Of a stretch of 64,000 bases of DNA, positions 1 through 64,000 are shown piece by piece (the first letter of the stretch is position 1; every line of letters begins with the position of its first letter). Where the stretch lies: the IMG/VR virus record IMGVR_UViG_3300010882_000012; one strand, given 5' to 3'. This stretch comes from a virus (lineage: Duplodnaviria > Caudoviricetes). The notes beneath the pieces are model-generated. The model worked only from the letters and a program-made list of their open reading frames with translations, did no database searches and had not been told where the DNA came from. The position numbers were made by a program, and so were the translations under genes.

Positions 1-696
1 TATTACACCATAACGATCAAAAATTGTTTGTGTTATTTTATCTTTTATTAATGGATTTTGCGCTGGATTTTCAACATTATAACGTTCTAAACAAGTTTTT
101 CTTATTTTCCCAGGATTATTATAATTTTTATCTCCATATATTTCTAAACAAGTTTGTTTTCCTTTATTATTTAATTCTTTTGAAGAAAATCCAATACCAT
201 TATAACGTTCTTCACAAGTTATTTTAACTTTATTTTTAATTTCTTTAGAATACATCGGATGCCCATTATATTTTTCTTCCCATGTTTTATTTTTCTTATC
301 AACTAAAAAAGAACTTGTGGAATTATATCTTTCTAATAAAGTTTGTTTTGTTTTTTCTTGTATTTCTTTATTTTGTTGTGGATTTTCTACACCAAATTTT
401 TCAATACAAGTATTTTTAACTTTTTGAAATGTATTTTGATATCTACATGATTTTTTATCACATGTATTAGCATATTTTCTATTATTTAAAATAAATTTAA
501 CATTTTCACCACAAATTGGACATTTTGGTATTTCTTGTAAATTATTTAAAAATAAAAAAATTCTTTCTTTATAATGAACAATATTTAAATGTGAAGAAAA
601 AGAATCTATAACATCTTTATATTGTTCATAAATTTGTTTTCTTGTATTTCCTTTTTTAGAAAATAATAAAGACCTTAATTCTTTTTCAGTTAACAT
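1..696 (-). CDS. Partial (runs off window) protein with CxxC motif and KxTCxEK(Y/F)GVxxPxQ-type repeats, as in jumbo-phage homing-endonuclease-associated proteins
   Basis: Not in ORF track (truncated). Hand translation from ATG at 696: MLTEKELRSLLF...IPKCPICGENVKF...KNTCIEKFGVENPQQNKEIQEKTKQTLLERY; similar repeats continue toward base 1. Confidence 0.75.
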   Translation of the reverse strand, partial: MLTEKELRSLLFSKKGNTRKQIYEQYKDVIDSFSSHLNIVHYKERIFLFLNNLQEIPKCPICGENVKFILNNRKYANTCDKKSCRYQNTFQKVKNTCIEKFGVENPQQNKEIQEKTKQTLLERYNSTSSFLVDKKNKTWEEKYNGHPMYSKEIKNKVKITCEERYNGIGFSSKELNNKGKQTCLEIYGDKNYNNPGKIRKTCLERYNVENPAQNPLIKDKITQTIFDRYGVI

Positions 697-860
697 TAAA
701 AAATAGTTTTTTTATATAAATCTGATAAAAATTCTCTTATTAATTTAGACATATTCCATCCTTTATTTTGCATATAAGCAAGTTCTTCTTTTTCTTTATT
801 ATTTAATTTAACAACCAAAGTATGATGGCGTTTTATTTCTAATGATTTTTTTGTATTCAT
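696..860 (-). CDS. 54-aa ribbon-helix-helix-like DNA-binding protein
   Basis: Hand translation MNTKKSLEIKRHHTLVVKLNNKEKEELAYMQNKGWNMSKLIREFL...; strand-helix-G-x-x-x-S-helix pattern; stop overlaps next ATG (TAATG). Confidence 0.6.
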   Translation of the reverse strand: MNTKKSLEIKRHHTLVVKLNNKEKEELAYMQNKGWNMSKLIREFLSDLYKKTIF

Positions 861-871
861 AATTATAATTA

Positions 872-879
872 TATTTATA
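872..879 (-). promoter_or_regulatory. T4-like late promoter box TATAAATA
   Basis: Exact TATAAATA just upstream of the ATG at 860 and downstream of a terminator; AT-rich context lowers specificity. Confidence 0.5.
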
Positions 880-925
880 TTATATATTCCAATATTTTTT
901 CAGCTTTTTACTATTTTGTAATAAT

Positions 926-950
926 CAAAAAAGCCATCATTTAGATGGCT
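926..950 (-). terminator. Intrinsic terminator after Ig-repeat gene
   Basis: AGCCATC-5nt-GATGGCT hairpin followed by a T-run on the minus strand. Confidence 0.8.
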
Positions 951-1029
951 CTTAAAGAGATTAAAGATTAAAATTCTAATTATTTATAAATCTTTATGGA
1001 ATTATAATCCCAAAAGATTATTGTTATAG

Positions 1030-4000
1030 TTATTCTTCATAAAATGTATAAATAAAGATATCCTCCTGAATATTTTTAATAATTGCAGTGTTAACACCTG
1101 GATATTCAATATCATAATCAAGAAGATTCATTTGTTTAGAATAAATGACTAATAAGTACACTGTAATATTATAACTCCATTTAATTTCTAAGTTTTGTCC
1201 TAACTGTATGGTCAGTGGAAAACTTGGTGTGAGTATCTGATTATTTGGCGAAACTGTGTAAAAATCTTCAATTAAGTCGACCGTTACTGTATTTGTTTCA
1301 AGTTCAAAAATTTTCTTTCCATTAAGAAACGCAACCTGTACTTCTTTTCCGTTAAGGAACATGTGTCCAATTTCTTTCCCATCTAAAAAACATCCACCTG
1401 AAGCAGTTACTATTATACTGAAGTTCTTTACATCAACACCATAAAGACTTAATACCATTACATCAAAATTGAAACTTCCAGAATTTAATACAATACCTGA
1501 AATAACACCAGTGTCAGGATCTAAAGTCAATCCGTTAGGCAATGATCCATTATGAATCCTCCAACTAATTGGTAAATCTCCAGATGCTTCAACTGTAGCT
1601 TCATAAAATTCCCCTACAATTGCATTCATCAAAGATGCCGTTGTAATAATCGGAGGATCTTTGATTGTCATCACAAATTGTCTTTCATCACTTCCAATTG
1701 CATTTGAAGCAATAATCGAGAAATTAAAAATGCCCGGAGTTGTTGGTATTCCTGTAAGTTGTCCGGCTGAACTTAAACTTAATCCATCTGGCAACACATC
1801 ACCAGATTTCAAAGTCCAAGTTATTGTAGGATTTCCATCTGCAACTAAACCAATATTAACTGAGCTTCCTTTGATTCCATTATTTAAGTAACTTGATATT
1901 ATTATGATTGGTGCACCTGTGTTATTAATTAGTATCGTAAACTGTCTTGTATCATCAAGTTCCGTAATATTCGTAACGCCAATCGTAAAAGTTGAAAGAC
2001 CTAACGTTGTCGGTGTTCCTGAAATAAGACCGGTGTTTGGGTTTAAACTTAACCCATTGGGCAAAGAACCATAAAGAACACTCCAAGTTCTTTCTTGTGA
2101 ACTTCCAGATGCCTGTAAAGTTTGGGAATAAGCAGTAGAGATAGTACCCGTGTTTAAAGAAAGTGTTAAGATCTTCGGTTCTTCATATACGTTCAAGATA
2201 AAGTCTTCTTCAAAATAATCAGCAATATTCTCAACCCGTAATCTTATTGGAAAACTACCAATCACAGAGGTTGTTCCGGAGATTAGTCCTGTTTCAGGAT
2301 CCAATGTAATTCCGGGTGGCAAACTTCCAGAAACGATACTCCATTCATGAGGTGTTACACCAGTTGCTGTCATTTGTTGCGAATATGGAATGCCCTTTAT
2401 CGCAAATGCAATGTCAAGTTCTATGATACTTGGTGTTGATATTTCAAGTGTTATCTGTTGTGGTGCAGAACTTCCAAACTCGTTAGTTGCTGTAACAGAA
2501 AATATGTAAGTGCCTTCAATTGGATATACCCAAGTAAGAGCGCCATTTGAAGAAAGTGAAATCTGTGCAGCGGCAGTTGGATTTGATGGTGGGGTTGTAA
2601 TTGCCCACATAATCGGTGTATTGCCATTTGCGGTAAGCACCACCGTAAACGGTCTGGCTTCTCTTCCACCAAAAAGATTCGCTGACGTAATTGTCGGTGA
2701 AGCTCCTATTGTAATAGAAAATTGTCCAGATGCTTGGGTTGTTCCGTTTGTGATTGTAACTGTTACGTTATAAGTACCTGCAACTGACGGGGTTCCGGTT
2801 ACAACACCGGTTCCTGCTGTAATAAGCAATCCGGTTGGTTGTCCGGTCCATGACCATGAAATACCTGCTGTTGAGTCTAAACCTTCTGCTTGAAAGGTTA
2901 ACTTTCCATTATAAGAAGTACCAACTGTTCCAATCGGAAGTGGAGATTGTGTTACAATGGCAAGTGCCAAACCTGCATCAATACTTAAGTTTCTTGGTGC
3001 AGAACTGCCTGCAATATTAGTAGCAACGACTGTAAAGTTAAACAGTCCCGTTGTGTTTGGGGTACCTGAGATTATGCCTGTTTGTCCGTCAAGACTTAAA
3101 CCACCTGGAAGTTGCCCAGAAGTTATTGCATAAGTAATAGGTGTAGTTCCAGTTGCATTAAGTTGAACAGAATAATTGGATCCCAAACGAGCATACCCAA
3201 AAGATGTTGTTGTAATTGCTGGAAGCTGATATGTTGTGATTGTGTATGTTCTAACATCGGTTCCTATACTGTTTTCTGCTTGTATAGAAAAGTTACTTAC
3301 ACCAAGTGTTGTTGGTGTTCCTGTAAGTTGTCCTGTATTAGTATTAAGAGAAATGCCATTAGGAAGTGATCCTGTTAAAACTGACCATGTAATTGGAGTT
3401 TGACCAGAAGCACTTAATGTTGCATTGTAAGCAACCGTAAGAGCTCCATTTGGTAAAGATATTGTATTGATGTTTGGCTTTGAAAAAACACCGAACGAAA
3501 AGTTCTTCGTATCAGTTCCATAATTATTGGTAGCAGTAACCGTAATTTGGCAAGTTTGTCCGTCAATTGTAGGTGTTCCTGTAATTGTAGTACCGCTTAT
3601 TGAAAGTCCGGTCGGTAAAGTCCCAGAAGTAACTGAAACTGTAACTTGCATACCGGCTGCTGAACCCGTAACCGTTGGACTCCAAGAATATGGAATGTTC
3701 TCAATTGCTCCGGGAATGTAAGTATCGGTTATAACAGGAGGTTCTGCAACGATTAAAGTAAACTGTCTTGTTGTTGTGTAACCCAAAGAGTCTTCTAACG
3801 AAACTGTAAAGTTGTAAGATCCTTCATTTAAACCAATTGTTCCGCTTATAAGTCCAGCAGAATTTACAGAAAGTCCATGTCCTGTTGGCAATCCATTAAG
3901 TGAAAATATGAACGGGGCTGTTCCTCCAGACCAAGCAAGTTGCTGCGAATAAGATCTTCCTTTTAATGACGATGTTATTGAAGCAGTTGTAATAATAGGA

Positions 4001-4677
4001 GGATCTGCAATTTTTATGTCACCTCCTGCTGGTGTTGTACCTTCCCACCAACCTGATGTTGGTGTATAATCAAGAACTGCATTACGGATTGCTAATAACG
4101 GAGGTTCGTTTCCTGCTCCAAAATCAGCAGTAAGGTCAATAACGACCACATTATCAAGCTGACCATAAAGATCACTATTTCCTGAGTTTGCAGTTTGTTG
4201 CCAAACCCATCTTGGATTCCAGTTTACAGTGTCTGCTGTCCAGATAGCATCAATTAGTTGCCATGAAGTTGTTACCAAAGATTGCAACCCATTCACAAAA
4301 GGTGTAAGTGCCGTTGTTCCCCTTGCAGGAATTGCATTTGTACCATTTGCTGGATTGACTGCATTAACGACCGTACAAGCAGATACTGTTCCTGCTGTTG
4401 CACCACGAAGTCTAACCTGAGATCGTATGTAATACTTGTGACCTACAATTGCACCTAAGTTAGTTGTCGGGTTAACATAAATCAAGCCCTGGGTTTTTCC
4501 TCCAATTTGTAATGCACCAGTTGCATATTCACCGTGGACTGGTGCCAATGGCGTAACCTGAGTTGGGTTTAACACAGACTGTGCATTTTGGTTGTTTGTT
4601 TGGAAACCTGAAAACCCATTAATATTAGCTATAAAGCTTCCGTTTGTGATCTTATTTGTAAGTTGTATTGCTGCCAT
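1030..4677 (-). CDS. Putative-Ig (He_PIG-like) tandem repeat virion/surface adhesion protein
   Basis: About 10 repeats of ~85 aa (P-x-I-T-T...G-x-LP-x-GL-x-L...TG-x-ISGTP...G-x-F-x-F-T-V-x-A-x-N); N-terminal beta-rich domain; C-terminal FLDGKEIGHMFLNGKEV motif. Confidence 0.85.
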   Translation of the reverse strand: MAAIQLTNKITNGSFIANINGFSGFQTNNQNAQSVLNPTQVTPLAPVHGEYATGALQIGGKTQGLIYVNPTTNLGAIVGHKYYIRSQVRLRGATAGTVSACTVVNAVNPANGTNAIPARGTTALTPFVNGLQSLVTTSWQLIDAIWTADTVNWNPRWVWQQTANSGNSDLYGQLDNVVVIDLTADFGAGNEPPLLAIRNAVLDYTPTSGWWEGTTPAGGDIKIADPPIITTASITSSLKGRSYSQQLAWSGGTAPFIFSLNGLPTGHGLSVNSAGLISGTIGLNEGSYNFTVSLEDSLGYTTTRQFTLIVAEPPVITDTYIPGAIENIPYSWSPTVTGSAAGMQVTVSVTSGTLPTGLSISGTTITGTPTIDGQTCQITVTATNNYGTDTKNFSFGVFSKPNINTISLPNGALTVAYNATLSASGQTPITWSVLTGSLPNGISLNTNTGQLTGTPTTLGVSNFSIQAENSIGTDVRTYTITTYQLPAITTTSFGYARLGSNYSVQLNATGTTPITYAITSGQLPGGLSLDGQTGIISGTPNTTGLFNFTVVATNIAGSSAPRNLSIDAGLALAIVTQSPLPIGTVGTSYNGKLTFQAEGLDSTAGISWSWTGQPTGLLITAGTGVVTGTPSVAGTYNVTVTITNGTTQASGQFSITIGASPTITSANLFGGREARPFTVVLTANGNTPIMWAITTPPSNPTAAAQISLSSNGALTWVYPIEGTYIFSVTATNEFGSSAPQQITLEISTPSIIELDIAFAIKGIPYSQQMTATGVTPHEWSIVSGSLPPGITLDPETGLISGTTSVIGSFPIRLRVENIADYFEEDFILNVYEEPKILTLSLNTGTISTAYSQTLQASGSSQERTWSVLYGSLPNGLSLNPNTGLISGTPTTLGLSTFTIGVTNITELDDTRQFTILINNTGAPIIIISSYLNNGIKGSSVNIGLVADGNPTITWTLKSGDVLPDGLSLSSAGQLTGIPTTPGIFNFSIIASNAIGSDERQFVMTIKDPPIITTASLMNAIVGEFYEATVEASGDLPISWRIHNGSLPNGLTLDPDTGVISGIVLNSGSFNFDVMVLSLYGVDVKNFSIIVTASGGCFLDGKEIGHMFLNGKEVQVAFLNGKKIFELETNTVTVDLIEDFYTVSPNNQILTPSFPLTIQLGQNLEIKWSYNITVYLLVIYSKQMNLLDYDIEYPGVNTAIIKNIQEDIFIYTFYEE

Positions 4678-4682
4678 CGTTT

Positions 4683-5276
4683 CTAATTTCTAATCATTTT
4701 ATATAGGTAATTGTTTCCTAATCTTTCCATTTTACACCCAATACTAAATTTGCTTGGATCATAATAAGTTGTTGTATACAAGTACAAAATTGCATTGTCT
4801 TTCATATTCTCTAAAATATGCAATAAACACTTATTCATTGCTTCCGCATCTTTGATGGGTGTACATAAGTATATGAAATCATAATCCTCATATTTTTCAT
4901 AATCACTTGCATTTGCATATTCAACTTCAACTTCATTTCTGAAATAAGTTGATGCAACATAATCACAAATTTCTTTATTGAGTTCTATCCCATGAACTTC
5001 TAATAAACTTTCATACTTTTTCTTTAAAGCATAAGAAAAAATTGGAACACCGCAACCAACTTCAAGAAACTTCTTTTTTGTTTCTTTTAAGTTCTGACCC
5101 ATATCTTTTGACACAAGTTCAAAAATTGATGCATCTGTTGGAATGTATCTCCAATTTTCTATTCCGGACGCAAGTTCTTCTTTTCCTGTAACTGAATAAA
5201 GAAATTCCGGTACAAAAAGTTGATATGTGTCAAGAAGTATTTGGTAACTCATCATCTCAGTTTTAAGCTTTTTCAA
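4683..5276 (-). CDS. Class I SAM-dependent methyltransferase
   Basis: Motif I FLEVGCG, acidic VHGIE, ANA...YDFIYL. Confidence 0.8.
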   Translation of the reverse strand: MKKLKTEMMSYQILLDTYQLFVPEFLYSVTGKEELASGIENWRYIPTDASIFELVSKDMGQNLKETKKKFLEVGCGVPIFSYALKKKYESLLEVHGIELNKEICDYVASTYFRNEVEVEYANASDYEKYEDYDFIYLCTPIKDAEAMNKCLLHILENMKDNAILYLYTTTYYDPSKFSIGCKMERLGNNYLYKMIRN

Positions 5277-7575
5277 CCCATGTAAGAATCCCAGGATTAT
5301 TTACAGAATATTGTTGCGCTAAGATAACATCTAACTCTTCATGATGTGCAACGACATCAGCTTTTGCATTTACTTCATTAACCGCAGGGATAATCTGTTG
5401 TGCTACTGTATCTAATGTTAAAGGTCCACTACCGTCACCACCAATTTCCAAACCAATCATATTGGTTAACGTTGCAACGTTAACATCCACAAAATCAAGT
5501 ATAACGCCATCTTTAGGAACACCTTCTGCTTGATTTGCACCATAAAACCATACATCTCCTCTTGGAACTGGACGGAAGTTTTCATCAATTAAAACATTAC
5601 CTGAAACGTCACTTAACTCTACAATTTTTGAGATTGCACCATTTTCTAAATACTCAAACCAAACTCGTAATCCTTCTTGTCTACGGGCTGCAGCTGCATT
5701 AGCAATGTTAGGATCTCCTTTTGTATCAAGTTGTGCATCTTCAATGTTATCGTAATAATAACGCATATAAGAAGCTGGAGTCACAACCGGACCTGTAAGT
5801 TGAATGTGCCATCTTGAATCTCTCATCGTGTTAGGAGGAAACGTAAGCATAGTAACATCCCACACAAAAATTGCATTATATCGCATTAAGTCATCGGAAA
5901 TATCAAGTGCGTCTTGAACGTTGTGGATTTTTAGTGGTGTTTTTGAGTTATCATAAAAAATGTTTTCTGCAATAAGTTCAATGTCAGCAACACCGTTCGC
6001 ATCAACCACAGATGAACCGTTGACTTGAACGTCTTCAATTTTGGACTCAGGAATTGGAATATTCCCAATTTTCTCATCAATAAGTGGGTAAATAAGATCC
6101 TTAATCGGTTCAGTGAGTTTAAACTCAGGTCCATCTAATGATTCTCCTGGAAACTCAACATAAAGGGTTGGCAAAAAAGTATCTAAAGGATGTAATTTCT
6201 TATACTCTATTTCACTGTCCTCAATAAACTCAAACCAAAAATTTTCTTCGGGGTTATCAATTTCCCATATACCATTTTTTCTGATTGGATTAAAAGTATA
6301 TCCAGGAAATCCCTTTGTTGTTAAATCAAAGGGATTTCCTGGATATACTTCAACTCCAGTATTACCGTTATAATAAAATGTATCAATACCGAAAGATGTC
6401 GTATTTGCAAGATTTCTTATATAAATTTCAGCATAATGTTCGGTTTCTATTTGAAGAATATTAACATTATCCGATTTAATTTTTGATCCTTGTGGAATTA
6501 AAGTCCCAACTTCCAAGTTCACCAAATATGTTTTATTTTTCTTTTCATACAATCTCAACTTCTTATTCTCATTACTGTCCCTGTTTAAAAGAAACTCATC
6601 ATTACCAAGTTCTGTGGTGCTTTCATATGTAGGAATCACAGGAAGAACTATTTTTGCCACTTTATTTTCAACCACTGAAATGTCATCAACCAAAACATCT
6701 TCAATTGCACAAGTTGGTGCAGGAATCTCAGAAATCTTTTCATCAATCAAAGGATAAATAAGATCCTTAATCGGTTCAGTGAGTTCAAAACCTTCGCTCT
6801 GCCATTCAAAATAAGTGTTCTGTGCTATCCAACAGTTTGGATCATTTGCACCAGGAATATTAGGCATTGCCGAAAAGCTTGCAAATAAGCCATGTTCTAA
6901 ATCATATAATACGGTTCCTAAAATGTTATTAGCAAGGTCTTCGGGTGCAACTTCCCAAACTCCTTCCACCCATGCGAATTGATGTGATAAAGCAGATGGC
7001 GAACTGTACCCATGATCAAGATACGCGCCAAACACAATCTTTTGTGTATCGGGATCTTTGCCTCCAAATAAACTTAAAACTCTATCCCAATCTTTGTTAA
7101 AAAGATCTGTCCATAAATCACCTGCATTTACTTCAATTGATTCTTTATTTTGAATCTTATACTTAGCACCAACGGGAATAAAGCTGTTGTTTTTAAGATC
7201 TTTAACATACAAACGAGTTACTATATTACCGGGTTCATACAACTTTATCTTCTTCTCATCGGTGCCATCTCTCTGCAAAAGATACTCATCACTACCGAGT
7301 TCATTTGTGGACTCAAATAATGAAGGATCTATGTAACCAGTCTCGCCTTGTGGACCTTGGGGTCCCTGTAAACCCTGTTCACCGGTATCTCCTTTGTAGC
7401 CTTGCGGTCCTTGGGGTCCTGCAAATTCAGACGTTCTACGATCATCATCCTCAAAATCGTAAAGTAATTTTAATTTTCCATCTTCTTTCTTAACAAAAAT
7501 GATTTGACCTTTCTTTATTTCTGGAAGTACTTCAGGATTTTCTGTACTTGATTGCAAAACACGGAATTTTGACAT
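5263..7575 (-). CDS. Collagen-repeat-containing fibre/tail-associated protein with internal module duplication
   Basis: GPQGPQGYKGDTGEQGLQGPQGPQGETG G-X-Y run; duplicated ESTxELGxDExLLxRD, LTEPIKDLIYPLIDEKI and IEDVxVxxxSVV segments. Confidence 0.7.
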   Translation of the reverse strand: MSKFRVLQSSTENPEVLPEIKKGQIIFVKKEDGKLKLLYDFEDDDRRTSEFAGPQGPQGYKGDTGEQGLQGPQGPQGETGYIDPSLFESTNELGSDEYLLQRDGTDEKKIKLYEPGNIVTRLYVKDLKNNSFIPVGAKYKIQNKESIEVNAGDLWTDLFNKDWDRVLSLFGGKDPDTQKIVFGAYLDHGYSSPSALSHQFAWVEGVWEVAPEDLANNILGTVLYDLEHGLFASFSAMPNIPGANDPNCWIAQNTYFEWQSEGFELTEPIKDLIYPLIDEKISEIPAPTCAIEDVLVDDISVVENKVAKIVLPVIPTYESTTELGNDEFLLNRDSNENKKLRLYEKKNKTYLVNLEVGTLIPQGSKIKSDNVNILQIETEHYAEIYIRNLANTTSFGIDTFYYNGNTGVEVYPGNPFDLTTKGFPGYTFNPIRKNGIWEIDNPEENFWFEFIEDSEIEYKKLHPLDTFLPTLYVEFPGESLDGPEFKLTEPIKDLIYPLIDEKIGNIPIPESKIEDVQVNGSSVVDANGVADIELIAENIFYDNSKTPLKIHNVQDALDISDDLMRYNAIFVWDVTMLTFPPNTMRDSRWHIQLTGPVVTPASYMRYYYDNIEDAQLDTKGDPNIANAAAARRQEGLRVWFEYLENGAISKIVELSDVSGNVLIDENFRPVPRGDVWFYGANQAEGVPKDGVILDFVDVNVATLTNMIGLEIGGDGSGPLTLDTVAQQIIPAVNEVNAKADVVAHHEELDVILAQQYSVNNPGILTWVEKA
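6089..6785. repeat. 31-bp perfect direct repeat (6089-6119 and 6755-6785) inside fibre gene
   Basis: TAAATAAGATCCTTAATCGGTTCAGTGAGTT present twice. Confidence 0.9.
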
Positions 7576-7660
7576 TGTTTCTTCATTATTTTACTATTAT
7601 CAGCGAGAGTCTATTCTCACTTACTATTTATTTCGATATGTTTTAAGAAAATTTTAAAAT

Positions 7661-7688
7661 GAAAAAGCTCTTCATTTCTAAAGAGCTT
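7661..7688 (-). terminator. Intrinsic terminator
   Basis: AAGCTCTT-8nt-AAGAGCTT hairpin plus T-run on the minus strand. Confidence 0.8.
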
Positions 7689-7724
7689 CTTCGATAATTA
7701 TGAAAAAATCCCAAAACAAAAGTC

Positions 7725-8585
7725 TTATGCTTGTCTTTTGATGTAACCTCCAATTTGTTGCTTTCTTTCTTTAAATCCTTTTGTTTGATTTTCAAAATTC
7801 GCAATATCCTTATCAATACCTTCTATTCTTTTTATTGCCCATTCTGAAAGTTTATCAGGATCTAATTCAATTCCACACTCTTCTGCCTGTTTAATTACTT
7901 CATCTGAAATTGATTTGTTTTTCAATATCTCAGTAAACTTCTCAAAAGCTTCTTCATATGTTCTAAATGGATGTATTGTTGTCCAGCCACCACTCCCATC
8001 ACTGTAAGTATTTAAACGATATTCTAAATCTCCATTTGATTTTCCAAATAATGAAACCAACTTAATTCCATCAATTCTGCCATGTCCCCAACAATCATAC
8101 CAGTAAAGTTCTAATTCAGATAATTTCATTATTTTAGGATGATACTCTTCTAAAACAATCCATTCTAAATCATTACAAAGAAAATCAATTATTCTATGCA
8201 ATTGATGTTCTACTCCAGAATCAATTTTAGGATCAAAATTAACTAAAGCAAGTTGCTCTTTCATTAATCTTAATCTGTCTCTTTCTTTTTCTAAACTATT
8301 AGCCATTTTTCTAATAGCATCTCTTTGACGTTCTTCTTCCTTGTAATAATCTTGATGATATTTTTCAAGCATAATATCATACTTTTCTTTCCAAGAAGAA
8401 CAAGGTTTATCAAAAAGTTCTGATTCTATTACAGTAAAAGCTTCACCCGATAAGTACTCTTGATTATCATCTGCAATAAAAATCTCTTGTACTATTACTT
8501 CAGTAGAATTAACCCTACTAATTACAATTACTTTTCTATTGTTTCTTGTGTACATAGGTTGTACATCTGTTTTCAATTCTTCCAT
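7725..8585 (-). CDS. Hypothetical coiled-coil phage protein
   Basis: 286-aa ORF, coiled-coil segments, LFGKSNGDLEYRLNTYSDGSG motif. Confidence 0.75.
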   Translation of the reverse strand: MEELKTDVQPMYTRNNRKVIVISRVNSTEVIVQEIFIADDNQEYLSGEAFTVIESELFDKPCSSWKEKYDIMLEKYHQDYYKEEERQRDAIRKMANSLEKERDRLRLMKEQLALVNFDPKIDSGVEHQLHRIIDFLCNDLEWIVLEEYHPKIMKLSELELYWYDCWGHGRIDGIKLVSLFGKSNGDLEYRLNTYSDGSGGWTTIHPFRTYEEAFEKFTEILKNKSISDEVIKQAEECGIELDPDKLSEWAIKRIEGIDKDIANFENQTKGFKERKQQIGGYIKRQA

Positions 8586-8769
8586 TGTATTATTTTAGTG
8601 CTGTTTGTAACCTTTCTATTTGTGAAAATTGTTCTTCAAAAGTCATTCTACTACCATCTGGATTTACACTACTACAAATCAAACAATTCCTATTATAATT
8701 AGGATTTATTTTCGCGCTAGGAAATACCGGAATTGGTGTAATTTCTGTTATTATAAAACTTTTCATATC

Positions 8770-9732
8770 TTAATAATCATGTTCAATTTGTAAAGTCCAA
8801 CCCGCAGGCTCAAAAAACTGTTTAAAAACTTTTTCTGTTTCTATTAAAAGCTCTTGTACTGTATCAAATCTACCTGTTGGATCTCCTTCTTCATAATTAA
8901 ACCATTTATTATAAGGATTTTTATTACCAGTTGCTTCTAATCTTGTAATTGGTCTTGTTACTTCAATTTCAAAATGGTCACAAAATTCTGGACCCCAAAC
9001 ATGACTCCATTCATCTTTATCTTCTCTAAGCTCTTTCCATTGAATATTGGAAGAATAATGAGGCTTTAGATGTCCATAATAATGTTCAGCATCCCAAGAA
9101 GTTCCAATGTATGATGTAATATTAAGAATTACAATTTTCTTGTTTTCTTGCTTACCACAAGTGTATTCTCTTTCTCTTGAAGAAACAAGAATTTTACCAT
9201 CATCTTTCAGTACAAAAACATTTTCTCCATAATCCACAGGAATAGACTCTTTTAACTCTGCCGATTGAGTTTTAAAACTTGTCCAATAATGATTAAGATT
9301 TTTATACCAATCCATCCATTTTTTCGTATCTCCTCTTTCTGTAAGTAAGTTAATTTTTCTATGCAAACCATCCCAAACAAAAATTTCTTCTCCTTCTCTA
9401 ACTTTTAAACATTTAGCATTCTTTTCTTTTTCTTCTTTTTCTTTTAATTCTGCTTCTCTTTTTTTGTTTAATTCATAGTTTTCTAAATCTCTGTCTTTTA
9501 ATGGTCCAAATTTCTCTTCCCATTCTTTACGATGTTGTTGTAATTCAACTGTAAAAGCTTCATCATTTGCATTATCTAAAACTTTTCTTGGATCTAATCT
9601 TCCTTCTCTTACTAAATTTATTACATGACTTTCACCAATCCGAAAAACAGAATGAGGTCTTTCATCTTCCATCCTTTGTTGCTGTTCTGTTTGAAATCCA
9701 AATGGTTGTGTATAATCAAAATTCTTTTCCAT
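8770..9732 (-). CDS. Hypothetical protein
   Basis: 320-aa co-oriented ORF. Confidence 0.75.
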   Translation of the reverse strand: MEKNFDYTQPFGFQTEQQQRMEDERPHSVFRIGESHVINLVREGRLDPRKVLDNANDEAFTVELQQHRKEWEEKFGPLKDRDLENYELNKKREAELKEKEEKEKNAKCLKVREGEEIFVWDGLHRKINLLTERGDTKKWMDWYKNLNHYWTSFKTQSAELKESIPVDYGENVFVLKDDGKILVSSREREYTCGKQENKKIVILNITSYIGTSWDAEHYYGHLKPHYSSNIQWKELREDKDEWSHVWGPEFCDHFEIEVTRPITRLEATGNKNPYNKWFNYEEGDPTGRFDTVQELLIETEKVFKQFFEPAGWTLQIEHDY

Positions 9733-9734
9733 AA

Positions 9735-10328
9735 TTAAGCAATAATTGATTCAATAAAACGATCTCTTTGTTTTCTTTGAGTTTCACTTCGAATTCCAAG
9801 TTTACCAACAAAGAATTTTGCAAAAACTTTATTTTTCAAATTCAAAAGTTGAGTTGCATATTGTGCGCAAAGATTTGATTTTTCTTTCAATTCTTTTTCT
9901 AACCGATTAGATTTTTTGTAAAGTTCCAAAGCTTTATCCATTACATGATAAGAATAATCATATTCTGTTGGCATTTTGATATGATGTATTGAAGTATGAT
10001 TAATTTCTTGTTCATACTCAAAAAGTGTACGGATATAACGATTAAGATTATGAGACTGACCATGAAATTGACTGTTTATTGTCTCAATAATTTTCTTTGT
10101 ATCTTGAGAAAACCCTGGTAATTCTTTACAACGAATCCATTGATTTTCAGATGGTAAAGTTTCTGGTGTGTAATAGCCCTCATTATAATTAACAGGACGA
10201 TAGATGTGTCCAAATTGAGATAGTGCATAAAGTGTTCCAATTCTGAAATCACCATAATCTGCAAAACCTATTCTAATAACGTAACTTAAATTTCTCTTTG
10301 TGTAACCTATGATTTCAATGTTGTCCAT
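9735..10328 (-). CDS. Hypothetical protein, first gene after a promoter motif
   Basis: 197-aa ORF with A-rich leader. Confidence 0.75.
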   Translation of the reverse strand: MDNIEIIGYTKRNLSYVIRIGFADYGDFRIGTLYALSQFGHIYRPVNYNEGYYTPETLPSENQWIRCKELPGFSQDTKKIIETINSQFHGQSHNLNRYIRTLFEYEQEINHTSIHHIKMPTEYDYSYHVMDKALELYKKSNRLEKELKEKSNLCAQYATQLLNLKNKVFAKFFVGKLGIRSETQRKQRDRFIESIIA

Positions 10329-10356
10329 GTTTTTGAATTTTAATTGATTTGATATT

Positions 10357-10415
10357 GTAAAAATACTAAAAATATTAATACTAAACTACAATTTAAGAAA
10401 AAAGTTACTAACAAT
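10357..10415 (-). promoter_or_regulatory. Conserved phage promoter motif copy 1 (ATTGTTAGTAAC-N37-GTATTTTTAC)
   Basis: One of 16 copies with 58-59 bp span, upstream of a gene start. Confidence 0.85.
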
Positions 10416-10820
10416 TTAAGCATCAATTTTTAACTCAATTTCTAAAGTAGTTATTCCTTCTTTACCAAATTTTGTAACAACTGAATAAACATGCCTACCA
10501 CCTCTTTGTGGATGAAAATAGTCTTGTTGTAAGTATGTTAGATATTCTGCAAAATCTTCTATCTCTTCAACTATTCTACCAACTTGTTTAAAACTTAAGC
10601 CTCCAATACAAACATGAACTATTGGAACATTCTTAAAAATTAAACTGTCTCTCATAGTTGTTCTTTGAGAAACCATTTTAATTACATCTTTAAGTGCTTT
10701 ATCATAATTATTATAAAGCCAAGCCCAAAAATCATCAGTAGATTCAATTTTGTAATTATTGATAAAATAGTTTTCAAATTTTTTCTGAAGATAGGATAAT
10801 CTTTTTTCTGTTATTTCCAT
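10416..10820 (-). CDS. Hypothetical protein
   Basis: 134-aa packed ORF. Confidence 0.7.
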   Translation of the reverse strand: MEITEKRLSYLQKKFENYFINNYKIESTDDFWAWLYNNYDKALKDVIKMVSQRTTMRDSLIFKNVPIVHVCIGGLSFKQVGRIVEEIEDFAEYLTYLQQDYFHPQRGGRHVYSVVTKFGKEGITTLEIELKIDA

Positions 10821-10822
10821 AA

Positions 10823-11104
10823 TTATTTTAATAAATGATTAATTTTTAATACTGATCTTTGATCTACTATTTTATGAAAACCATTTGGATCTTCATACAA
10901 GATGTCATTCTCTAGATTTTTTGTAATTCCAACTTTATTAGGAAATTGAGAACCAATTCCAGTAATAGTACAAATAATACCTTCAAATTCTATTCCAGAA
11001 CTTGTTACTTTTGTTAATAAACAATTTTTAGTTTCTTCACATTTTATGTAATATAAAACAATATCACATAATTTTAATTCTTGCCCAATGATGTCTTTTT
11101 GCAT
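10823..11104 (-). CDS. Hypothetical protein
   Basis: 93-aa ORF, KDIIGQELKLCDIV start common in phage proteins. Confidence 0.65.
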   Translation of the reverse strand: MQKDIIGQELKLCDIVLYYIKCEETKNCLLTKVTSSGIEFEGIICTITGIGSQFPNKVGITKNLENDILYEDPNGFHKIVDQRSVLKINHLLK

Positions 11105-11107
11105 AAT

Positions 11108-11358
11108 TTATGGTCTTAAAGCTGTTTTCAATGAATTTAATCCTGCTTCTATTCCTGAAATAAAAGCATCTACATTTTCCACATGTATTGATGGATGATT
11201 TACAATAAGATCTAAACCTATTTCATATTGTTTTAAACTTTCATCTAAATATGCTGCTTTTTAGGATCTTTTCTATCAAACCATTCTCCATCATTATAAT
11301 AATTTTGAGTAGATTTTCTAAAATTTTCTACATGATAACTAAAAACTTGTTCATTCAT
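11108..11358 (-). pseudogene. Frameshifted tandem paralogue of 11383..11622
   Basis: MNEQVF...RKDPKK, then shifted frame AAYLDESLKQYEIGLDLIVNHPS matching QYELGISTILNHPS; shift at the A5 run 11258-11262. Confidence 0.65.
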
Positions 11359-11382
11359 TATTTTATACTTTTATAGTTTTAA

Positions 11383-11622
11383 TTAATTAAAATTAATAGT
11401 TTTAATTACATCATTTATTCCATCTACAAAAGATTCTGCCGATTCACTAAATAAAGATGGATGATTTAAAATAGTTGAAATTCCTAATTCATACTGTCTA
11501 AATTCACTTTCAAGTTCATTCTTTCTTTTAGGATATTGAACTATTAAAATATTGTACCAATCTCTTTGAGATTCTACTTTTTCTGTAACTAATCTTCTTA
11601 TATTTTCTAAATTTGCTATCAT
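11383..11622 (-). CDS. Hypothetical protein
   Basis: 79-aa ORF with adjacent paralogue. Confidence 0.7.
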   Translation of the reverse strand: MIANLENIRRLVTEKVESQRDWYNILIVQYPKRKNELESEFRQYELGISTILNHPSLFSESAESFVDGINDVIKTINFN

Positions 11623-12176
11623 ATATTAAAATCTTTATGTTTTTCAAATAATAATCTATATGCTTTTTTCTCTTTGAAAGTAATTATAATATTTAAAATT
11701 TCTTCTAAATTTTTATAGTTAAACTTATTTGTATCTTTATTATATTTACAATCAAAATATTCTCCATCATACCAAAATTTTATTATACGTCCAACTCTAT
11801 GTTTTTGCATATCTTTCCAACTATGCTTTGGATGTTCAAATTTTTTCAAATTTATACATTCTTGAAGATGTTTAATATTTGAAATATGATCTTTTATAAT
11901 ATCCTCACCTATATAAATTTTATTCATTATTTTTTTTTCTATTGTTTTAGAAACATATTTTTCCATGCACTTAATGATTTTCTTTTCATGAATTTTTGGA
12001 AAGCAATATTTTAAAATATAATAATATGGAAAATCAATAATCCAATTTTTAGTAAATTTCCAAGCAAAATAAAATGGCAATACTCTTAATTGTTGAAATC
12101 GTCTTCTATAATAAGTTCTTGTTTTTGGCGATTCAACATCAATATACCAATCACAAGTTATTGTTCTAACCCACAT
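11619..12176 (-). CDS. Hypothetical protein (start uncertain)
   Basis: 185-aa packed ORF. Confidence 0.6.
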   Translation of the reverse strand: MWVRTITCDWYIDVESPKTRTYYRRRFQQLRVLPFYFAWKFTKNWIIDFPYYYILKYCFPKIHEKKIIKCMEKYVSKTIEKKIMNKIYIGEDIIKDHISNIKHLQECINLKKFEHPKHSWKDMQKHRVGRIIKFWYDGEYFDCKYNKDTNKFNYKNLEEILNIIITFKEKKAYRLLFEKHKDFNI

Positions 12177-12228
12177 TCGTCTCCACCAAAAACTACAAAA
12201 TGAATATCCTCTAACATGACTAACACCT

Positions 12229-12516
12229 TCAAAAATTGATTCTGTTAATTGTTCTTTTGAAATATGGCGTGATGGTGTATATTCTGTTCTTTTTTTGCCA
12301 AAATGGTTTTGGCCATTTTCTAAATTTATGATATCTACAACGAAGACATTTTATTTGATTAAGAGGTGGTTCAGTTCCGCACCAACACATTTCAACTCCA
12401 ACATTATCAGAACATTCTCTACAACGAATTATATTAGATAAAGTTTTATCATAATATTCTCCAATATTAATTACTTTACCACAATCTTTACAATATAAAA
12501 TTTCTTTTGCTATCAT
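12229..12516 (-). CDS. Cys-rich putative zinc-binding protein
   Basis: CKDC, CREC, CWC, CLRC. Confidence 0.6.
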   Translation of the reverse strand: MIAKEILYCKDCGKVINIGEYYDKTLSNIIRCRECSDNVGVEMCWCGTEPPLNQIKCLRCRYHKFRKWPKPFWQKKNRIYTITPYFKRTINRINF

Positions 12517-12851
12517 TTCTTACTCTTTATTTGTAGATGAAAATTTGAAATTTTTTTACATTCTTTTAAAGTTAAAATATCTTTAAATCCAACTTTCTGT
12601 AAAATTTCAGGAATTTCACCATTTAATAATTTAATCGGTTTTTCTGCTGGTTCTATCCACCAATAAGAATATTTTCTTTTACAAGTAACATTTACTTGTT
12701 TTGATTCTTGTTCACAATTTACACAATTAGTATCAAGTACACAATTATCACACTTTCTATTAAAACCAGAAAAATCTACAAAACCTGAATATTGTTTATA
12801 AAAATCCCAAGTTTTTCTAAATATAAATGGATTACTTAATCTATTTTTCAT
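12513..12851 (-). CDS. Cys-rich hypothetical protein
   Basis: CDNC...CVNC. Confidence 0.6.
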   Translation of the reverse strand: MKNRLSNPFIFRKTWDFYKQYSGFVDFSGFNRKCDNCVLDTNCVNCEQESKQVNVTCKRKYSYWWIEPAEKPIKLLNGEIPEILQKVGFKDILTLKECKKISNFHLQIKSKK

Positions 12852-13057
12852 ATTTTAGTTTTATAAAAATTTTCAAATTGTTCTTCTGACATTTCAACAT
12901 GCATAAATTCTCCATGTTTAATAAATTCAAGATCTTCAAATTTATCTTCAAGTTTTAATAATTCTTGAAATCCTAAATATAATATCCATGCATAATCTTC
13001 TTTTTGTAGATGTACCATTTAAAATTCGCTCTTTAATTTCTGTAATTTTATTTGTCA

Positions 13058-13519
13058 TTATTCTATTAATTTAGGATTATCAAAAATATTTCCAATTATT
13101 TCAATTTCACAAATTTGTAAATCTGAAAAATAGTAATTTTTATTTCTACTATTTTTCTTACTCTTATGTGTCTTTTTCATTCCAAATCGTGCATTAAACT
13201 CATTATAAACTACAATAGCATTAAAGTAATATTGATTTCTTTCTGAAATTCCCATATAATTAAAACTATTAGGATCATAAAGAACTTTTACAACATCACC
13301 CTCAAAAATTCTATTACCATTTTTATCTAACATTCCGATAAACTGCCCGATAGTTTCGGGGATAACGTAAATACAAGCAGTTTCAATTCCTTGTTGTTTT
13401 GTAATATTTTTAATATAAAATATTTCTGCAATATCTTTATATAATGATATTAAACTACCTTCTATCCATTTCCCTGTTTTATTTTCTTTACCCCTAAATA
13501 AATATTGTCTTGTTATCAT
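13058..13519 (-). CDS. YopX family protein
   Basis: FRGK...GKWIEGSL...PETIGQFIGMLDKNGNRIFEGDVV...EIIGNIFDNP. Confidence 0.9.
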   Translation of the reverse strand: MITRQYLFRGKENKTGKWIEGSLISLYKDIAEIFYIKNITKQQGIETACIYVIPETIGQFIGMLDKNGNRIFEGDVVKVLYDPNSFNYMGISERNQYYFNAIVVYNEFNARFGMKKTHKSKKNSRNKNYYFSDLQICEIEIIGNIFDNPKLIE

Positions 13520-13522
13520 ATT

Positions 13523-13954
13523 TTATTTTAAAAATTCTTTAATTTCTTTTTCTGTTAAACCAGCTTCTTTTAATTCATTTGCTAATTCATAATATTCTCT
13601 TTCTAATTCATCTGGTATATGTTCTCTTTCAATATTTACATTATTTCTTCCATAAAATTCTAGAATTTTTAATATTATAACCAAAAGTATTATTAATGGT
13701 ATTATAATAGCAGCAAACAAAATAAATGAAACTACAAATAATCCCATAAGACAAATACTTAATATCCAATAAATAGGTGTTAAAAAAACATAAATAAAAA
13801 GATTATTACTTTCTTTACATTTATCTTCATCAAAATCTAATCCACCACACAACCACCAAAATAGTCCAATAATTACTGTTAGAAGTAATATCCACCAATT
13901 ATCTGTCCATCCAAAAAATTGAACTGTATCCTGCCAAAAACTATAAGGTTCCAT
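13523..13954 (-). CDS. Membrane protein
   Basis: 2-3 hydrophobic segments. Confidence 0.7.
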   Translation of the reverse strand: MEPYSFWQDTVQFFGWTDNWWILLLTVIIGLFWWLCGGLDFDEDKCKESNNLFIYVFLTPIYWILSICLMGLFVVSFILFAAIIIPLIILLVIILKILEFYGRNNVNIEREHIPDELEREYYELANELKEAGLTEKEIKEFLK

Positions 13955-14387
13955 TTGTATTATTTAAATAATCTAAATTTCTATAAAATCCTTTATATTC
14001 AAGTTTAAAAAACTTTCCAAAATCTGTTATTTCTGTTTTTATGGAAGATTTTCTATATCCTTCCATTATATCATCATCTTCATCATGAAAATAATAATTA
14101 TTATCTATTACTTTTACTGTTGCTTCTTTAATAAATTCTACTATACAATCTAAATATTTTTTCCCTTTAAATTCCTCAATATTTAATCTTGTAATTTTCA
14201 TTCCCTCTGGATCATTTTTTGTTTTTTCTTTAATATAATCTATTGCTTCTTCTATAGAATTAAAAATATTCAATGAATCAAATCCAATTCTAGTTTGTGC
14301 TTTAGTTTCCGCCCAACATGGTACTCCTCTACATTTATAAACAGGTACTGTTGCTTCTAGTTTTCTTTGTAAAATAAAAATTTCCAT
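13941..14387 (-). CDS. Hypothetical protein
   Basis: 148-aa packed ORF. Confidence 0.7.
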   Translation of the reverse strand: MEIFILQRKLEATVPVYKCRGVPCWAETKAQTRIGFDSLNIFNSIEEAIDYIKEKTKNDPEGMKITRLNIEEFKGKKYLDCIVEFIKEATVKVIDNNYYFHDEDDDIMEGYRKSSIKTEITDFGKFFKLEYKGFYRNLDYLNNTNGTL

Positions 14388-14659
14388 TATTCATTATTTG
14401 TTTTTAATAATTCTGTTTCTAAATCTTCAACTCTTCCTTCTAATTCATGTCCCCAATCTCTAAGTTTAGAATTATCAGATCTTAAATCTTCTAATATATC
14501 ATCAAAATTCCATAATTCAGATTCTATTTCATCAATAGTATCCTTTAATTCTGTTACTTCTTCTAACTTACTTGCATACTTAATAATTCTATAGACTGAC
14601 TTAATTTTATCAATTGCCTTATCAATATCAGGACAAGTATGTCTTACAGGTGCTGCCAT
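14387..14659 (-). CDS. Coiled-coil hypothetical protein
   Basis: HTCPDID...LEDLRSDNSKLRDWG. Confidence 0.7.
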   Translation of the reverse strand: MAAPVRHTCPDIDKAIDKIKSVYRIIKYASKLEEVTELKDTIDEIESELWNFDDILEDLRSDNSKLRDWGHELEGRVEDLETELLKTNNE

Positions 14660-15330
14660 TTTTCATAATTTAATTTTGCCTTTTTCCAATTTTTTTTCCA
14701 ATGAGAATCGGTTTGTACATGATTTTCTCTCACATATTTAACAACATGGGTATTGAAATCTTTAACATCAAACTCATCTACTATTCTAACTACAACTCCT
14801 TCTATTTCATTTCCATATGCACTTCCCCATTTCATATGACACTCTATGATTTCTTTTTCAAGTTGTCTCATATCTCTAAACTTTCCTCTTCCTAAAACAG
14901 GAACTGTTGGAATTTCAAGTATAGTTGCAAAATCTTCAACCTCTGTCCATCTTAAAAACTTATCTTTATGCCTAATAGCAAACAAATGAAAATACTTATT
15001 AAGATTATTATACTCAATAGAATGAACTCCATAAAGATTTTCACCATAATAAATTGTATCCTCATCAAGATATGGTTTTATTCTATCAAATAATCCACCC
15101 TCTTGCCAAAGATTTTTATTCCAAGGATGATGTGCTTCTGAAGAATGAGAACGTGCAAAAACTCCATCAAATTTAAGAGCTGAATTTTCTCCATCAAGTT
15201 TTTCTGTTAAAACTAAATTATGAGAAATAAACCAATCCCAATCAACATTTGCAATCTTATCATCCCCACTTAATCCTGGACTAAATGGAAAATGAAAAGT
15301 TCTTGGATATTTTGTACTATTTTCTATCAT
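14644..15330 (-). CDS. ATP-dependent RNA ligase (covalent nucleotidyltransferase superfamily)
   Basis: KYPRTFH; motif I TEKLDGEN, III YYGEN, IIIa FHLFAI, IV EGVVVR, V VKYVR. Confidence 0.88.
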   Translation of the reverse strand: MIENSTKYPRTFHFPFSPGLSGDDKIANVDWDWFISHNLVLTEKLDGENSALKFDGVFARSHSSEAHHPWNKNLWQEGGLFDRIKPYLDEDTIYYGENLYGVHSIEYNNLNKYFHLFAIRHKDKFLRWTEVEDFATILEIPTVPVLGRGKFRDMRQLEKEIIECHMKWGSAYGNEIEGVVVRIVDEFDVKDFNTHVVKYVRENHVQTDSHWKKNWKKAKLNYEKWQHL

Positions 15331-15568
15331 TTTTTATTAACAATTTCTATTCTACAAATATCACGCCAACTTAATAAAATAGAAGTTTTATTCCATTTAT
15401 CAATAATTACATCATCAATCATAATACCACTACCATTAAAATGATCTATAGTACCTTTAATATCTGCAACTGTGCAAGGAACTTTCTTTTTATTACAAAA
15501 ATAATGATAATATTCCCATAACTTTATTTTAATAATATCTCCTTTTTCTAACTTATCCCACATCATAA

Positions 15569-15886
15569 TTATTTCTTTACACTAAATTCAAATTTTGCTT
15601 CATAACTTTCATTATATCTTGGTTTATCATAATAGACATTCCAACCTGCATTTCTAAAAATTTGTTCAAAATCTAACCATCTTTTATCATAAATTTCTCT
15701 ACTATTTGTATCAGGATTTCTCTTAATAATCTCCGCAACAATATCTTTTTGTAATATGGTTGTTGATTTTCCTGTAGAAATAGAACCTATTAATAATTCA
15801 TTTACAGATTCTATTACAAAATCGGGAATTCTTTCATTTTTACATCCTAAAATTTCTTCTGATGTTAAAGCTTTTACTTCTTTCAT
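15569..15886 (-). CDS. Hypothetical phage protein
   Basis: IPDFVIESVNELL...WLDFEQIFRNAGWNVYYDKP. Confidence 0.7.
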   Translation of the reverse strand: MKEVKALTSEEILGCKNERIPDFVIESVNELLIGSISTGKSTTILQKDIVAEIIKRNPDTNSREIYDKRWLDFEQIFRNAGWNVYYDKPRYNESYEAKFEFSVKK

Positions 15887-15889
15887 ATA

Positions 15890-16681
15890 TTATTGATTTA
15901 CAAAATTTATAATATCTTTTATATAGTTTTTAGTCAACTCAATAAAATTTATTGTTTTTGAATTAAGTTGCGCGAGTTTATAAATTAAAACCGGATTATG
16001 AATAGCACAAATAATTTGAGTATCTTCTCTATAATTAGAAAGAATATTATAAACCATTTTAGTATTCTCTAAATCCATATTTCTATCAGGCTCATCCATT
16101 AATAAAGAAACAATATTATCATCAATATTATTATTTTTAAAATATTTTACAAGCTGATCTATTCTTGATTTCCAAATATCATTACAACCTTCTTTAAGTT
16201 TTTGTAATTGTTCTAATCCCATTGCAATATTACTATCTTCTCCAAACATTTCATTAAATAAAAGATTAAAAGATTGAATATTTTTCTGACCATCACTTAA
16301 AGAATTTCCCGAAATCATTTGATTAAAGTTCAATATATTTTCTAAACTTTCGTCTCCTTTAATATCTGAATGAAGACGATAATTATATGTTTTAACACCA
16401 TAATTAGCTTTTACTTCAATACCATCATAAAATTCATTACTTCCATAATCAACATATTCTTGCCAAAATTTTAAATCAGTTGCTAAAGTAATATCAGATG
16501 AAAAATCATTTATTAAAGTATAATGCTTTAATATATTAAGTACTGTTGATTTTCCAGAACCATTAATACCAACTAAAATATTTGTTCCTTCTTTAAATTC
16601 TATTTTAGTTGGCAAACTTACATCTTTAAAATAAGCATGATGAGCTTTTTTGAAATCCTTAAATTCTAAAGAATAAATCAT
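15890..16681 (-). CDS. ABC-type ATPase
   Basis: Walker A GINGSGKST, signature LSDGQ, Walker B LLMDEPD, H-loop AIH. Confidence 0.88.
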   Translation of the reverse strand: MIYSLEFKDFKKAHHAYFKDVSLPTKIEFKEGTNILVGINGSGKSTVLNILKHYTLINDFSSDITLATDLKFWQEYVDYGSNEFYDGIEVKANYGVKTYNYRLHSDIKGDESLENILNFNQMISGNSLSDGQKNIQSFNLLFNEMFGEDSNIAMGLEQLQKLKEGCNDIWKSRIDQLVKYFKNNNIDDNIVSLLMDEPDRNMDLENTKMVYNILSNYREDTQIICAIHNPVLIYKLAQLNSKTINFIELTKNYIKDIINFVNQ

Positions 16682-16687
16682 ATTTTT

Positions 16688-16939
16688 TTATTTAAATGGT
16701 GCTAAACAATAATTTTCAAATTCTTCTATTCTTGTATCTTCTATAGAAAGAACAAGTTTTACTTCATTTCTTGTAAATTGAACTTCTTTAATAGGTCTAT
16801 CTATATTATCTTCAAAGTTTACTGTTATAGTTTTTTCACCCATATCAATAACAGTATAAAAATTACCATTATATTGAGCATAAGCTGAATTTTTGTTTAC
16901 TTGGATCTCTGCTAAAAGACTTAAATTGTGATTTTTCAT
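16688..16939 (-). CDS. Hypothetical protein
   Basis: 83-aa ORF directly after a promoter motif. Confidence 0.65.
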   Translation of the reverse strand: MKNHNLSLLAEIQVNKNSAYAQYNGNFYTVIDMGEKTITVNFEDNIDRPIKEVQFTRNEVKLVLSIEDTRIEEFENYCLAPFK

Positions 16940-16962
16940 AATTCATTATTTTTAATAATAAG

Positions 16963-17021
16963 GTAAAAATACAAAAAATAACAATACAAAAGATTATTAT
17001 AAAAGAAAAATTACTAACAAT
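16963..17021 (-). promoter_or_regulatory. Conserved promoter motif copy 2
   Basis: ATTGTTAGTAAT...GTATTTTTAC, 59 bp. Confidence 0.8.
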
Positions 17022-17333
17022 TTATACTCTAATATATCCATATGTTGTAATATCTTTACATGCTTTTTTTAAAATATTCCAAGCACGATAATATTGTATT
17101 GGATAACCATCTGTAATATTAATATCATTAATAAAGTATTCAAAAATAAGTTTTTGTGTAATACTAAGAAGATCATATTCATATTTAACAAGTTTAATAT
17201 AAAGATCTTTATAAATTGTACCAAGTGGCTCATTTGTAAGATAATATTTATGATAATCAAGAAATTCTGCTAATATAATAACAGATTCCTTAATTTTTTC
17301 TTCATTTGTTCTCCAATCTTTATCCCAACTCAT
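17022..17333 (-). CDS. Hypothetical protein
   Basis: 103-aa packed ORF. Confidence 0.65.
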   Translation of the reverse strand: MSWDKDWRTNEEKIKESVIILAEFLDYHKYYLTNEPLGTIYKDLYIKLVKYEYDLLSITQKLIFEYFINDINITDGYPIQYYRAWNILKKACKDITTYGYIRV

Positions 17334-17334
17334 A

Positions 17335-17607
17335 TTAAATATATGTTATAAATCCTTTTTCTTTAATTTCTTTACGAAAATTTTTAATTAATTGTAAAGC
17401 ATACCATTGAACATTATCTCCTTCTCCGGAAATATCAAGAGGAGGTTTTGGTTCCCAATTATAATCAAACATATCACAAATAAGCATTTCAATAATTCTT
17501 GTAATACCTGTGGATGAACTTAATAAAGCTTCATAACTATCTATTTTATCTAAAGATAGTGCAATTACTCTGATTGCATCTCTTAAAAATTGTTGTGTAC
17601 AATTCAT
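17335..17607 (-). CDS. Hypothetical protein
   Basis: 90-aa packed ORF. Confidence 0.65.
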   Translation of the reverse strand: MNCTQQFLRDAIRVIALSLDKIDSYEALLSSSTGITRIIEMLICDMFDYNWEPKPPLDISGEGDNVQWYALQLIKNFRKEIKEKGFITYI

Positions 17608-17623
17608 AATTTTTTATTTAGCA

Positions 17624-18481
17624 TTATTTTTCACATACATTATCAATATTTTCTTTTGGACAATATCCTTTATTTTTCTCGCCATTCTTTAATCCTTTAA
17701 TTAAATATTGTCCATTTTCTTTTATAAGATATCGAGAATCTTTTCCAGTTGGTCTCATTAAAAATCCACCTCTTAATCCACTAAAGTAAGATGAATAATG
17801 ACCTCGAAATCTTTTTATGTTCACACCTTCATTTTTACATCCCTCTTTAACTTTTCCATATTTAAGTAAAAAACTTTGAAGTTGTTTCCATGTACAAGTT
17901 AATCCAACTTTCGAATACATCTCAACGAAATCTAAACATTTTTCTTTTAATGATTTTTGATATGGATCTTCTTGTTGGTACCAAAATACCCAATAAGGAT
18001 AACCGGAAGATTTATTAGCACCTTGCATTACCATAGTCAACTTTAATTTTGGATCATTATTATACAATTGTAAATAGAGTTCAATTTTTTCAGGATGTCC
18101 TGCTGCCCCAAAAAAGAATCCAATACCTCTTGAATTTTCTAATCCCCTTGCTGCTAATTCTAAAGATTGATCATTTTTATTATAATCCCACTGTGACATT
18201 CTATCTGAATAAACTGCGCGATTATTTTCTGACCAATTTTTTCTATCCATCCAAAGAACATAAGGATCATAACTATACTGTGCATTACTTGGTGTATCTC
18301 TATTCGGTCTTCCATGTTCATCATGATATTGACCAGAATAAGGTATTGCATTTCTTAAAAATTCTCGGTAGCGAATATCTTCTTCAGAATAAAAACTACT
18401 TCTACCATTCCAATCACCACCTCTATATCCAAAGTGTGAAAAACCACGATAACCATCTGTGTAAATAAGATCTTCTTGCAT
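17624..18481 (-). CDS. Two-domain hypothetical protein; C-terminal module resembles repeats in 37400..38665
   Basis: YSYDPYVLW...VYSDRMSQWD...GANKSSGYPYWVF; C-terminal SSYF...KDSRYLI. Confidence 0.75.
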   Translation of the reverse strand: MQEDLIYTDGYRGFSHFGYRGGDWNGRSSFYSEEDIRYREFLRNAIPYSGQYHDEHGRPNRDTPSNAQYSYDPYVLWMDRKNWSENNRAVYSDRMSQWDYNKNDQSLELAARGLENSRGIGFFFGAAGHPEKIELYLQLYNNDPKLKLTMVMQGANKSSGYPYWVFWYQQEDPYQKSLKEKCLDFVEMYSKVGLTCTWKQLQSFLLKYGKVKEGCKNEGVNIKRFRGHYSSYFSGLRGGFLMRPTGKDSRYLIKENGQYLIKGLKNGEKNKGYCPKENIDNVCEK

Positions 18482-19040
18482 AATATTTTAAATTTTTTAT
18501 TAATAATTTCTATTTAAGATGTATTAAATCATCCCAAGCTTTTTGAATTGATTTCTTTATAACCATTATATAATCACCACTATGGTAATTTTTTGTAAGA
18601 ATTTCTTCAATATCCTCTTTTCTACAAAAGAAATCTGAATTTACAAAAAATAGTACTTGCATAACGATAAGTATCTCGTACTGTTTTCAAATAATCATAA
18701 CGTCTGTATCTATAATTATCTGCTAATTTTTCTAAAGTTTCCATAAATGGATTAAAATTGGTTAAATCTATTGTTCTTTTCATGCTTCTAACTATTTACA
18801 TGGAACCATCATCCATTATATTATGAGATAAAACCGAAACTCCGGAATCAAATCCATAACAAAAAACCTGTCTAAATTTTTCTTCTATCATTCCCATTGC
18901 AACAGGAAATTGTTTTTTATTAATTTTAAGTTTTTGACAAAGTTGATTAGCAAGAATTATTAAATCCGTTGCTATTTCTTTATTATCAACTGCTTCTCTA
19001 AAAGCTCTGTCTGAATAAAAATATTCTTTTACCATAATTT

Positions 19041-19505
19041 TTAATTTTTATTAAATAAAACATCCCCCATTTGTTTTGAAAGTAAAATAAGTGATTCATA
19101 TATTTCAATAGAAATTTCTTCTACACCTACACAACCAGAACAAGTTCCAAGTAACCAAGATTTTTGTACCGAACCTCTCGATGTAGTAAAATTTGCCGGC
19201 ATTGCACCATTTTCTTTTAAATATGAAAGAATAGGTTTACCTGGAATAATATAATCTTGTACATCACTATCAAAAGTTTCTTTATCTATCCAAACTAAAT
19301 TATAAGAACTATTATTATGGTTAATCATAAAAACCTTTCCAACCATTGAACTTAATTTTCTATTTTGTTCAATTTGTTTTTGTTCTTTTGCTTCTCTTTG
19401 TTCTTTAAGTGCTTGTTCATGATTTTCACAATATTTTTTTAAAGTAATATTAGGATTATTCTCATAAATATCTGAAAATACTGTAAGATTGTGTACCTGT
19501 CTCAT
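19041..19505 (-). CDS. Hypothetical protein (start corrected to MRQVH)
   Basis: Track start runs through the promoter motif; ATG at 19505 follows the leader. Confidence 0.7.
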   Translation of the reverse strand: MRQVHNLTVFSDIYENNPNITLKKYCENHEQALKEQREAKEQKQIEQNRKLSSMVGKVFMINHNNSSYNLVWIDKETFDSDVQDYIIPGKPILSYLKENGAMPANFTTSRGSVQKSWLLGTCSGCVGVEEISIEIYESLILLSKQMGDVLFNKN

Positions 19506-19524
19506 ATTTCTAAATTTTAATAAT

Positions 19525-19595
19525 ACAAAAATACATCTTTTTTCTTTACCAAAAGCTTTAAAAAGAAAAAAGTTACTAACAATGTTAGTAACCTT
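19525..19595 (-). promoter_or_regulatory. Promoter motif copy 3 fused to terminator hairpin
   Basis: GTTACTAAC-att-GTTAGTAAC hairpin + T-run; -7 box GTATTTTTGT. Confidence 0.8.
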
Positions 19596-19704
19596 CTCTT
19601 GCCAAAGACCATCCAAATTAAACTATGTAAAAAAGGTAATTATACCATAGATTATTGTAACAGTTAAGCTACTATTAAAAGCTAAATTATACAAAATATT
19701 GTAT

Positions 19705-20151
19705 TCATAAATTTTTCATTTTTTCAATAAATTCTTTCATTTCTTTTTCAGTAAATGGAAAACTTTGAGTACCAAAATTTACTTTTTCTAAATCCCAACA
19801 AGCACATTTAACAGGATTTTCATATGTCCATCCACAATCATATCCTCCATGTTCCCAAAAAGCGCAATTCTTTGGTCTTTGTCCCGGTTTACAAACTCTA
19901 TCTGGATCTTCTTGATGTTCATTTCCACAAGTAAAAGCTGATAAAGAATAAATTTTATCTACTTCTTTTTGATTTATAAAACCATCATCTTCTTGTCCTT
20001 TTACATATTGAGAAAGACAATCATTATTCTCCGGATATCCTTCTATAAAAGCATATTCAAGATATAATTTTCCGTTTTCATCTTTTCTAAGATAAACAAA
20101 ATTTTCTCCAAGACCTTTAAAATTTACAATTTCTTTAAGCAAATTTTCCAT
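19705..20151 (-). CDS. Cys-containing hypothetical protein
   Basis: 148-aa ORF. Confidence 0.7.
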   Translation of the reverse strand: MENLLKEIVNFKGLGENFVYLRKDENGKLYLEYAFIEGYPENNDCLSQYVKGQEDDGFINQKEVDKIYSLSAFTCGNEHQEDPDRVCKPGQRPKNCAFWEHGGYDCGWTYENPVKCACWDLEKVNFGTQSFPFTEKEMKEFIEKMKNL

Positions 20152-20172
20152 ATTTTTATAATTTAAGTTGTA

Positions 20173-20916
20173 TTACCATATTTTATAATTTCTTGATTTG
20201 TATGGATAAAAAATAAGTTTTGCTCTTATTTTTTCATTGGTAGTAACATAAGTATTTCCTTTATAAATAGGTTCTTCTAATATATCAATAGTTAAATCAT
20301 TTCTTTTACAACCATAAATTCTTGCCGGCGCATTTTTCATTCCATTTATTGCTTTTTGTAAAGTACAATTTTTTCTATACAATAAATTTCTTATTAATTC
20401 AACTCCAGCATCAATTCCGATAGAATGAATTTCGTCCCAACCGATAACGACTTTAGCTCCTTTGTTTATAAAAGTTTTTGCAAAATGAGATTTATGTTTT
20501 AATCCACAGCATGGAACAAAATAAATTAAAGAATTTTGTAATGAATTTTCTGGATAATATTTTTCAAAAAATTTATGAGATATTGCTAAAAATTTAGGTT
20601 TATTTTCTTTAGTTCCATAATCTGGTGAAATAAAATCATCTATACATTCTTTATCAATTTTATTTTTATTATGACAAAATAAAACTTCATTTGTTAAAAT
20701 CCAACTTTTCTTATTAAAAACTTTTCCATGTGTAATCAAGAAAATAACATCATATCCTTGTAATCCAGTCTTAAAAAATTCAATATCAGCATAAGTAATA
20801 ATTTTTACTTCAAAATTATATTTTATAAAAGCTAATGGTAAAACATTCATACAATTTACTACATCTTTTCTATGTGGTAATCCAGCTTCACAATTTATAA
20901 TAAGACATTTTTTCAT
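20173..20916 (-). CDS. Possible caspase/gingipain-fold (C25/CHAT-like) protein
   Basis: YDVIFLITHG ... SLIYFVPCCG ... FAKTFINKGAKVVIGWD; His-Gly and Cys after beta-strands. Confidence 0.45.
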   Translation of the reverse strand: MKKCLIINCEAGLPHRKDVVNCMNVLPLAFIKYNFEVKIITYADIEFFKTGLQGYDVIFLITHGKVFNKKSWILTNEVLFCHNKNKIDKECIDDFISPDYGTKENKPKFLAISHKFFEKYYPENSLQNSLIYFVPCCGLKHKSHFAKTFINKGAKVVIGWDEIHSIGIDAGVELIRNLLYRKNCTLQKAINGMKNAPARIYGCKRNDLTIDILEEPIYKGNTYVTTNEKIRAKLIFYPYKSRNYKIW

Positions 20917-21109
20917 TAATAATCAATTAAATCTTTTCTTAAACAACCATATTTTCTCATCCATCCTTCAAGTGCTTTTTTAATATCCGCATTCATTGCT
21001 CTTTGAACCGGACAACCTATGCACATACCCAATCCTTTACAACCGGTACAATTACCATGACAACCACAACATCCAAACTTTTTATAATCTAGGGGATCTA
21101 TATTTAAAA

Positions 21110-21592
21110 TCATTTTATTATTCCAAAGTGTTTTCTAAGTTCGTTTAACTCTTCTGTATATGGCATCTTATTTTTATTTTTTAATATATTTGCATAATTT
21201 TTTGCACTTAATTTATCTTTAGGTTTGGAAACTTTTTCTCCAATCAATCCTTTTACATCTCTACCAACATGATAACCGTCACAAATTTTACAATAATATG
21301 CTACAAAATTAATACCATGTTTTTCAATCATTTTTAAAGCAGCCTTTTGTGCTTTCTTTAAAGTTTCAAATCTTTTCTTTTCTTTATTACCATGAAAATG
21401 ATCTTGAATTTGTTGTTTTGTACATTCTATTGTTTTATTGCCAATATCAAAAGTTTTTACATGAGATTTCTTTTTCTTAACCTTTCTCGGAATTTTATTA
21501 AATTCTTGTTCTTCTAACTTAACTTGTTCTTCAAAAGAAAAATTAAAAATAAAATTAAAAAATTGAAAAATATTATAAAAAAACTTTTTCAT
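21110..21592 (-). CDS. Protein with YxCxxCxGxHxG zinc motif
   Basis: KRFETLKKAQKAA...AYYCKICDGYHVG. Confidence 0.7.
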   Translation of the reverse strand: MKKFFYNIFQFFNFIFNFSFEEQVKLEEQEFNKIPRKVKKKKSHVKTFDIGNKTIECTKQQIQDHFHGNKEKKRFETLKKAQKAALKMIEKHGINFVAYYCKICDGYHVGRDVKGLIGEKVSKPKDKLSAKNYANILKNKNKMPYTEELNELRKHFGIIK

Positions 21593-22298
21593 ACTTTAAT
21601 CATCATCTTCCATTGCCATTCCAGAAAAAACAATCATTAACATAATAGACATTTTTTCTTTTTCAGGAATATCTAATTTTTCAACATCATCTGGCCATTG
21701 TATATCTACTGTTTCACCAGTACTAAGTTTTACTTTCCATGTTTTTAGTGGTTTTGTTTCTTCACTCATATTTTTTAATTTTTAATAATCATCATCCCAA
21801 TTACTACTACAACATAAATATCCATCTTTATTTGTAGCATAAGTACATTCTAAACAATATCCAGTACTTTCATATACTTTCTTAACTCTTGGTTTTGGAT
21901 ATCCAGAATAATATTCTAATCCAAATGGACAAATTTTATCTGAAACCCATAATTTTACTTTATCTCCATAAACATCTTGACCTCCTAAAATATCACTATT
22001 ATGTGGATGTAAGATACCTTCATGCCAAACTTTTTTCTCTTTCATTATTTTATTAATTCAAAACTCCAAAATCCATAAACTGCTTGCCATTCATAACTAT
22101 AGTCTCCACAAGCAATAGCTTTAGGACTTTGAATCTTACTATTATCAAGATTAATAGGTAATTTGAAACGTAATCTATCTTGATCATCTTTAATATAACA
22201 TTCTCTCCATTCTTCATTAATTTCATAAACTGTAAATATTACAGGATCTGAAACCATATGGTACACATTAATTTTGTCATTAAGTTCTAATTTTTCTT

Positions 22299-22655
22299 TC
22301 ATATTAATTCTTTTGTAATTTCTTTAATAATTTTTACATTTTTCAAAATAGGTTCACCATCACTACCAATTCCAATCTCTTCACCATCAATAAGATAAAT
22401 TTTACTTTTATCTTTTGGATTTACTTTATACCATTCTTCTGTTACTTGATTAATTAAACTTTCTAAAGTTTGTATTGCACCAATTTTTAATGGATTTGGA
22501 ATAATTATATGCCATTTTCCTTTTAATTGAACACCATAATAACAACTAACTCCTTTTTCTTCTCCAATTAAAACTTCTCCTCGATATATTCTACTTATAC
22601 CATCTATTGGAATTTTACCAATTCTAATATAAAACAAGCCCTGCCGATCTACCAT
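22299..22655 (-). CDS. Hypothetical phage protein
   Basis: YIRIGKIP...EKGVSCY...GSDGEPILKNV. Confidence 0.7.
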   Translation of the reverse strand: MVDRQGLFYIRIGKIPIDGISRIYRGEVLIGEEKGVSCYYGVQLKGKWHIIIPNPLKIGAIQTLESLINQVTEEWYKVNPKDKSKIYLIDGEEIGIGSDGEPILKNVKIIKEITKELI

Positions 22656-22867
22656 TTTTACAATTATATTTTACCATTCTTTTAATAAACTCTTCTTGTT
22701 CCTTTGTATTAAGAAATATAGACCAAATTCCACATCCGGATGCGACTAATAATGAAACTCCAAAAAGAATATCAAGTAAAAATATAGGAAAGAATATTTT
22801 ACTAATAAGACAAATTGCAATAATTGATATACTAATAAAAAATAAAATTTTTAATAACTTACGCATT

Positions 22868-23920
22868 TTATTCAAATTTAGCATTTTGTAAATTATGATT
22901 AAGATAAATTAAACAATTATTTACTAACCAATAATTATTAAAAATTCGTTGTCTATATTTATCTAATTTAAAATTTTCAATATTAAATCCTATATCATTT
23001 GTTAAATAAACTTCAATAGAATAATCATGGTTTTCATAATCAGGAACTGCTGGATAAACATCACCATCAAATTCATCTATTTCTTGATGACTACCTATTT
23101 GAACTTGTACTGCTTTAAAATTTTTAAAAATTCCAATATATTTTCCTCCTATTATAACTTTTTTACCTTTTAATATTTTTCTAAGTTTTTCTTTAATAGT
23201 ATTTAAATACTGAGGATTATATTTGTATATTTCAGAAACTAATAATTTGTCTTCTTCTGTTAATTCTATTGGAATTGGTGGCTTTTCAAATTCAAATTGA
23301 GGTTGTTTGCCCCATTTTGTACCAAAAGTTTTTTGACAATATTTATCACAAATTTTAATAACTTTAGCCCAATTTTCAACTCTTTGACTATCTTGATAAA
23401 TCCAATGATTTAATCTATGTTCAACACAAATAAATTCAGGTGATTTATATGTATTAAAAAATTCAATAGAATAATTTTCTAAAACAAATATTAAATCATC
23501 AAAATTAAATTCAGTACTTTCTTTTCCTTGATCCCAAATTGTTTCTTTATCTTCGTTTTTCTTTTTGGTTTTTGTGTTACAAACTAATCCATGAAATAGA
23601 TGTGTATCTAAATAATCAATTTCACCTTTTATTACTTTAATATACCATTCTAATTTCACTGAAATACGTTCTCTTTTTTGAGAATCTACAATAACATTCT
23701 TTTCTTTAAATTGAGACAACATTCCCATATTATAAAGTAAATTATTAATATTATCTTCCGGTTTAGTTAAAATTGTATATTCTTTTCCCGCCCAATTATA
23801 GACAAATTTACATTCTTGTTTTTGTTTTAAACAATAATTTAAAATCTTTTCAATATAATAAACAACATTACTACAATTTGGTGCAATTTTATTTGCTTGT
23901 TTTTCTGTAATTATTTTCAT
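22868..23920 (-). CDS. Hypothetical protein
   Basis: 350-aa ORF. Confidence 0.75.
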   Translation of the reverse strand: MKIITEKQANKIAPNCSNVVYYIEKILNYCLKQKQECKFVYNWAGKEYTILTKPEDNINNLLYNMGMLSQFKEKNVIVDSQKRERISVKLEWYIKVIKGEIDYLDTHLFHGLVCNTKTKKKNEDKETIWDQGKESTEFNFDDLIFVLENYSIEFFNTYKSPEFICVEHRLNHWIYQDSQRVENWAKVIKICDKYCQKTFGTKWGKQPQFEFEKPPIPIELTEEDKLLVSEIYKYNPQYLNTIKEKLRKILKGKKVIIGGKYIGIFKNFKAVQVQIGSHQEIDEFDGDVYPAVPDYENHDYSIEVYLTNDIGFNIENFKLDKYRQRIFNNYWLVNNCLIYLNHNLQNAKFE

Positions 23921-23922
23921 TT

Positions 23923-24243
23923 TTATAAATTTTGCTTCTTAATTCTTTCATATTGTTCAAATTCTCCTACTTTTAATGATCTTGATCCCGGACCTATTAT
24001 TGTTAAATAATTACAATCTTTCCATTCATTTGTTGTCGCCATAAAACCTCTTTTACAACAAATAGTAGGCGTACATCCTTCACAAACAGCAGGATTATGA
24101 TATTTTATAAAAGTTCTTACCATTATTTCACCATCTATCATATCAGCAAATCCCTTTATTCCAACTTCTTCAATTTCATAAGGTTGACTAACTATTTCTT
24201 GAAAAGTTTTACATTTTTGTAATTCTTCAAACTTTGTTTCCAT
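23923..24243 (-). CDS. Hypothetical protein
   Basis: 106-aa packed ORF. Confidence 0.65.
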   Translation of the reverse strand: METKFEELQKCKTFQEIVSQPYEIEEVGIKGFADMIDGEIMVRTFIKYHNPAVCEGCTPTICCKRGFMATTNEWKDCNYLTIIGPGSRSLKVGEFEQYERIKKQNL

Positions 24244-24766
24244 TTTCTAAATATTTTTTCCATTTATTTAAAAATTCTACTCTTAGTTTAAACCATTCTG
24301 TTTTCCACCAAGCACCCAAATCCTTCTTTCCATTTTTACAATTCATACCATTTTGCCACCAATAATTTGTTTTCATTCCAAAATCTAAACATTTTGTACA
24401 CTCTTCACTATACTTTTTTAAATAACTATTAGTAGGACAATAACTACAATCTACAGAATCATCTGTTAAAATTCCATTATGTAAATATACAACTTTTTCA
24501 CTTTCATTTTCCCCATTATCTTGTAAAGATTCTAACAATTTATACTTTTTTATTATAAATTGCTTTATTTCTTTCATACAAGAATGATATAAACTTTTAT
24601 CTTTTAAAATTTCTAAACAATATTTAATAAGATAATCACCAATACCTCCTGTATAAAAAGTAGCTTTACCTCTCATATAATCGGGTAATTTTCGAGTATC
24701 TTCTTTTGTTATTTGAATCATTTCAAGAGTCCAGTCGATAAAAGCATTAAGATCTTTATTTTTCAT
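24227..24766 (-). CDS. Hypothetical protein, paralogue of 27163..27534
   Basis: Both start xLxxxID(W/F)xLxxI and end WFKxRxEFLxxWKKxLEN. Confidence 0.7.
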   Translation of the reverse strand: MKNKDLNAFIDWTLEMIQITKEDTRKLPDYMRGKATFYTGGIGDYLIKYCLEILKDKSLYHSCMKEIKQFIIKKYKLLESLQDNGENESEKVVYLHNGILTDDSVDCSYCPTNSYLKKYSEECTKCLDFGMKTNYWWQNGMNCKNGKKDLGAWWKTEWFKLRVEFLNKWKKYLENGNKV

Positions 24767-24768
24767 TT

Positions 24769-25221
24769 TTAAAATTTCATAAATTGTTCTGCACCAGGAC
24801 TAATATAAATTACTTCATTATCTTTTGCTGATGTGCCAAGAGGAACTGAATCATGTGGAATATTTGGTAAAAGTATCATAATTTTATAAACTCTTTCTTC
24901 ATAAAATTTAACACTTTCTTTTTTCCATTCTATTATTTCATCATATAATCCTATAAATTTTTTAATTATAGTAATATAAGATATTTCTTCATGTAATTTA
25001 TCTTTTTTCTTATATAATTTTCCCAATTCAGTAGTACTTTCATTTTTTAAAGATTGATAAAACTCTAAAAGTTGTTTATATTCTCTTAACATTTTATCAT
25101 TCCACAATAAATTTTCAATAGTTTCTTCGACTGTATATCCATAAAGACCTTCAAAATTTTTAACCTTTAAACGTTCTATAATAAATTTAGGATCTTCTCT
25201 TATAGTTTTAATTTGTAACAT
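24769..25221 (-). CDS. Stand-alone seryl-tRNA synthetase N-terminal (tRNA-binding coiled-coil) domain
   Basis: MLQIKTIREDPKFIIERLKVKNF...LPNIPHDSVPLGTSAKDNEVI, then stop; no class II catalytic motifs. Confidence 0.8.
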   Translation of the reverse strand: MLQIKTIREDPKFIIERLKVKNFEGLYGYTVEETIENLLWNDKMLREYKQLLEFYQSLKNESTTELGKLYKKKDKLHEEISYITIIKKFIGLYDEIIEWKKESVKFYEERVYKIMILLPNIPHDSVPLGTSAKDNEVIYISPGAEQFMKF

Positions 25222-25222
25222 T

Positions 25223-25540
25223 TTATAAAATTTCTTCTTTAATAACTTTCAAATATTTTTCCTCTTCTTTTTCTTGATTTTCTTTAGTTTCTTTAAGTTC
25301 TACAAAAATTACATCAAGATTATCTTTTCTATAATATTTTCTACAAACTGTATTATCACAACTTCCACTTTCTGTTCTATTTAAAAAACATTTTTCTGTT
25401 GGTTCTCCCGCTATCCATAATTTTCCACTACAAAAACTATTCCATGGATTTTCAACACATTGAACTCTAACTCCATTGACTTTTATAATTTCATTAAGTT
25501 CTAATTCTCCCACACCTGTTTCAAAAGTAAATCTTTTCAT
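25223..25540 (-). CDS. Cys-cluster hypothetical protein
   Basis: C...C...C..xRKDNLDVIF, similar to 54791..54985 and 56674..57090. Confidence 0.65.
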   Translation of the reverse strand: MKRFTFETGVGELELNEIIKVNGVRVQCVENPWNSFCSGKLWIAGEPTEKCFLNRTESGSCDNTVCRKYYRKDNLDVIFVELKETKENQEKEEEKYLKVIKEEIL

Positions 25541-25714
25541 TTTCCTATCTTAAAAAATTTTAAAATATAATACAACCATTTGAATGGCCAATCGAATTCT
25601 ACATAACTTTTTGTAAATTCTAAACGTAAAACATTTTCATGCCTAGATTTTAAACATTCTAAACAATAATCTACTTTTTCAAAATACTCTCCATATTTAA
25701 GTGGCGTTCCTTCT

Positions 25715-26038
25715 TTATTCATATTGATTAAGTGGTTTATTATTAATTTTAGATTTTGTTTGTTCCCATTCATCTTCCCAACAAATCATATACTGTGCAA
25801 TATCTCCACCCAAATCAGCTCTATATTTTGATCTCCATCCAAATTTAATTTTTGGTAGTTTATTAAGTTCTTTTAATGGAATTTTAGCATGTCCCATTGC
25901 ATGAAAAAATTCAAGATAAAGTTGCAAATCATCAAATAAAAGTTTATCATTTTCTATATGAAATTTTTTACTTGTTATATTAAAATTTACATTTTCTACT
26001 TTCTTTGTGATTTTTTCAATTACTTTATTCATTATCAT
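25715..26038 (-). CDS. Hypothetical protein
   Basis: 107-aa packed ORF. Confidence 0.6.
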   Translation of the reverse strand: MIMNKVIEKITKKVENVNFNITSKKFHIENDKLLFDDLQLYLEFFHAMGHAKIPLKELNKLPKIKFGWRSKYRADLGGDIAQYMICWEDEWEQTKSKINNKPLNQYE

Positions 26039-26229
26039 ATTTAGTTATCCATTTAATATCTAAAAACATAAAATTCCTAATGTAATTGAAAATATCATTC
26101 CAATATGTAAAACCATTCGTCCTGTTTTTAACATATCAAAATTAAATAAAATTTCTGGAATAACTAACCATGTTAATATTGTATAAATACTAATAAGCCA
26201 CCATCTATTTTTAAGGATAAATTTTTCCA

Positions 26230-26607
26230 TTATTTTTTCTTCCACCCCATTTCTTTTGTATATTGACTTTCAAATTCTCTTAAATCTTCTTCAGCTTTTT
26301 CTACATTTTTTGTTAGATGTTCTCTTTTAGAATCTATCCAACTTTTTCTTTTCTTAATAGCATCTCCTTCATTTAAAAACCAAACTTTACCTTGTGTAGT
26401 CCAAATATTTTCATTTTTACCCAAACCTATTACCATCCAAGCATCGCTTCCGTTTCTAGGCCAAAATCTTACTGTATCAAAATCTTTTATCAAACTATTT
26501 GGATTTCCTTTTTCACCTATTTGATTTTCTTTAATTGTTAATGTATTCCAATCTAATTCCCAAATTACATCTCCAATTTCTAAATCTTGTGCTACTTTCT
26601 TTTTCAT
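26230..26607 (-). CDS. Hypothetical protein
   Basis: DLEIGDVIW start and C-terminal coiled coil, similar layout to 61438..61887. Confidence 0.65.
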   Translation of the reverse strand: MKKKVAQDLEIGDVIWELDWNTLTIKENQIGEKGNPNSLIKDFDTVRFWPRNGSDAWMVIGLGKNENIWTTQGKVWFLNEGDAIKKRKSWIDSKREHLTKNVEKAEEDLREFESQYTKEMGWKKK

Positions 26608-26842
26608 ATCTTTAATATTTTCTATTTGTTCTATAATTTCTTATATCTCCTCCAGCATGTTCACATCTTATTTCACAAGAGCTACAAAATTCATCACTTA
26701 CAAAATTTTGTACATATTTACAATAATACTTCATTTCATCACAAAAAGATTTCTTTGGAATCCAATAAGCATCTATTGCTTCTTGTAATTTTTCATCACA
26801 AAATCGTGAATTTGTTGTTTTTAAATCTTGATTCATTAGTTT

Positions 26843-27190
26843 TCATCTTTTTTTTATCCATCCTAATGGTTTTCCAAGAATAAACCATCTCCAATCAATA
26901 AGATGTATAATAAATTTCTTAAATGGAAATATTGGTATTTCATCTGGCAAATATCTATTACTACTTTCTGATAAAAATGCTTCTACCCATTCATAATAAC
27001 TAAATACACGTTTAAATTTAAAAACATATATTAAATAAATTATAGTTGTAAACAACCAAATAATTCCAAATACAATACTGTCAAGTATTCCAAGAAAAAA
27101 TAACCAAATTAAGTAAATTAACTTAAAAATAGGATCAATAATAGGTTTCATAATATAATAATTTAATTTTCTAATAATTCTTTTTTCCAA
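26843..27190 (-). CDS. Membrane protein
   Basis: Long hydrophobic segment. Confidence 0.65.
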   Translation of the reverse strand: MEKRIIRKLNYYIMKPIIDPIFKLIYLIWLFFLGILDSIVFGIIWLFTTIIYLIYVFKFKRVFSYYEWVEAFLSESSNRYLPDEIPIFPFKKFIIHLIDWRWFILGKPLGWIKKR

Positions 27191-27534
27191 TTTTCTAAAA
27201 ATTCAATCCGAGGTTTAAACCATTTTTCTAATGAAATCATTTTTAATTTTCCAGTCGTTTTATCTCTAATAGTACCTTCTAACCATCCATAACTATCATT
27301 AAGTGGTTTACCCATTATTTTATAATAATATGTTTTAAATTGTCTATGAATATAGATATTTTCTTCTACTTCATCCTTTAAAATTTCTTCAACATATCTT
27401 TTAAAGAATAAACAAATACTGGGGCCTGAAATTCTAGATTTATTTGCTACGTAATAAGTACCATAATCTTGATCTTGAATTTTTTTAATTTCATCTAATG
27501 CAAAATCAATCGCTTCAATAAGTTTTTTATTCAT
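27163..27534 (-). CDS. Hypothetical protein, paralogue of 24227..24766
   Basis: Shared N- and C-terminal motifs. Confidence 0.7.
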   Translation of the reverse strand: MNKKLIEAIDFALDEIKKIQDQDYGTYYVANKSRISGPSICLFFKRYVEEILKDEVEENIYIHRQFKTYYYKIMGKPLNDSYGWLEGTIRDKTTGKLKMISLEKWFKPRIEFLENWKKELLEN

Positions 27535-28063
27535 ATAATTTAATTTTTAAAAATATTCAGGATGTGTACTGCCATAAAATTCATATTCAGTAGATGTATA
27601 TCTTTTACTTTTATATTGGCTTCTTATTTTGTTTTCAAGTTCTTGCATTTCTTTTTTCTTTTTCCTTTCTTTTTCTATTAAACAATTATCTTGAACCCCT
27701 TCGCTAATATTTAAAAAACTTTCAAATTCCCAATCTTTCATAATCTTTCACTATTTAATGGATGTAAAAATTCTTCAACAGGTCTATTATATGATTCTCT
27801 CATATGATAGTTTCCATCTCTGTGAAATTCATTACATTTTTCATTACTTATTATTTTTAAATCGTTTAAGTGGGTAATCACAACTTGCCCATGCAAAATC
27901 ACTTAAATTTTTTATTTCTACATCTGAACTTAATCTACAACCATCTGTTATTTTCATACCAGTTCTTCTCGGCGCAAAACGAATATAATCTTGTATAAAG
28001 ACTTTTCCGTTTTCAATATCTAATTTCCATTTTACTAAATTATTATATTGTATTGCCATAATT

Positions 28064-28711
28064 TTACCAAATAAAAATAAACAATAAACAAAAACAAACT
28101 ACTTCCATGAAAAATATCCAAGCTGAATCATTAGTGTCAAGCGCGGTATTTTTATTATAAACTCCTGGAATATTCAAACCAATTGCAATCATTAATGGAT
28201 AAAAGAAAATAACACTTAACCATCCATACTTATTCATTATACAAATATAAACAGTACTTAAAATTATTGCCATTATACTGCAAACAAAATGAATAAACTT
28301 TGCTGATCCATTTTTAGGATTAAAAGCTTTTAACATACTTTTTATCTTTTGCCAAAATGGTAACAATATTACTTCTTCTATATCTTCAACTTCATTACAA
28401 CCTTCACATTTACAACCTCCTTTATATCTACAACTGACTCCTGTAAATAATAATCCAAACATTACTAATAATGGAATCCAACATAAATATCCTGGCGCTA
28501 ACATAAACCAATAAATTCCTAATGGAACTGCAACCATTGTACACCAAGCTGAAAAAAGCCAATCTATTTTCTCTGGTAATAAATAAAAAGTTTCACTTAA
28601 ACTCACAGGAACACCATACTTAAACACAATAAAAATTATGTAAGCAATACAACAAATAAATGAAATAATCGGTAGTGCTATCATATCTCTTAACTTATTA
28701 AAGTTTGCCAA
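28064..28711 (-). CDS. Multi-pass membrane protein
   Basis: About 6 hydrophobic helices; GVPVSLSETFYLL. Confidence 0.8.
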   Translation of the reverse strand: MANFNKLRDMIALPIISFICCIAYIIFIVFKYGVPVSLSETFYLLPEKIDWLFSAWCTMVAVPLGIYWFMLAPGYLCWIPLLVMFGLLFTGVSCRYKGGCKCEGCNEVEDIEEVILLPFWQKIKSMLKAFNPKNGSAKFIHFVCSIMAIILSTVYICIMNKYGWLSVIFFYPLMIAIGLNIPGVYNKNTALDTNDSAWIFFMEVVCFCLLFIFIW

Positions 28712-29527
28712 TAATAAATTTCTAAATTAGTAGGATCTATTGCATTATAATTACCATGTTTTTGCGAATATTGATTTTCATAATAGATGGTTTTAAGATT
28801 AACCAATCCACTATCATTTATTGAAGCAATCTCACATTCTTGGCAATTATATCTGGCAAACATACCAACCTTAATTTCTTCACCCTTTTGTACAACTCTT
28901 TTAACTTTATTTTCCATATTTCTTAAAATTATTTATGTTCTTTTTTCCTATAAAACACATATTTCTTTTTTAGTCTGATTCAACTTTATAAATACAACTC
29001 AACTCTGTCATTATATCTTCTATACTTAATAACAATTTTGTATTCACTGCCAATAATTCTGGTCTTTGAAAAGCTTCTTCAATAAAAGCTTCTCTTGCTT
29101 CATTTAATAAATCTTGTACTTTTTGCATATTATCCTCCTATTCCCTCCCACATTTTCATACCATCTCTAAAACCTAAATTATAAATAAATTCTGTAAATT
29201 CACTTAAAGAATCTGCAAATAATTTATCAGTTTTCTTGTTTTTGGGTTTTGGAACAAATAATTCTGTTAATCCCATTACTAAGAGTCCAAAATATTCTTT
29301 GTCCTCTTTTGACATTTTAATTTCAGTTTTTATATTCATATTCTTTATTTAGTTTTTTCAATTAATACATAACAATAATGTAAACAATTTAACAGTGTAC
29401 TTATACCGCCGCTACTTATTTTAACTATTTCCCAATCATCATTTAATCTTCTTTCAAGTTCACAAGTATTATTACCTTTTACTAATATAAGTTCTTGTTT
29501 TTTCATTTAATTTTTCTTTTTTCTTTT

Positions 29528-29866
29528 TTATATCATTTCAATCGGTCTCCATTCTATAATCTCGTCTGTAACTTCATCTTTTCCCTCAGGTGCTTTGTCT
29601 ATAAAGAACTTATATTTGTTCTCCGGATTATTTTTTGAACCATACCCTGTATAAACATAACCATTAAAATTCTTTAATAAAACTAATTTATGCGGCTCCG
29701 GACGTTTATAATTTATACTAATCCATTCTAGAGCATATTCTATACCATTTTTAAATGAGAATTTTGCAATATCATATTCTTTAAATCCTTCTGCATATTC
29801 AGATGCTGCTACATTAATAGTTTTTAACTCTTTTAATAAAAGATCCGGACGTATCATTATTTCCAT
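29528..29866 (-). CDS. DUF551-like protein
   Basis: WISINYKRPE...VLL...IIEWRPI. Confidence 0.55.
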   Translation of the reverse strand: MEIMIRPDLLLKELKTINVAASEYAEGFKEYDIAKFSFKNGIEYALEWISINYKRPEPHKLVLLKNFNGYVYTGYGSKNNPENKYKFFIDKAPEGKDEVTDEIIEWRPIEMI

Positions 29867-29932
29867 TTTTAATTTTTCTTTAATATTTCTGGATAATCTC
29901 TAACCTGTTCTGCTTGTTTGTGTATGATATTG

Positions 29933-30181
29933 CTAAGTATTTCTAAGTGTTTTTTGTTGTTGAGTTGGAATATCATAATGACCCATTGCATCAACTTCAA
30001 TTGGGTTTCCTTCTTTTGAGTCTGTAATATAGTAGCCTTCATGTAAGTTGTCAACTATCTGCAATCTAAAGTCATCAAACTCAATTTCATTTGCTTCACC
30101 GATATATCCATATTCTTTATGCCAAATATGAACCATTGGTATTGATATCTTGTTTAGTTTTGGTCTAAATCCGGTTTTCAT
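29933..30181 (-). CDS. Hypothetical protein (start corrected to MKTGF)
   Basis: GYIGEANEIEFDDFRLQI, similar to YLGAVNSLQFFDFCLQI in 47798..48229. Confidence 0.6.
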   Translation of the reverse strand: MKTGFRPKLNKISIPMVHIWHKEYGYIGEANEIEFDDFRLQIVDNLHEGYYITDSKEGNPIEVDAMGHYDIPTQQQKTLRNT

Positions 30182-30388
30182 ATTGTTATAATTTAAAAAA
30201 TTGACAAATAAAAAAGAAAATTCACTAATAACATACAAACAGTCATTAAAATTGTGATAAAGATTCCGACTGATGTGGCAGATATTATTAAAGCACAACT
30301 TATAATGAATAGTAAAATGGCGGTTAGTACATTAAATAGAATAGCAATAAAGTTTCGTTTTAAAAAGTTTTTCATATTTTTTTAATTA

Positions 30389-31024
30389 TTATTTTTTTGT
30401 TTTATATTTTAATCCTCTACCGAATTTAAAATTCTCATCCACAATCATAAATATTTTTTCATTCAGTATAGCAAATTTCTTTATCATCTTAATTTTTTCA
30501 AACCATTCAATATATTCTTTCATTTCTATATTGTATCTTTCCCATCCCATTTCACAAGTACTGTTTCGAGGAGGTAATGGTTTTTTTAATTTATAACTCG
30601 GTATTATTTCTATTAAGTATTCATCTACCCACTCTTTACTTTTTATTTGAGCCCAATACTTAATTTTGTGTTTTTCTATTTCTTTATTTATAGGATTATT
30701 CCATTCTATCTCATATAATTCTATTCCCCACTTTTCTATAGTTTTACTTTCATCACAAAATTTTATCCATATTTTATCCCATGTATTTGTATAATATGGT
30801 TTTTCTTTATTAACATATTTTTTTATGTTTTTTAATTTATATGTTCCTTCCTTAAATGTACTTCCTCCGGGTTTTAAAAATTTATCATTATATGGACTTT
30901 GTCTCCATTTTACTTTTTGTTTAATACCGGTATGATCTCCCCATTTTCTTTTAGGTATTTTGGAAATTGTATCATCTTTAATAGGATATTTTCTAGGTCT
31001 ACCTCTTTTTCTTTTCTCTTCCAT
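30389..31024 (-). CDS. T4 gp4 / TnsA-N-like head-completion nuclease homologue, degenerate, with N-terminal AT-hook
   Basis: KRKRGRPRKYP; YYTNTWD...FCD...KWGIE...IEIIP aligns by eye with the gp4 pattern YRSSWE...WCD...WxSE...IEIKP; preceded by GAATAAATA. Confidence 0.65.
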   Translation of the reverse strand: MEEKRKRGRPRKYPIKDDTISKIPKRKWGDHTGIKQKVKWRQSPYNDKFLKPGGSTFKEGTYKLKNIKKYVNKEKPYYTNTWDKIWIKFCDESKTIEKWGIELYEIEWNNPINKEIEKHKIKYWAQIKSKEWVDEYLIEIIPSYKLKKPLPPRNSTCEMGWERYNIEMKEYIEWFEKIKMIKKFAILNEKIFMIVDENFKFGRGLKYKTKK

Positions 31025-31409
31025 TTAGATTAGTAAGGCATTTTTATTTTATTTATTCAAAAAGTTTCATGTTTTGGTAGGAATTGGAAATTACATGTAT
31101 TTTATGGTAGTATTTTGAGGGTATTTTGGAAAAAATCGGAGATTTTTGGAAAGTTATGGAAGAAGAGTAAAAGTATTTAGTTACTATAAGATTATTATAA
31201 GAATAAGTTTAAATTTAGTATTTTTACTGTAATGTAAAACCTTAAAACCTACATCATAAAATTCTGCAGACACTTAGTAAATTCTATAAAAACCTAGTTA
31301 AACAGGCTCGTTTTGACGAAAATTTTTAGGTCTCTATTCTAACTATCTCACACTAAGCGCTTTACACATCCTATCTACTTGGTTTGCTAGGTTTTTGCAA
31401 AAAATTAAC

Positions 31410-31450
31410 AAATTGTTAGTATTTTCTTGCAAATTGTTAGTAACTTTTTT
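31410..31450 (+). repeat. Two tandem copies of the promoter upstream box on the opposite strand
   Basis: AAATTGTTAGTATTTT and AAATTGTTAGTAACTTTTTT, 21 bp apart, with no canonical -7 box. Confidence 0.75.
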
Positions 31451-31667
31451 ACTAAATTTTTACAAATCTTTCTAACTCACTTTTGCAAATTTTTTAATAT
31501 CACCCTGGTCCAAAACTCCCGTCACTTCGTATCTTTCTGCTAATATTTTGCAATTCTTTTACAATTTCTTTTCCAAGTTCAGTTATCTTATCATTTTGTT
31601 TTTCAATCAATCTTTTGATTTCTAAAAGTGTACCGTACTCTATACTACTCATATTAAATCTCTTTTG

Positions 31668-31988
31668 TTATAATAAAACTCCTGTATTCTTTTCCCAAGC
31701 TTCATCTCCGCATCCTTCATTAAGTACTTCTTCAATTTCTCTCAGTGCTTGCATAAACTTTTCACCTGCTTCAATTGTTCCTTCTTGCTCTCTTCCATTG
31801 TGTTCCATTTCTCCTCTAACACCTCCTCCTAAATAATTTCTGTAAGCACCAAATTTTCCAACCGGTGCATTCATCAATTCTCCTCTACAGTACAAACTCC
31901 AAGATTTAGTTTCATCTAAAATTACACTTCCTTCTGGTAATCCTAATTCAGATTCTAAGTTGTCAATAATTTCTTCAATACTTTCCAT
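31668..31988 (-). CDS. Hypothetical protein (probable start MESIE)
   Basis: FGAYRNYLGGGVRG motif. Confidence 0.7.
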   Translation of the reverse strand: MESIEEIIDNLESELGLPEGSVILDETKSWSLYCRGELMNAPVGKFGAYRNYLGGGVRGEMEHNGREQEGTIEAGEKFMQALREIEEVLNEGCGDEAWEKNTGVLL

Positions 31989-32059
31989 ACTATAATTTTT
32001 TAAATGAATACACAATTTCCCATTTTAACCATAAAAATATCTTCACTTAATAATTCTTT

Positions 32060-32452
32060 CTATTCTTCTTTAGTTGCCATAATATCTGCAAAAGTACTGA
32101 CATTTTTCTCTGCATATTCACAAAGTTCATCAAGTGTTGTAAAAACCGGTGTACAAGGAGAACCTTCTGATGTAGTTTCCCATAATTGGTATCCTTCTCC
32201 TACAGGTGGTTCATAGTACCAAATAGCTCTGTGTTTTTCATTATGAACATAACAATGTTCTTGGTTTTCTTCACAAGGTAAATCACAAGCTGAACAATTT
32301 GCGCAAATACTTCTAAGATCTAAATCTTCTTTATTAGCCCAAACAGGATTAAAAAGTTCAATTGCTTTTTCTGGTGTTAAGATGTAGCCAGGCCAAATTT
32401 GATTTAATGGATGATTGAAATCCATTGGTACTCGTTTTACTGTTCTTCCCAT
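32060..32452 (-). CDS. Hypothetical phage protein (TAG stop possibly premature)
   Basis: MGRTVKRVPMDF...EPPVGEGYQLWETTSEGSPCTPVF; frame stays open 19 codons past the TAG. Confidence 0.75.
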   Translation of the reverse strand: MGRTVKRVPMDFNHPLNQIWPGYILTPEKAIELFNPVWANKEDLDLRSICANCSACDLPCEENQEHCYVHNEKHRAIWYYEPPVGEGYQLWETTSEGSPCTPVFTTLDELCEYAEKNVSTFADIMATKEE

Positions 32453-32700
32453 TATGATGAAACTTTATTGTAAGTGTTTCTAGTTTCTCCTAGTATGATT
32501 TGACCACAGGTAGGACATTTGAATTTAAGTTTGAATTGGTCTACGTCTTTCCCATCTGGTTTAAAATCTACTCTTTTTATAATTAACGGTTGTGTTGCAT
32601 TTTCTTTGGCTGTAAACTTAGTTTTAGTTCCACAAACATTACAAAGTACATCTTCTGTAGTTCCAGAAGTTAAGTCAGTATAGTAAGCTAGATTTTCCAT
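32452..32700 (-). CDS. Zinc-ribbon protein
   Basis: CNVCG ... CPTCG. Confidence 0.7.
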   Translation of the reverse strand: MENLAYYTDLTSGTTEDVLCNVCGTKTKFTAKENATQPLIIKRVDFKPDGKDVDQFKLKFKCPTCGQIILGETRNTYNKVSS

Positions 32701-33084
32701 ATTATGATTTAATTAGTAATTGTAACAGTTGATAAATTCTACCTGATTAGTATCTAATTGAGATTCTGTTTCTTCATAAGAGTGGCAGGAGAAATTTCCA
32801 TGTACCAAATGATGTACTTGGAAAATGACAGGTTTTGACTGATCAACTCTTTTGTATGCTTGTTTTAGTTTTGAGAATTCATCCATTATTAAATAGTGTT
32901 AGATTCTTTGTACTGCAGATAAACATGATTTCTATTGCGATAAACAAAGTCGATGGGGAAAGCAAAACCTTCCTTGTTTGAAATTGCATACACTTCTATA
33001 TCATCTCCTAAAAGTACCTTTGCTTCTTCTAACCTTGCGATAACTTCTGTAATTGTCATGATGTTTGAATTTTAATTTGATATT

Positions 33085-33143
33085 GTAAAAATACTAAAAA
33101 TACTGATACAAAACCTCATCATAAGAAAAAAGTTACTAACAAT
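33085..33143 (-). promoter_or_regulatory. Promoter motif copy 4
   Basis: 59-bp motif. Confidence 0.85.
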
Positions 33144-33520
33144 CTCAATTGTTATTATTTCATAAACCAACAATTTAAATAGCTAAAACTTTTTAAAAGT
33201 TTGGAATAAATAGTATGAAAGTTCTTGTAAGAATATGCTCTTTGATATTTTGTTATAGTGTAATTAAGTGAAAACTATTAGCATTCGTAGAATAGGCCAA
33301 AGTAGGTACGAAACAGTCTGCCCAGTTAAATTGAACTTTAAAAAACTAAAACAAAATTTAGAAAGAAATGAAAAAGTACTTTTTGTAATTCTTTGACATG
33401 TTGCTAGATTAGACCAAATCAAACAGAAAGCCCTCTTCATATGATTAGCGCTGGAAAGTCCTGGAGACAAGTTCCTCTCAGGGCTAAAATATTTTTAAAA
33501 TACTATTTAATAGATTGGCT

Positions 33521-35236
33521 TTACTGCTTTACCACTTTAACCGTCCGTATCCCTATATCTGTATGAACTTTCACCATATAAACGCCAACGGATAAGTGGC
33601 TAATATTCAAACTATTATTTCTTATCTCAGTTTGTAGGATTTTACGCCCTTCAATGTTAAATACCTCTACGAATTTGACAACCTCATCGGTTTGAATATA
33701 GAGTTCCCCATTTGTAGGATTGGGGTAAACTACCAATTTTTCGATTTCGTTCTCCGTTACGCCAACTCCTATTTTAAATACAGCTGAAATTGTGCCATTC
33801 GATTGCACATTCGTAAATGTGTAGGTAGTTATAGCTCCTTTCGATTCACCGTTAACTAAAACGTTATCAATCACATAATTGGTTTTTGGAGCAATCGTAA
33901 ATGTAATATTGCCGCCTTCTTCAACTTTTGCATCGCCGAACGGATCTATCGTTCCCCAATCCGCATTATTTACGGTTGCTGTAATCGTATAAATATTGCC
34001 GTTTTGTTCATCCGTTTTGAATGTTGCCGAATTTGAAGGCGGTGATGCCAAATGTGTGGCGGTTTCCTTCTTTCGCTGTTTGAACGTATATGATGTGTTG
34101 GGCGTTAATCCGTTAAACACATTAGAGCTCTGCCAATTACCGTTATCCTTTTGATACTCACAACCTTCAACTGTATTCAATGTTATGGATGTAGGCGTTT
34201 TCGACTGTAATGTTGGTGTGGGCGGTGCTGTTTGGGTGGCTTTCGTAACTGTTGCTGTTGGTGATGAGGTCATACTGCCGATAACCTTTAAAGCCATATA
34301 ACCGCCGCTATTATCATAAAAATCTCCAACATAAATTGTTACGGCGATTTCTTTTCCGATATCATCAGCTGTTAAAGTATAGGTTTTACTATTGCCGCCA
34401 TCCACCGTAAGATAATAATCATCAATAATCGTACCATTACGTTTCCACCCATATTTTATTATTTCATAAGGCCACATTGAAAAATTGGAATGATTTACTG
34501 TTAATGTTTGACCGAAAACCGGATTGCCGCTAATTGACAAATTGGCACTGATTACGTTGATTGTGAAGTCTTTAACGAAATCGTTTGGAAATATAATATA
34601 TGCACTACCATCTTCATTAGGATATTGTATGGTTGCTCTAATTGTTGTGACTCCTTCATTTTCAGCCAAAAACCGATAAGCCAAACCACCCAAATGAGTT
34701 AGTGTGGCGTTTGCAGATCCGGGGTCAACCATTGACCACACTATTGATGGATATGACTGATTGGCTTCATAAGGAACAAATATATTATTATCAATCGGCA
34801 TATACAATGGTATATTGGCGACAGCAGTAGTTGGGATGTTGATGATGTCGGTGACTGAGAGGATGGCAGAGAAGTTTTGATTAGGCAGATTTTCGGTAAG
34901 TGGCTCTATATAAATGGATTCGGGTACAAACCGATAACCTTCTTTTTCCGGTATGAGATCTCCAAAACCACCCAGTGGAACTCCTAATACGTAATTCCCA
35001 TTTGCATTAGTTGTAGTAGATAATATATCACATCGTATGGTTGTGTTGGGTAGTGGTTGAGATGTTTGATAAATTCTAACAGTACCGGATACAGTTACCC
35101 ATTGAGCATTCGCTTTCAACGGATTGACTATTGACATTATTATAAATCCCAAAACAACTATTATAAAAGCAATAGTTGAGGGAATTCCGGTACCCACTTC
35201 ATTAGGGTAAGGTTTTAAATTTAAAAGATTTTTCAT
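33521..35236 (-). CDS. Host-type secreted Ig/FN3-like multidomain protein with T9SS type A C-terminal sorting domain
   Basis: Signal peptide ending ANA-Q; beta-sandwich domains; C-terminal VVYPNPTNGELYI...VFNIEGRKI...ISHLSVGVYMVKV...KVVKQ. Confidence 0.9.
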   Translation of the reverse strand: MKNLLNLKPYPNEVGTGIPSTIAFIIVVLGFIIMSIVNPLKANAQWVTVSGTVRIYQTSQPLPNTTIRCDILSTTTNANGNYVLGVPLGGFGDLIPEKEGYRFVPESIYIEPLTENLPNQNFSAILSVTDIINIPTTAVANIPLYMPIDNNIFVPYEANQSYPSIVWSMVDPGSANATLTHLGGLAYRFLAENEGVTTIRATIQYPNEDGSAYIIFPNDFVKDFTINVISANLSISGNPVFGQTLTVNHSNFSMWPYEIIKYGWKRNGTIIDDYYLTVDGGNSKTYTLTADDIGKEIAVTIYVGDFYDNSGGYMALKVIGSMTSSPTATVTKATQTAPPTPTLQSKTPTSITLNTVEGCEYQKDNGNWQSSNVFNGLTPNTSYTFKQRKKETATHLASPPSNSATFKTDEQNGNIYTITATVNNADWGTIDPFGDAKVEEGGNITFTIAPKTNYVIDNVLVNGESKGAITTYTFTNVQSNGTISAVFKIGVGVTENEIEKLVVYPNPTNGELYIQTDEVVKFVEVFNIEGRKILQTEIRNNSLNISHLSVGVYMVKVHTDIGIRTVKVVKQ

Positions 35237-35545
35237 AAGATTAAATTTTTTTGATTATTGTTTGTTTGATTATTTTAATTTGTTGTAATCGAAATCAATG
35301 TATTGTTTTGGTTTCGCCGTTGTTATATCCAATTTGTGCAATATGATAAAGTAGGATAACAACATTAAACTGATGTGGACTGTAACTAAAGCTGCCATAA
35401 GATTAAAAATTGATTGAGCTTCCAAACTATTCTGAATTGTCGCAAAAGGCAACTACCTTATCAAACTTACCATTTTGAGAAAGTTCTCTAAATCGAAAAT
35501 CTGTTATTTCCTTAATTTGTCTCAATTTTCTGTTTGACAGTTTCA

Positions 35546-35869
35546 TTATGCTATTCTTAAAAAGTTTAATTTTTTAAAACATCTCCACTCATTTCTTTCT
35601 GTATCAAAGTAAGTAAAAACCTTGTCACTTCTATCATATCCTTTCGGTTGTTGCTCAATTGGTACTTTATCTAACATTAAGTGTCCATATGCTTCTCTTG
35701 TGGTACCATCTATCTTCTGAAAATAGAATTTTACAATTTCCAACCTCATCCTTTTCTTTAGATAGTACAATTGCCAAGCTAACTTTAATGCTTCTGAGAG
35801 ATTACATCCAGAAATTTTCACAAACTTCCAGGTCTCATTCATGATTTGTCTTTTGTCCTCTGTCTTCAT
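35546..35869 (-). CDS. SH3 beta-barrel (WYL_2-like) protein
   Basis: LSEALKLAW...VKFYFQKIDGTTREAYG...TYFDTERNEWRCFK. Confidence 0.8.
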   Translation of the reverse strand: MKTEDKRQIMNETWKFVKISGCNLSEALKLAWQLYYLKKRMRLEIVKFYFQKIDGTTREAYGHLMLDKVPIEQQPKGYDRSDKVFTYFDTERNEWRCFKKLNFLRIA

Positions 35870-36261
35870 TATGCAATATCAGTTTTGAAAGTTAAGTAGT
35901 TACCATTTACTTTACAAGAAAGTGTTACAGTTTTGAAAGCTGGGCCGGCGGAAAGTTGCTTTGCAAAGTTTGGCCAAGTGCTCATATCTACACCTTCAAA
36001 AAAATCATTGTCCAAACGGTAAACAATTCCAAATGGTCTTTTTTGTGCTTTCACAAAGCTAACACCTTTTGCATTTGCGCCCATAAGAGGCAAGCATTCT
36101 AAGAACGCTTTTCTAAGTATTTTTTCATATTCTTTCCAATCTTCGTATTCTTTCTCGTCTTGCCAACGTCCCCAAAGATTAGCGATTAGACCTTCCATTT
36201 TTTCATAGATAACCTTATGGATTTCTGTGATTTTTTCATTCGGATTTAAGACTTTTGCCAT
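35869..36261 (-). CDS. Hypothetical protein
   Basis: LWGRWQDEKEYEDW...KRPFG. Confidence 0.75.
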   Translation of the reverse strand: MAKVLNPNEKITEIHKVIYEKMEGLIANLWGRWQDEKEYEDWKEYEKILRKAFLECLPLMGANAKGVSFVKAQKRPFGIVYRLDNDFFEGVDMSTWPNFAKQLSAGPAFKTVTLSCKVNGNYLTFKTDIA

Positions 36262-36295
36262 GATGTTTAAATTTTGATTTGATTGTTTTGATACT

Positions 36296-36370
36296 GTAAA
36301 AATACTAAAAATACTGATACGAAAGTGTTTAAAAAGAAAAAAGTTACTAACAATTTGTGCTAGTAACCTC
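36296..36370 (-). promoter_or_regulatory. Promoter motif copy 5 fused to terminator hairpin
   Basis: GGTTACTAGC-acaaatt-GTTAGTAACT + T-run. Confidence 0.85.
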
Positions 36371-36415
36371 TTTCCTTCGCATTATGAAAAAGAAAAATTT
36401 AAAAATATCGATTTG

Positions 36416-36907
36416 CTATTCGTTAATTCGAGTATCTACAACCTCATCGGGCACATAACTCGGAGCTGATGTTTCTATTCTCTGTGTGGAACCTGCATTA
36501 TTACCAAATGGATTAAAATTCCGGTCTAAAACTATGATATTATCGACAAAGTACTTTTGATCACCTCTGACACGCCATATGTTCTTGAGTCCCCAAACTT
36601 TATGATACACAACTTGCACTTTCCATCCATGAATAAGGGCGGAGTCCATAAGATTAATAATCTCCATACGCTTTTGTTTGGTAATAACGCGGTCAAATCG
36701 GTCGACGGAAAAATTAAAAGCATCTGTGCCGGTGTTCATTCCGGTTTGCGTAACATTAAGTTCACCTTCGTAAGATTTGAAGATAACACCTTCTTCGTTG
36801 AATTTCGTAAGGAATCCAACACGGTTTCCGTTTGAATAGTTTTCTTTGCAGCTGGTAAACGCTAAAGTTGCGACCAGCAACATGATTAAAAATTGAAATT
36901 TTTTCAT
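36416..36907 (-). CDS. Lipoprotein of unknown function
   Basis: Lipobox LAFTSC; YSNGNRVGFLTKF...GVIFKSYEGEL. Confidence 0.75.
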   Translation of the reverse strand: MKKFQFLIMLLVATLAFTSCKENYSNGNRVGFLTKFNEEGVIFKSYEGELNVTQTGMNTGTDAFNFSVDRFDRVITKQKRMEIINLMDSALIHGWKVQVVYHKVWGLKNIWRVRGDQKYFVDNIIVLDRNFNPFGNNAGSTQRIETSAPSYVPDEVVDTRINE

Positions 36908-36938
36908 TTTGATTGGTTTTTTAATTGGTTAAAAATGA

Positions 36939-37277
36939 TTATTGGTTTGATTTTCTATCAAGAGCTCTTTTCATTGAACTCTCATGATTTTCTTTTGTAG
37001 TAACTTTGTAGCAAGGTTGTCCACCTTTTAATCCGTATTCTTCCAACCATCTACGATCATTGATTTGCTGATAAAGCAAAGATTGTTCACTACTTTTTTT
37101 ACCATGTTTTTGGAACCAATGGCGAGAAACAACACCATTAACAACTAATCCGCGAGCAGTGTCAATAGGACGAATAATATCTTCAATTTGTTCACGAGTT
37201 AATGGTACAATACGAGCTTCAATTTTATTTAAAATTTCTACCCTAGCTGCATTTTTGTTTACTGATAATACTTTCAT
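36939..37277 (-). CDS. Hypothetical protein (start corrected to MKVLS)
   Basis: ATG follows the promoter leader. Confidence 0.7.
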   Translation of the reverse strand: MKVLSVNKNAARVEILNKIEARIVPLTREQIEDIIRPIDTARGLVVNGVVSRHWFQKHGKKSSEQSLLYQQINDRRWLEEYGLKGGQPCYKVTTKENHESSMKRALDRKSNQ

Positions 37278-37299
37278 GTCTTTGAATTTTGATTGATTA

Positions 37300-37375
37300 A
37301 TAAAAATACCACTTTTTTCGATACGAGTTTCATTAAAAAGAAAAAAGTTACTAACAATTTGTGCTAGCAACTTTC
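37300..37375 (-). promoter_or_regulatory. Promoter motif copy 6 fused to terminator hairpin
   Basis: AAAGTTGCTAGC-acaaatt-GTTAGTAACTTT + T-run. Confidence 0.85.
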
Positions 37376-37399
37376 TTCACTATCAAAATTCAAAATTCT

Positions 37400-38665
37400 C
37401 TAAAATAATTTTTTCTGATCTTGTATTACAATATAACGATCTTCCATGCTGGATAATTTTGGTTTGGGAATCGGTACGATATACCGTGGATCTTTTTGTT
37501 GTTGAAAAAACAGACTACTTTTACTGTTAATAGGACCAATTGGCTGAAAATAATAACTGAAATCACTATTTTTATTACCATGTACTTTCTTTATAATCTG
37601 CATGATTTCATCTTTTGATAAAGAATGATTTTTTAATTGCATCGTAGATAAAATCATACCACGTGCTGACATATCATGTGGACAACGACCTAATCCTTTA
37701 CCACGTTGATATGGTTTTCTTTCTTTTGTTTCTACTACCGGAATTACTTTTTTGCAAGATTGTCTAACTTTTCCTTTTACAACAGGTTTTTCTACCGGAG
37801 CTTCTGTTACAAGTCTGAAAGTGGATTCCATTTTTGTAGCACCAGATTCTACTAATAGAAGAAAACGTTTATCAGTTTTATTCTGCTTCAAAAGAGAAGA
37901 AAATGAACCTACACCATTTGTACTCGGTTTTTGAAAATAATGGATAAAGCAATTGCAATTATCGACAGTTTTTTCTAAAGTAGGATAAGAGGTACCAAGA
38001 AGAAATTCAAGTACTTCTCTCATAGTAACATCTTTTCCTTGTGCTTGAATCCAATCTAAACCCAGAGTACGGAGAGATTTCTTTACAGGTTCTACTTTCT
38101 TAGATGTGGTTGCAACCTCATCTTCAATTGGTTGTGCTTGAACAGGCATCGGCGGAATATGACGACAAGCAAATCCATTTTTAAACATGAATTCTGCCAG
38201 TAAACCTTTTTGAACTAATTTAGAAAGCGATTCAGATAAAGCACCCAAGATAATGGATTCTTGCACATGTAACGGACAAGCTTTGTATGCATCTGCATTC
38301 ACATAGTTATTGTAAAGATCTCGCATTGCTAACGCATCATTGTGATCTTCATAGATAAGACCATCTGCCATAGTATTGTCCTTTTTACTAAGGATGATTG
38401 TTCCAGTTTTCATTTTGATATTGTTTAAAGTTAATTTTTGTTTTACCTCAGTTTTAAGTACTTGATTCCACCGTGCTGCTAGCATACTGTGACCGATGTG
38501 AAATCCGTTACAAATAGGGCATTGGTATGCATCAAATGGAGCTCCCATACTAAGTGTTACACCTTCTGCTGCTTTTTGTGCAATTTCCAACGTTTCATAT
38601 GCTTTCTTTACTTTGTTTCCTTTAGTAAAATGAGCATTTTTCTTTTGTTTTAGTGTTAGTTCCAT
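37400..38665 (-). CDS. Basic multidomain protein co-transcribed with PARP (Zn motif plus two repeated helical modules)
   Basis: YQCPICNGFHIGH; two repeats ending HYF...KTDKRFL and YYF...KDPRYI; starts 1 nt after the PARP stop. Confidence 0.8.
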   Translation of the reverse strand: MELTLKQKKNAHFTKGNKVKKAYETLEIAQKAAEGVTLSMGAPFDAYQCPICNGFHIGHSMLAARWNQVLKTEVKQKLTLNNIKMKTGTIILSKKDNTMADGLIYEDHNDALAMRDLYNNYVNADAYKACPLHVQESIILGALSESLSKLVQKGLLAEFMFKNGFACRHIPPMPVQAQPIEDEVATTSKKVEPVKKSLRTLGLDWIQAQGKDVTMREVLEFLLGTSYPTLEKTVDNCNCFIHYFQKPSTNGVGSFSSLLKQNKTDKRFLLLVESGATKMESTFRLVTEAPVEKPVVKGKVRQSCKKVIPVVETKERKPYQRGKGLGRCPHDMSARGMILSTMQLKNHSLSKDEIMQIIKKVHGNKNSDFSYYFQPIGPINSKSSLFFQQQKDPRYIVPIPKPKLSSMEDRYIVIQDQKKLF

Positions 38666-38666
38666 A

Positions 38667-39938
38667 TTAACGCTCTATAATTTCAACGATATAACGAATT
38701 GTTGACTGTTCTGTAGAATAAACCATAAACTCATTATTACGAATTGAAGTGCCGGCATGAGCATAAACACTATCAAAACCTTCACGATCAAGTTGTTTTT
38801 TATTTAAATCATAACAAGCCGATGTATGATTATAGATATGTTTTTGATTGCCCACATGAACATCATAGATTGCTAAGAAAGCTTTTTTGCTACAACCCTT
38901 TGCCCAATAAGAACCAGAAAGAGAAGTATATCCAATAGATTTTTGTGCTTTATCTGCAAAATAAACAGAATTTCCATACATTGCACCTGTAATTATTACA
39001 CCCGCCGGACGTATTAAAAGTCCGGTTTGCAAGATGTTCATCCAATTTTCATTTCTGCTACCATGCCAAAACAGTTCGCATTTTTGGTTTTTGGCTTTTG
39101 CAACATAGCTCTTAAAGTTTCCTTCTGTTTTTTTGTTTACCACAGAAAAAGCTCTTTTGTACTGACCGGAATTGTTTCCCATCATTTTCTTAATGAGTTC
39201 TGCTTCTTTAGAAGACACTTCTTTAACTTCTAGTCCAAGTACCTCAAGCATGTCCATAGTGCTCTTAGAATTGCCCGTTTGCGTCCTGGTGGCTTCTTTT
39301 TGTTTCTTTATTGCTTCAACCTGACCCGCCATAACGTCCAAAAGTTTTTGTTCATCATCTAGCATTCGTTGTAATGATGAGGTAGAGTATCCGCTTTCTA
39401 CAAGATGGTTTTTTACGTGAGCCATTTTTCTCGGTACTGTTCGATACAATTTCAACAAACAATCATTAATAGTTGTTGAAGTACTTTGATTTCTTAAATG
39501 ACCAACCAAGTTGTCAAGGATTTTTTGAGCCTCATCAACTTGTGCTTGTGTAACATCTTCTTGAGTTACAGAATAGTTTTCTTTAATGGTTTTGTTTGCA
39601 TATGCTTGGAGTTCGTCAATGAGTTGACGCACCATAGCATTCTGGATGGCGGTTACTTGTGCTCCGGTTGTAGCATCTTTGATATCGGCCTCAATCTTTT
39701 CAGTATAGAGGTGTGTGATATCATTGTAACCTTTTTTGGTTTTTTCACGATACTTTTTATCCCAATCCGACATAGGATAAGAGTGCTCTATGGAGGTAGA
39801 TTCTATCCTGCCATAAACCACTTTAAAATTTCCATCGTTCTGCTCGAACATATGGTAAAACTTGTTGTTATTGTCCCCTGTAACACAAACCAGTTTTTTA
39901 ACTTGTTTGCCTGGTACCGAGTAATCTGATATTTTCAT
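38667..39938 (-). CDS. PARP-family ADP-ribosyltransferase with N-terminal WGR-like domain
   Basis: NNNKFY...VVYGRI...EKTKKGY (WGR-like); FWHGS, GAMYGNSVYFADKAQKSIGY, RNNEFMVY = H-Y-E triad. Confidence 0.92.
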   Translation of the reverse strand: MKISDYSVPGKQVKKLVCVTGDNNNKFYHMFEQNDGNFKVVYGRIESTSIEHSYPMSDWDKKYREKTKKGYNDITHLYTEKIEADIKDATTGAQVTAIQNAMVRQLIDELQAYANKTIKENYSVTQEDVTQAQVDEAQKILDNLVGHLRNQSTSTTINDCLLKLYRTVPRKMAHVKNHLVESGYSTSSLQRMLDDEQKLLDVMAGQVEAIKKQKEATRTQTGNSKSTMDMLEVLGLEVKEVSSKEAELIKKMMGNNSGQYKRAFSVVNKKTEGNFKSYVAKAKNQKCELFWHGSRNENWMNILQTGLLIRPAGVIITGAMYGNSVYFADKAQKSIGYTSLSGSYWAKGCSKKAFLAIYDVHVGNQKHIYNHTSACYDLNKKQLDREGFDSVYAHAGTSIRNNEFMVYSTEQSTIRYIVEIIER

Positions 39939-39959
39939 ATGATATTGAATTTTGATAGT

Positions 39960-40018
39960 ACAAAAATACCGCTTTTTTCTTTACGATGAGAACCTAGATG
40001 GAAAAAGATACTAACAAT
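39960..40018 (-). promoter_or_regulatory. Promoter motif copy 7 (drives PARP unit)
   Basis: ATTGTTAGTATC...GTATTTTTGT, 59 bp. Confidence 0.85.
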
Positions 40019-40038
40019 TTCATGATAAGGTTTAAACT

Positions 40039-40127
40039 AAAAAAGTCCTTGATTACTCAAAGACTCTTTTAGACGTTCAAAAATCATTATTCACAAAATC
40101 TTGATAAATGAAAAAATCAAAAATTGT
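40039..40127 (-). ncRNA. Candidate ~85-nt U-rich small RNA with own promoter and terminator
   Basis: Lies between promoter copy 8 and hairpin terminator ~40039-40068; too short for a credible ORF. Confidence 0.55.
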
Positions 40128-40130
40128 ACT

Positions 40131-40189
40131 ACAAAAATATTGTAATTCTAGATATGAAAGTTTAGTTACATGAAAAAGTTACTAACAAT
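40131..40189 (-). promoter_or_regulatory. Promoter motif copy 8 (no downstream gene)
   Basis: 59-bp motif. Confidence 0.8.
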
Positions 40190-40195
40190 CTGTTT

Positions 40196-40575
40196 AAAAA
40201 GAAAAACGCCCATAGATTCTTTCTGGGCGCTTCTCGTCAGATTTTTGGGCGAAGGTTCTGTAACACCTTTTCTGGCAGCCTAATGGACCTAGTTGAAATC
40301 AATTGTTTTCTGTCCCGGCAGCATGCCCCATAAACCAAGATTCATTTCATGTTCAGGTTCTTGGTCGACCTGATTGCCGGCAAGGTGTTTTCGCTTTCGC
40401 TACGGATTACCTTCGGTGCCGGCAGGCATTCTAAAGACCTGACTCGCGATTCCCGAACGGTTCGCATTATAGCGGCGGGCTCGAGGAGGTCTGGTTTTTC
40501 CGAGTTGACGTTAGGATTCCGCGCGGAGATTCCTGGTTTCTGATCAGCCTACCAGGTAGTGTCAATCGGATGAGA
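40196..40575 (-). ncRNA. Candidate ~370-nt structured non-coding RNA (RNA-A)
   Basis: About 50% GC by hand count (187/370 for 40201-40570); multiple nested helices; own promoter (copy 9) and terminator (CGCCCA...TGGGCG + T-run). Confidence 0.75.
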
Positions 40576-40577
40576 TT

Positions 40578-40635
40578 GTAAAAATACTAAAAATATCAAT
40601 GCGAAAATTTAAAAAGAGAAAAAGTTACTAACAAT
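40578..40635 (-). promoter_or_regulatory. Promoter motif copy 9 (drives RNA-A)
   Basis: 58-bp motif followed by structured RNA instead of the usual A-rich leader. Confidence 0.85.
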
Positions 40636-40660
40636 TTAAACAATTTTTGATGAGGTTTAA

Positions 40661-40920
40661 AAAAGAAAAGAGTCCTTAGATTACTCTAGGACTCTCTTCA
40701 CCACCCAAATTGCTATTTGATTCCCCAATAGGTTGCAACCCTCCCAAGATTTCGGCATAGGTTCTTGGTTGACCGTCTTCTAGGTTGCTGGCGGTAATAC
40801 GCTTTAAAAGCTTCCGCATCTTGCATTAACCTAATCGTGATTTTTCACCCCGACCACACTATTTGGTTGTTTTCAGCCCGGTTGTGAACCTCCTCGATTA
40901 CTCGTTCGAGTCGACAATAG
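40661..40920 (-). ncRNA. Candidate ~220-nt structured RNA (RNA-B) plus terminator, in the 3' region of 40924..41751
   Basis: GC-rich hairpins; shares GGTCRACCAAGAACCT...AATCTTGG with RNA-A; terminator ~40661-40698. Confidence 0.65.
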
Positions 40921-40923
40921 ATA

Positions 40924-41751
40924 TTAAAACATGTCTGCTTTTAAAATACGGATACGAACATCCGGATAAGGAACTCCAGTATAACGAGAATAAGCAGCTT
41001 TTGCTTGATTTTTTGTCATTACAGCATCATAATAACGCTCTTCCTCATCCGGGAATTTAACAGGATGTCCAAAACAAACATAATCTCCTTTTTCAGGATA
41101 TGTAATACCTGCATCCTTATCATCAGTATCATCAATATCATCTTCAAGACGATATTGAGAATTTGCAAGCGCGCAAGGTTCATCATCAACTGTTGAAAAA
41201 AGCTCTGGATGGAATTCTTCAAGTTCTTCTAACGTAATTTCACCATAATGGATATTGGCTAAGTACTTTTTCAAATTTTCGCGGGTACCGGTCAAATTTG
41301 CGGAGGTGTTTCCAGTTACTTCAATTTCCAAATTGTAGTTTTGCAACACCTCTAAGGCCTCATCAAGTTCTTCTTCATCACATACCCAATCAACATCAAC
41401 AATGAATTGGTCATTAAGTCCGTAAAGGTCTGTAACCATTGCATTTACGGCTTGGTCATGTGCATGATCTTCATCATTCATTGCATTCAAAATGGTAAGC
41501 GCACGGAGATCATCCATAGCTTGTGCATCACAAAGAGATTTGAAGTAAATCCGGTAGTCTCCATTGTGTCTCCAGTCTATAACACCCTCATTTTTGAGGT
41601 CTTGCATGAAAGTTGAAACAATTTGCTGCGTTGCCCAAAAATCGTTGGCGCGTAATTCGTTTTTAACTTCTAAAGTTGTGGTTTCTCCGTTCAATTCGAT
41701 TAGAGTTTGTGCAACCACTTGCACATCATTTTTTGTAGTTGTCTTTTTCAT
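40924..41751 (-). CDS. Acidic multidomain protein with winged-helix-like N terminus
   Basis: TTTLEVKNELRANDFWATQQIVSTFMQDL...YRIY; D/E-rich middle. Confidence 0.8.
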   Translation of the reverse strand: MKKTTTKNDVQVVAQTLIELNGETTTLEVKNELRANDFWATQQIVSTFMQDLKNEGVIDWRHNGDYRIYFKSLCDAQAMDDLRALTILNAMNDEDHAHDQAVNAMVTDLYGLNDQFIVDVDWVCDEEELDEALEVLQNYNLEIEVTGNTSANLTGTRENLKKYLANIHYGEITLEELEEFHPELFSTVDDEPCALANSQYRLEDDIDDTDDKDAGITYPEKGDYVCFGHPVKFPDEEERYYDAVMTKNQAKAAYSRYTGVPYPDVRIRILKADMF

Positions 41752-41797
41752 AGCTAACTTTTTAAATGGTTTTTAATTTTGGTTAATTATTTTGAGA

Positions 41798-42244
41798 TTA
41801 TCCAAGCGGACAACCTTCTTTTCTGTAACAAGGGAATGTAGGACATCCGCCAATCATTTTTTCAGGTTCACGACAATACGCATCTTGTGGAAGCAAAGTT
41901 ACACGATCATTGTGGAATCGGTAGTAATCCGGATTTCTCTTGATATTATCAAGGTCAAAATACCACATTTTTGCAGGATTTCCATCTGTTCCTATCCAAC
42001 CTTGAAAATCGGGGTGAATTTCAAAAATTTCAGTAGGGATGTAGTGCTTAAGCAACTCTTCATCCATAGAATCGGAATAACAATAAAGACCTTTTCTAAC
42101 AGGTCCTTCTGACTCAGTACCCGCGAAAGTTCTCATATTACTGCCCATTTCGATGTCTCGGTCTACGTCAATAAAGTAAAAACCGCCCTCACCATTATGG
42201 TGCTGAAAGAAGATGTCTAAAAATTTAATTTCAAGTGATGTCAT
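41798..42244 (-). CDS. Hypothetical protein
   Basis: First gene after promoter copy 10. Confidence 0.75.
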   Translation of the reverse strand: MTSLEIKFLDIFFQHHNGEGGFYFIDVDRDIEMGSNMRTFAGTESEGPVRKGLYCYSDSMDEELLKHYIPTEIFEIHPDFQGWIGTDGNPAKMWYFDLDNIKRNPDYYRFHNDRVTLLPQDAYCREPEKMIGGCPTFPCYRKEGCPLG

Positions 42245-42264
42245 GCTAATTGAATTTTGATACT

Positions 42265-42323
42265 GTAAAAATACTGCTTTTTTCTTTATAATGAGGCCCT
42301 AGATAGAAAAAGTTACTAACAAT
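42265..42323 (-). promoter_or_regulatory. Promoter motif copy 10
   Basis: 59-bp motif. Confidence 0.85.
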
Positions 42324-42541
42324 TTAACTATTATGGTAAAGAAACAAAAATAGTCCATGTGTTATCCTCTAAATAGAGAATTTTTTGTTCTACTTTCACA
42401 ATATTATTAATAGCCGGTATTTTCAAACCATCTCCTTTATTAAGATATAGTAAACCTTGATTGTTTGATGTTACTATTAATCCGTCAGAAAGTACAGATG
42501 CAACATTTTAATTGAAATATTGTGTTCCATATCAGTAAATT

Positions 42542-42805
42542 TTAATCGTTACGTTGAAAAACTATTGGAAATTCGTCAAAAACTCCGTCAATGAAGTAAT
42601 TATTGGTTAAATCGTAAATTCCTCTCGGAAAGTACCGTAAATCTGGTAATTCATTGTATTCGAATCCCCATTTATCATTGAAAATCTCAAACATACGACG
42701 TCTTGGATCTTCATCTGTTATTTTTACAAGGAGGTCAACATCAAAAGTTATATCATTGTGTCGATGTACGTGATGACCACAAAAACTAAAATAGGATGTT
42801 TTCAT
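42542..42805 (-). CDS. Hypothetical protein
   Basis: YFSF.GHH...RRRMFEIFNDKWGFEY. Confidence 0.7.
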   Translation of the reverse strand: MKTSYFSFCGHHVHRHNDITFDVDLLVKITDEDPRRRMFEIFNDKWGFEYNELPDLRYFPRGIYDLTNNYFIDGVFDEFPIVFQRND

Positions 42806-42810
42806 AATTC

Positions 42811-43179
42811 TTAAGATTGATGAGGTGAATTCACGTCTGCATTTTTCAAAAAGAGTTCCATAGCTTTCTTTTTACTGATATTGTCCGGAATTTTAAATCC
42901 GTTAGGACATGTAACACCTACAACATTAGCTCCTCTAAATCTTTCTTCTACTGATTTTTGGTTTTTCATTTGTTTTTCCATCTTTTTCATCCATCCGGAA
43001 GTTCCTTTACGAATAGCTTTTTGCATGGGGCTCATTTTACGATATTTTAACCATTTTGGTACGAAATTGGCTGCCAGATACATTACTATAATAATGATAC
43101 CAGCCCACATTTCGAAAATTGCAAAAATGATAATGGTCAAAACCGCTAAAATTGCAAGGATAATTGATAATCTGTTCAT
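42811..43179 (-). CDS. Membrane protein
   Basis: Two N-terminal hydrophobic segments. Confidence 0.7.
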   Translation of the reverse strand: MNRLSIILAILAVLTIIIFAIFEMWAGIIIIVMYLAANFVPKWLKYRKMSPMQKAIRKGTSGWMKKMEKQMKNQKSVEERFRGANVVGVTCPNGFKIPDNISKKKAMELFLKNADVNSPHQS

Positions 43180-43732
43180 GTTTTTAAATTTTGATTGGTT
43201 AATTTTTGATTAAAAGTAGGATACAAAAGCATTATGTTGGATATCTTCTGCTTCTAGTCTTTCCATTCTGCGTAAACCTGCATCTATCATACGATCTTTT
43301 TCTTGTTCATAAAGATGATCTGCAATATCAGCAAGGGCATCATTTGTCAGCTCTTCAAACTGACAATTTTCTTCATCTTGATTGCATCTGTCAGCAAATG
43401 GACAGTCAAAACAAGAATCGGGGGTGAAAATTTCATCCGGATCCATAATTAGTTGAATTTTTGATGTTTAACAATTTCTCTAAGTACCGGAATATCCTTG
43501 GTATAGACCGGAAGAACTGTTGCACAAGAGATTTGACGTTTTTCTATCTGAGCTTTTGCTTGCTCTTCATTAGGATACAAAGTTTCCAAATCTATCTTAC
43601 CTGATAGATGGTCTAAAATTGCATACCATTTTTGTCTACCGGATTTATCCGATTGTTTTTCGTTGATGTAAGTTAAAGCCATATGATTTTGATTATTTTT
43701 AATTACTTTTTTAAGGAACGGAATAGTAGTTT

Positions 43733-44119
43733 CTAATCCCTACCTTCTACCACTTCAAACTTGGTCTGAAAATTACCTTCATATGTGATGTTTACCAAGG
43801 TAGAATTCTCTATGCAATGGTTGTAGAGTTTACGTTTTTTTGACATTTGGATAGACTCAAAAAAATAGCGACCATCATTGATTCTAGTTACTACAAAAAT
43901 TTCCCCATTATGGTTGTGCACAAAAAAGTGTCCTCTAGCACCCTTTAAATTAACAACTCGATTTCCATCGAGGTCAATACGGAAATAATAATTAGACGGA
44001 ACTTGTGGTTCTATTGCTTTAAGAGATCCACAAAATTGTACAAAACCTCCTCCATCTTTATTTGGTCTTCCTTGAATTTCAGTGAACATAGCACCTTGTG
44101 CGATAAAGGTCTTTTTCAT
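43733..44119 (-). CDS. Hypothetical protein
   Basis: 128-aa packed ORF. Confidence 0.7.
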   Translation of the reverse strand: MKKTFIAQGAMFTEIQGRPNKDGGGFVQFCGSLKAIEPQVPSNYYFRIDLDGNRVVNLKGARGHFFVHNHNGEIFVVTRINDGRYFFESIQMSKKRKLYNHCIENSTLVNITYEGNFQTKFEVVEGRD

Positions 44120-44130
44120 AGTTTTAAATT

Positions 44131-44505
44131 TTAAAGTGAGTCTAACTTAGTTTGTGATTTGATTCCACCCGATTTGGTTACACTTGTATCATATGTTACT
44201 TTCACACCTAAAAACGGAACAGCATACACTATACGAATGATGTTCTGGTTACGTGGTGCTTTTACAAATTCCATATCAAGAAGTTCGATAGCATACTCAT
44301 CACCCTTAGGCATTTCGAGTTTACGGAAGTTTGTGCTGATTTTAAATTTTTTAAATTTCCAAGATTCCTCAAGGTCAGGAGTGGAGCTATAAGTAAGTTC
44401 CATCCACGTGTTGGCTAATCTCCACTCTAATTGATTGTGAACTGCTTTCTCTATCTTCGAGAAGATGGGATTTCCCCATATTGCATTTAATTGTCCTGTT
44501 GTCAT
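44131..44505 (-). CDS. Hypothetical protein
   Basis: First gene after promoter copy 11. Confidence 0.7.
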   Translation of the reverse strand: MTTGQLNAIWGNPIFSKIEKAVHNQLEWRLANTWMELTYSSTPDLEESWKFKKFKISTNFRKLEMPKGDEYAIELLDMEFVKAPRNQNIIRIVYAVPFLGVKVTYDTSVTKSGGIKSQTKLDSL

Positions 44506-44536
44506 ATCTGATAAATTTGAATTTTGATTTGATAGT

Positions 44537-44595
44537 GTAAAAATACAGAAAAAATCAATACGATGAGGTCCTAGATAGAAAAAGTTACTAACAAT
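44537..44595 (-). promoter_or_regulatory. Promoter motif copy 11
   Basis: 59-bp motif. Confidence 0.85.
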
Positions 44596-44604
44596 CTGTT
44601 TAAA

Positions 44605-44797
44605 ATTAAAACATCCTCAGTCAAGAGGATGTTTAAACATCCTCAGTCAAGAAGATGAGTAGGCATTAATTGGATATTGTTAAAGTGACCGACAAGCGTG
44701 AGTATTAAACATCCTTTAGGATTTCCATTAAGTTTGTGAAAATTTCAAAACACTAAACCTTGTAACCGTCTCAATCCACCGGTAAGCCCATACTACC
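44605..44797 (-). ncRNA. Candidate rod-shaped ~190-nt ncRNA (RNA-C)
   Basis: Lies between two terminator-like hairpins, no ORF of note; nested complementary blocks 44658-44664/44786-44794, 44671-44679/44772-44778, 44687-44696/44759-44770. Confidence 0.45.
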
Positions 44798-44861
44798 GTC
44801 AAAATACGTTGAAATTATTACTATACTAGTATGCGAAGGTTACAAAAAGTTTCAGTTTTTT

Positions 44862-44890
44862 AAAAAGAAAAAGCTCTCATTTAAGAGAGC
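44862..44890 (-). terminator. Intrinsic terminator
   Basis: GCTCTC-6nt-GAGAGC + T-run. Confidence 0.75.
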
Positions 44891-44949
44891 CATACTTTTG
44901 CAACCAGTGGTGCTAAATCATTATTTCTGTGAACTTAGTGCAAAAGCTA

Positions 44950-45303
44950 TTAGTATGTTGCAAAAATTACTTCTGCATCAATGAGTACCAAATTGGTACC
45001 TGTGCATTGTTTTGCCATTTTTACCATTTCATTTTCAAACTTATCCCATATTTTACTTGAAACACCGTCTCTTAAAAGAGGAAATCCCCAAGTGTATACT
45101 TCTCTTCCTTCTCTATTATTAATGAGAATTTGTCCTGAATCTGTATCTCCATCATCTGCATCTCTTCCTAATTCTTTTGATGATACATTAAGTTGGTATG
45201 CTACTGAAATAGCTCCTATGTTTGGATTGTCAAAAATTCCAAGTGTAAAACCTTCACTGTCCATAACAGATGGAAAATTGCTTAGATTAACTTTCTTTGT
45301 CAT
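44950..45303 (-). CDS. Hypothetical protein
   Basis: 117-aa ORF. Confidence 0.7.
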   Translation of the reverse strand: MTKKVNLSNFPSVMDSEGFTLGIFDNPNIGAISVAYQLNVSSKELGRDADDGDTDSGQILINNREGREVYTWGFPLLRDGVSSKIWDKFENEMVKMAKQCTGTNLVLIDAEVIFATY

Positions 45304-45338
45304 ATAATATACTCTTTTTTACTATCTATTCCAGAATT

Positions 45339-45728
45339 TTAATCAATTATTCCTTCGTCATTCAAATCATTAAGTAGTAAACCAAGATATTGGTCTCCTA
45401 CTTTAAAATCATTAAGATTAGCTAATCCATATGCTTTGTACGTATGATCTATGAACCAAACATTACATTCAAAAATTGCCAATAATTCAAGTTCAGAAAT
45501 TTTATCTGCATGTGTATTACCGATATAGTTGATAGACAATTTTTTCTCTTTTGCATACTTCTTAATTGTATTGGCCTCTGAAATTGAACGATCTTGAATT
45601 ATCATAGGAGATAATGGTTGCATAGTTCCGCTATAAGGCCACGGCAAACCTTGCATTAAATGATCAACAATGGCTTTGTCTCCTATTGTATCATCTACTT
45701 CTAATTTGACTAAAATTGTTCTTTTCAT
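45339..45728 (-). CDS. Hypothetical protein
   Basis: 129-aa ORF. Confidence 0.7.
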   Translation of the reverse strand: MKRTILVKLEVDDTIGDKAIVDHLMQGLPWPYSGTMQPLSPMIIQDRSISEANTIKKYAKEKKLSINYIGNTHADKISELELLAIFECNVWFIDHTYKAYGLANLNDFKVGDQYLGLLLNDLNDEGIID

Positions 45729-45738
45729 GTTGGTATTA

Positions 45739-46242
45739 TTAACATTGATTTAAAATTTCTTCTTTTACTTGTTCAAATCTCTCCCATATTCTCTCCGCGT
45801 ACCAAGTATGCTTATTGTGCAATCGGATTGCCTTATTAAGGTCCTTTTCTGGATTTCTGTGGTTTTGTACTATATCAAACATTTCTCTTGATTTCGTGAT
45901 ATCAAAAGCATCTTCATGTTTGTACTTCTCTTTTCCTAAGATTCGATTCACTTCCTTAACATAGATAGGTGTGATTTGAATTATTCCCCAATCTTTGTCC
46001 TTTCCTTTTAGTTTAGGATCATTTGCATAGTCCTTTTCTTGTTCATTAACACCCAAAATGGTTTTAGTCTCTACCCAACAAATGGTCTCATAAAGTAGCT
46101 CCCATTCTTGTTCTTTTGTGAGTTCTTTTTGCATAACTATTACCTCCTCGACGACAGGCTCTTCTTGATGAGGTTCTTCTATAGAAGAAATCAGTAATCC
46201 GGTAAAAACTGCTATTATTACATGATTGATGATATTTTTCAT
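45739..46242 (-). CDS. Lysozyme-fold / lytic transglycosylase-like protein with N-terminal anchor
   Basis: ICWVET (candidate catalytic Glu), WGIIQIT (G-x-x-Q), KAIRLHN. Confidence 0.7.
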   Translation of the reverse strand: MKNIINHVIIAVFTGLLISSIEEPHQEEPVVEEVIVMQKELTKEQEWELLYETICWVETKTILGVNEQEKDYANDPKLKGKDKDWGIIQITPIYVKEVNRILGKEKYKHEDAFDITKSREMFDIVQNHRNPEKDLNKAIRLHNKHTWYAERIWERFEQVKEEILNQC

Positions 46243-46261
46243 TACTTGAATTTTTGATACT

Positions 46262-46320
46262 GTAAAAATACGAAAAATAGGGACACAAAAGTCCCTATGT
46301 AGTCAAAAGTTACTAACAAT
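46262..46320 (-). promoter_or_regulatory. Promoter motif copy 12 with terminator hairpin inside the spacer
   Basis: ATAGGGAC-ttttgt-GTCCCTAT + TTTT at 46273-46298. Confidence 0.8.
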
Positions 46321-46327
46321 TTGAGTA

Positions 46328-46984
46328 TTAAGCTTTTCTATCTTCGGAGATTCTGTTGAGATAAAAGCTAATCATTTCATAGACAGGTTGAAGTTCTTTC
46401 GGAATATCACCCTTTGTATGCTCTCTATCTACTAAGAGACGTAAAGCCTCTAAATGATAATTGATGAGGTTGAGACAATCATAGGATTGTTGCCCACGCG
46501 TAAACATGCTGGTAAGATGTGCCATTTCTTGATATTGACCAAGTTCATCTATGATTTCAGCATAACGTGCATCTCCGGTTTTGTTTGAAAACGGATTTTC
46601 ATGTCTCCACTCATCAAGCTTCTTTTTAGCTTTTTCGATTTCAGGCGTAACATCAGAACCGGGTGAACCTGATTTATCAGTAACTAAGATAATCTCCGGT
46701 TGTTTAGGATCCGGTTTAATTAAACGGCATTCGTAATAATGATTTGCACACAAATTCCAATGGATAAGTCCATCTTCTGTTTGCCAACATCCACCCGATT
46801 GATAGCGAAATGATTGATCGTTAAAGTGTGATAAATCAGCTTTGTGCCAATCTGATCTTTGGTAATCTACACTTGCATCAAAAGCATAATCATCGGTGTA
46901 GATTCCATTGCATCTGATTTCAATATTACCGACATGGATTTGCTTTTTCAGCCAATCTCTTCTAATTGTTTTGATTTTTGTCAT
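46328..46984 (-). CDS. Hypothetical protein
   Basis: KTIRRDWL...YTDDYAFDA. Confidence 0.75.
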   Translation of the reverse strand: MTKIKTIRRDWLKKQIHVGNIEIRCNGIYTDDYAFDASVDYQRSDWHKADLSHFNDQSFRYQSGGCWQTEDGLIHWNLCANHYYECRLIKPDPKQPEIILVTDKSGSPGSDVTPEIEKAKKKLDEWRHENPFSNKTGDARYAEIIDELGQYQEMAHLTSMFTRGQQSYDCLNLINYHLEALRLLVDREHTKGDIPKELQPVYEMISFYLNRISEDRKA

Positions 46985-47002
46985 GATATTTTGAATTTTT
47001 GA

Positions 47003-47353
47003 TTAGTCTTCTACGATTTGAAAATTTTCATCTTCTAAAATTCCAAGGTTAATAGCCTCAGCTTTTGAAAGTAAGGTGCATATCATAATACCTTTAGACC
47101 ATTCTGTAGTACCATAAAATTTGCAACCTTTACAACCGCCTTCACCACAATCTTCCGGACAATCGGTATGTTCTGAAGAGTAAAAGTCTTCAAACGCTAA
47201 TAGCCTATGATTTCCATCCGGCTCATTTAAAATTAAGTAATCTTCTTGTACTTCGAGTACAATACCCTCATAGACCTTACCATTAGGAAGATTGTTTGAT
47301 CCTCTCATGATGATTTTGATCCGGTCCTTAGGTTCAATTGGTACATTTTGCAT
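47003..47353 (-). CDS. Hypothetical Cys-containing protein (start corrected to MQNVP)
   Basis: ATG follows the promoter leader. Confidence 0.7.
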   Translation of the reverse strand: MQNVPIEPKDRIKIIMRGSNNLPNGKVYEGIVLEVQEDYLILNEPDGNHRLLAFEDFYSSEHTDCPEDCGEGGCKGCKFYGTTEWSKGIMICTLLSKAEAINLGILEDENFQIVED

Positions 47354-47378
47354 AATATTGAATTTTGATTTTGATATT

Positions 47379-47456
47379 GTAAAAATACAGCTTTTATCCT
47401 TACGAAAGTGCATGAATCGGAAAAAGTTACTAACAATCATATGCTAGTAACCTTTT
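47379..47456 (-). promoter_or_regulatory. Promoter motif copy 13 fused to terminator hairpin
   Basis: AAAAGGTTACTAGC-atatgatt-GTTAGTAACTTTTT. Confidence 0.85.
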
Positions 47457-47476
47457 CACTATCAAATCAAAATTCT

Positions 47477-47785
47477 TTAATCGTAAATTTCTTGGCACAT
47501 GGATTTCCATGTTTCTTCTTCTATTTCAGTAGAGTTGTTAAAATTAAGGTATGCAAAATTTCCATTTCTGGTATAGAACTTGCAACCAAACTTTTCAAAT
47601 TCTCTTTCTATTAAACAGTCTCTATCTGAAAGTGATAAATTCGGCGATTGTTTAGAGATGAGATTATGCGCTAATCTAAGTGCTGCTGCATCCGTTTCTA
47701 TTTCTGGTGTAGTCTCATCAAATCCTACTCTATGATAAAGTTTGAAAAAGACGGCTTCTGCTATTTGTTGATTTGAAACTTTCAT
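47477..47785 (-). CDS. Hypothetical protein
   Basis: 102-aa ORF. Confidence 0.7.
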   Translation of the reverse strand: MKVSNQQIAEAVFFKLYHRVGFDETTPEIETDAAALRLAHNLISKQSPNLSLSDRDCLIEREFEKFGCKFYTRNGNFAYLNFNNSTEIEEETWKSMCQEIYD

Positions 47786-47797
47786 GATGATAAAATT

Positions 47798-48229
47798 TTA
47801 AAGATTTTCGTAACCGCTTGCATAAGTAATTCCGAGTACTTTACTATGAAGATCTTGTTCGATTTTGCGGCTAGCATGAAGAACTTCCATTAATTCATCA
47901 TATTCCGGTTGTAATCCGTCTTGAATCATTTGGTAGCTATAGTTAATAGTACCGTCTGACATGATATCAAAAGCATAAGAACTTTGTGTATCTTGCTCAT
48001 TCCGAAATTGTGTACCGAAATCAAAAGATTTGCGCACTTTGTAACCAGATGGAGGATTGCTTGCCGGCATTCCTTTGTATTGTAAAAGACCTTTTTTCCA
48101 AAGATTTTTGATTTGGAGACAAAAGTCAAAAAATTGCAAACTATTAACAGCTCCTAAATAGTTCTTTCCATGGAAAAGATGAACTGCCTGATGTGTGAGA
48201 TGTTGATTGATTTTTGGTTTTACTGACAT
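47798..48229 (-). CDS. Hypothetical protein
   Basis: 143-aa ORF; related to 29933..30181. Confidence 0.7.
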   Translation of the reverse strand: MSVKPKINQHLTHQAVHLFHGKNYLGAVNSLQFFDFCLQIKNLWKKGLLQYKGMPASNPPSGYKVRKSFDFGTQFRNEQDTQSSYAFDIMSDGTINYSYQMIQDGLQPEYDELMEVLHASRKIEQDLHSKVLGITYASGYENL

Positions 48230-48240
48230 GATATTGAATT

Positions 48241-48570
48241 TTAATTAATTTCTACTATTTTCCAAACATTGCGATTACCAAGAAAACTCTTAAGAGAAAT
48301 TTGGTCGACTGCCATATACTCATGGATATAACCCGCTTTATCTTGTACCCAATAACAATTAAGAACGTCTGAAAAGTCAAACTTCCATCCGAGCAATGGA
48401 ATAGCTGTTTTAAAATAGGAGTTGGTATTAACTCCTTCAGTAATAAAACGGGCATCTTCTCTTGAAAGATCTTCTCCGTTGTTTACTTTTTCCATGATAG
48501 CATACACTTTTGAGTTTTGAACGGCTGTAATATTATTTGCTGTTTCTGAGAATTTGGTTATATTTTGCAT
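48241..48570 (-). CDS. Hypothetical protein
   Basis: 109-aa ORF. Confidence 0.7.
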   Translation of the reverse strand: MQNITKFSETANNITAVQNSKVYAIMEKVNNGEDLSREDARFITEGVNTNSYFKTAIPLLGWKFDFSDVLNCYWVQDKAGYIHEYMAVDQISLKSFLGNRNVWKIVEIN

Positions 48571-48637
48571 GTTCGTTATTATTAAACGGTTTGAAATTTT
48601 GAACGAATTGAATTGATGTTGTTTGTGATTTTGAACG

Positions 48638-48889
48638 TTACAGTAATTCTAAGAAATTAGCATTACCCCAACCGTCTGCTCTTCTAATCCAAGCATTGTG
48701 GCTGGTAAATTCTTGATCTCCCCAATAAATGGTCCGATCTAAGTTAACTTTAACATTAATAGTATGGATATCTTTGGTCACCTCTGCTATAGTACCTTCT
48801 TCCATTTGTCCGAAAGTCATAGTTTTGCATTTTCTACCGATGAGGTCATTACGGAGGATTCCATTAGGTGCTAATTCTTGTACTGTCAT
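48638..48889 (-). CDS. Hypothetical protein (start corrected to MTVQE)
   Basis: ATG follows the promoter leader. Confidence 0.7.
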   Translation of the reverse strand: MTVQELAPNGILRNDLIGRKCKTMTFGQMEEGTIAEVTKDIHTINVKVNLDRTIYWGDQEFTSHNAWIRRADGWGNANFLELL

Positions 48890-48914
48890 GATGTTTGAAT
48901 TTTGATTTGATATC

Positions 48915-48993
48915 GTAAAAATACAGCTTTTATCCTTACGATAAGATTTAAAAAGAAAAAAGTTACTAACAATTTGCATGCTAGTAACCTTTT
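48915..48993 (-). promoter_or_regulatory. Promoter motif copy 14 fused to terminator of the NAD operon
   Basis: AAAAGGTTACTAGC-atgcaaatt-GTTAGTAACTTTTTT. Confidence 0.85.
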
Positions 48994-49040
48994 CCACAAT
49001 CAAAAATTCAAAAAAGTTCTCTATTCAAGAGAATTTATTA

Positions 49041-49874
49041 TTAGATCCATTCTATTACAGTCGGATCATAGTTTTTGTACATCGGAGTTTTGTAATCCTT
49101 TTCTGTTAATTTGTACCATTGAAAGTGTTTTGCAAGTTCGTTAAATTCTTTCACAACTTCTTTTTTAATTTTCTTGTTGTCAAAACGATAGTGTGAAAAA
49201 GTCATACCACAATCTGAATCAGTGTAAGAATCACATGCCGATTTTGTAATTTTAATAGCTTTTTCTATTGCTTCTAAAACAGTCTCTCTTGTTACTAATG
49301 GTATTTCTTCAACTGGTTCCGGTTCATTAATAACATTGATGTGATTAAGTTTTAAAATTGCAATTGCTTGACGATGAGATTCATCTGTAACACAAGCACA
49401 ACAACTTGCATCTACAGTAATTTTGGCTTTACGATAGATTGCTGATAAGATAATAGCATTTTGTAAAACACAAATTCCGGTACACAATCCAAAAAGTTCA
49501 ATTTCATCAATATCCTCTTCATAGATATTATAGGATTCAAAAAACTCTTGCCATTTTACAGTACCATGTGCAAACTTTGTAATAGCACTTGAATTTTGTT
49601 CTAAGAGTTCTTTCAGTTCCGGATGTAATTCAGCTCCAGGAGTATCATAAACACAATGACATACACGTAAGTCTCTACCTTCTAAAGTATGCTCATACTT
49701 GTATGGATCCATTGGATGATTATGGTTGTCAAAAGAATGTGCAATAAAATCTCCATTCTCTATGGCTTTTTCAATTTTAGTTTTACAGTTTGCTATGATA
49801 GCATGTGCATGTGGAGAACCTAAAGTTCCTGTAATAAAATCATTTTCTAAGTCGATTGCTAAAGTAATTTTCAT
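49041..49874 (-). CDS. pncA: Nicotinamidase (isochorismatase family) with extra C-terminal domain
   Basis: AIDLENDF..GTL, metal-binding D-x-H and HC, TKF, GLCTGICV catalytic Cys; adjacent to nadE. Confidence 0.8.
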   Translation of the reverse strand: MKITLAIDLENDFITGTLGSPHAHAIIANCKTKIEKAIENGDFIAHSFDNHNHPMDPYKYEHTLEGRDLRVCHCVYDTPGAELHPELKELLEQNSSAITKFAHGTVKWQEFFESYNIYEEDIDEIELFGLCTGICVLQNAIILSAIYRKAKITVDASCCACVTDESHRQAIAILKLNHINVINEPEPVEEIPLVTRETVLEAIEKAIKITKSACDSYTDSDCGMTFSHYRFDNKKIKKEVVKEFNELAKHFQWYKLTEKDYKTPMYKNYDPTVIEWI

Positions 49875-49886
49875 ATGATTAAGTTT

Positions 49887-50780
49887 TTAAAGTTGAACAT
49901 TTTTAATTAATTTGAACATTGGTATGGCTTTAAGTTTATGCTGCGACATCAGATTTCTTCCCATTACTGTTTTCACTATACCGGGTCGGATATTTTCATT
50001 TGCAATAAATTCCGGTGTCGCATAAAGTATGAAATCATCAAGTTGTTCATATGAAAATCCAAGTTCTTCTTCATCAGATTGACCTTCCCAAAGATCAGCA
50101 CTTGGTTTTTCATTGATGATAGATTTCGGAACACCAAGATATTCAGCAAGAACATAAACCTCTCTTTTTGTGCACCAACCGAGAGGATTAAGGTCACATG
50201 CACCATCGCCCCATTTTGTAAAATAGCCACAATAACGTTCTGAAAGATTGCCGGTACCTATTACAAAACGACTCATGAGTTGTGCCATTTGATAAAGGTG
50301 ATTCATTCGGATACGAGCACAAACATTAGCTTTTGCCAGATTTGCTGCTTCTGGTGTAAAAGATTTATCCCAAAAAAGACTATTTTCTGTAACAAGCATA
50401 GAATTGACTGTTTTGGTAATATTAAAAGTTTGCCATTCAAAGTCAAACTTGTCAACTAATTTCACACAGCGCTGCATAGAAGAGTTGTTTCCTCTTGACA
50501 TGGATTCTCCATAAGGCATGGATATGAGTTGCACCGGTACATTTGCAATTTGACAAAGTCTTGCAACAACAGAGCAATCTACACCGCCTGACATGCCAAG
50601 TACAACACCTTTGCGATTTGCTTTTGCTACAGCATTTGCAATCCAATCTGACATAAGATTAGCATAATGTGCAACATTTTTACTATCAATAATTTCTTGT
50701 TTTAGTTGAGCCGGCATGGGACAACTTTTGTTTAAATTTTCAGTATTTTCCATTTTTGTAATTTTAGAGGTTGTAAACAC
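49887..50780 (-). CDS. nadE: NH3-dependent NAD+ synthetase
   Basis: VLGMSGGVDC, ARIRM, GTGNLSE..GYFTKWGDG, KPSADLWEGQSDEEELG. Confidence 0.93.
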   Translation of the reverse strand: MFTTSKITKMENTENLNKSCPMPAQLKQEIIDSKNVAHYANLMSDWIANAVAKANRKGVVLGMSGGVDCSVVARLCQIANVPVQLISMPYGESMSRGNNSSMQRCVKLVDKFDFEWQTFNITKTVNSMLVTENSLFWDKSFTPEAANLAKANVCARIRMNHLYQMAQLMSRFVIGTGNLSERYCGYFTKWGDGACDLNPLGWCTKREVYVLAEYLGVPKSIINEKPSADLWEGQSDEEELGFSYEQLDDFILYATPEFIANENIRPGIVKTVMGRNLMSQHKLKAIPMFKLIKNVQL

Positions 50781-52461
50781 GTTTCATTTCTTTATTATAG
50801 AGAACTTTAATTTCATCCCATGAATTTAAGTAATAAAATTCTCCATCTTTGTAGAATTCTTTGAGTAAGTTTTTGTCTCCATATGCATCTGCTTCTTCAG
50901 GAGTCAAGTTGTCAATCATAGCATAGTTGTTTTTAGATTCATCCCAAATAACAACCGGTATACCGGTAGGAGATTTTTTAAAACTGTTCTTTTCAGATTT
51001 TACGAGTTTTTGAATTTTTTTGAAAACACCTGACATGATTTCTGCAATTCCTTTTAATGCAAAACCAAACGTATCTCTCGTAACATACTGATAAGTGAAT
51101 GAACCAATTCCAAAGCTAACGTTAATACTTGCAAATCCTTTGTCTCTAAGACGTTTGCAAATTTTGAAACATCTCTCAATTGTAATAGCATCACCGTAAG
51201 TAATTCCAATATGAGAATCATGTTCCTTAAAACCGTTTGCGTTTACAGTGCCACCGAATTCATTCCAAAGTGCTTCACACAATCCCAAATCTTCTACAGT
51301 CGGTGTGTACTCTTCATAGATATCTTTCCATGGATGATAAGCCGAAATCGAATGATCATCTTCTCTTGTTACTTTCCACCAGCTTCCATCTTTTAATCTG
51401 AAAATAACGCCTAATCTCATTTCAGCAAAACCATTATTATGATAGTATTTCTTTGCTTCTGCCATGGTTAAGAAAATTTTTGTTTCTCTTCCACAAACAA
51501 CTTCAACCGGATCACCACTGTCAGGGCGGATGAAAACTTTTCCAGGTCTTGATAAAATTTGAGGTTTTATCTCCGGCAATACAGTAGAGATAACATTCCA
51601 AAAATCGTAAGTATCTGAAACAATTGAGATGTTGCCGCTTGGATACTTCTTTGTAATAAGAGTAAGAAATCCACGAACCTCATCAATTCCCCAACTACAC
51701 ATTACAGAATGTTCGGTTGACGGATTACAAGAAATAGCTCCTTTTGGTTTTTGATAAAAAGCTTTAAGATAATTACGGACAGGAACAGTAGCTGAAACAT
51801 TAAAAGCAAGTAGATGTCCAGGACCTGTGCGATATGCTGCTTCCGGTTGATTCATGCCTCTCATTGAAAAGTCGCCGGCTTGATTATCAACTCGGACTTC
51901 ATCTACACCTGTTTCTCTTGCAAATTGGATGAGAATTTTTTTGTAAACGGATGAGATAGTCCCGGATGTCATTGGACTCCAGATGTAAGAAGAAAGTTGA
52001 GTTTCGATATAGCCAGGAATCCAGAAAAATCTTGGATCTGTATTCTCAATAGTAAACATTGCAACGCCAATAGGTACAAAAGTACCTTCCGCAAGTGCTT
52101 TTACCTTAATAGGAAGATATCCTAAAGCATGTAAAGCCCTAACATGTTCAGAACCATGATTAGCCGCCCATTCTGGATTTGTCTTTTTAAAGATATCTGT
52201 AATGGTCTCTTCGTATTCTGCAACTACATCTTCAACAGGTCTAGAGAAAAAGTAATCTTGGAAATTTTGTGTGATTTCTGCTAAAGCTCCTTGTAAAGAG
52301 TAAAAGCATACATGGTTAATTCCTTCTGCTCGTGACATCCGTGGAATCCAAGTTTCTAAAATCCATTCAATACCATCAGGATATTGGGACATGTGACAAA
52401 TTTTGTAGACATCTGTCATGTCCATTGGATTTTTGATCATTCTGTCGTTTAATTGAAACAT
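50764..52461 (-). CDS. NAMPT/NadV-family pyridine transferase, probably nicotinate-accepting
   Basis: TDVYKICH, DFSMRG, STEHS, SIVSDTYD, FIRPDSGDP, YGDAI, FGIGS, TRDTFGFA; SAT in place of the usual TDT. Confidence 0.9.
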   Translation of the reverse strand: MFQLNDRMIKNPMDMTDVYKICHMSQYPDGIEWILETWIPRMSRAEGINHVCFYSLQGALAEITQNFQDYFFSRPVEDVVAEYEETITDIFKKTNPEWAANHGSEHVRALHALGYLPIKVKALAEGTFVPIGVAMFTIENTDPRFFWIPGYIETQLSSYIWSPMTSGTISSVYKKILIQFARETGVDEVRVDNQAGDFSMRGMNQPEAAYRTGPGHLLAFNVSATVPVRNYLKAFYQKPKGAISCNPSTEHSVMCSWGIDEVRGFLTLITKKYPSGNISIVSDTYDFWNVISTVLPEIKPQILSRPGKVFIRPDSGDPVEVVCGRETKIFLTMAEAKKYYHNNGFAEMRLGVIFRLKDGSWWKVTREDDHSISAYHPWKDIYEEYTPTVEDLGLCEALWNEFGGTVNANGFKEHDSHIGITYGDAITIERCFKICKRLRDKGFASINVSFGIGSFTYQYVTRDTFGFALKGIAEIMSGVFKKIQKLVKSEKNSFKKSPTGIPVVIWDESKNNYAMIDNLTPEEADAYGDKNLLKEFYKDGEFYYLNSWDEIKVLYNKEMKRVYNL

Positions 52462-52668
52462 TTTAAAATTTTTGATTATTGTTTTAATTTGTCATGTTTT
52501 GATAAAGTGTGCATTGCAAGAATCCTAAGAATCTTTTGATAGAAGAAAATTGCTATAGGGATTAAAACCAACCATATAGAAATTTCAATAATAGTTGCAA
52601 GTTTTAAGACAAGCAAAATTATTGAAACTAAAATTAGTCCCAATCCGGGTAATAAAAATTTTCTTGCT

Positions 52669-52863
52669 TTAGTTTTCATTGAGTGATTCTATCATGTCAA
52701 TTGAAACTACAAGAAGGTTGTTATAATCACCACTCATAGCTTCTTTTCTGTAGTTGTTAATTTCTTCATTAGTCTTTTTCTCTGCTTTCATACAAGAAGA
52801 GACATAGCCCATAACGGAATAGGCATTACCATCTATTCCTACTAAATCATAAGGTTTTTTCAT
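52669..52863 (-). CDS. Small hypothetical phage protein
   Basis: LVGIDGNAYSVMG...AMSGDYNNLL. Confidence 0.75.
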   Translation of the reverse strand: MKKPYDLVGIDGNAYSVMGYVSSCMKAEKKTNEEINNYRKEAMSGDYNNLLVVSIDMIESLNEN

Positions 52864-53512
52864 GTTTTTGATATTTTGATTAAATTTTGTAGTCGTTTGG
52901 AATATTGAGGATAATGTAAATACCTCTATTAACTTGTGAGATATGACCAGCTCTAATTAAAGCATTAAATTCTTTAATAGCGGCTTGTTTTCCTGTTTCA
53001 CTATAATTACTTGTTCTCCATTGATAATTGAAGATAAAATTATGGCGTGTCATTGTTGCACCTATCTCTTTAAAAGATTGTAATACTTGAGTTGTTGTTT
53101 GTGAATATAATTTTGCCATATCTTTAAATTTTAATAAGTGTCCTTTTTTGTGAGTATCATTATTTTAAATTTCGTTTATTGTACTGTTCTTGATAATGAG
53201 CAATATTTTCTTCCATCTCTTCAATAGTTATCAAGTTTAATGCTTGTAATTCTTTTTGTCTTTCGGTGAGAAACTTTAGTAAAGTCTCACTCATTACGAT
53301 ATTGGTCTTTTCTGCCATATTAAATCCTTTCTTTCATTGGTTCAACAATAATTTGTTCGCTGCAATTTGGACAAAAGATGTAATTAACTTGTGGATTACC
53401 TTCTCCAGGATATGCATGGAGTTTGTAGTCTTGAGTCATGTAACCGATTCTTTTATTACAATACTTGCACTTTGTTTCAAAGTGATGATTTTCTATTACG
53501 TGTGCCATGTTT

Positions 53513-53752
53513 CTAAAGTTTTTCTAAAATTACTGTTACTATTGACATAATGGAAATTATAATCCAAAAGCCGGTTGTGAGAAATCCCATAAGAAGTTTT
53601 GCATTATCCCAAGCCCAAGATTTTGGTGTCCAATTTTTGTTACCTTTGCGATATTCACTACGATTAACTTAATCTGCTATAATAGCAACTAAAATTGTAA
53701 TAACAGTGAAAATTGATATGGAGACTATTCCCCAAAAAGTGATGTTTACCAT
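53513..53752 (-). pseudogene. Two-TM protein interrupted by in-frame TAA; similar layout to 53760..53957
   Basis: MVNITFWGIVSISIFTVITILVAIIAD*VNRSEY...LLMGFLTTGFWIIISIMSIV. Confidence 0.55.
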
Positions 53753-53966
53753 AGTTTTATTATTTAAATAATGATGTGATATAAGCTGTGAGAACAAACA
53801 TGATTATGATAAGAGCAACAGTACATGCAAATTTTCCCATTCTTACGTAAAAAGATTCTAATCCATCAGGATTTACTGCTTCCCATCTTTGTTCTATGAT
53901 TGTTGAAATTGTTGCTATAACAATTACTACAATTATTAAGGTAATCCAAAAAATCATACTAACCTC

Positions 53967-54425
53967 CTATCTTTGAAAATAAACAACTACAGTAGGTATA
54001 GATTCTCCGAGTACATTAACATCACTTGCAAAAGTAACAAAAGTGACCGGATAAAACTCTTCGCCATCTTGAATTAAAACTGGATAATTTTCAGTTTTTT
54101 CTTCTTCTGAAAACCAACGATTGATAGAACGTGTAATTTCATTAGAAACAATAGGTTCTAAATTAGGTTCAGCAATAGCACCATGTTCTGGAATACAATA
54201 ATTGTTTTCCATATCTACAGTGTTTAAAGTTTTTAAAACTAAAACGGTTTCATTGATTTGATTTCCTTCTGCGTCTTGTTTTGTGTGAAGATCGAAGATA
54301 TCATAATCAACAATCCATTCAGAAACTGCATCTTGTTCATCTGCATCAGCAAGTACTGCTTCTACTGGAGTTAATTTAGGTGCTTGTAAAGCTTCTAAAT
54401 CTGATAAAAATTGTTTAGTATTCAT
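53967..54425 (-). CDS. Acidic hypothetical protein (start MNTKQ)
   Basis: First gene after promoter copy 15. Confidence 0.7.
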   Translation of the reverse strand: MNTKQFLSDLEALQAPKLTPVEAVLADADEQDAVSEWIVDYDIFDLHTKQDAEGNQINETVLVLKTLNTVDMENNYCIPEHGAIAEPNLEPIVSNEITRSINRWFSEEEKTENYPVLIQDGEEFYPVTFVTFASDVNVLGESIPTVVVYFQR

Positions 54426-54444
54426 TTTGATTAATTTTGATACC

Positions 54445-54523
54445 ACAAAAATAGCATAATTTTCTTTACCATGTTGTTTAAAAAGAGAAAAGTTACTAAC
54501 AATTTGTGATGCCAGTAACTTTT
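54445..54523 (-). promoter_or_regulatory. Promoter motif copy 15 fused to terminator; nearest motif upstream of the NAD operon
   Basis: AAAAGTTACTGGC-atcacaaatt-GTTAGTAACTTTT. Confidence 0.8.
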
Positions 54524-55000
54524 ACTCTATTTCCCATTCTCTTTCTTCTGTGGTTGCTTCCGACTGAACTACAAACTCTGGGAGAAGTTTGTTTCTCGTT
54601 TCACAAATTCAAGATACGTCTCACCACCAGATATTACCTGAATCTCCACGAGCTTAAATTCGATATGTTCTATACCTACTCGTTCTCTTAGTACTAATTA
54701 GATTAATTAAAGTTAGCGTTCTCATCAATTTCTCTGCTTAGTTATCATCAATCAAAATTCTATTTTATTATGCGCAAGTTTTAAAAAGTTTTAGAATTGT
54801 TGGAAAAAAATTGAAATTTTATCCGGTCTTTCATGTGCTTTACAAACTAAAGATTGACAACCGATTTCTTTTAGTGCACATTGTTGACAATCATTTAGTT
54901 GATATGATTTTACTACTTTGTATCGATTTCCTTTAAATCGGCATGTAGTTCCTAACTCTATGAAAAACTTTTTCTTCTTTTTCATATACTATCTATTTTA

Positions 55001-55030
55001 TAAAAAGAGCCTCAGATTTCTCTAAGGCTC
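55001..55030 (-). terminator. Intrinsic terminator
   Basis: AGAGCCTTAGA-gaaa-TCTGAGGCTCT + T-run. Confidence 0.8.
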
Positions 55031-55129
55031 TAGATGGTGGACCATCATGATTGCCGGTCTAATTTAATCATCCGGATGATGGTCCTTCCTGCCTGGCGAG
55101 GACTGCATTTCACCAGTCCGGAAAGTGTG

Positions 55130-55486
55130 TTATGATAACGGTTGTGAAGTTGTTGCACACCATGGACCTCTATTAGCTGCCCAGGACGTCTCACAACGGA
55201 GATTGATACTTGGAATAGCATAACAAACTTTGAGGTCACCAAGGTGGTCATTTACGCCCAAAAATTGAGCATCACGATAACCATATGCTTTGGCATATTT
55301 TTCAAAACGACTACGGATTGTTCTAACCGTACTTGCCCATTTTCTACGACCTTCTGAATTGTTGAGGGAGATAATGGTACTTTGAAGTGCACGATAAACA
55401 CCGTCACGACAATTTTCGTAAACTGCATTTGTACTTACAGCTTCTTCACGAGCTGATGTTGCTGGATTTTCTTTTTTTACTGACAT
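55130..55486 (-). CDS. Hypothetical protein (start corrected to MSVKK)
   Basis: ATG follows the promoter leader. Confidence 0.7.
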   Translation of the reverse strand: MSVKKENPATSAREEAVSTNAVYENCRDGVYRALQSTIISLNNSEGRRKWASTVRTIRSRFEKYAKAYGYRDAQFLGVNDHLGDLKVCYAIPSINLRCETSWAANRGPWCATTSQPLS

Positions 55487-55518
55487 GATTTTAAATTTTG
55501 ATTGATTAACTTTGTAAC

Positions 55519-55596
55519 GTAAAAATACAGCTTTTATCTTTACGATAAGATTTAAAAAGAAAAAAGTTACTAACAATTTTCATGTAGTAACTTTTC
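55519..55596 (-). promoter_or_regulatory. Promoter motif copy 16 fused to terminator hairpin
   Basis: AAAAGTTACTAC...GTTAGTAACTTTT. Confidence 0.85.
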
Positions 55597-55623
55597 TCCA
55601 CTCATTAAAACAACTTACTGCCA

Positions 55624-56355
55624 TTAGCAAGTTAAACAATCTCCATTATGATCGGTCTTTTTGGTGTACATCTTACCATCACTCATGTCTTGTTCGGTAA
55701 TTTCTTCTTCATAGATATCTCCGTCTTCTGTTTCATCTTCCTCTTCCTCATACTCTTCACCATTTGCAAGACATCTAACACGATATTCTTCTTTTGTTAA
55801 GAGTTCCATTTGTTCTACGTAGGTTTCTGTTTCCATTGCTAATGGTAATTGAAAAGTACCGAGTAAACGACAGGGACCATATCTTCCATCTTTTGTTTCT
55901 CCATATCGGTTGCAACCTGATGGATCTTCATAATCCTGGAATCCTCTCCAAAATTCTAAAACATTATCATCTAAATTGATGATGTAAGCATACTCACAAA
56001 AAAGACTATCTAAGATAAAATTATTGTGATTTGGCATGTAAGGAATTCCCTCTTTGTAAACTGCCAGATTTCCTTGTGCTTTTCTAAGTAAGCAATACCA
56101 ATCTGAAGTTGATTGTTCAGAAACTCCCAAATCTGTCCAAGGTTCGCATTTTTTGATTTGTTCTGGAGTTGGTGTAGAATTATTAGTATCAATTAACTCA
56201 ATTCTATCGTAGATTTCATTAAGTTCTTTAATACTAACAGATTTGCAAAAATCCACCACTTCATTTCCTAACCATTCAGGATAAGAATCAAAGTGATTGT
56301 AGGTTAATTTGTCTTCGTTGTTTTTACGAAAACCATAAGCACCGCGTGTTCCCAT
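55624..56355 (-). CDS. Hypothetical phage protein with acidic tail
   Basis: MGTRG...YNHFDSYPEWLG...CEYAYIINLD. Confidence 0.8.
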   Translation of the reverse strand: MGTRGAYGFRKNNEDKLTYNHFDSYPEWLGNEVVDFCKSVSIKELNEIYDRIELIDTNNSTPTPEQIKKCEPWTDLGVSEQSTSDWYCLLRKAQGNLAVYKEGIPYMPNHNNFILDSLFCEYAYIINLDDNVLEFWRGFQDYEDPSGCNRYGETKDGRYGPCRLLGTFQLPLAMETETYVEQMELLTKEEYRVRCLANGEEYEEEEDETEDGDIYEEEITEQDMSDGKMYTKKTDHNGDCLTC

Positions 56356-56372
56356 TTTAATGTAATTTAAAG

Positions 56373-56660
56373 TTAGTTATTGTTTGATTTAAGATTAGAA
56401 ACTTGAATACAATACTGATTAACTTGAAAATCAGTTAGATAACCAAGAACATCGGAAGTGATATCTGTTTCATAACAAAGATTCCAATTTTCAGAATTTC
56501 CTTCTAAAATTGCAAGCTCCCAAAGTCCTTCTGTCCCGCCATAAGAGTAAGGATGCTGAACTACAGAAACACCATAGCCATTTGTCCAAAAATTGATGTA
56601 TTGTATACCGCCAAAATCGGGTGTTGAAAATTCAAAATTTTTAAAATTCATCTCTTCCAT
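56373..56660 (-). CDS. Hypothetical phage protein
   Basis: NGYGVSVV...SYGGTEGLWELAIL...DVLGYLT. Confidence 0.75.
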   Translation of the reverse strand: MEEMNFKNFEFSTPDFGGIQYINFWTNGYGVSVVQHPYSYGGTEGLWELAILEGNSENWNLCYETDITSDVLGYLTDFQVNQYCIQVSNLKSNNN

Positions 56661-56673
56661 ATTTTTTTTGTTT

Positions 56674-57090
56674 TTAGTTATTATAGTATTTAAAATTTAC
56701 TCGAGGACAAACATCACAAAGAAAAGTCCTGCCCATATTACACTTAATAAAAGAATTGTATTCACATCCTTTTGATCTTTTCTTTCCTTTGATATCTGGT
56801 AATCCAGATTCCCCATCTCTATCAAACCAAGTTGTCAACTCATAATATTGATATGGTTCTTCATTAGGACCTGCAAAGTATTCAAAGTAAACATCTTTAT
56901 TATCATCTCTATTTTGTGACTCACATGCTATCTGTTCACAAAAATCTTCACCATAACAATAAAAAACACAAAGACCTTTACAAGGTACATTAAAGTGATG
57001 TTCTGTAATAATAATTTTTCCCCAATTTTCTGTTTCTATGATAGAGCCTATTGCTAAGTCGTAATATTCTAGATTTTTCATTTTAGACAT
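56674..57090 (-). CDS. Cys-rich hypothetical protein
   Basis: 138-aa ORF. Confidence 0.65.
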   Translation of the reverse strand: MSKMKNLEYYDLAIGSIIETENWGKIIITEHHFNVPCKGLCVFYCYGEDFCEQIACESQNRDDNKDVYFEYFAGPNEEPYQYYELTTWFDRDGESGLPDIKGKKRSKGCEYNSFIKCNMGRTFLCDVCPRVNFKYYNN

Positions 57091-57158
57091 CTCTTTTTAA
57101 TTTAATATGATAAACTTTCAAAAAGTTTTAATTTTCCAATAGTAAAGAGAAGATTTTT

Positions 57159-57470
57159 CTAGAACAATTCAAAATTACATTTAGGATTTTCACAATATTT
57201 ACAAGCATGAAAATTTTCACAATTTTGATTATCTTTTCGGATATGATCGAAAAGTACTGCTTTAAAATCTACAGCATAATTACAGTGTTCAAAACAAGGC
57301 GCGTTTTCTAAAGTACAATTGATTACTTCTTCTACTACCATTTTTTCTGCAACATAGTTAGTTACAGTTTTTCTTTCCCGATAAGGACAAAGTGTTAAGT
57401 GTTGGTCTATTGCAAGTTTCGCAATTTTTGAAATCTTTTCTTTCAATAGATTACCATTTTCTACTTCCAT
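57159..57470 (-). CDS. Cys-rich hypothetical protein
   Basis: 103-aa ORF. Confidence 0.65.
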   Translation of the reverse strand: MEVENGNLLKEKISKIAKLAIDQHLTLCPYRERKTVTNYVAEKMVVEEVINCTLENAPCFEHCNYAVDFKAVLFDHIRKDNQNCENFHACKYCENPKCNFELF

Positions 57471-57494
57471 TCTTTTGTTATTAATTTCTATTAT

Positions 57495-58127
57495 TTATTC
57501 CAACCTTTTAACTCTGTACCATATTTGCCATTTTCTATTATAGTCTGAACCACTATGTAAATGCTTTGTTAATTTTAATCCGGTTGCAACAATTTCTTTT
57601 TCATTTTGAATATAAATAGAACCTTTTGGAATTATTGCCTCATAAATTCTGTGAGGAAACCAAAGATGTGCTTTTTTATAATCTTCTTTAATAATGTCTT
57701 CTATTGTATTATAAGCATGTAAACCAGATTCAATAGTTGCTTCTACTCTTAAATCATCCACATTAAGATTTTTGCCTACAAGTTTGGCTTCTTTAAAAGA
57801 ACTATCAAGTGCCATATTAAGAACTTTCATTTTTACAAAAGCTTTTTCTTCATCTAATTTTGATTTATCATTAGGTATGCAATTAGGACAATTAATTGAT
57901 TCTTGTATCTTAATAGATTTTTGATCATTTTCTAAAGACCATGTTTGAATCTCACACCAAATACTTGAAAATCTTATTTTACCTACTCTGTATCCGCTTC
58001 CAGGATAATAAGGTCCTTGTAATTTTTCACCTTTTGGATTGTTCGCCACATACTCAATTACTTTGTAACATTTGATATCTTCTGTAGCAATTTTAAATCT
58101 TGAATTTTCTCTTATTGTAAAGCACAT
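57495..58127 (-). CDS. MC(L/F)...GLH...IPKG family paralogue 1
   Basis: KIATEDIKCYKV, GPYY, SGLHAY, AIIPKGS. Confidence 0.8.
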   Translation of the reverse strand: MCFTIRENSRFKIATEDIKCYKVIEYVANNPKGEKLQGPYYPGSGYRVGKIRFSSIWCEIQTWSLENDQKSIKIQESINCPNCIPNDKSKLDEEKAFVKMKVLNMALDSSFKEAKLVGKNLNVDDLRVEATIESGLHAYNTIEDIIKEDYKKAHLWFPHRIYEAIIPKGSIYIQNEKEIVATGLKLTKHLHSGSDYNRKWQIWYRVKRLE

Positions 58128-58138
58128 AATATTTTGTT

Positions 58139-58717
58139 TTAAATTTCTTTAATTGGTATCATTTTTGTTGCTGCAATTTCTTTTCTACAAGTAACATAAA
58201 GTGCTCCTTTTGGAATAATACATTCTACTACAACAAAGAAAAAACTAAGTTTTTGAGAAATAGTACATTCTTTCCGTAATTTAGTTTTTCTCCTGTTTGC
58301 TTTCCACTTTTTCGTAAATCCATGTAAACCGTCCATTACTGCAACATCTTCGAAAAAATCATTCCAAATTGATTCTTTATCAAAATAACGGTCAACTCTA
58401 ATATTATCCTCAAACTTAATTTCACCTTTATTTTTCCAACCTTCACATTTAAAAGTCCTTAATTCTTCATCATAAATGAAAGTTACTGCATCACAAATAA
58501 AACCATTTAAATATCTTTGCTCTTTACCAAAACTCAATTTAAGATTAGAATTTTTAATATAACCTAAATCCCATTCTTCATCAAAATAAGGCGAAAAATA
58601 TCCATTTTTTACTATACCAAAATCATTAAGATCACAAACGCGTTTAAAAACTTTGTAGCAAATAATATCTTCAGTTGCTATCTTAATTTTAGTTCTCTTT
58701 TTACAGTTTAAGCACAT
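58139..58717 (-). CDS. Family paralogue 2
   Basis: KIATEDIICYKV, SPYF, DGLHGF, CIIPKGA. Confidence 0.8.
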   Translation of the reverse strand: MCLNCKKRTKIKIATEDIICYKVFKRVCDLNDFGIVKNGYFSPYFDEEWDLGYIKNSNLKLSFGKEQRYLNGFICDAVTFIYDEELRTFKCEGWKNKGEIKFEDNIRVDRYFDKESIWNDFFEDVAVMDGLHGFTKKWKANRRKTKLRKECTISQKLSFFFVVVECIIPKGALYVTCRKEIAATKMIPIKEI

Positions 58718-59135
58718 GTTAAAGTTGTTTAATTAATTTTAATTTTGTTGTTACTATTTTACTTTTTCTTTCAATATAAAGTTCTTTCTGTTACAATTAA
58801 GCACATTATTTTCTTTTCTTTTTCTTATTCTTCATATACCAATCATCAAGTCTATTAAAATGAGCTTCATTCTTAAAACATGTCAAATTCAAATCTTGAC
58901 AAAGATTATATGCACTAAAATTATGATCGGAATATTTTGTTTTCTTCCAATGACAATCTCTTTCAATATAGCACTTTTTACATTTTGTTTGATTTAAAAT
59001 TCTAATCATTTGAATAGAAAGAAAAATTAAAGCACATATTGATCCGATTATTAAGAATCCACAAATATAGGCTCCTATTTTATTTGCTAAATCAATTCCA
59101 GATAATTCAATTGAACATTATAATAATATTATCTC

Positions 59136-59477
59136 TTAATAATATTTTTCAAATATTCGGCACTTTTCTCCATCTGTGCCATTTGTATCATCACCTTTAA
59201 GACAACAAAATCCTTCATAATCACCAGTATGTGATGGTGTATCAAAGTGTATACATTTTTTACAATTCTTTTGTTTTCTTTTTTCTTCTTTTTCCATGAA
59301 TCTTAATTGCTTTCCATAACCTGGCCAATATTTTAAAAGAAACATGATAACCTTAGGTATTGATCCGGAAACTAATTTTCCTTCAGGGTGTTTACTAGCA
59401 AATTTGATTACATCATTGTAAAAAATTTGTTCAGAAGTTTTATTCTCTGCTAAGAAAGTAATTAAATAGTGTGTCAT
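59136..59477 (-). CDS. Hypothetical protein
   Basis: 113-aa ORF, Cys-rich C terminus. Confidence 0.65.
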   Translation of the reverse strand: MTHYLITFLAENKTSEQIFYNDVIKFASKHPEGKLVSGSIPKVIMFLLKYWPGYGKQLRFMEKEEKRKQKNCKKCIHFDTPSHTGDYEGFCCLKGDDTNGTDGEKCRIFEKYY

Positions 59478-60340
59478 TATCTGATGTGTTTTAAATTATC
59501 TGATGTGTTTTAAATAGTTCCATTTTCTGATCATTATAATCATTGAAATTAAATTAAATATTGGTACAAAAGCCATTACAATAAAAACGGGTTTTACCCA
59601 TCCTTTCAACGTCATCGTTTTCGCAGCTTTGCTAATTCCTTCTGGTTTTATGAACATGAAAAGAAAAGTCAAAAATAATGCAATTAAGTAAACTGTCAAT
59701 AAGAAAAATCCAATTAATCCTGCCATATTTTAGTTTGTTTCTTGTTTTTCAAGTAGCACATAGCAAAATGAATATGCATCTTTTCTTGCTTCACACTGTC
59801 CTATTGTTCCTGGAGAATTTATTGCTGCACAAGCACTCATGGATTTTACAATCCATCCATTATTCAATAATTGAGATAAAGTATCAAAATCTCTTTCTTC
59901 TACTCTAAGTATTTTTTGTACTATTCTTGATTCTTTTAGTTTTTCTTTTTCCATTTTAATTTTCAATTAAAATTCCTGGTATTACTTTTAGTTCTTCAAA
60001 AATTTTATCTGCATGTTCTTCATCCTCTATGAAATATCCTTGTCTCACTCCATAGGTTTGCAAACTTGTTTTATAATCTTTCCATTTTATCCAAGCATTA
60101 ATTACTCGTTGTGCTTCCTTCTCTTCTATAATTGAAATATTTTTACTCGGCATTACAACTGTAACTGAACTAAATGAAAATTTAACATAATTAGCTGGCC
60201 CTACTTCTGAAAATTTCATGTTAGGATTTAAAGTCTTATTATTGAAAGTTTCAATTCTTTCAATTTTGTCAAGGTCGATATAATCACTAATCTGACCTTC
60301 ACTGTTTTTAATTGTTAAAATCTGTTTCATATTTTCTGTT

Positions 60341-60676
60341 TTAAAAATTGAATGTTGCAAAAAGTGGCATTTTACCATAACATGAATTCATTATCATTTT
60401 GTAATATCCAATTTTTGCTTTTTGTTGTCTAAGTGTAACTTTTTGTGCAATGATAGTCATTAGGTCATCTACATTAGAATTTGGATGTACTGTAATTTCT
60501 CCATAAGAAATATCATCAAACCTAATTTCAACTTTAATAGATTTCTTTTCGGAAGTTGATTCAAGTCTCATCCTTCTTACTATATCATCCCATCTTTCTT
60601 TGTCATCCTTTTGAAAACTTGCTTCATAACTTTTCGGAGTTCTACAAATACCACCGTAAATTCTTAATGTTGTCAT
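60341..60676 (-). CDS. Hypothetical protein
   Basis: 111-aa ORF ending KMIMNSCYGK. Confidence 0.65.
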   Translation of the reverse strand: MTTLRIYGGICRTPKSYEASFQKDDKERWDDIVRRMRLESTSEKKSIKVEIRFDDISYGEITVHPNSNVDDLMTIIAQKVTLRQQKAKIGYYKMIMNSCYGKMPLFATFNF

Positions 60677-60690
60677 TATTTTTTAATTTT

Positions 60691-61224
60691 TTATTCTAAT
60701 TCTTTTATTAATTGTATTTTACTTGCTGCTATTAAAAATCCTTTTTGTACTATAATAGAACCTTTTGGAATTACACATTCGCATACAACAAAATGATTCC
60801 AGGAATAACAACGGGGAATAATTGTATAATTCATCATCCATTTAGCACGCCAAATTTTAGTACAAGCATGTAATCCTTCATTAATTTCAATTTGGCTTAA
60901 TTTTTTATTAGTCAAACTTCTATTATTAGGATGTAAAAATGTAATGGCTTTTTGTTCTCCTTTTGATTCATCAAAAATAGTAGAAAGTTTAATTTTTTCT
61001 AATATATCCCTCTTGTAACCTTTATCATGAAAAAATTCTAAAACTACTTCTGAAGATTTTTCTTCACCTAATTGCCAATTTGTCATAGTATACCAAGGTG
61101 AAATATATTCAAATTTTGATTCAGCACCAAGAACATGCTTTTCTCTTTTAAGAAAAATTTTAAAAACTTTAATATCTTCCTTTGCTATTTGAATTTTAGT
61201 TCTTTTCTTTATTACTAAGCACAT
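60691..61224 (-). CDS. Family paralogue 3
   Basis: QIAKEDIKVFKI, SPWY, EGLHAC, CVIPKGS. Confidence 0.8.
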   Translation of the reverse strand: MCLVIKKRTKIQIAKEDIKVFKIFLKREKHVLGAESKFEYISPWYTMTNWQLGEEKSSEVVLEFFHDKGYKRDILEKIKLSTIFDESKGEQKAITFLHPNNRSLTNKKLSQIEINEGLHACTKIWRAKWMMNYTIIPRCYSWNHFVVCECVIPKGSIIVQKGFLIAASKIQLIKELE

Positions 61225-61437
61225 ATTGTTAATTTTTAAATTGTAAAACGATATTCTATTAATTCATCTGTTCTTACTCTTCCTTTAGGATGTTTCTTTG
61301 TATATTTGCGATAATTTTTATCATCTAACTTTTTATGAATTTCAAAGTTTGAAAATAACAAAAAACTTAGAACAATTTTAACAAAAAGTAAAACTGTAAT
61401 TAGTTTCTTTTTATCTTTTCCCATTTTTCTTTTTGAT

Positions 61438-61887
61438 TTAATTATCTTTTGCATCAATTAATTTAAACATTTGCTGAATACGATATTTAAGACCTTCATA
61501 ATCCGATCTGTTTAATTTTTTCAACTCCCTACAATTTTGTTTTACAACATCCATTAATCTTGTAATACTTTTTTGACGTTCAGAAACTCGCATATTTTGA
61601 ACCATCTTAAGATTTAAAGAACCATAAACATAACAAACAATTGGCTCTTTTGAAAATAGATCTTTTTCTGTAACAGTTAAAAAATCGTCTCCATTATAAG
61701 GAACTTTAATTGTGAATGTACTATAGTTGTTGTTCTTGTAAATATTTTTTTCTAATAACGTAATTTCCAATTCTTTATTATGAAGATTGGGATTTTTAAT
61801 TCCCTCAATTTCAAGAGACTCAATAGTATTGGCTGGTGTTAAAAAATGGATTTTATCTCCTATTTTTAGTTGGCAAAATTTCTTCAT
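61438..61887 (-). CDS. Hypothetical protein
   Basis: 149-aa ORF. Confidence 0.65.
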   Translation of the reverse strand: MKKFCQLKIGDKIHFLTPANTIESLEIEGIKNPNLHNKELEITLLEKNIYKNNNYSTFTIKVPYNGDDFLTVTEKDLFSKEPIVCYVYGSLNLKMVQNMRVSERQKSITRLMDVVKQNCRELKKLNRSDYEGLKYRIQQMFKLIDAKDN

Positions 61888-62542
61888 ATAGTTCTAAGTT
61901 TTCGATTAATTTTAATTGATTGGTTACTACTTCACTTCCATTTTTAACTATTATAGAACCAGCTGGAATAATACCTCGATATAGTTTAAAAGTTCCTTGA
62001 TATTCTTTTTCTATTCTTAGATTCCATTCTTTGCAAAGATGTCTTGCCCAACTTTCTTCAACAAAAGCATGTAGTCCTTGATTAATTGCAATACTTTCTA
62101 ATTTTGAAGAAACAGACTTTAAAGTTTTTAATCCACTAACATCATTCTTTGATGGTACTTCATCTCCAAAACTTTCTATTGTGTATTCCAATTTGTGAAA
62201 GTGTTTGTTCATGATTTCTTCTAAATTCAATCCGGCTTCATTTTTATCAAGTTGAACTGTTTTAGAAAAGTACTTGTAACTAAAAGTTGTTGGTCCTTCA
62301 GGTGGATCTTTATGATTACATGTAGATTCTTCTAAAACATGGATGTAATAGGCAATTAATTTTGAATTTCTAACCTTATTTAATTTCCAACAAAATAATG
62401 GTTTTCTATGTGCTGGTGAAACTATTAATTTCTTTCCTTCTTTACCAATATGAAAATCATCAATTTCTTGAACTATTTTAAAAACTTCTCTATCTTGATC
62501 CAACAAAATTACTTTTGTTTCTCTATTACAATCTAAGCACAT
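61853..62542 (-). CDS. Family paralogue 4
   Basis: DREVFKI, SPAH, QGLHAF, GIIPAGS. Confidence 0.8.
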   Translation of the reverse strand: MCLDCNRETKVILLDQDREVFKIVQEIDDFHIGKEGKKLIVSPAHRKPLFCWKLNKVRNSKLIAYYIHVLEESTCNHKDPPEGPTTFSYKYFSKTVQLDKNEAGLNLEEIMNKHFHKLEYTIESFGDEVPSKNDVSGLKTLKSVSSKLESIAINQGLHAFVEESWARHLCKEWNLRIEKEYQGTFKLYRGIIPAGSIIVKNGSEVVTNQLKLIENLELYEEILPTKNRR

Positions 62543-62554
62543 ATTACGAATTTT

Positions 62555-63094
62555 TTAATTTTTACAATCGTTAATATAATCAACATATTGTTTTTCATGT
62601 ACACCTACTATTTTTAATTTTGATGAAACGTAATCTCCTTTTTCATTTCTAATAAAAACAGCACCTTTTGGAATAATAGCATCAAAGAAAACATCACTAC
62701 TATCAGTACACATTAAGTCTGATACTCTTTTAAAAGTATCTGAAGAATGAATTCCATCTCTTACCAACTTTCGACATACTTTTGACAAATGTTCATTTGC
62801 TAATTTGACACCCGTTTTAGTAGCTATAACCCGATAAATCCTTTGAAAACCTACTACATCTTTATTCTTTTGCCAATCATCATCATCCTTAAAGTGACTA
62901 ACACGAATTTCAGCTTTATTAGTACTTCCCAATTTCCATGATGTTCCTCTATAAACGGGAGAATACAAAATTTCATGTTCTGAAACCGGAGCTTTTAAAA
63001 AAGAACACCATGTTTCTCGAACTAAAAGTTTAACAACCGGAATATCTTCTATTGCGATTTGAAATTTGCTTGATTCTGAAAGTAATAGACACAT
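62555..63094 (-). CDS. Family paralogue 5
   Basis: QIAIEDIPVVKL, SPVY, DGIHS, AIIPKGA. Confidence 0.8.
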   Translation of the reverse strand: MCLLLSESSKFQIAIEDIPVVKLLVRETWCSFLKAPVSEHEILYSPVYRGTSWKLGSTNKAEIRVSHFKDDDDWQKNKDVVGFQRIYRVIATKTGVKLANEHLSKVCRKLVRDGIHSSDTFKRVSDLMCTDSSDVFFDAIIPKGAVFIRNEKGDYVSSKLKIVGVHEKQYVDYINDCKN

Positions 63095-63095
63095 C

Positions 63096-63413
63096 TTAAT
63101 TTCTCCTATTATTAATTGTTGTTAAATTTGTTACAGTCCATATATGAATATCTTCCTCTATACAATCGCGGCTTTTTTCATTAAGCAATATTGTAATCTG
63201 TTTTCTTAAAACTTCAAGTAATTCATGTTCAACATATTTTGAACTACATGTAACCGTAATTTCAAATCTTCCATTTGGATAATTGCCTGAACACAAGTAA
63301 CAAAATTGTGATGGTTTTCCAAGTTGTACCGTTGTTCCTAAAATAATAAAATTAAGAAAAGAAAACAACGTAGCAAAACTAACTAAAATTATCATAACTG
63401 TAAAAAAGTTCAT
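63096..63413 (-). CDS. Membrane-anchored hypothetical protein
   Basis: N-terminal hydrophobic helix. Confidence 0.6.
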   Translation of the reverse strand: MNFFTVMIILVSFATLFSFLNFIILGTTVQLGKPSQFCYLCSGNYPNGRFEITVTCSSKYVEHELLEVLRKQITILLNEKSRDCIEEDIHIWTVTNLTTINNRRN

Positions 63414-64000
63414 ATTTCTAAAATTTTAAGGTTTAACATTTTAAGCATCCAGAACCACTATAATTTCCACAACTATGGTAAGTAATTCCTAAGTAATTTT
63501 CATAATAATCATTACAACATCCAGAACAATTTTCTTCTTCATCTTCATTTTCTAAATCTCTTACCGGTTTTACAGATTCTTTACATTTTGGACAATAAAA
63601 AAGTTGGTGCAATTTCATTATTAAGTTCAGTACCACACATTGGACAAAAGTACAATTTTTTTCATATCTTTAAATTTTGATTGATTACTAAATTTCAATT
63701 GTTTCCATACACCAAATTCTAATATCAGGACAACGATCAAGATCGAAAATTAACCTTTTACGATTTCTGTTTACATCATAACCTTGAAATTCATGATAAT
63801 CTTCTATGAAATATCCGGCATATTGAAAATTAGTACGATTAAGTCCATTGTAAACAGCAAGTAAAAATCTGTTAGGTCCTGAAAGTGAATTTTCATACAC
63901 TTTTTTATCCAAAGTATTTTGGTGTACAAAATATTGTGGAAATTCGGTTTTCCATCTACGATAAATCCTTGTTTTAATGTAATCCAAAAACTGAAACCAA

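What the first reader, a model, noticed from the sequence alone, without database searches (positions are those of the whole stretch)
40335..40920. A second structured RNA (RNA-B) shares a core motif with RNA-A, suggesting an ncRNA family with two copies
Seen: RNA-A has GGUCGACCAAGAACCUGAACAUGAAAUGAAUCUUGG (40335-40370) and RNA-B has GGUCAACCAAGAACCUAUGCCGAAAUCUUGG (40744-40774): 15/16 identical nt plus the same CCAAGA/UCUUGG stem with a variable loop. In both, a long stem capped by A-GC-loop-GC-G precedes the core. The loop sequence differs in step with an upstream partner (ACCUG with CAGGU in A; ACCUA with UAGGU in B), which looks like compensatory change. The rest is divergent. Inference: a conserved functional module (protein-binding, ligand-binding or catalytic).
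Basis: partly seen in the sequence, partly recalled or inferred. Interest (0 to 1): 0.85.

Follow-up and report, generated by a model that had tools for sequence, protein, structure and literature searches.

The report
Shared box-hairpin motif in phage RNAs
Two GC-rich non-coding transcripts of an AT-rich phage with no close relatives share a short conserved box that opens a hairpin, and I found a third copy; the motif is real but seen only in this phage, and its function (probably one common binding site near terminators) is unproven.

Summary
The sequence observation holds. On the minus (transcribed) strand, RNA-A (40370-40335) and RNA-B (40774-40744) share a 16-nt box, 15/16 identical. Both continue into the same 6-bp hairpin with unrelated loops. 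Shuffle tests give p about 0.005 for the box alone. I found a third copy, RNA-C (55043-55025), in the only other GC-rich non-coding stretch of the 146-kb record. There the box abuts an intrinsic terminator between two ORFs, and a 10-nt block shared with RNA-A sits just upstream.

The rest of the claim is weak. Outside the box, A and B are not significantly alike (z 1.6). The "A-GC-loop-GC-G" cap is trivial. The loop/partner "compensation" is one pair, with p between 0.006 and 0.15 depending on the freedom allowed.

No Rfam family matches. No homologue turned up in phage, viral, metagenome or prokaryote collections. Four other assemblies of the same phage are identical in the A/B region, so no covariation test is possible.

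Best reading: a motif private to this phage, a box plus hairpin that serves one common partner near terminators, carried by otherwise unrelated structured transcripts. The whole RNAs do not form a demonstrable family. Interest is moderate.

Other first-stage notes on this same genome had already listed RNA-A and RNA-B. Nothing was noted on other DNA.

The parts
40201..40577 (-). RNA-A: predicted stand-alone non-coding transcript of about 375 nt, the most GC-rich stretch of the record
   Evidence: GC reaches 0.57 against 0.30 for the genome. No ORF under code 11, code 4 or TAG=Q. No Pfam hit on the short ORFs. Fold z-score -2.8.
40578..40634 (-). RNA-A promoter region: upstream motif TTGTTAGTAAC... 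(40634-40619), 31-nt spacer, then a GTATTTTTAC box (40587-40578)
   Evidence: It sits in the same register as 20 other units on the minus strand of the record that lead into ORFs.
40355..40370 (-). Box in RNA-A (GGUCGACCA + AGAACCU)
40335..40364 (-). Core hairpin of RNA-A: 6-bp stem CCAAGA/UCUUGG with an 18-nt loop that starts ACCUG
   Evidence: Read from the sequence. The arms are identical to those in B. Not favoured in the ensemble.
40437..40441 (-). Candidate pseudoknot partner CAGGU in RNA-A (a second copy lies at 40372-40368)
   Evidence: Statistically weak.
40375..40424 (-). Long hairpin of RNA-A just 5' of the box; its 3' strand carries the 10-nt block shared with RNA-C
   Evidence: MFE fold. 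Shared 10-mer.
40201..40235 (-). Intrinsic terminator of RNA-A
   Evidence: 12-bp stem plus U run.
40665..40923 (-). RNA-B: structured 3' untranslated region that starts directly after the stop codon of the 275-aa ORF (40924-41751); no promoter motif of its own
   Evidence: GC 0.43. Fold z-score -1.8.
40759..40774 (-). Box in RNA-B (GGUCAACCA + AGAACCU)
40744..40768 (-). Core hairpin of RNA-B: the same 6-bp stem, with a 13-nt loop that starts ACCUA
   Evidence: Pair probability 0.31.
40829..40833 (-). Candidate pseudoknot partner UAGGU in RNA-B
40665..40699 (-). Intrinsic terminator of RNA-B, homologous to that of RNA-C
   Evidence: B-versus-C terminator alignment: 0 of 2000 shuffles reach the score.
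55001..55129 (-). RNA-C (new here): structured element after the 118-aa ORF (55130-55486), followed by a 64-aa ORF (54791-54985) that has no promoter motif of its own
   Evidence: Fold z-score -6.7.
55025..55043 (-). Box in RNA-C (GGUCCACCA, a 3-nt insert, then AGAGCCU). The second half is the 5' arm of the terminator (55031-55006).
55048..55057 (-). 10-nt block CCGGCAAUCA, shared with RNA-A (40380-40371) directly 5' of the box
   Evidence: Three copies in the whole record; these two are the ones followed by the box.

Best explanation
RNA-A and RNA-B are transcribed, non-coding, GC-rich elements of a 30%-GC phage with Bacteroidota-type promoters and no close relatives in the collections searched. 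They share one short module rather than a whole-RNA architecture. The module is a linear box (GGUCNACCA, then AGARCCU) whose 3' part opens a hairpin. It occurs three times in the record, always on the sense strand, always in non-coding RNA, and always upstream of an intrinsic terminator: 4 nt (C), about 60 nt (B) and about 120 nt (A).

I read it as the recognition site of one common trans-acting partner. The most likely partner is a protein, or the transcribing polymerase itself, acting on termination, read-through or 3'-end processing and stability. This would work in the manner of the box-plus-hairpin nut sites or the put RNAs of lambdoid phages. RNA-A has its own promoter and terminator, so it could also titrate that partner.

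Shown here: the motif, its three copies, its non-coding and transcribed context, and the terminators. Inferred: that a partner exists, and what it does.
For: - The box is 15/16 identical between A and B, and both stem arms are identical while the loops differ in length and sequence. Shuffle p is about 0.005.
- The flanks are at random-level similarity. This is an island of constraint, not uniform decay after a duplication.
- The exact consensus has 3 hits in the record, all on the minus strand and all in GC-rich non-coding RNA, against 0 hits in 150 genome shuffles.
- RNA-C was picked by GC content alone. A loose fuzzy match there has p about 0.0035, derived from the 7.9 hits per shuffled genome. 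C also shares a 10-mer with A directly 5' of the box.
- In C the box is fused to a terminator that lies between two ORFs, and the second ORF has no promoter motif.
- RNA-A sits behind a promoter in exact register with those of the mRNA units and ends in a strong terminator.
- There is no coding potential.
Against: - No homologue was found outside this phage, so there is no covariation and no conservation test.
- No N-, NusG-, CsrA-, RT- or Ro-like partner gene was found in the record. The record is estimated to be only 56% complete.
- The distance from box to terminator varies about thirty-fold.
- A and B are far larger than any known nut or put site, which a mere binding site does not explain.
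- The consensus that includes C was written after C had been seen.
Confidence: 0.4

Rival explanations
1. One reading: A and B are two members of a self-contained structured-RNA family. Its core is a hairpin-type pseudoknot (loop ACCUR pairing with an upstream YAGGU) that forms a ligand-binding or catalytic centre.
For: Both loop/partner pairs exist and differ in step. With the register fixed, p is 0.0056. High GC and a GAAA-capped stem in A fit a folded RNA. RNA-A folds better than shuffles (z -2.8).
Against: It rests on one compensatory pair only. The p value rises to 0.06-0.15 with realistic freedom. A carries a second, adjacent CAGGU that competes for the loop. RNA-C has the box but no such loop or partner. 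No riboswitch or ribozyme model scores, even at E up to 10. RNA-B (z -1.8) is not clearly more stable than shuffles.
Confidence: 0.2
2. A relic of duplication. The box plus hairpin is a decayed copy of a 'box + terminator' unit such as the one intact in RNA-C. It was spread by local duplication and carries no function of its own.
For: The terminators of RNA-B and RNA-C, and by eye that of the neighbouring small RNA, are clearly homologous. In C the second half of the box is the terminator's 5' arm. The A and B hairpin loops end in a GAAAU-type sequence like the terminator tips.
Against: Neutral decay should erode the box as much as its flanks. Instead 15 of 16 box positions and both 6-nt arms are kept while the flanks are at random level.
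Confidence: 0.2
3. A DNA-level site: the box, with its GGU..ACC dyad, is bound as DNA, for instance as an operator or as an ops-like non-template-strand pause or recruitment signal.
For: The 8-nt core is a perfect palindrome in A and keeps 3+3 symmetry in B and C. The same phage uses another short DNA motif in about 20 copies for transcription control.
Against: All three copies have the same orientation and lie inside transcribed, structured, GC-rich RNA. The conserved stretch continues asymmetrically into an RNA-type hairpin whose two arms are both kept. No NusG/RfaH-like gene was found.
Confidence: 0.1
4. Chance resemblance between two GC-rich stretches.
For: A 15/16 match somewhere in a 64-kb window is expected many times over.
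Against: Within the two elements p is about 0.005. Both also carry the complementary arm. A third copy with an extra shared 10-mer exists.
Confidence: 0.05

Closest known systems
Lambda nut sites (boxA + boxB) and HK022 putL/putR antitermination RNAs (from established knowledge; no model on hand)
   Same: A short conserved linear box next to a hairpin. Two or more copies per phage genome. Located in transcribed non-coding RNA after a promoter or after a first gene and ahead of intrinsic terminators. Flanks not conserved between the copies.
   Different: No sequence likeness was tested or seen. No N-like or NusG-like factor was found. The carrier RNAs are 130-375 nt and heavily structured. Read-through was not measured. 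The host type (Bacteroidota-style promoters) has no described system of this kind in phages.
phi29 prohead RNA (pRNA, Rfam RF00044)
   Same: A phage-encoded structured RNA in which a loop of AACC type is complementary to a GGUU-type segment, with that pairing varying between relatives.
   Different: No match to any Rfam model, pRNA included, at E up to 10. It is not next to packaging genes. The complementarity here is statistically weak and may be intramolecular.
CsrB/CsrC-type protein-sponge RNAs (Rfam RF00084)
   Same: This was the best Rfam score for RNA-B. Several GGA-containing hairpins are followed by a terminator, and the build is modular.
   Different: The score is 22.2 bits against a gathering score of 61. 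No CsrA was found in the record. The GGAAUC repeats are not above shuffle expectation.
Large structured phage RNAs of unknown function (GOLLD, ROOL, HEARO and similar Rfam families)
   Same: GC-rich, structured non-coding RNAs carried by phages.
   Different: No model match. These elements are much shorter, and no tRNA genes lie nearby.

Membership tests
Any Rfam 15 family | Covariance-model score at or above the family's gathering score | tested here: not met
   No match in the 64-kb window at gathering thresholds. With permissive filters the best hit over 39900-40960 is CsrC at 22.2 bits against 61. Over 54480-55200 the best is 21.8 bits against 39.
CsrB/CsrC sponge RNAs | A CsrA partner protein encoded by the phage (host not available) | tested here: not met
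   PF02599 was not found in the 146-kb record. The record is about 56% complete and the host genome is unknown.
nut/put-type antitermination RNA | A conserved box plus hairpin in two or more copies in transcribed non-coding RNA | tested here: met
   Three exact copies of the consensus, all sense strand and all non-coding.
nut/put-type antitermination RNA | Position between a promoter or first gene and a terminator, with downstream genes that depend on read-through | tested here: inconclusive
   Met for RNA-C: the 64-aa ORF after its terminator has no promoter motif. After A and B the next units have promoters of their own.
nut/put-type antitermination RNA | The element raises terminator read-through in cis | not testable with these tools
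   This needs in-vitro transcription or Term-seq.
phi29 pRNA | Covarying loop-loop complementarity | tested here: inconclusive
   One covarying pair; p between 0.0056 and 0.15 depending on the freedom allowed.
Retron msr/msd RNA | An adjacent reverse transcriptase | tested here: not met
   PF00078 is absent from the record. The neighbouring genes are a PARP-domain protein and proteins with no known family.
Bacterial Y RNA | A Ro60 (TROVE) partner and a tRNA-like module | tested here: not met
   PF05731 is absent. ARAGORN finds no tRNA-like gene.

The most novel reading that the evidence does not exclude
The structured RNAs next to the phage's WGR-PARP gene are working partners of that enzyme, either as RNA activators or as substrates of ADP-ribosylation (RNA-linked modification). 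The shared box would be the enzyme's recognition element, in a phage that also makes its own NAD+. The evidence does not exclude this. It counts against it that five PARP relatives at 51-58% identity with sequence held upstream of the gene carry no long non-coding stretch or box there, and that RNA-C lies 15 kb away from the PARP gene.
Probability: 0.04. Interest if true: 0.8.

Novelty: new variant of a known kind. Interest (0 to 1): 0.38.

Why it matters
If the box-hairpin is a real recognition site, it would be a first handle on how a large Bacteroidota-type phage controls transcript ends or read-through. That control is well understood only in lambdoid phages. It would also supply three natural variants of the site (N = G, A, C; with and without a 3-nt insert) for direct binding and read-through assays. 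At present the motif is seen only in this one phage lineage and has no comparative support. Its value is that of a well-defined, testable lead rather than a discovery.

Tried and rejected
**Homologue searches**
- blastn of the 1-kb region against 50,697 phage records: nothing.
- Exact 16-mer in IMG/VR: 22 hits, none followed by the complementary arm and no other likeness in the flanks printed.
- Box plus hairpin pattern in JGI metagenomes: 5 hits. In 185,579 prokaryote genomes: 2 hits. None showed any likeness beyond the pattern; the two genome hits lie in long open frames.
- The A/C-type 19-nt pattern in IMG/VR: 5 hits. Four lie in open frames. One (L062) lies in a non-coding leader and is followed by a hairpin, but it is single-copy in its record and unrelated otherwise. 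I treat it as an unresolved lead, probably chance.
- The terminator-type pattern in IMG/VR: 21 chance hits.
- A covariance model of the core found only A and B in the phage's own record. It found nothing in the 140-kb relative G001 or in nine PARP-relative loci.
- blastn against 401 Bacteroidota genomes matched little beyond short stretches, mostly in the AT-rich spacer, at E-values expected for 401 searches.

**Synteny**
- The 275-aa, 421-aa, 286-aa, 571-aa and 118-aa proteins have no relatives.
- Of six PARP-relative contexts fetched, five hold sequence upstream of the gene and none has a long non-coding stretch there; the closest one (L030, 65%) begins at the gene.
- Three further assemblies of the same phage cover the region and are identical over the 1 kb; a fourth is cut inside RNA-A.

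**Motifs I looked at and dropped**
- A second 'GUCRAC + hairpin' box 140 and 142 nt upstream of the core. My rough hand count of trials (no tool run) puts chance near 0.1-0.2.
- GGAAUC occurring four times: within shuffle expectation.
- A third ACCU-loop hairpin near the 3' end of A: most GAACCU sites in the record show a 4-bp stem by the same lenient criterion.
- A 19-nt A/B similarity that lies in a different order relative to the core (D8).
- RNase-P-type 'helix + ACCA' ends: this fits C only (read by eye and the sequences).
- Intermolecular pairing of A with B, A with C, B with C, and the small RNA with A or B: not better than shuffles.

**Other checks**
- Coding under codes 4 and TAG=Q: no ORF.
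- MAFFT misaligned the three cores, so the three-way consensus rests on the regex match.
- A generic fuzzy model (2 substitutions plus 3 insertions) is not discriminating genome-wide: 12 real hits against 7.9 in shuffles.

Full report
**Setting.** The window is part of a 146-kb IMG/VR virus record (bases 63901-127900), estimated to be 56% complete. The record is 29.9% GC. Nearly all genes lie on the minus strand, and there are no tRNA genes. A 16-nt motif (TTGTTAGTAAC...) occurs 16 times in the window against 0.03 expected, and 21 times on the minus strand of the record. It is followed at a fixed 31-nt spacing by a GTATTTTTAC box of the Bacteroidota -7 type, then by an A-rich leader and an ATG. 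The finding lies in a 985-nt gap without genes. On one side is a 275-aa ORF (40924-41751, no known family). On the other is a 423-aa PARP-domain gene (38667-39938; Pfam PF00644, E 2e-21). This gap is by far the most GC-rich intergenic region of the record, with up to 0.59 GC in 100 nt.

**The observation.** Read on the minus strand, both quoted strings are present at the stated coordinates.
- The 16-nt box is identical at 15 of 16 positions.
- In both RNAs its last bases open the same 6-bp stem.
- The stem closes on loops of 18 nt (A) and 13 nt (B) that share little beyond their first four bases.
- Local alignment of A against dinucleotide shuffles of B reaches the observed score in 6 of 1000 and 11 of 2000 trials.

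The match is therefore unlikely to be chance, and the retention of both arms adds to that.

**What the two RNAs do not share.** Outside this island they are not demonstrably alike. The 150 nt upstream align at z 1.6 (89 of 1000 shuffles do as well), and the downstream parts at z 0.35. The 'long stem capped by A-GC-loop-GC-G' does not hold up. A has a 12-bp hairpin (40424-40375), whereas B has a 4-bp stem (40817-40791). The proposed loop/partner compensation (ACCUG with CAGGU, ACCUA with UAGGU) is really in the sequence, but it is a single pair. Its chance probability is 0.0056 if the register is fixed in advance, 0.06 if any shared register counts, and 0.15 if partners may lie on either side. 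RNA-A also has a second CAGGU directly 5' of the box, which the energy model prefers. In the ensemble the shared hairpin has probability 0 in A and 0.31 in B.

**Transcript anatomy.** RNA-A has the full promoter architecture in exact register with the mRNA units and ends in a 12-bp terminator. It is predicted to be an independent RNA of about 375 nt. RNA-B starts right after a stop codon and has no promoter motif. It is therefore the 3' untranslated region of the two-gene unit that starts at the motif at 42322, and it ends in its own terminator. Neither stretch holds a credible ORF under code 11, code 4 or TAG=Q, and the short ORFs hit no Pfam family. Fold z-scores are -2.8 (A) and -1.8 (B).

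**A third copy.** Screening the whole record for GC-rich non-coding stretches gave one further candidate, at window 55129-55001. It lies after a 118-aa ORF and before a terminator, and that terminator is followed by a 64-aa ORF without a promoter motif.
- It folds very well (z -6.7): two hairpin domains, a short single-stranded linker, and the terminator.
- It carries the box as GGUCCACCA, a 3-nt insert, then AGAGCCU.
- The consensus 'GGUCNACCA, 0-3 nt, AGARCCU' has exactly three hits in the record (A, B and C), all on the sense strand. It has none in 150 shuffled genomes.
- That consensus was written after C had been seen. A generic fuzzy model is not discriminating genome-wide (12 real hits against 7.9 in shuffles).
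- Restricted to the 130 nt of RNA-C, which was chosen by composition alone, the loose model still gives p of about 0.0035.
- Independently, C shares a 10-mer with A directly 5' of the box. That 10-mer has three copies in the record, and two of them are these.
- The terminators of B and C are clearly homologous (0 of 2000 shuffles reach the score). By eye the terminator of the neighbouring 85-nt unit is of the same type.

In C the first half of the box closes the long hairpin, its ACCA is unpaired, and its second half is the 5' arm of the terminator.

**Search for relatives.** No search turned up a homologue.
- No Rfam family matches at gathering thresholds. With permissive filters the best scores are CsrC at 22 bits against 61 and 21.8 against 39 for the RNA-C region.
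- blastn against phage records finds nothing.
- Exact-pattern scans of IMG/VR, JGI metagenomes and one genome per prokaryote species return only the few hits expected by chance, none alike beyond the pattern.
- A covariance model of the core finds only A and B in the phage's own record, and nothing in a 140-kb relative or in nine PARP-relative loci.
- 401 Bacteroidota genomes match little beyond short stretches, mostly in the AT-rich spacer, at E-values expected for 401 searches.
- The flanking proteins have no relatives at all.
- The PARP gene has thousands of relatives. Of the six contexts fetched (51-65% identity), five hold sequence upstream of the gene and none has a non-coding stretch there; the closest (65%) sits on a contig that begins at the gene.
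- Three other assemblies of the same phage cover the A/B region and are base-for-base identical there; a fourth is cut inside RNA-A.
- One IMG/VR hit to the 19-nt A/C-type pattern lies in a non-coding leader and is followed by a hairpin (L062). It is single-copy in an unrelated record, and five hits is about what chance predicts. I leave it as an open lead.

No comparative (covariation) test is therefore possible with the data at hand.

**Interpretation.** Three points stand on solid ground. The region is non-coding. It lies in transcription units with recognisable promoters and terminators. It carries a short motif that is kept far better than its surroundings in three places.

The pattern is a linear box running into a hairpin, in several copies, on the sense strand, always ahead of an intrinsic terminator, once fused to a terminator that a downstream ORF must read through. 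This is what one expects of a recognition site for a common trans-acting factor working on the transcript or on the polymerase. The best-known analogues are lambda nut sites and HK022 put RNAs (from established knowledge, not tested here). I give this reading 0.4.

It does not explain why A and B are so large and structured. I also found no candidate partner: NusG, CsrA, reverse transcriptase and Ro60 domains are all absent from the incomplete record.

The rivals, in order:
- A non-functional relic of 'box + terminator' duplications, 0.2. The island-like conservation argues against it.
- A DNA-level site, 0.1.
- Chance, 0.05.

**Verdict.** What is shared is a module, not a family of whole RNAs, and there are three copies rather than two. 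It matches no described RNA family. With no relatives, no expression data and no partner, it remains a well-defined lead of moderate interest, seen only in this one phage.

Noticed in passing
window 55001-55129 (minus): A very stable structured element (z -6.7) in the 3' UTR of a 118-aa ORF, ending in a terminator that separates it from a promoter-less 64-aa Cys-rich ORF (54791-54985). It looks like an intra-operon attenuator. It carries the third copy of the box.
   Followed up: partly
whole record, e.g. window 55598-55561, 37378-37342, 19597-19567 (minus): The 'promoter' motif TTGTTAGTAAC... is in many units the 3' arm of a 10-14-bp hairpin (partner AAAAGTTACTA) followed by a T run. It then acts as a composite terminator-promoter joint. 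At RNA-A, the small RNA and the PARP gene only the half-site is present.
   Followed up: partly
window 40699-40665, 40066-40043, 55031-55006 (minus): The terminators of RNA-B, of the 85-nt unit and of RNA-C form their own sequence family (stem, AGA, GNAA-type tip, UCU, stem). This family is distinct from the TAGTAAC-type hairpins that end most mRNA units.
   Followed up: partly
window 40490-40481 and 40897-40888 (minus): A 10-nt perfect complementarity between RNA-A (anti-Shine-Dalgarno-like ACCUCCUCGA) and the 5' part of RNA-B. About 0.08 such matches are expected by chance, and duplex energy over the whole RNAs is not above shuffles.
   Followed up: yes
window 40110-40097 versus 40342-40329 (minus): The neighbouring 85-nt small RNA can pair over 9 bp with the 3' arm of the core hairpins of A and B (I8). 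This is not significant in duplex-energy shuffles.
   Followed up: yes
window 54503-54790 (minus): About 290 nt without an ORF, between the 64-aa ORF and the next promoter joint. GC is moderate and no Rfam hit was found.
   Followed up: no
window 49887-52461 and 38667-39938: The phage carries NAD+ salvage genes (nicotinamide phosphoribosyltransferase, NAD synthetase) together with a PARP-domain protein. This combination is already described for gut jumbo phages (PMC11662467, title and abstract only).
   Followed up: no
L062:7330-7545 (minus), IMG/VR contig 3300023220_000155: An unrelated viral contig has the 19-nt A/C-type string in a non-coding leader, directly followed by a 5-bp hairpin, in a region with three short promoter/terminator units. 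It is single-copy there and is probably chance.
   Followed up: partly

Follow-up and report, generated by a model that had tools for sequence, protein, structure and literature searches.

The window analyzed here is a 64,000-nt stretch of a phage genome (Caudoviricetes; IMG/VR record IMGVR_UViG_3300010882_000012). It carries a minus-strand trio of contiguous genes (49041-52461) that encode a Namat-type transferase with an altered pyridine pocket, NadE, and PncA. We estimate at about 60% the probability that the trio and a distal Adps-like gene form a deamidated NARP1, rebuilding NAD+ from ADP-ribose and nicotinate via NaAD. In this pathway, PncA would convert nicotinamide to nicotinate, and Adps would pyrophosphorylate ADP-ribose to ADPR-PP. 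The variant Namat would then join nicotinate and ADPR-PP into NaAD in a single step, to be amidated to NAD+ by an NH3-dependent NadE. We infer all substrates and products of the module, as well as its role in counter-defence, from sequence comparisons.

Structure of the locus

The three contiguous genes reported in the first-pass annotation are present as minus-strand ORFs. The features of the locus are:

50764..52461, minus strand: Namat-family transferase, pyridine pocket altered (565 aa; NF006629, phrog_448)
49887..50780, minus strand: NH3-dependent NAD+ synthetase NadE (297 aa; TIGR00552, PF02540)
49041..49874, minus strand: nicotinamidase PncA (277 aa; PF00857)
48955..48995, minus strand: terminator-like hairpin (17-pair stem, then a T run)

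The transferase gene and nadE overlap by 17 nt, and nadE is separated from pncA by 12 nt. The transcription unit is predicted to be closed by the hairpin 3' of pncA (48995-48955), which comes from a terminator consensus scan only. The public gene call for the transferase starts too late, yielding a protein of 542 aa that has lost Asp17 and Tyr19. Phage records searched by megablast with the 3.4-kb stretch gave no match.

The transferase is of the Namat type

The first-pass annotation described the transferase as a NAMPT-like enzyme. The family assignment stands, but the protein is not a Nampt: judging by its clamp motif and its match to 9w5x, it is of the Namat type, that is, a member of the ADPR-PP transferase family of NARP1. 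In profile searches, it scored 411 bits against NF006629 (NadV type) and 490 bits against phrog_448. Its best solved match was the SPbetaL1 Namat (9w5x/9w5w; 433 bits, 42% identity), and 9w5x also ranked top in a Foldseek search, with a TM-score of only 0.41-0.49. Profile searches did not identify the protein as PncB, as PF17767 was unmatched and the weak N-terminal match was to PF18127 (NAMPT_N).

The Namat-specific clamp helix has the form GSX-phi-X-phi-X-phi-TRD, X being aromatic, and the clamp loop contributes a stacking Arg (PMC12774641). The phage transferase retains the adenine-clamp motif GSFTYQYVTRD at residues 453-463, as well as Arg44, and both are invariant or nearly so in a 16-sequence alignment of its clade. 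The catalytic residues His251, Arg312, and Asp314 are also kept, corresponding to His245, Arg306, and Asp308 of the SPbetaL1 Namat, while Phe198 and Tyr19 match its stacking pair Phe189/Tyr15'. We considered a NARP2-type Nampt and rejected it, as the Asp site is Ala, the adenine clamp is present, and the module has no Nmnat.

Substitutions in the pyridine pocket

The strings HLLAFNVSATV and GDF, singled out in the first pass, both occur in the transferase. In gap-free local alignments to 9w5x, Asp215 of the SPbetaL1 Namat (human D219) aligns with Ala224, confirming the earlier placement of Ala at the equivalent of human Asp219, and His187 (human H191) aligns with Gly196. In addition, Ala242 aligns with Ser248 of the phage protein, which gains Arg229 relative to the SPbetaL1 Namat. 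There is neither Asp nor Glu within five residues of position 224. In the SPbetaL1 Namat, Asp215 hydrogen-bonds the amide of nicotinamide, and the D215A substitution cuts the NAD+ output 8.1-fold (PMC12774641); human Asp219 sets the substrate specificity of NAMPT (PMC7096376). As the Asp is replaced, we class the protein, from the alignment, as a Namat variant and not as a nicotinamide ADPR-transferase. Its predicted activity is that of a nicotinate:ADPR-PP transferase with NaAD as the product. By analogy with the residual nicotinamide activity of SPbetaL1 D215A, the variant may still accept nicotinamide.

The 137 clade members have Ala or Ser at the Asp215 site, and the 145 canonical sequences have Asp or Glu. 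The pocket change is not due to chance, because it is fixed in the former set as compared to the latter. The same 137 members are marked by H187G, D215A/S, A242S, and the gained Arg229, and these changes define one single clade that spans phages and bacteria. The transferase was modelled as a monomer with AF2 (pLDDT 78). Confidence is below 50 in loops 195-224, 238-242, and 452-466, and the domains are arranged in poor agreement with 9w5x (rmsd about 21 A). As the low confidence falls in exactly the pocket loops, the model lends no geometric support to the proposed role of Arg229 and does not serve to place Ala224 or Arg229.

NadE and PncA

The phage NadE is, by its profile scores, of the NH3-dependent type, as it exceeds the curated cut-off of TIGR00552 (225 bits, cut-off 63.65) and scores 219.8 bits against PF02540. 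It is a single-domain protein of 297 aa, and profile search found no CN-hydrolase (glutaminase) domain. Its PP-loop is SGGVDC, and it shares 63% identity with the NadE adjoining the closest variant Namat. The gene starts at GTG, and an ATG is available nine codons in.

The phage PncA matches PF00857 with 62.9 bits, the isochorismatase fold occupying residues 1-185; its score against the NCBIfam equivalog, 26 bits, is below the cut-off of 174. The solved relatives include the pyrazinamidase/nicotinamidase structures 3pl1 and 3s2s. An alignment of the seven PncA proteins that accompany variant Namats shows no variation at Asp8, Lys100, Cys135, Asp49, His51, or His73. With the Asp-Lys-Cys triad, the Asp/His/His metal site, and the isochorismatase fold, the protein is a nicotinamidase as far as its residues can tell. 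It bears a C-terminal extension of ~90 aa, which is absent from a 56%-identical orthologue.

NAD-related genes elsewhere in the phage genome

The first-pass annotation recognized no Adps or NMNAT gene. This holds for the window, but beyond it the genome contains an Adps-like gene and a weak NadD-like gene. The Adps-like gene is located 25 kb from the window (G000:C1:141107-142066 of the phage record). Its product belongs to phrog_619 (E 1e-36), the family of the SPbetaL1 Adps, the identity to the latter being only 29%, and scores 72.6 bits against the Prs model TIGR01251, below the cut-off of 113. The PP-loop, DDLCDLGGTF, follows the family pattern DDxCD, and archaeal PRPS are about equally similar. 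A 43%-identical orthologue adjoins Namat-NadE-PncA in the closest relative.

The NadD-like gene (CTP_transf_like; G000:C1:11199-11846), ~100 kb from the trio, encodes the motifs GGKFSPFHSGH and SATEIR. The best solved matches of its product are NadD, and its family scores are far under the curated cut-offs (e.g., 26 vs 187 bits). Another CTP_transf_like gene, at G000 144127-144621, 2 kb from Adps, was considered as a candidate Nmnat or NadD and rejected, as it is CoaD (TIGR01510, 148 bits). No Macro or Nudix genes were found in the phage record. The phage also encodes a PARP, an NAD+ consumer.

Co-occurrence of the variant with NadE and PncA

We compared 174 loci, 34 with variant and 140 with canonical Namat, the latter including the SPbetaL1 and Paenibacillus foliorum systems, both validated by experiment. 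The co-occurrence of the pocket variant with pncA and nadE, for which the first-pass annotation suggested a survey, is strict: NadE is present at 31/34 variant loci and PncA or a PncA-like protein at 33/34, compared to 0/140 canonical loci for both NadE and PncA. Adps is found at 32/34 variant loci; it lies next to or near the trio in 31 of them, including the closest relative, and 25 kb off in this phage. The linkage is kept in at least eight gene orders and with two NadE types, in phages, Bacteroidota, Clostridia, and a Nomurabacteria MAG. As the variants form a single clade, the large counts represent few independent events. Across the 174 loci, the pattern supports the initial prediction that a nicotinate-using enzyme of the NAMPT family would be fed by PncA and have its product amidated by NadE.

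Bacterial clade members sit in Adps-Namat-NadE-PncA-like-NrtR operons, and no variant operon contains NadD. Outside the variant operon, Sphingobacterium has a canonical PncB as well as a Gln-type NadE for housekeeping. This means that the operon NadE is a dedicated extra copy and that the variant enzyme is not required for NaMN. In two clade members the clamp is degraded, and these have PncA but neither Adps nor NadE. PncA alone is not diagnostic, as five further faecal phage contigs found via PncA had none of the genes for Namat, NadE, and Adps within reach. When IMG/VR was scanned with a single protein, only one locus emerged, and it was canonical.

Alternative explanations

Nicotinate could also be used in a Preiss-Handler route via NaMN. 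The variant would join it to PRPP of host origin or from the Prs-like protein, NadD (the phage NadD-like protein or the host enzyme) would produce NaAD, and NadE would finish. Namat enzymes accept PRPP in vitro (PMC12774641), the phage has the weak NadD-like protein, the Adps-like gene of this phage lies apart from the trio, and those clade members that have a degraded clamp and only PncA probably operate in this way. Still, we consider this route unlikely for the phage enzyme. The adenine-clamp residues are near-invariant in the clade, which would be unexpected without the use of ADPR-PP, and Adps accompanies almost all variant loci. Moreover, NadD is missing from variant operons, Sphingobacterium has a canonical PncB in any case, and the NadD-like protein of the phage is both low-scoring and distantly encoded. 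The first pass had left the donor as PRPP or ADPR-PP; the clamp signature and the association of Adps with the clade better support ADPR-PP, leading to NaAD. NaMN could be made as well, given the acceptance of PRPP by Namat and the NadD-like protein of the phage.

Another explanation retains ordinary NARP1, in which nicotinamide is joined to ADPR-PP while PncA and NadE boost the Preiss-Handler salvage of the host or feed the phage PARP and ADP-ribosyltransferases. The D215A substitution is not null in the SPbetaL1 Namat, the PARP consumes NAD+, and PncA alone in some phages and NadE alone in many are known to occur. This, however, would leave PncA destroying the substrate of the transferase, and the presence of NadE and PncA at nearly all variant loci but at none of the 140 canonical ones also speaks against it, as do several pocket positions, including the gained Arg, that shifted together and then were conserved. 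We therefore regard it as improbable. Finally, since the pocket differs at several positions, it might take another pyridine or base, so that the product would be no NAD+ precursor. The consistent linkage of the clade to PncA, NadE, and the NAD regulator NrtR makes this very improbable.

Comparison with known systems

Preiss-Handler salvage comprises PncA, PncB, NadD, and NadE. The deamidated NARP1 predicted here would share with it the deamidation of nicotinamide, nicotinate as the coupled base, and the final amidation by NadE. Unlike it, the module has no PncB-family enzyme and no NadD, and with ADPR-PP as the donor, neither NaMN nor NadD would be needed.

NARP1 consists of Adps and Namat and has been described in Bacillus phage SPbetaL1 and Escherichia phage Bas63 (Osterman et al. 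2024; 9w5x/9w5w, PMC12774641). The phage module resembles it in the transferase fold, the sequence identity, the catalytic His/Arg/Asp, the clamp motif, and the stacking Arg, as well as in the phrog_619 Adps-like partner and the logic of rebuilding NAD+ from ADP-ribose. It differs in the substitutions at Asp215 (Ala), His187 (Gly), and Ala242 (Ser), the Arg gained at 229, the obligatory association of the clade with NadE and PncA (absent from all 140 canonical loci), the predicted product, which is NaAD and not NAD+, and the unlinked Adps gene. According to the first-pass annotation, NAD+ reconstitution by NARP1 and NARP2 counters NAD-depleting defences such as Thoeris and SIR2-based systems.

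NARP2 is composed of Nampt and Nmnat (Vibrio phage KVP40), NARP3 of PnuC and NadR (PMC13464706), and NARP1-AP of NARP1 with a Macro phosphatase (bioRxiv 10.64898/2026.01.28.702374). With NARP3 and NARP1-AP already published, the label of a third route, given in the first pass, is outdated. All three are, like the proposed module, phage NAD+-restoring modules built from known salvage enzymes, but none involves nicotinate, PncA, or NadE. We found no paper on a nicotinate-using Namat or a PncA/NadE-linked NARP.

The broader interpretation is that the variant Namat has an undescribed activity, nicotinate:ADPR-PP transfer that yields NaAD directly, and with PncA, Adps, and NadE makes up an additional NAD+ reconstitution pathway common to gut phages and bacteria. 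In bacteria, it would act as an NrtR-controlled ADP-ribose recycling operon. The specificity would come from a charge swap in the pocket, from Asp to Ala/Ser with a gained Arg. We hold this to be slightly better than an even bet. If true, the formation of deamido-NAD directly from ADPR-PP and nicotinate would be a new reaction of NAD+ metabolism, and the pathway would be a fourth kind of phage NAD+ restoration. The pocket rule (G/A/S vs H/D/A, plus Arg229) would then re-annotate hundreds of genes called "nicotinate/nicotinamide phosphoribosyltransferase". The pathway would also suggest that phages fit NAD+ reconstitution to hosts that quickly deamidate or lose nicotinamide.

Bacterial prs-nadV pairs under NrtR were reported in 2008 and read as using PRPP and nicotinamide, in the portion of that paper available to us (PMC2330246). 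The bacterial members of the variant clade resemble these operons in being NrtR-linked; unlike the variant clade, the operons given in that portion have neither NadE nor PncA. The pathway, if true, would explain the second, dedicated NadE beside a "prs-nadV" pair in some organisms. Among the variant loci, MT835544 has a Macro-domain gene, similar to NARP1-AP.

Gene cluster and identity of the large enzyme

The window corresponds to bases 63901–127900 of the 146-kb IMG/VR record, whose completeness is estimated at 56%. As described in the first-pass annotation, the region 49041–52461 is filled by three contiguous ORFs, with the following family matches:

50764–52461, minus strand, NAMPT-family protein, 565 aa (NF006629, 411 bits; phrog_448, 490 bits)
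49887–50780, minus strand, NH3-type NadE (TIGR00552, 225 bits)
49041–49874, minus strand, PncA-like protein, isochorismatase fold (PF00857, 62.9 bits)

The NAMPT-family and NadE genes overlap by 17 nt, NadE and PncA are separated by 12 nt, and a long terminator-like hairpin lies 3' of pncA. The ORF directly downstream (48638–49003, minus strand) matches DUF7258 (62 bits); given its overlap with the hairpin, its true start is probably later than the annotated TTG.

The large enzyme had been labeled NAMPT-like. It does belong to the NAMPT family, but among solved structures it is closest to a Namat, that of the Bacillus phage SPbetaL1 (433 bits, 42% identity; 9w5x/9w5w), and not to a Nampt. Namat is defined by two features gripping the adenine of ADPR-PP, the selectivity-clamp helix GSX-phi-X-phi-X-phi-TRD, with X aromatic, and a stacking Arg within the clamp loop (PMC12774641). 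The window protein has both (GSFTYQYVTRD and Arg44) and keeps the catalytic His251, Arg312 and Asp314 and the stacking pair Phe198/Tyr19. The public gene call (P0006, 542 aa) begins 23 codons too late and drops Asp17 and Tyr19, two residues which in Namat stack against the pyridine ring. Relative to SPbetaL1 Namat, the protein carries a ~65-aa insertion (residues ~326–391; 51286–51486, minus strand), predicted with good confidence to form a small beta-rich subdomain; some longer canonical homologs have a comparable insertion (A2 consensus).

No Adps had been recognized in the window; outside it, 25 kb beyond the trio, the phage encodes a candidate, a 319-aa PRPS-like protein (141107–142066 of the whole record). 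It belongs to phrog_619 (E 1e-36), the family that also holds SPbetaL1 Adps, scores under the cut-offs of canonical Prs models, and matches 146 Namat-linked Adps genes among the collected loci. The trio has its closest relative on a 5-kb metagenome contig, in the order Namat-NadE-PncA-x-Adps, with identities of 66% (Namat), 63% (NadE) and 56% (PncA). The Adps on this contig is 43% identical to the distal gene, which we therefore count as part of the module.

A changed pyridine pocket defines a clade

The motifs quoted in the first-pass annotation (HLLAFNVSATV, GDF) are present, and Asp215 of SPbetaL1 Namat, equivalent to human Asp219, aligns with Ala224, as had been claimed. Two further changes are His187 to Gly196 and Ala242 to Ser248, so that the canonical H/D/A pocket becomes G/A/S. 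In the SPbetaL1 crystal structure Asp215 hydrogen-bonds nicotinamide, and D215A lowers NAD+ formation 8.1-fold (PMC12774641); in human NAMPT, Asp219 is the recognized determinant of specificity (PMC7096376). When 137 variant and 145 canonical sequences were compared column by column, nine positions discriminated between them; among these are the three pocket changes above and Arg229, a basic residue gained in place of Ile220. Loss of Asp together with gain of Arg is what one would expect if an amide substrate were exchanged for a carboxylate. The AF2 monomer model is unreliable exactly in the pocket loops.

Among the best 120 matches in a collection of 5.8 billion proteins, all but six have a changed pocket (98 G/A/S, 9 G/S/S, a few others), and the six canonical ones are all at the bottom of the list. 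A tree built from 181 sequences has a branch (support 99) that places all 41 variant rows together on one side. The changed pocket is thus a property of a clade rather than a single-sequence oddity.

Gene neighborhoods

We gathered 80 loci from IMG/VR, 80 from species-representative genomes and others from phage records and metagenome contigs, and scored each for pocket type and neighboring Adps, NadE and PncA. Among the canonical loci are the SPbetaL1 and Paenibacillus foliorum systems, which have been validated by experiment.

Genes neighboring Namat, by pocket type
Pocket; loci; Adps; NadE; PncA or PncA-like
Variant; 34; 32; 31; 33
Canonical; 140; 131; 0; 0

The corresponding Fisher values (3e-31 and 9e-35) exaggerate how many independent events there were, as the variant is one clade. 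In many bacterial operons the PncA-like gene encodes a 303-aa protein without a clear Pfam match, which profile-profile comparison relates to PncA (96.8% probability) and which retains the catalytic and metal-binding residues. The linkage holds across at least eight gene orders, including:

Phage Phass-1: PncA-Adps-Namat-x-NadE
Faecal phage contig: Adps, ~0.9 kb gap, Namat-Macro-NadE-PncA
IMG/VR phage: Adps-Namat-NadE-PncA
Sphingobacterium, Myroides: Adps-Namat-NadE-PncA-like-NrtR
Clostridia MAGs: divergently transcribed glutamine-type NadE as replacement

In Phass-1 (OQ749652.1; 96860–97783, 99791–100756), WIC39685.1, annotated as a "hypothetical protein", proves to be an NAD synthase (PF02540, 153 bits), and the "ribose-phosphate pyrophosphokinase" is Adps-like; hence this TAG-recoded gut phage has the full four-gene module. 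Two Clostridia MAG loci (L101, L104) and a metagenome contig (L183) have extra vWA/TerF-like, PP2C phosphatase and ~580-aa genes in the variant operon. The window PncA has a C-terminal extension of ~90 aa (residues ~186–277; 49041–49320, minus strand) with no family match, missing from the 56%-identical ortholog and from the other PncA proteins linked to variant Namats.

Proposed pathway and alternatives

The pocket clade and the co-occurrence of NadE and PncA give good support to the deamidating route suggested earlier. PncA would convert nicotinamide to nicotinate, Adps would convert ADP-ribose to ADPR-PP, the variant Namat would join the two into NaAD, and NadE would amidate NaAD to NAD+. 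The donor had been left between PRPP and ADPR-PP; the clamp and the Adps linkage favor the latter. The main rival is formation of NaMN from nicotinate and PRPP, followed by a NadD. Namat retains PRPP activity in vitro (PMC12774641), and 100 kb away the phage encodes a nucleotidyltransferase with weak similarity to NadD. However, the adenine clamp is conserved, Adps linkage is near-universal in variant loci, and NadD occurs in no variant operon. Moreover, in three Sphingobacterium genomes a glutamine-type housekeeping NadE and a canonical PncB are present outside the operon, so that the operon NadE is an additional, dedicated copy and making NaMN does not require the variant enzyme.

Two clade members with a decayed clamp (P0081 and P0088, on metagenome contigs L180 and L181) have lost Arg40, have the motifs GSLYRIRD and GSLYYVRD, and have PncA as their neighbor but no Adps or NadE. 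The pocket is thereby linked to PncA, and so to nicotinate; the clamp goes with Adps and NadE, and so with ADPR-PP and a dinucleotide product needing amidation. These members form a sub-branch of the variant clade and are probably PRPP-using nicotinate phosphoribosyltransferases derived from a Namat. That the enzyme still uses nicotinamide, with PncA and NadE as unrelated helpers, fits poorly, as neither gene occurs in any of the 140 canonical loci and PncA would destroy the supposed substrate.

The module, present in both phages and bacteria, is a form of NARP1 (canonically Adps plus a nicotinamide-using Namat); the deamidating reading of it is well supported on comparative grounds and predicts a new enzyme activity. 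Unlike NARP1 and the canonical loci, which have neither NadE nor PncA, variant loci usually have both. The literature covered describes NARP1, NARP2, NARP3, NARP1-AP (with a Macro phosphatase) and the RyDEP glycosidase. Among papers linking Namat, ADPR-PP or NAD+ reconstitution to nicotinamidase, NadE, NaAD or nicotinic acid, none was found that describes a Namat using nicotinate. The 2024 NARP1 discovery preprint mentions neither nicotinate nor PncA or NadE, and the prs-nadV operons listed in the sections consulted of the 2008 NrtR paper (PMC2330246) have neither NadE nor PncA attached.

The deamidating route would cost the phage an extra ATP. We can only speculate about the reason: hosts could deamidate nicotinamide quickly, the charged base could be trapped within the cell, or the irreversible final step could provide a pull. 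By analogy with NARP1 the module may serve in counter-defence; alternatively, it may supply NAD+ to the phage's own PARP.

Other genes

The PARP catalytic-domain protein (423 aa; 38667–39938, minus strand; PF00644, 76.7 bits) is an NAD+ consumer encoded ~10 kb from the module; for the 421-aa gene downstream, Pfam gave no match. Outside the window, a divergent nucleotidyltransferase (11199–11846 of the record, plus strand; PF01467, 37 bits) has the motifs GGKFSPFHSGH and SATEIR, with NadD as its best solved matches (E ~0.01), and may be an NaMN or NMN adenylyltransferase. Also outside the window, 2 kb from the Adps-like gene, the phage encodes CoaD, a pantetheine-phosphate adenylyltransferase (144127–144621 of the record, minus strand; TIGR01510, 148 bits, cut-off 103).
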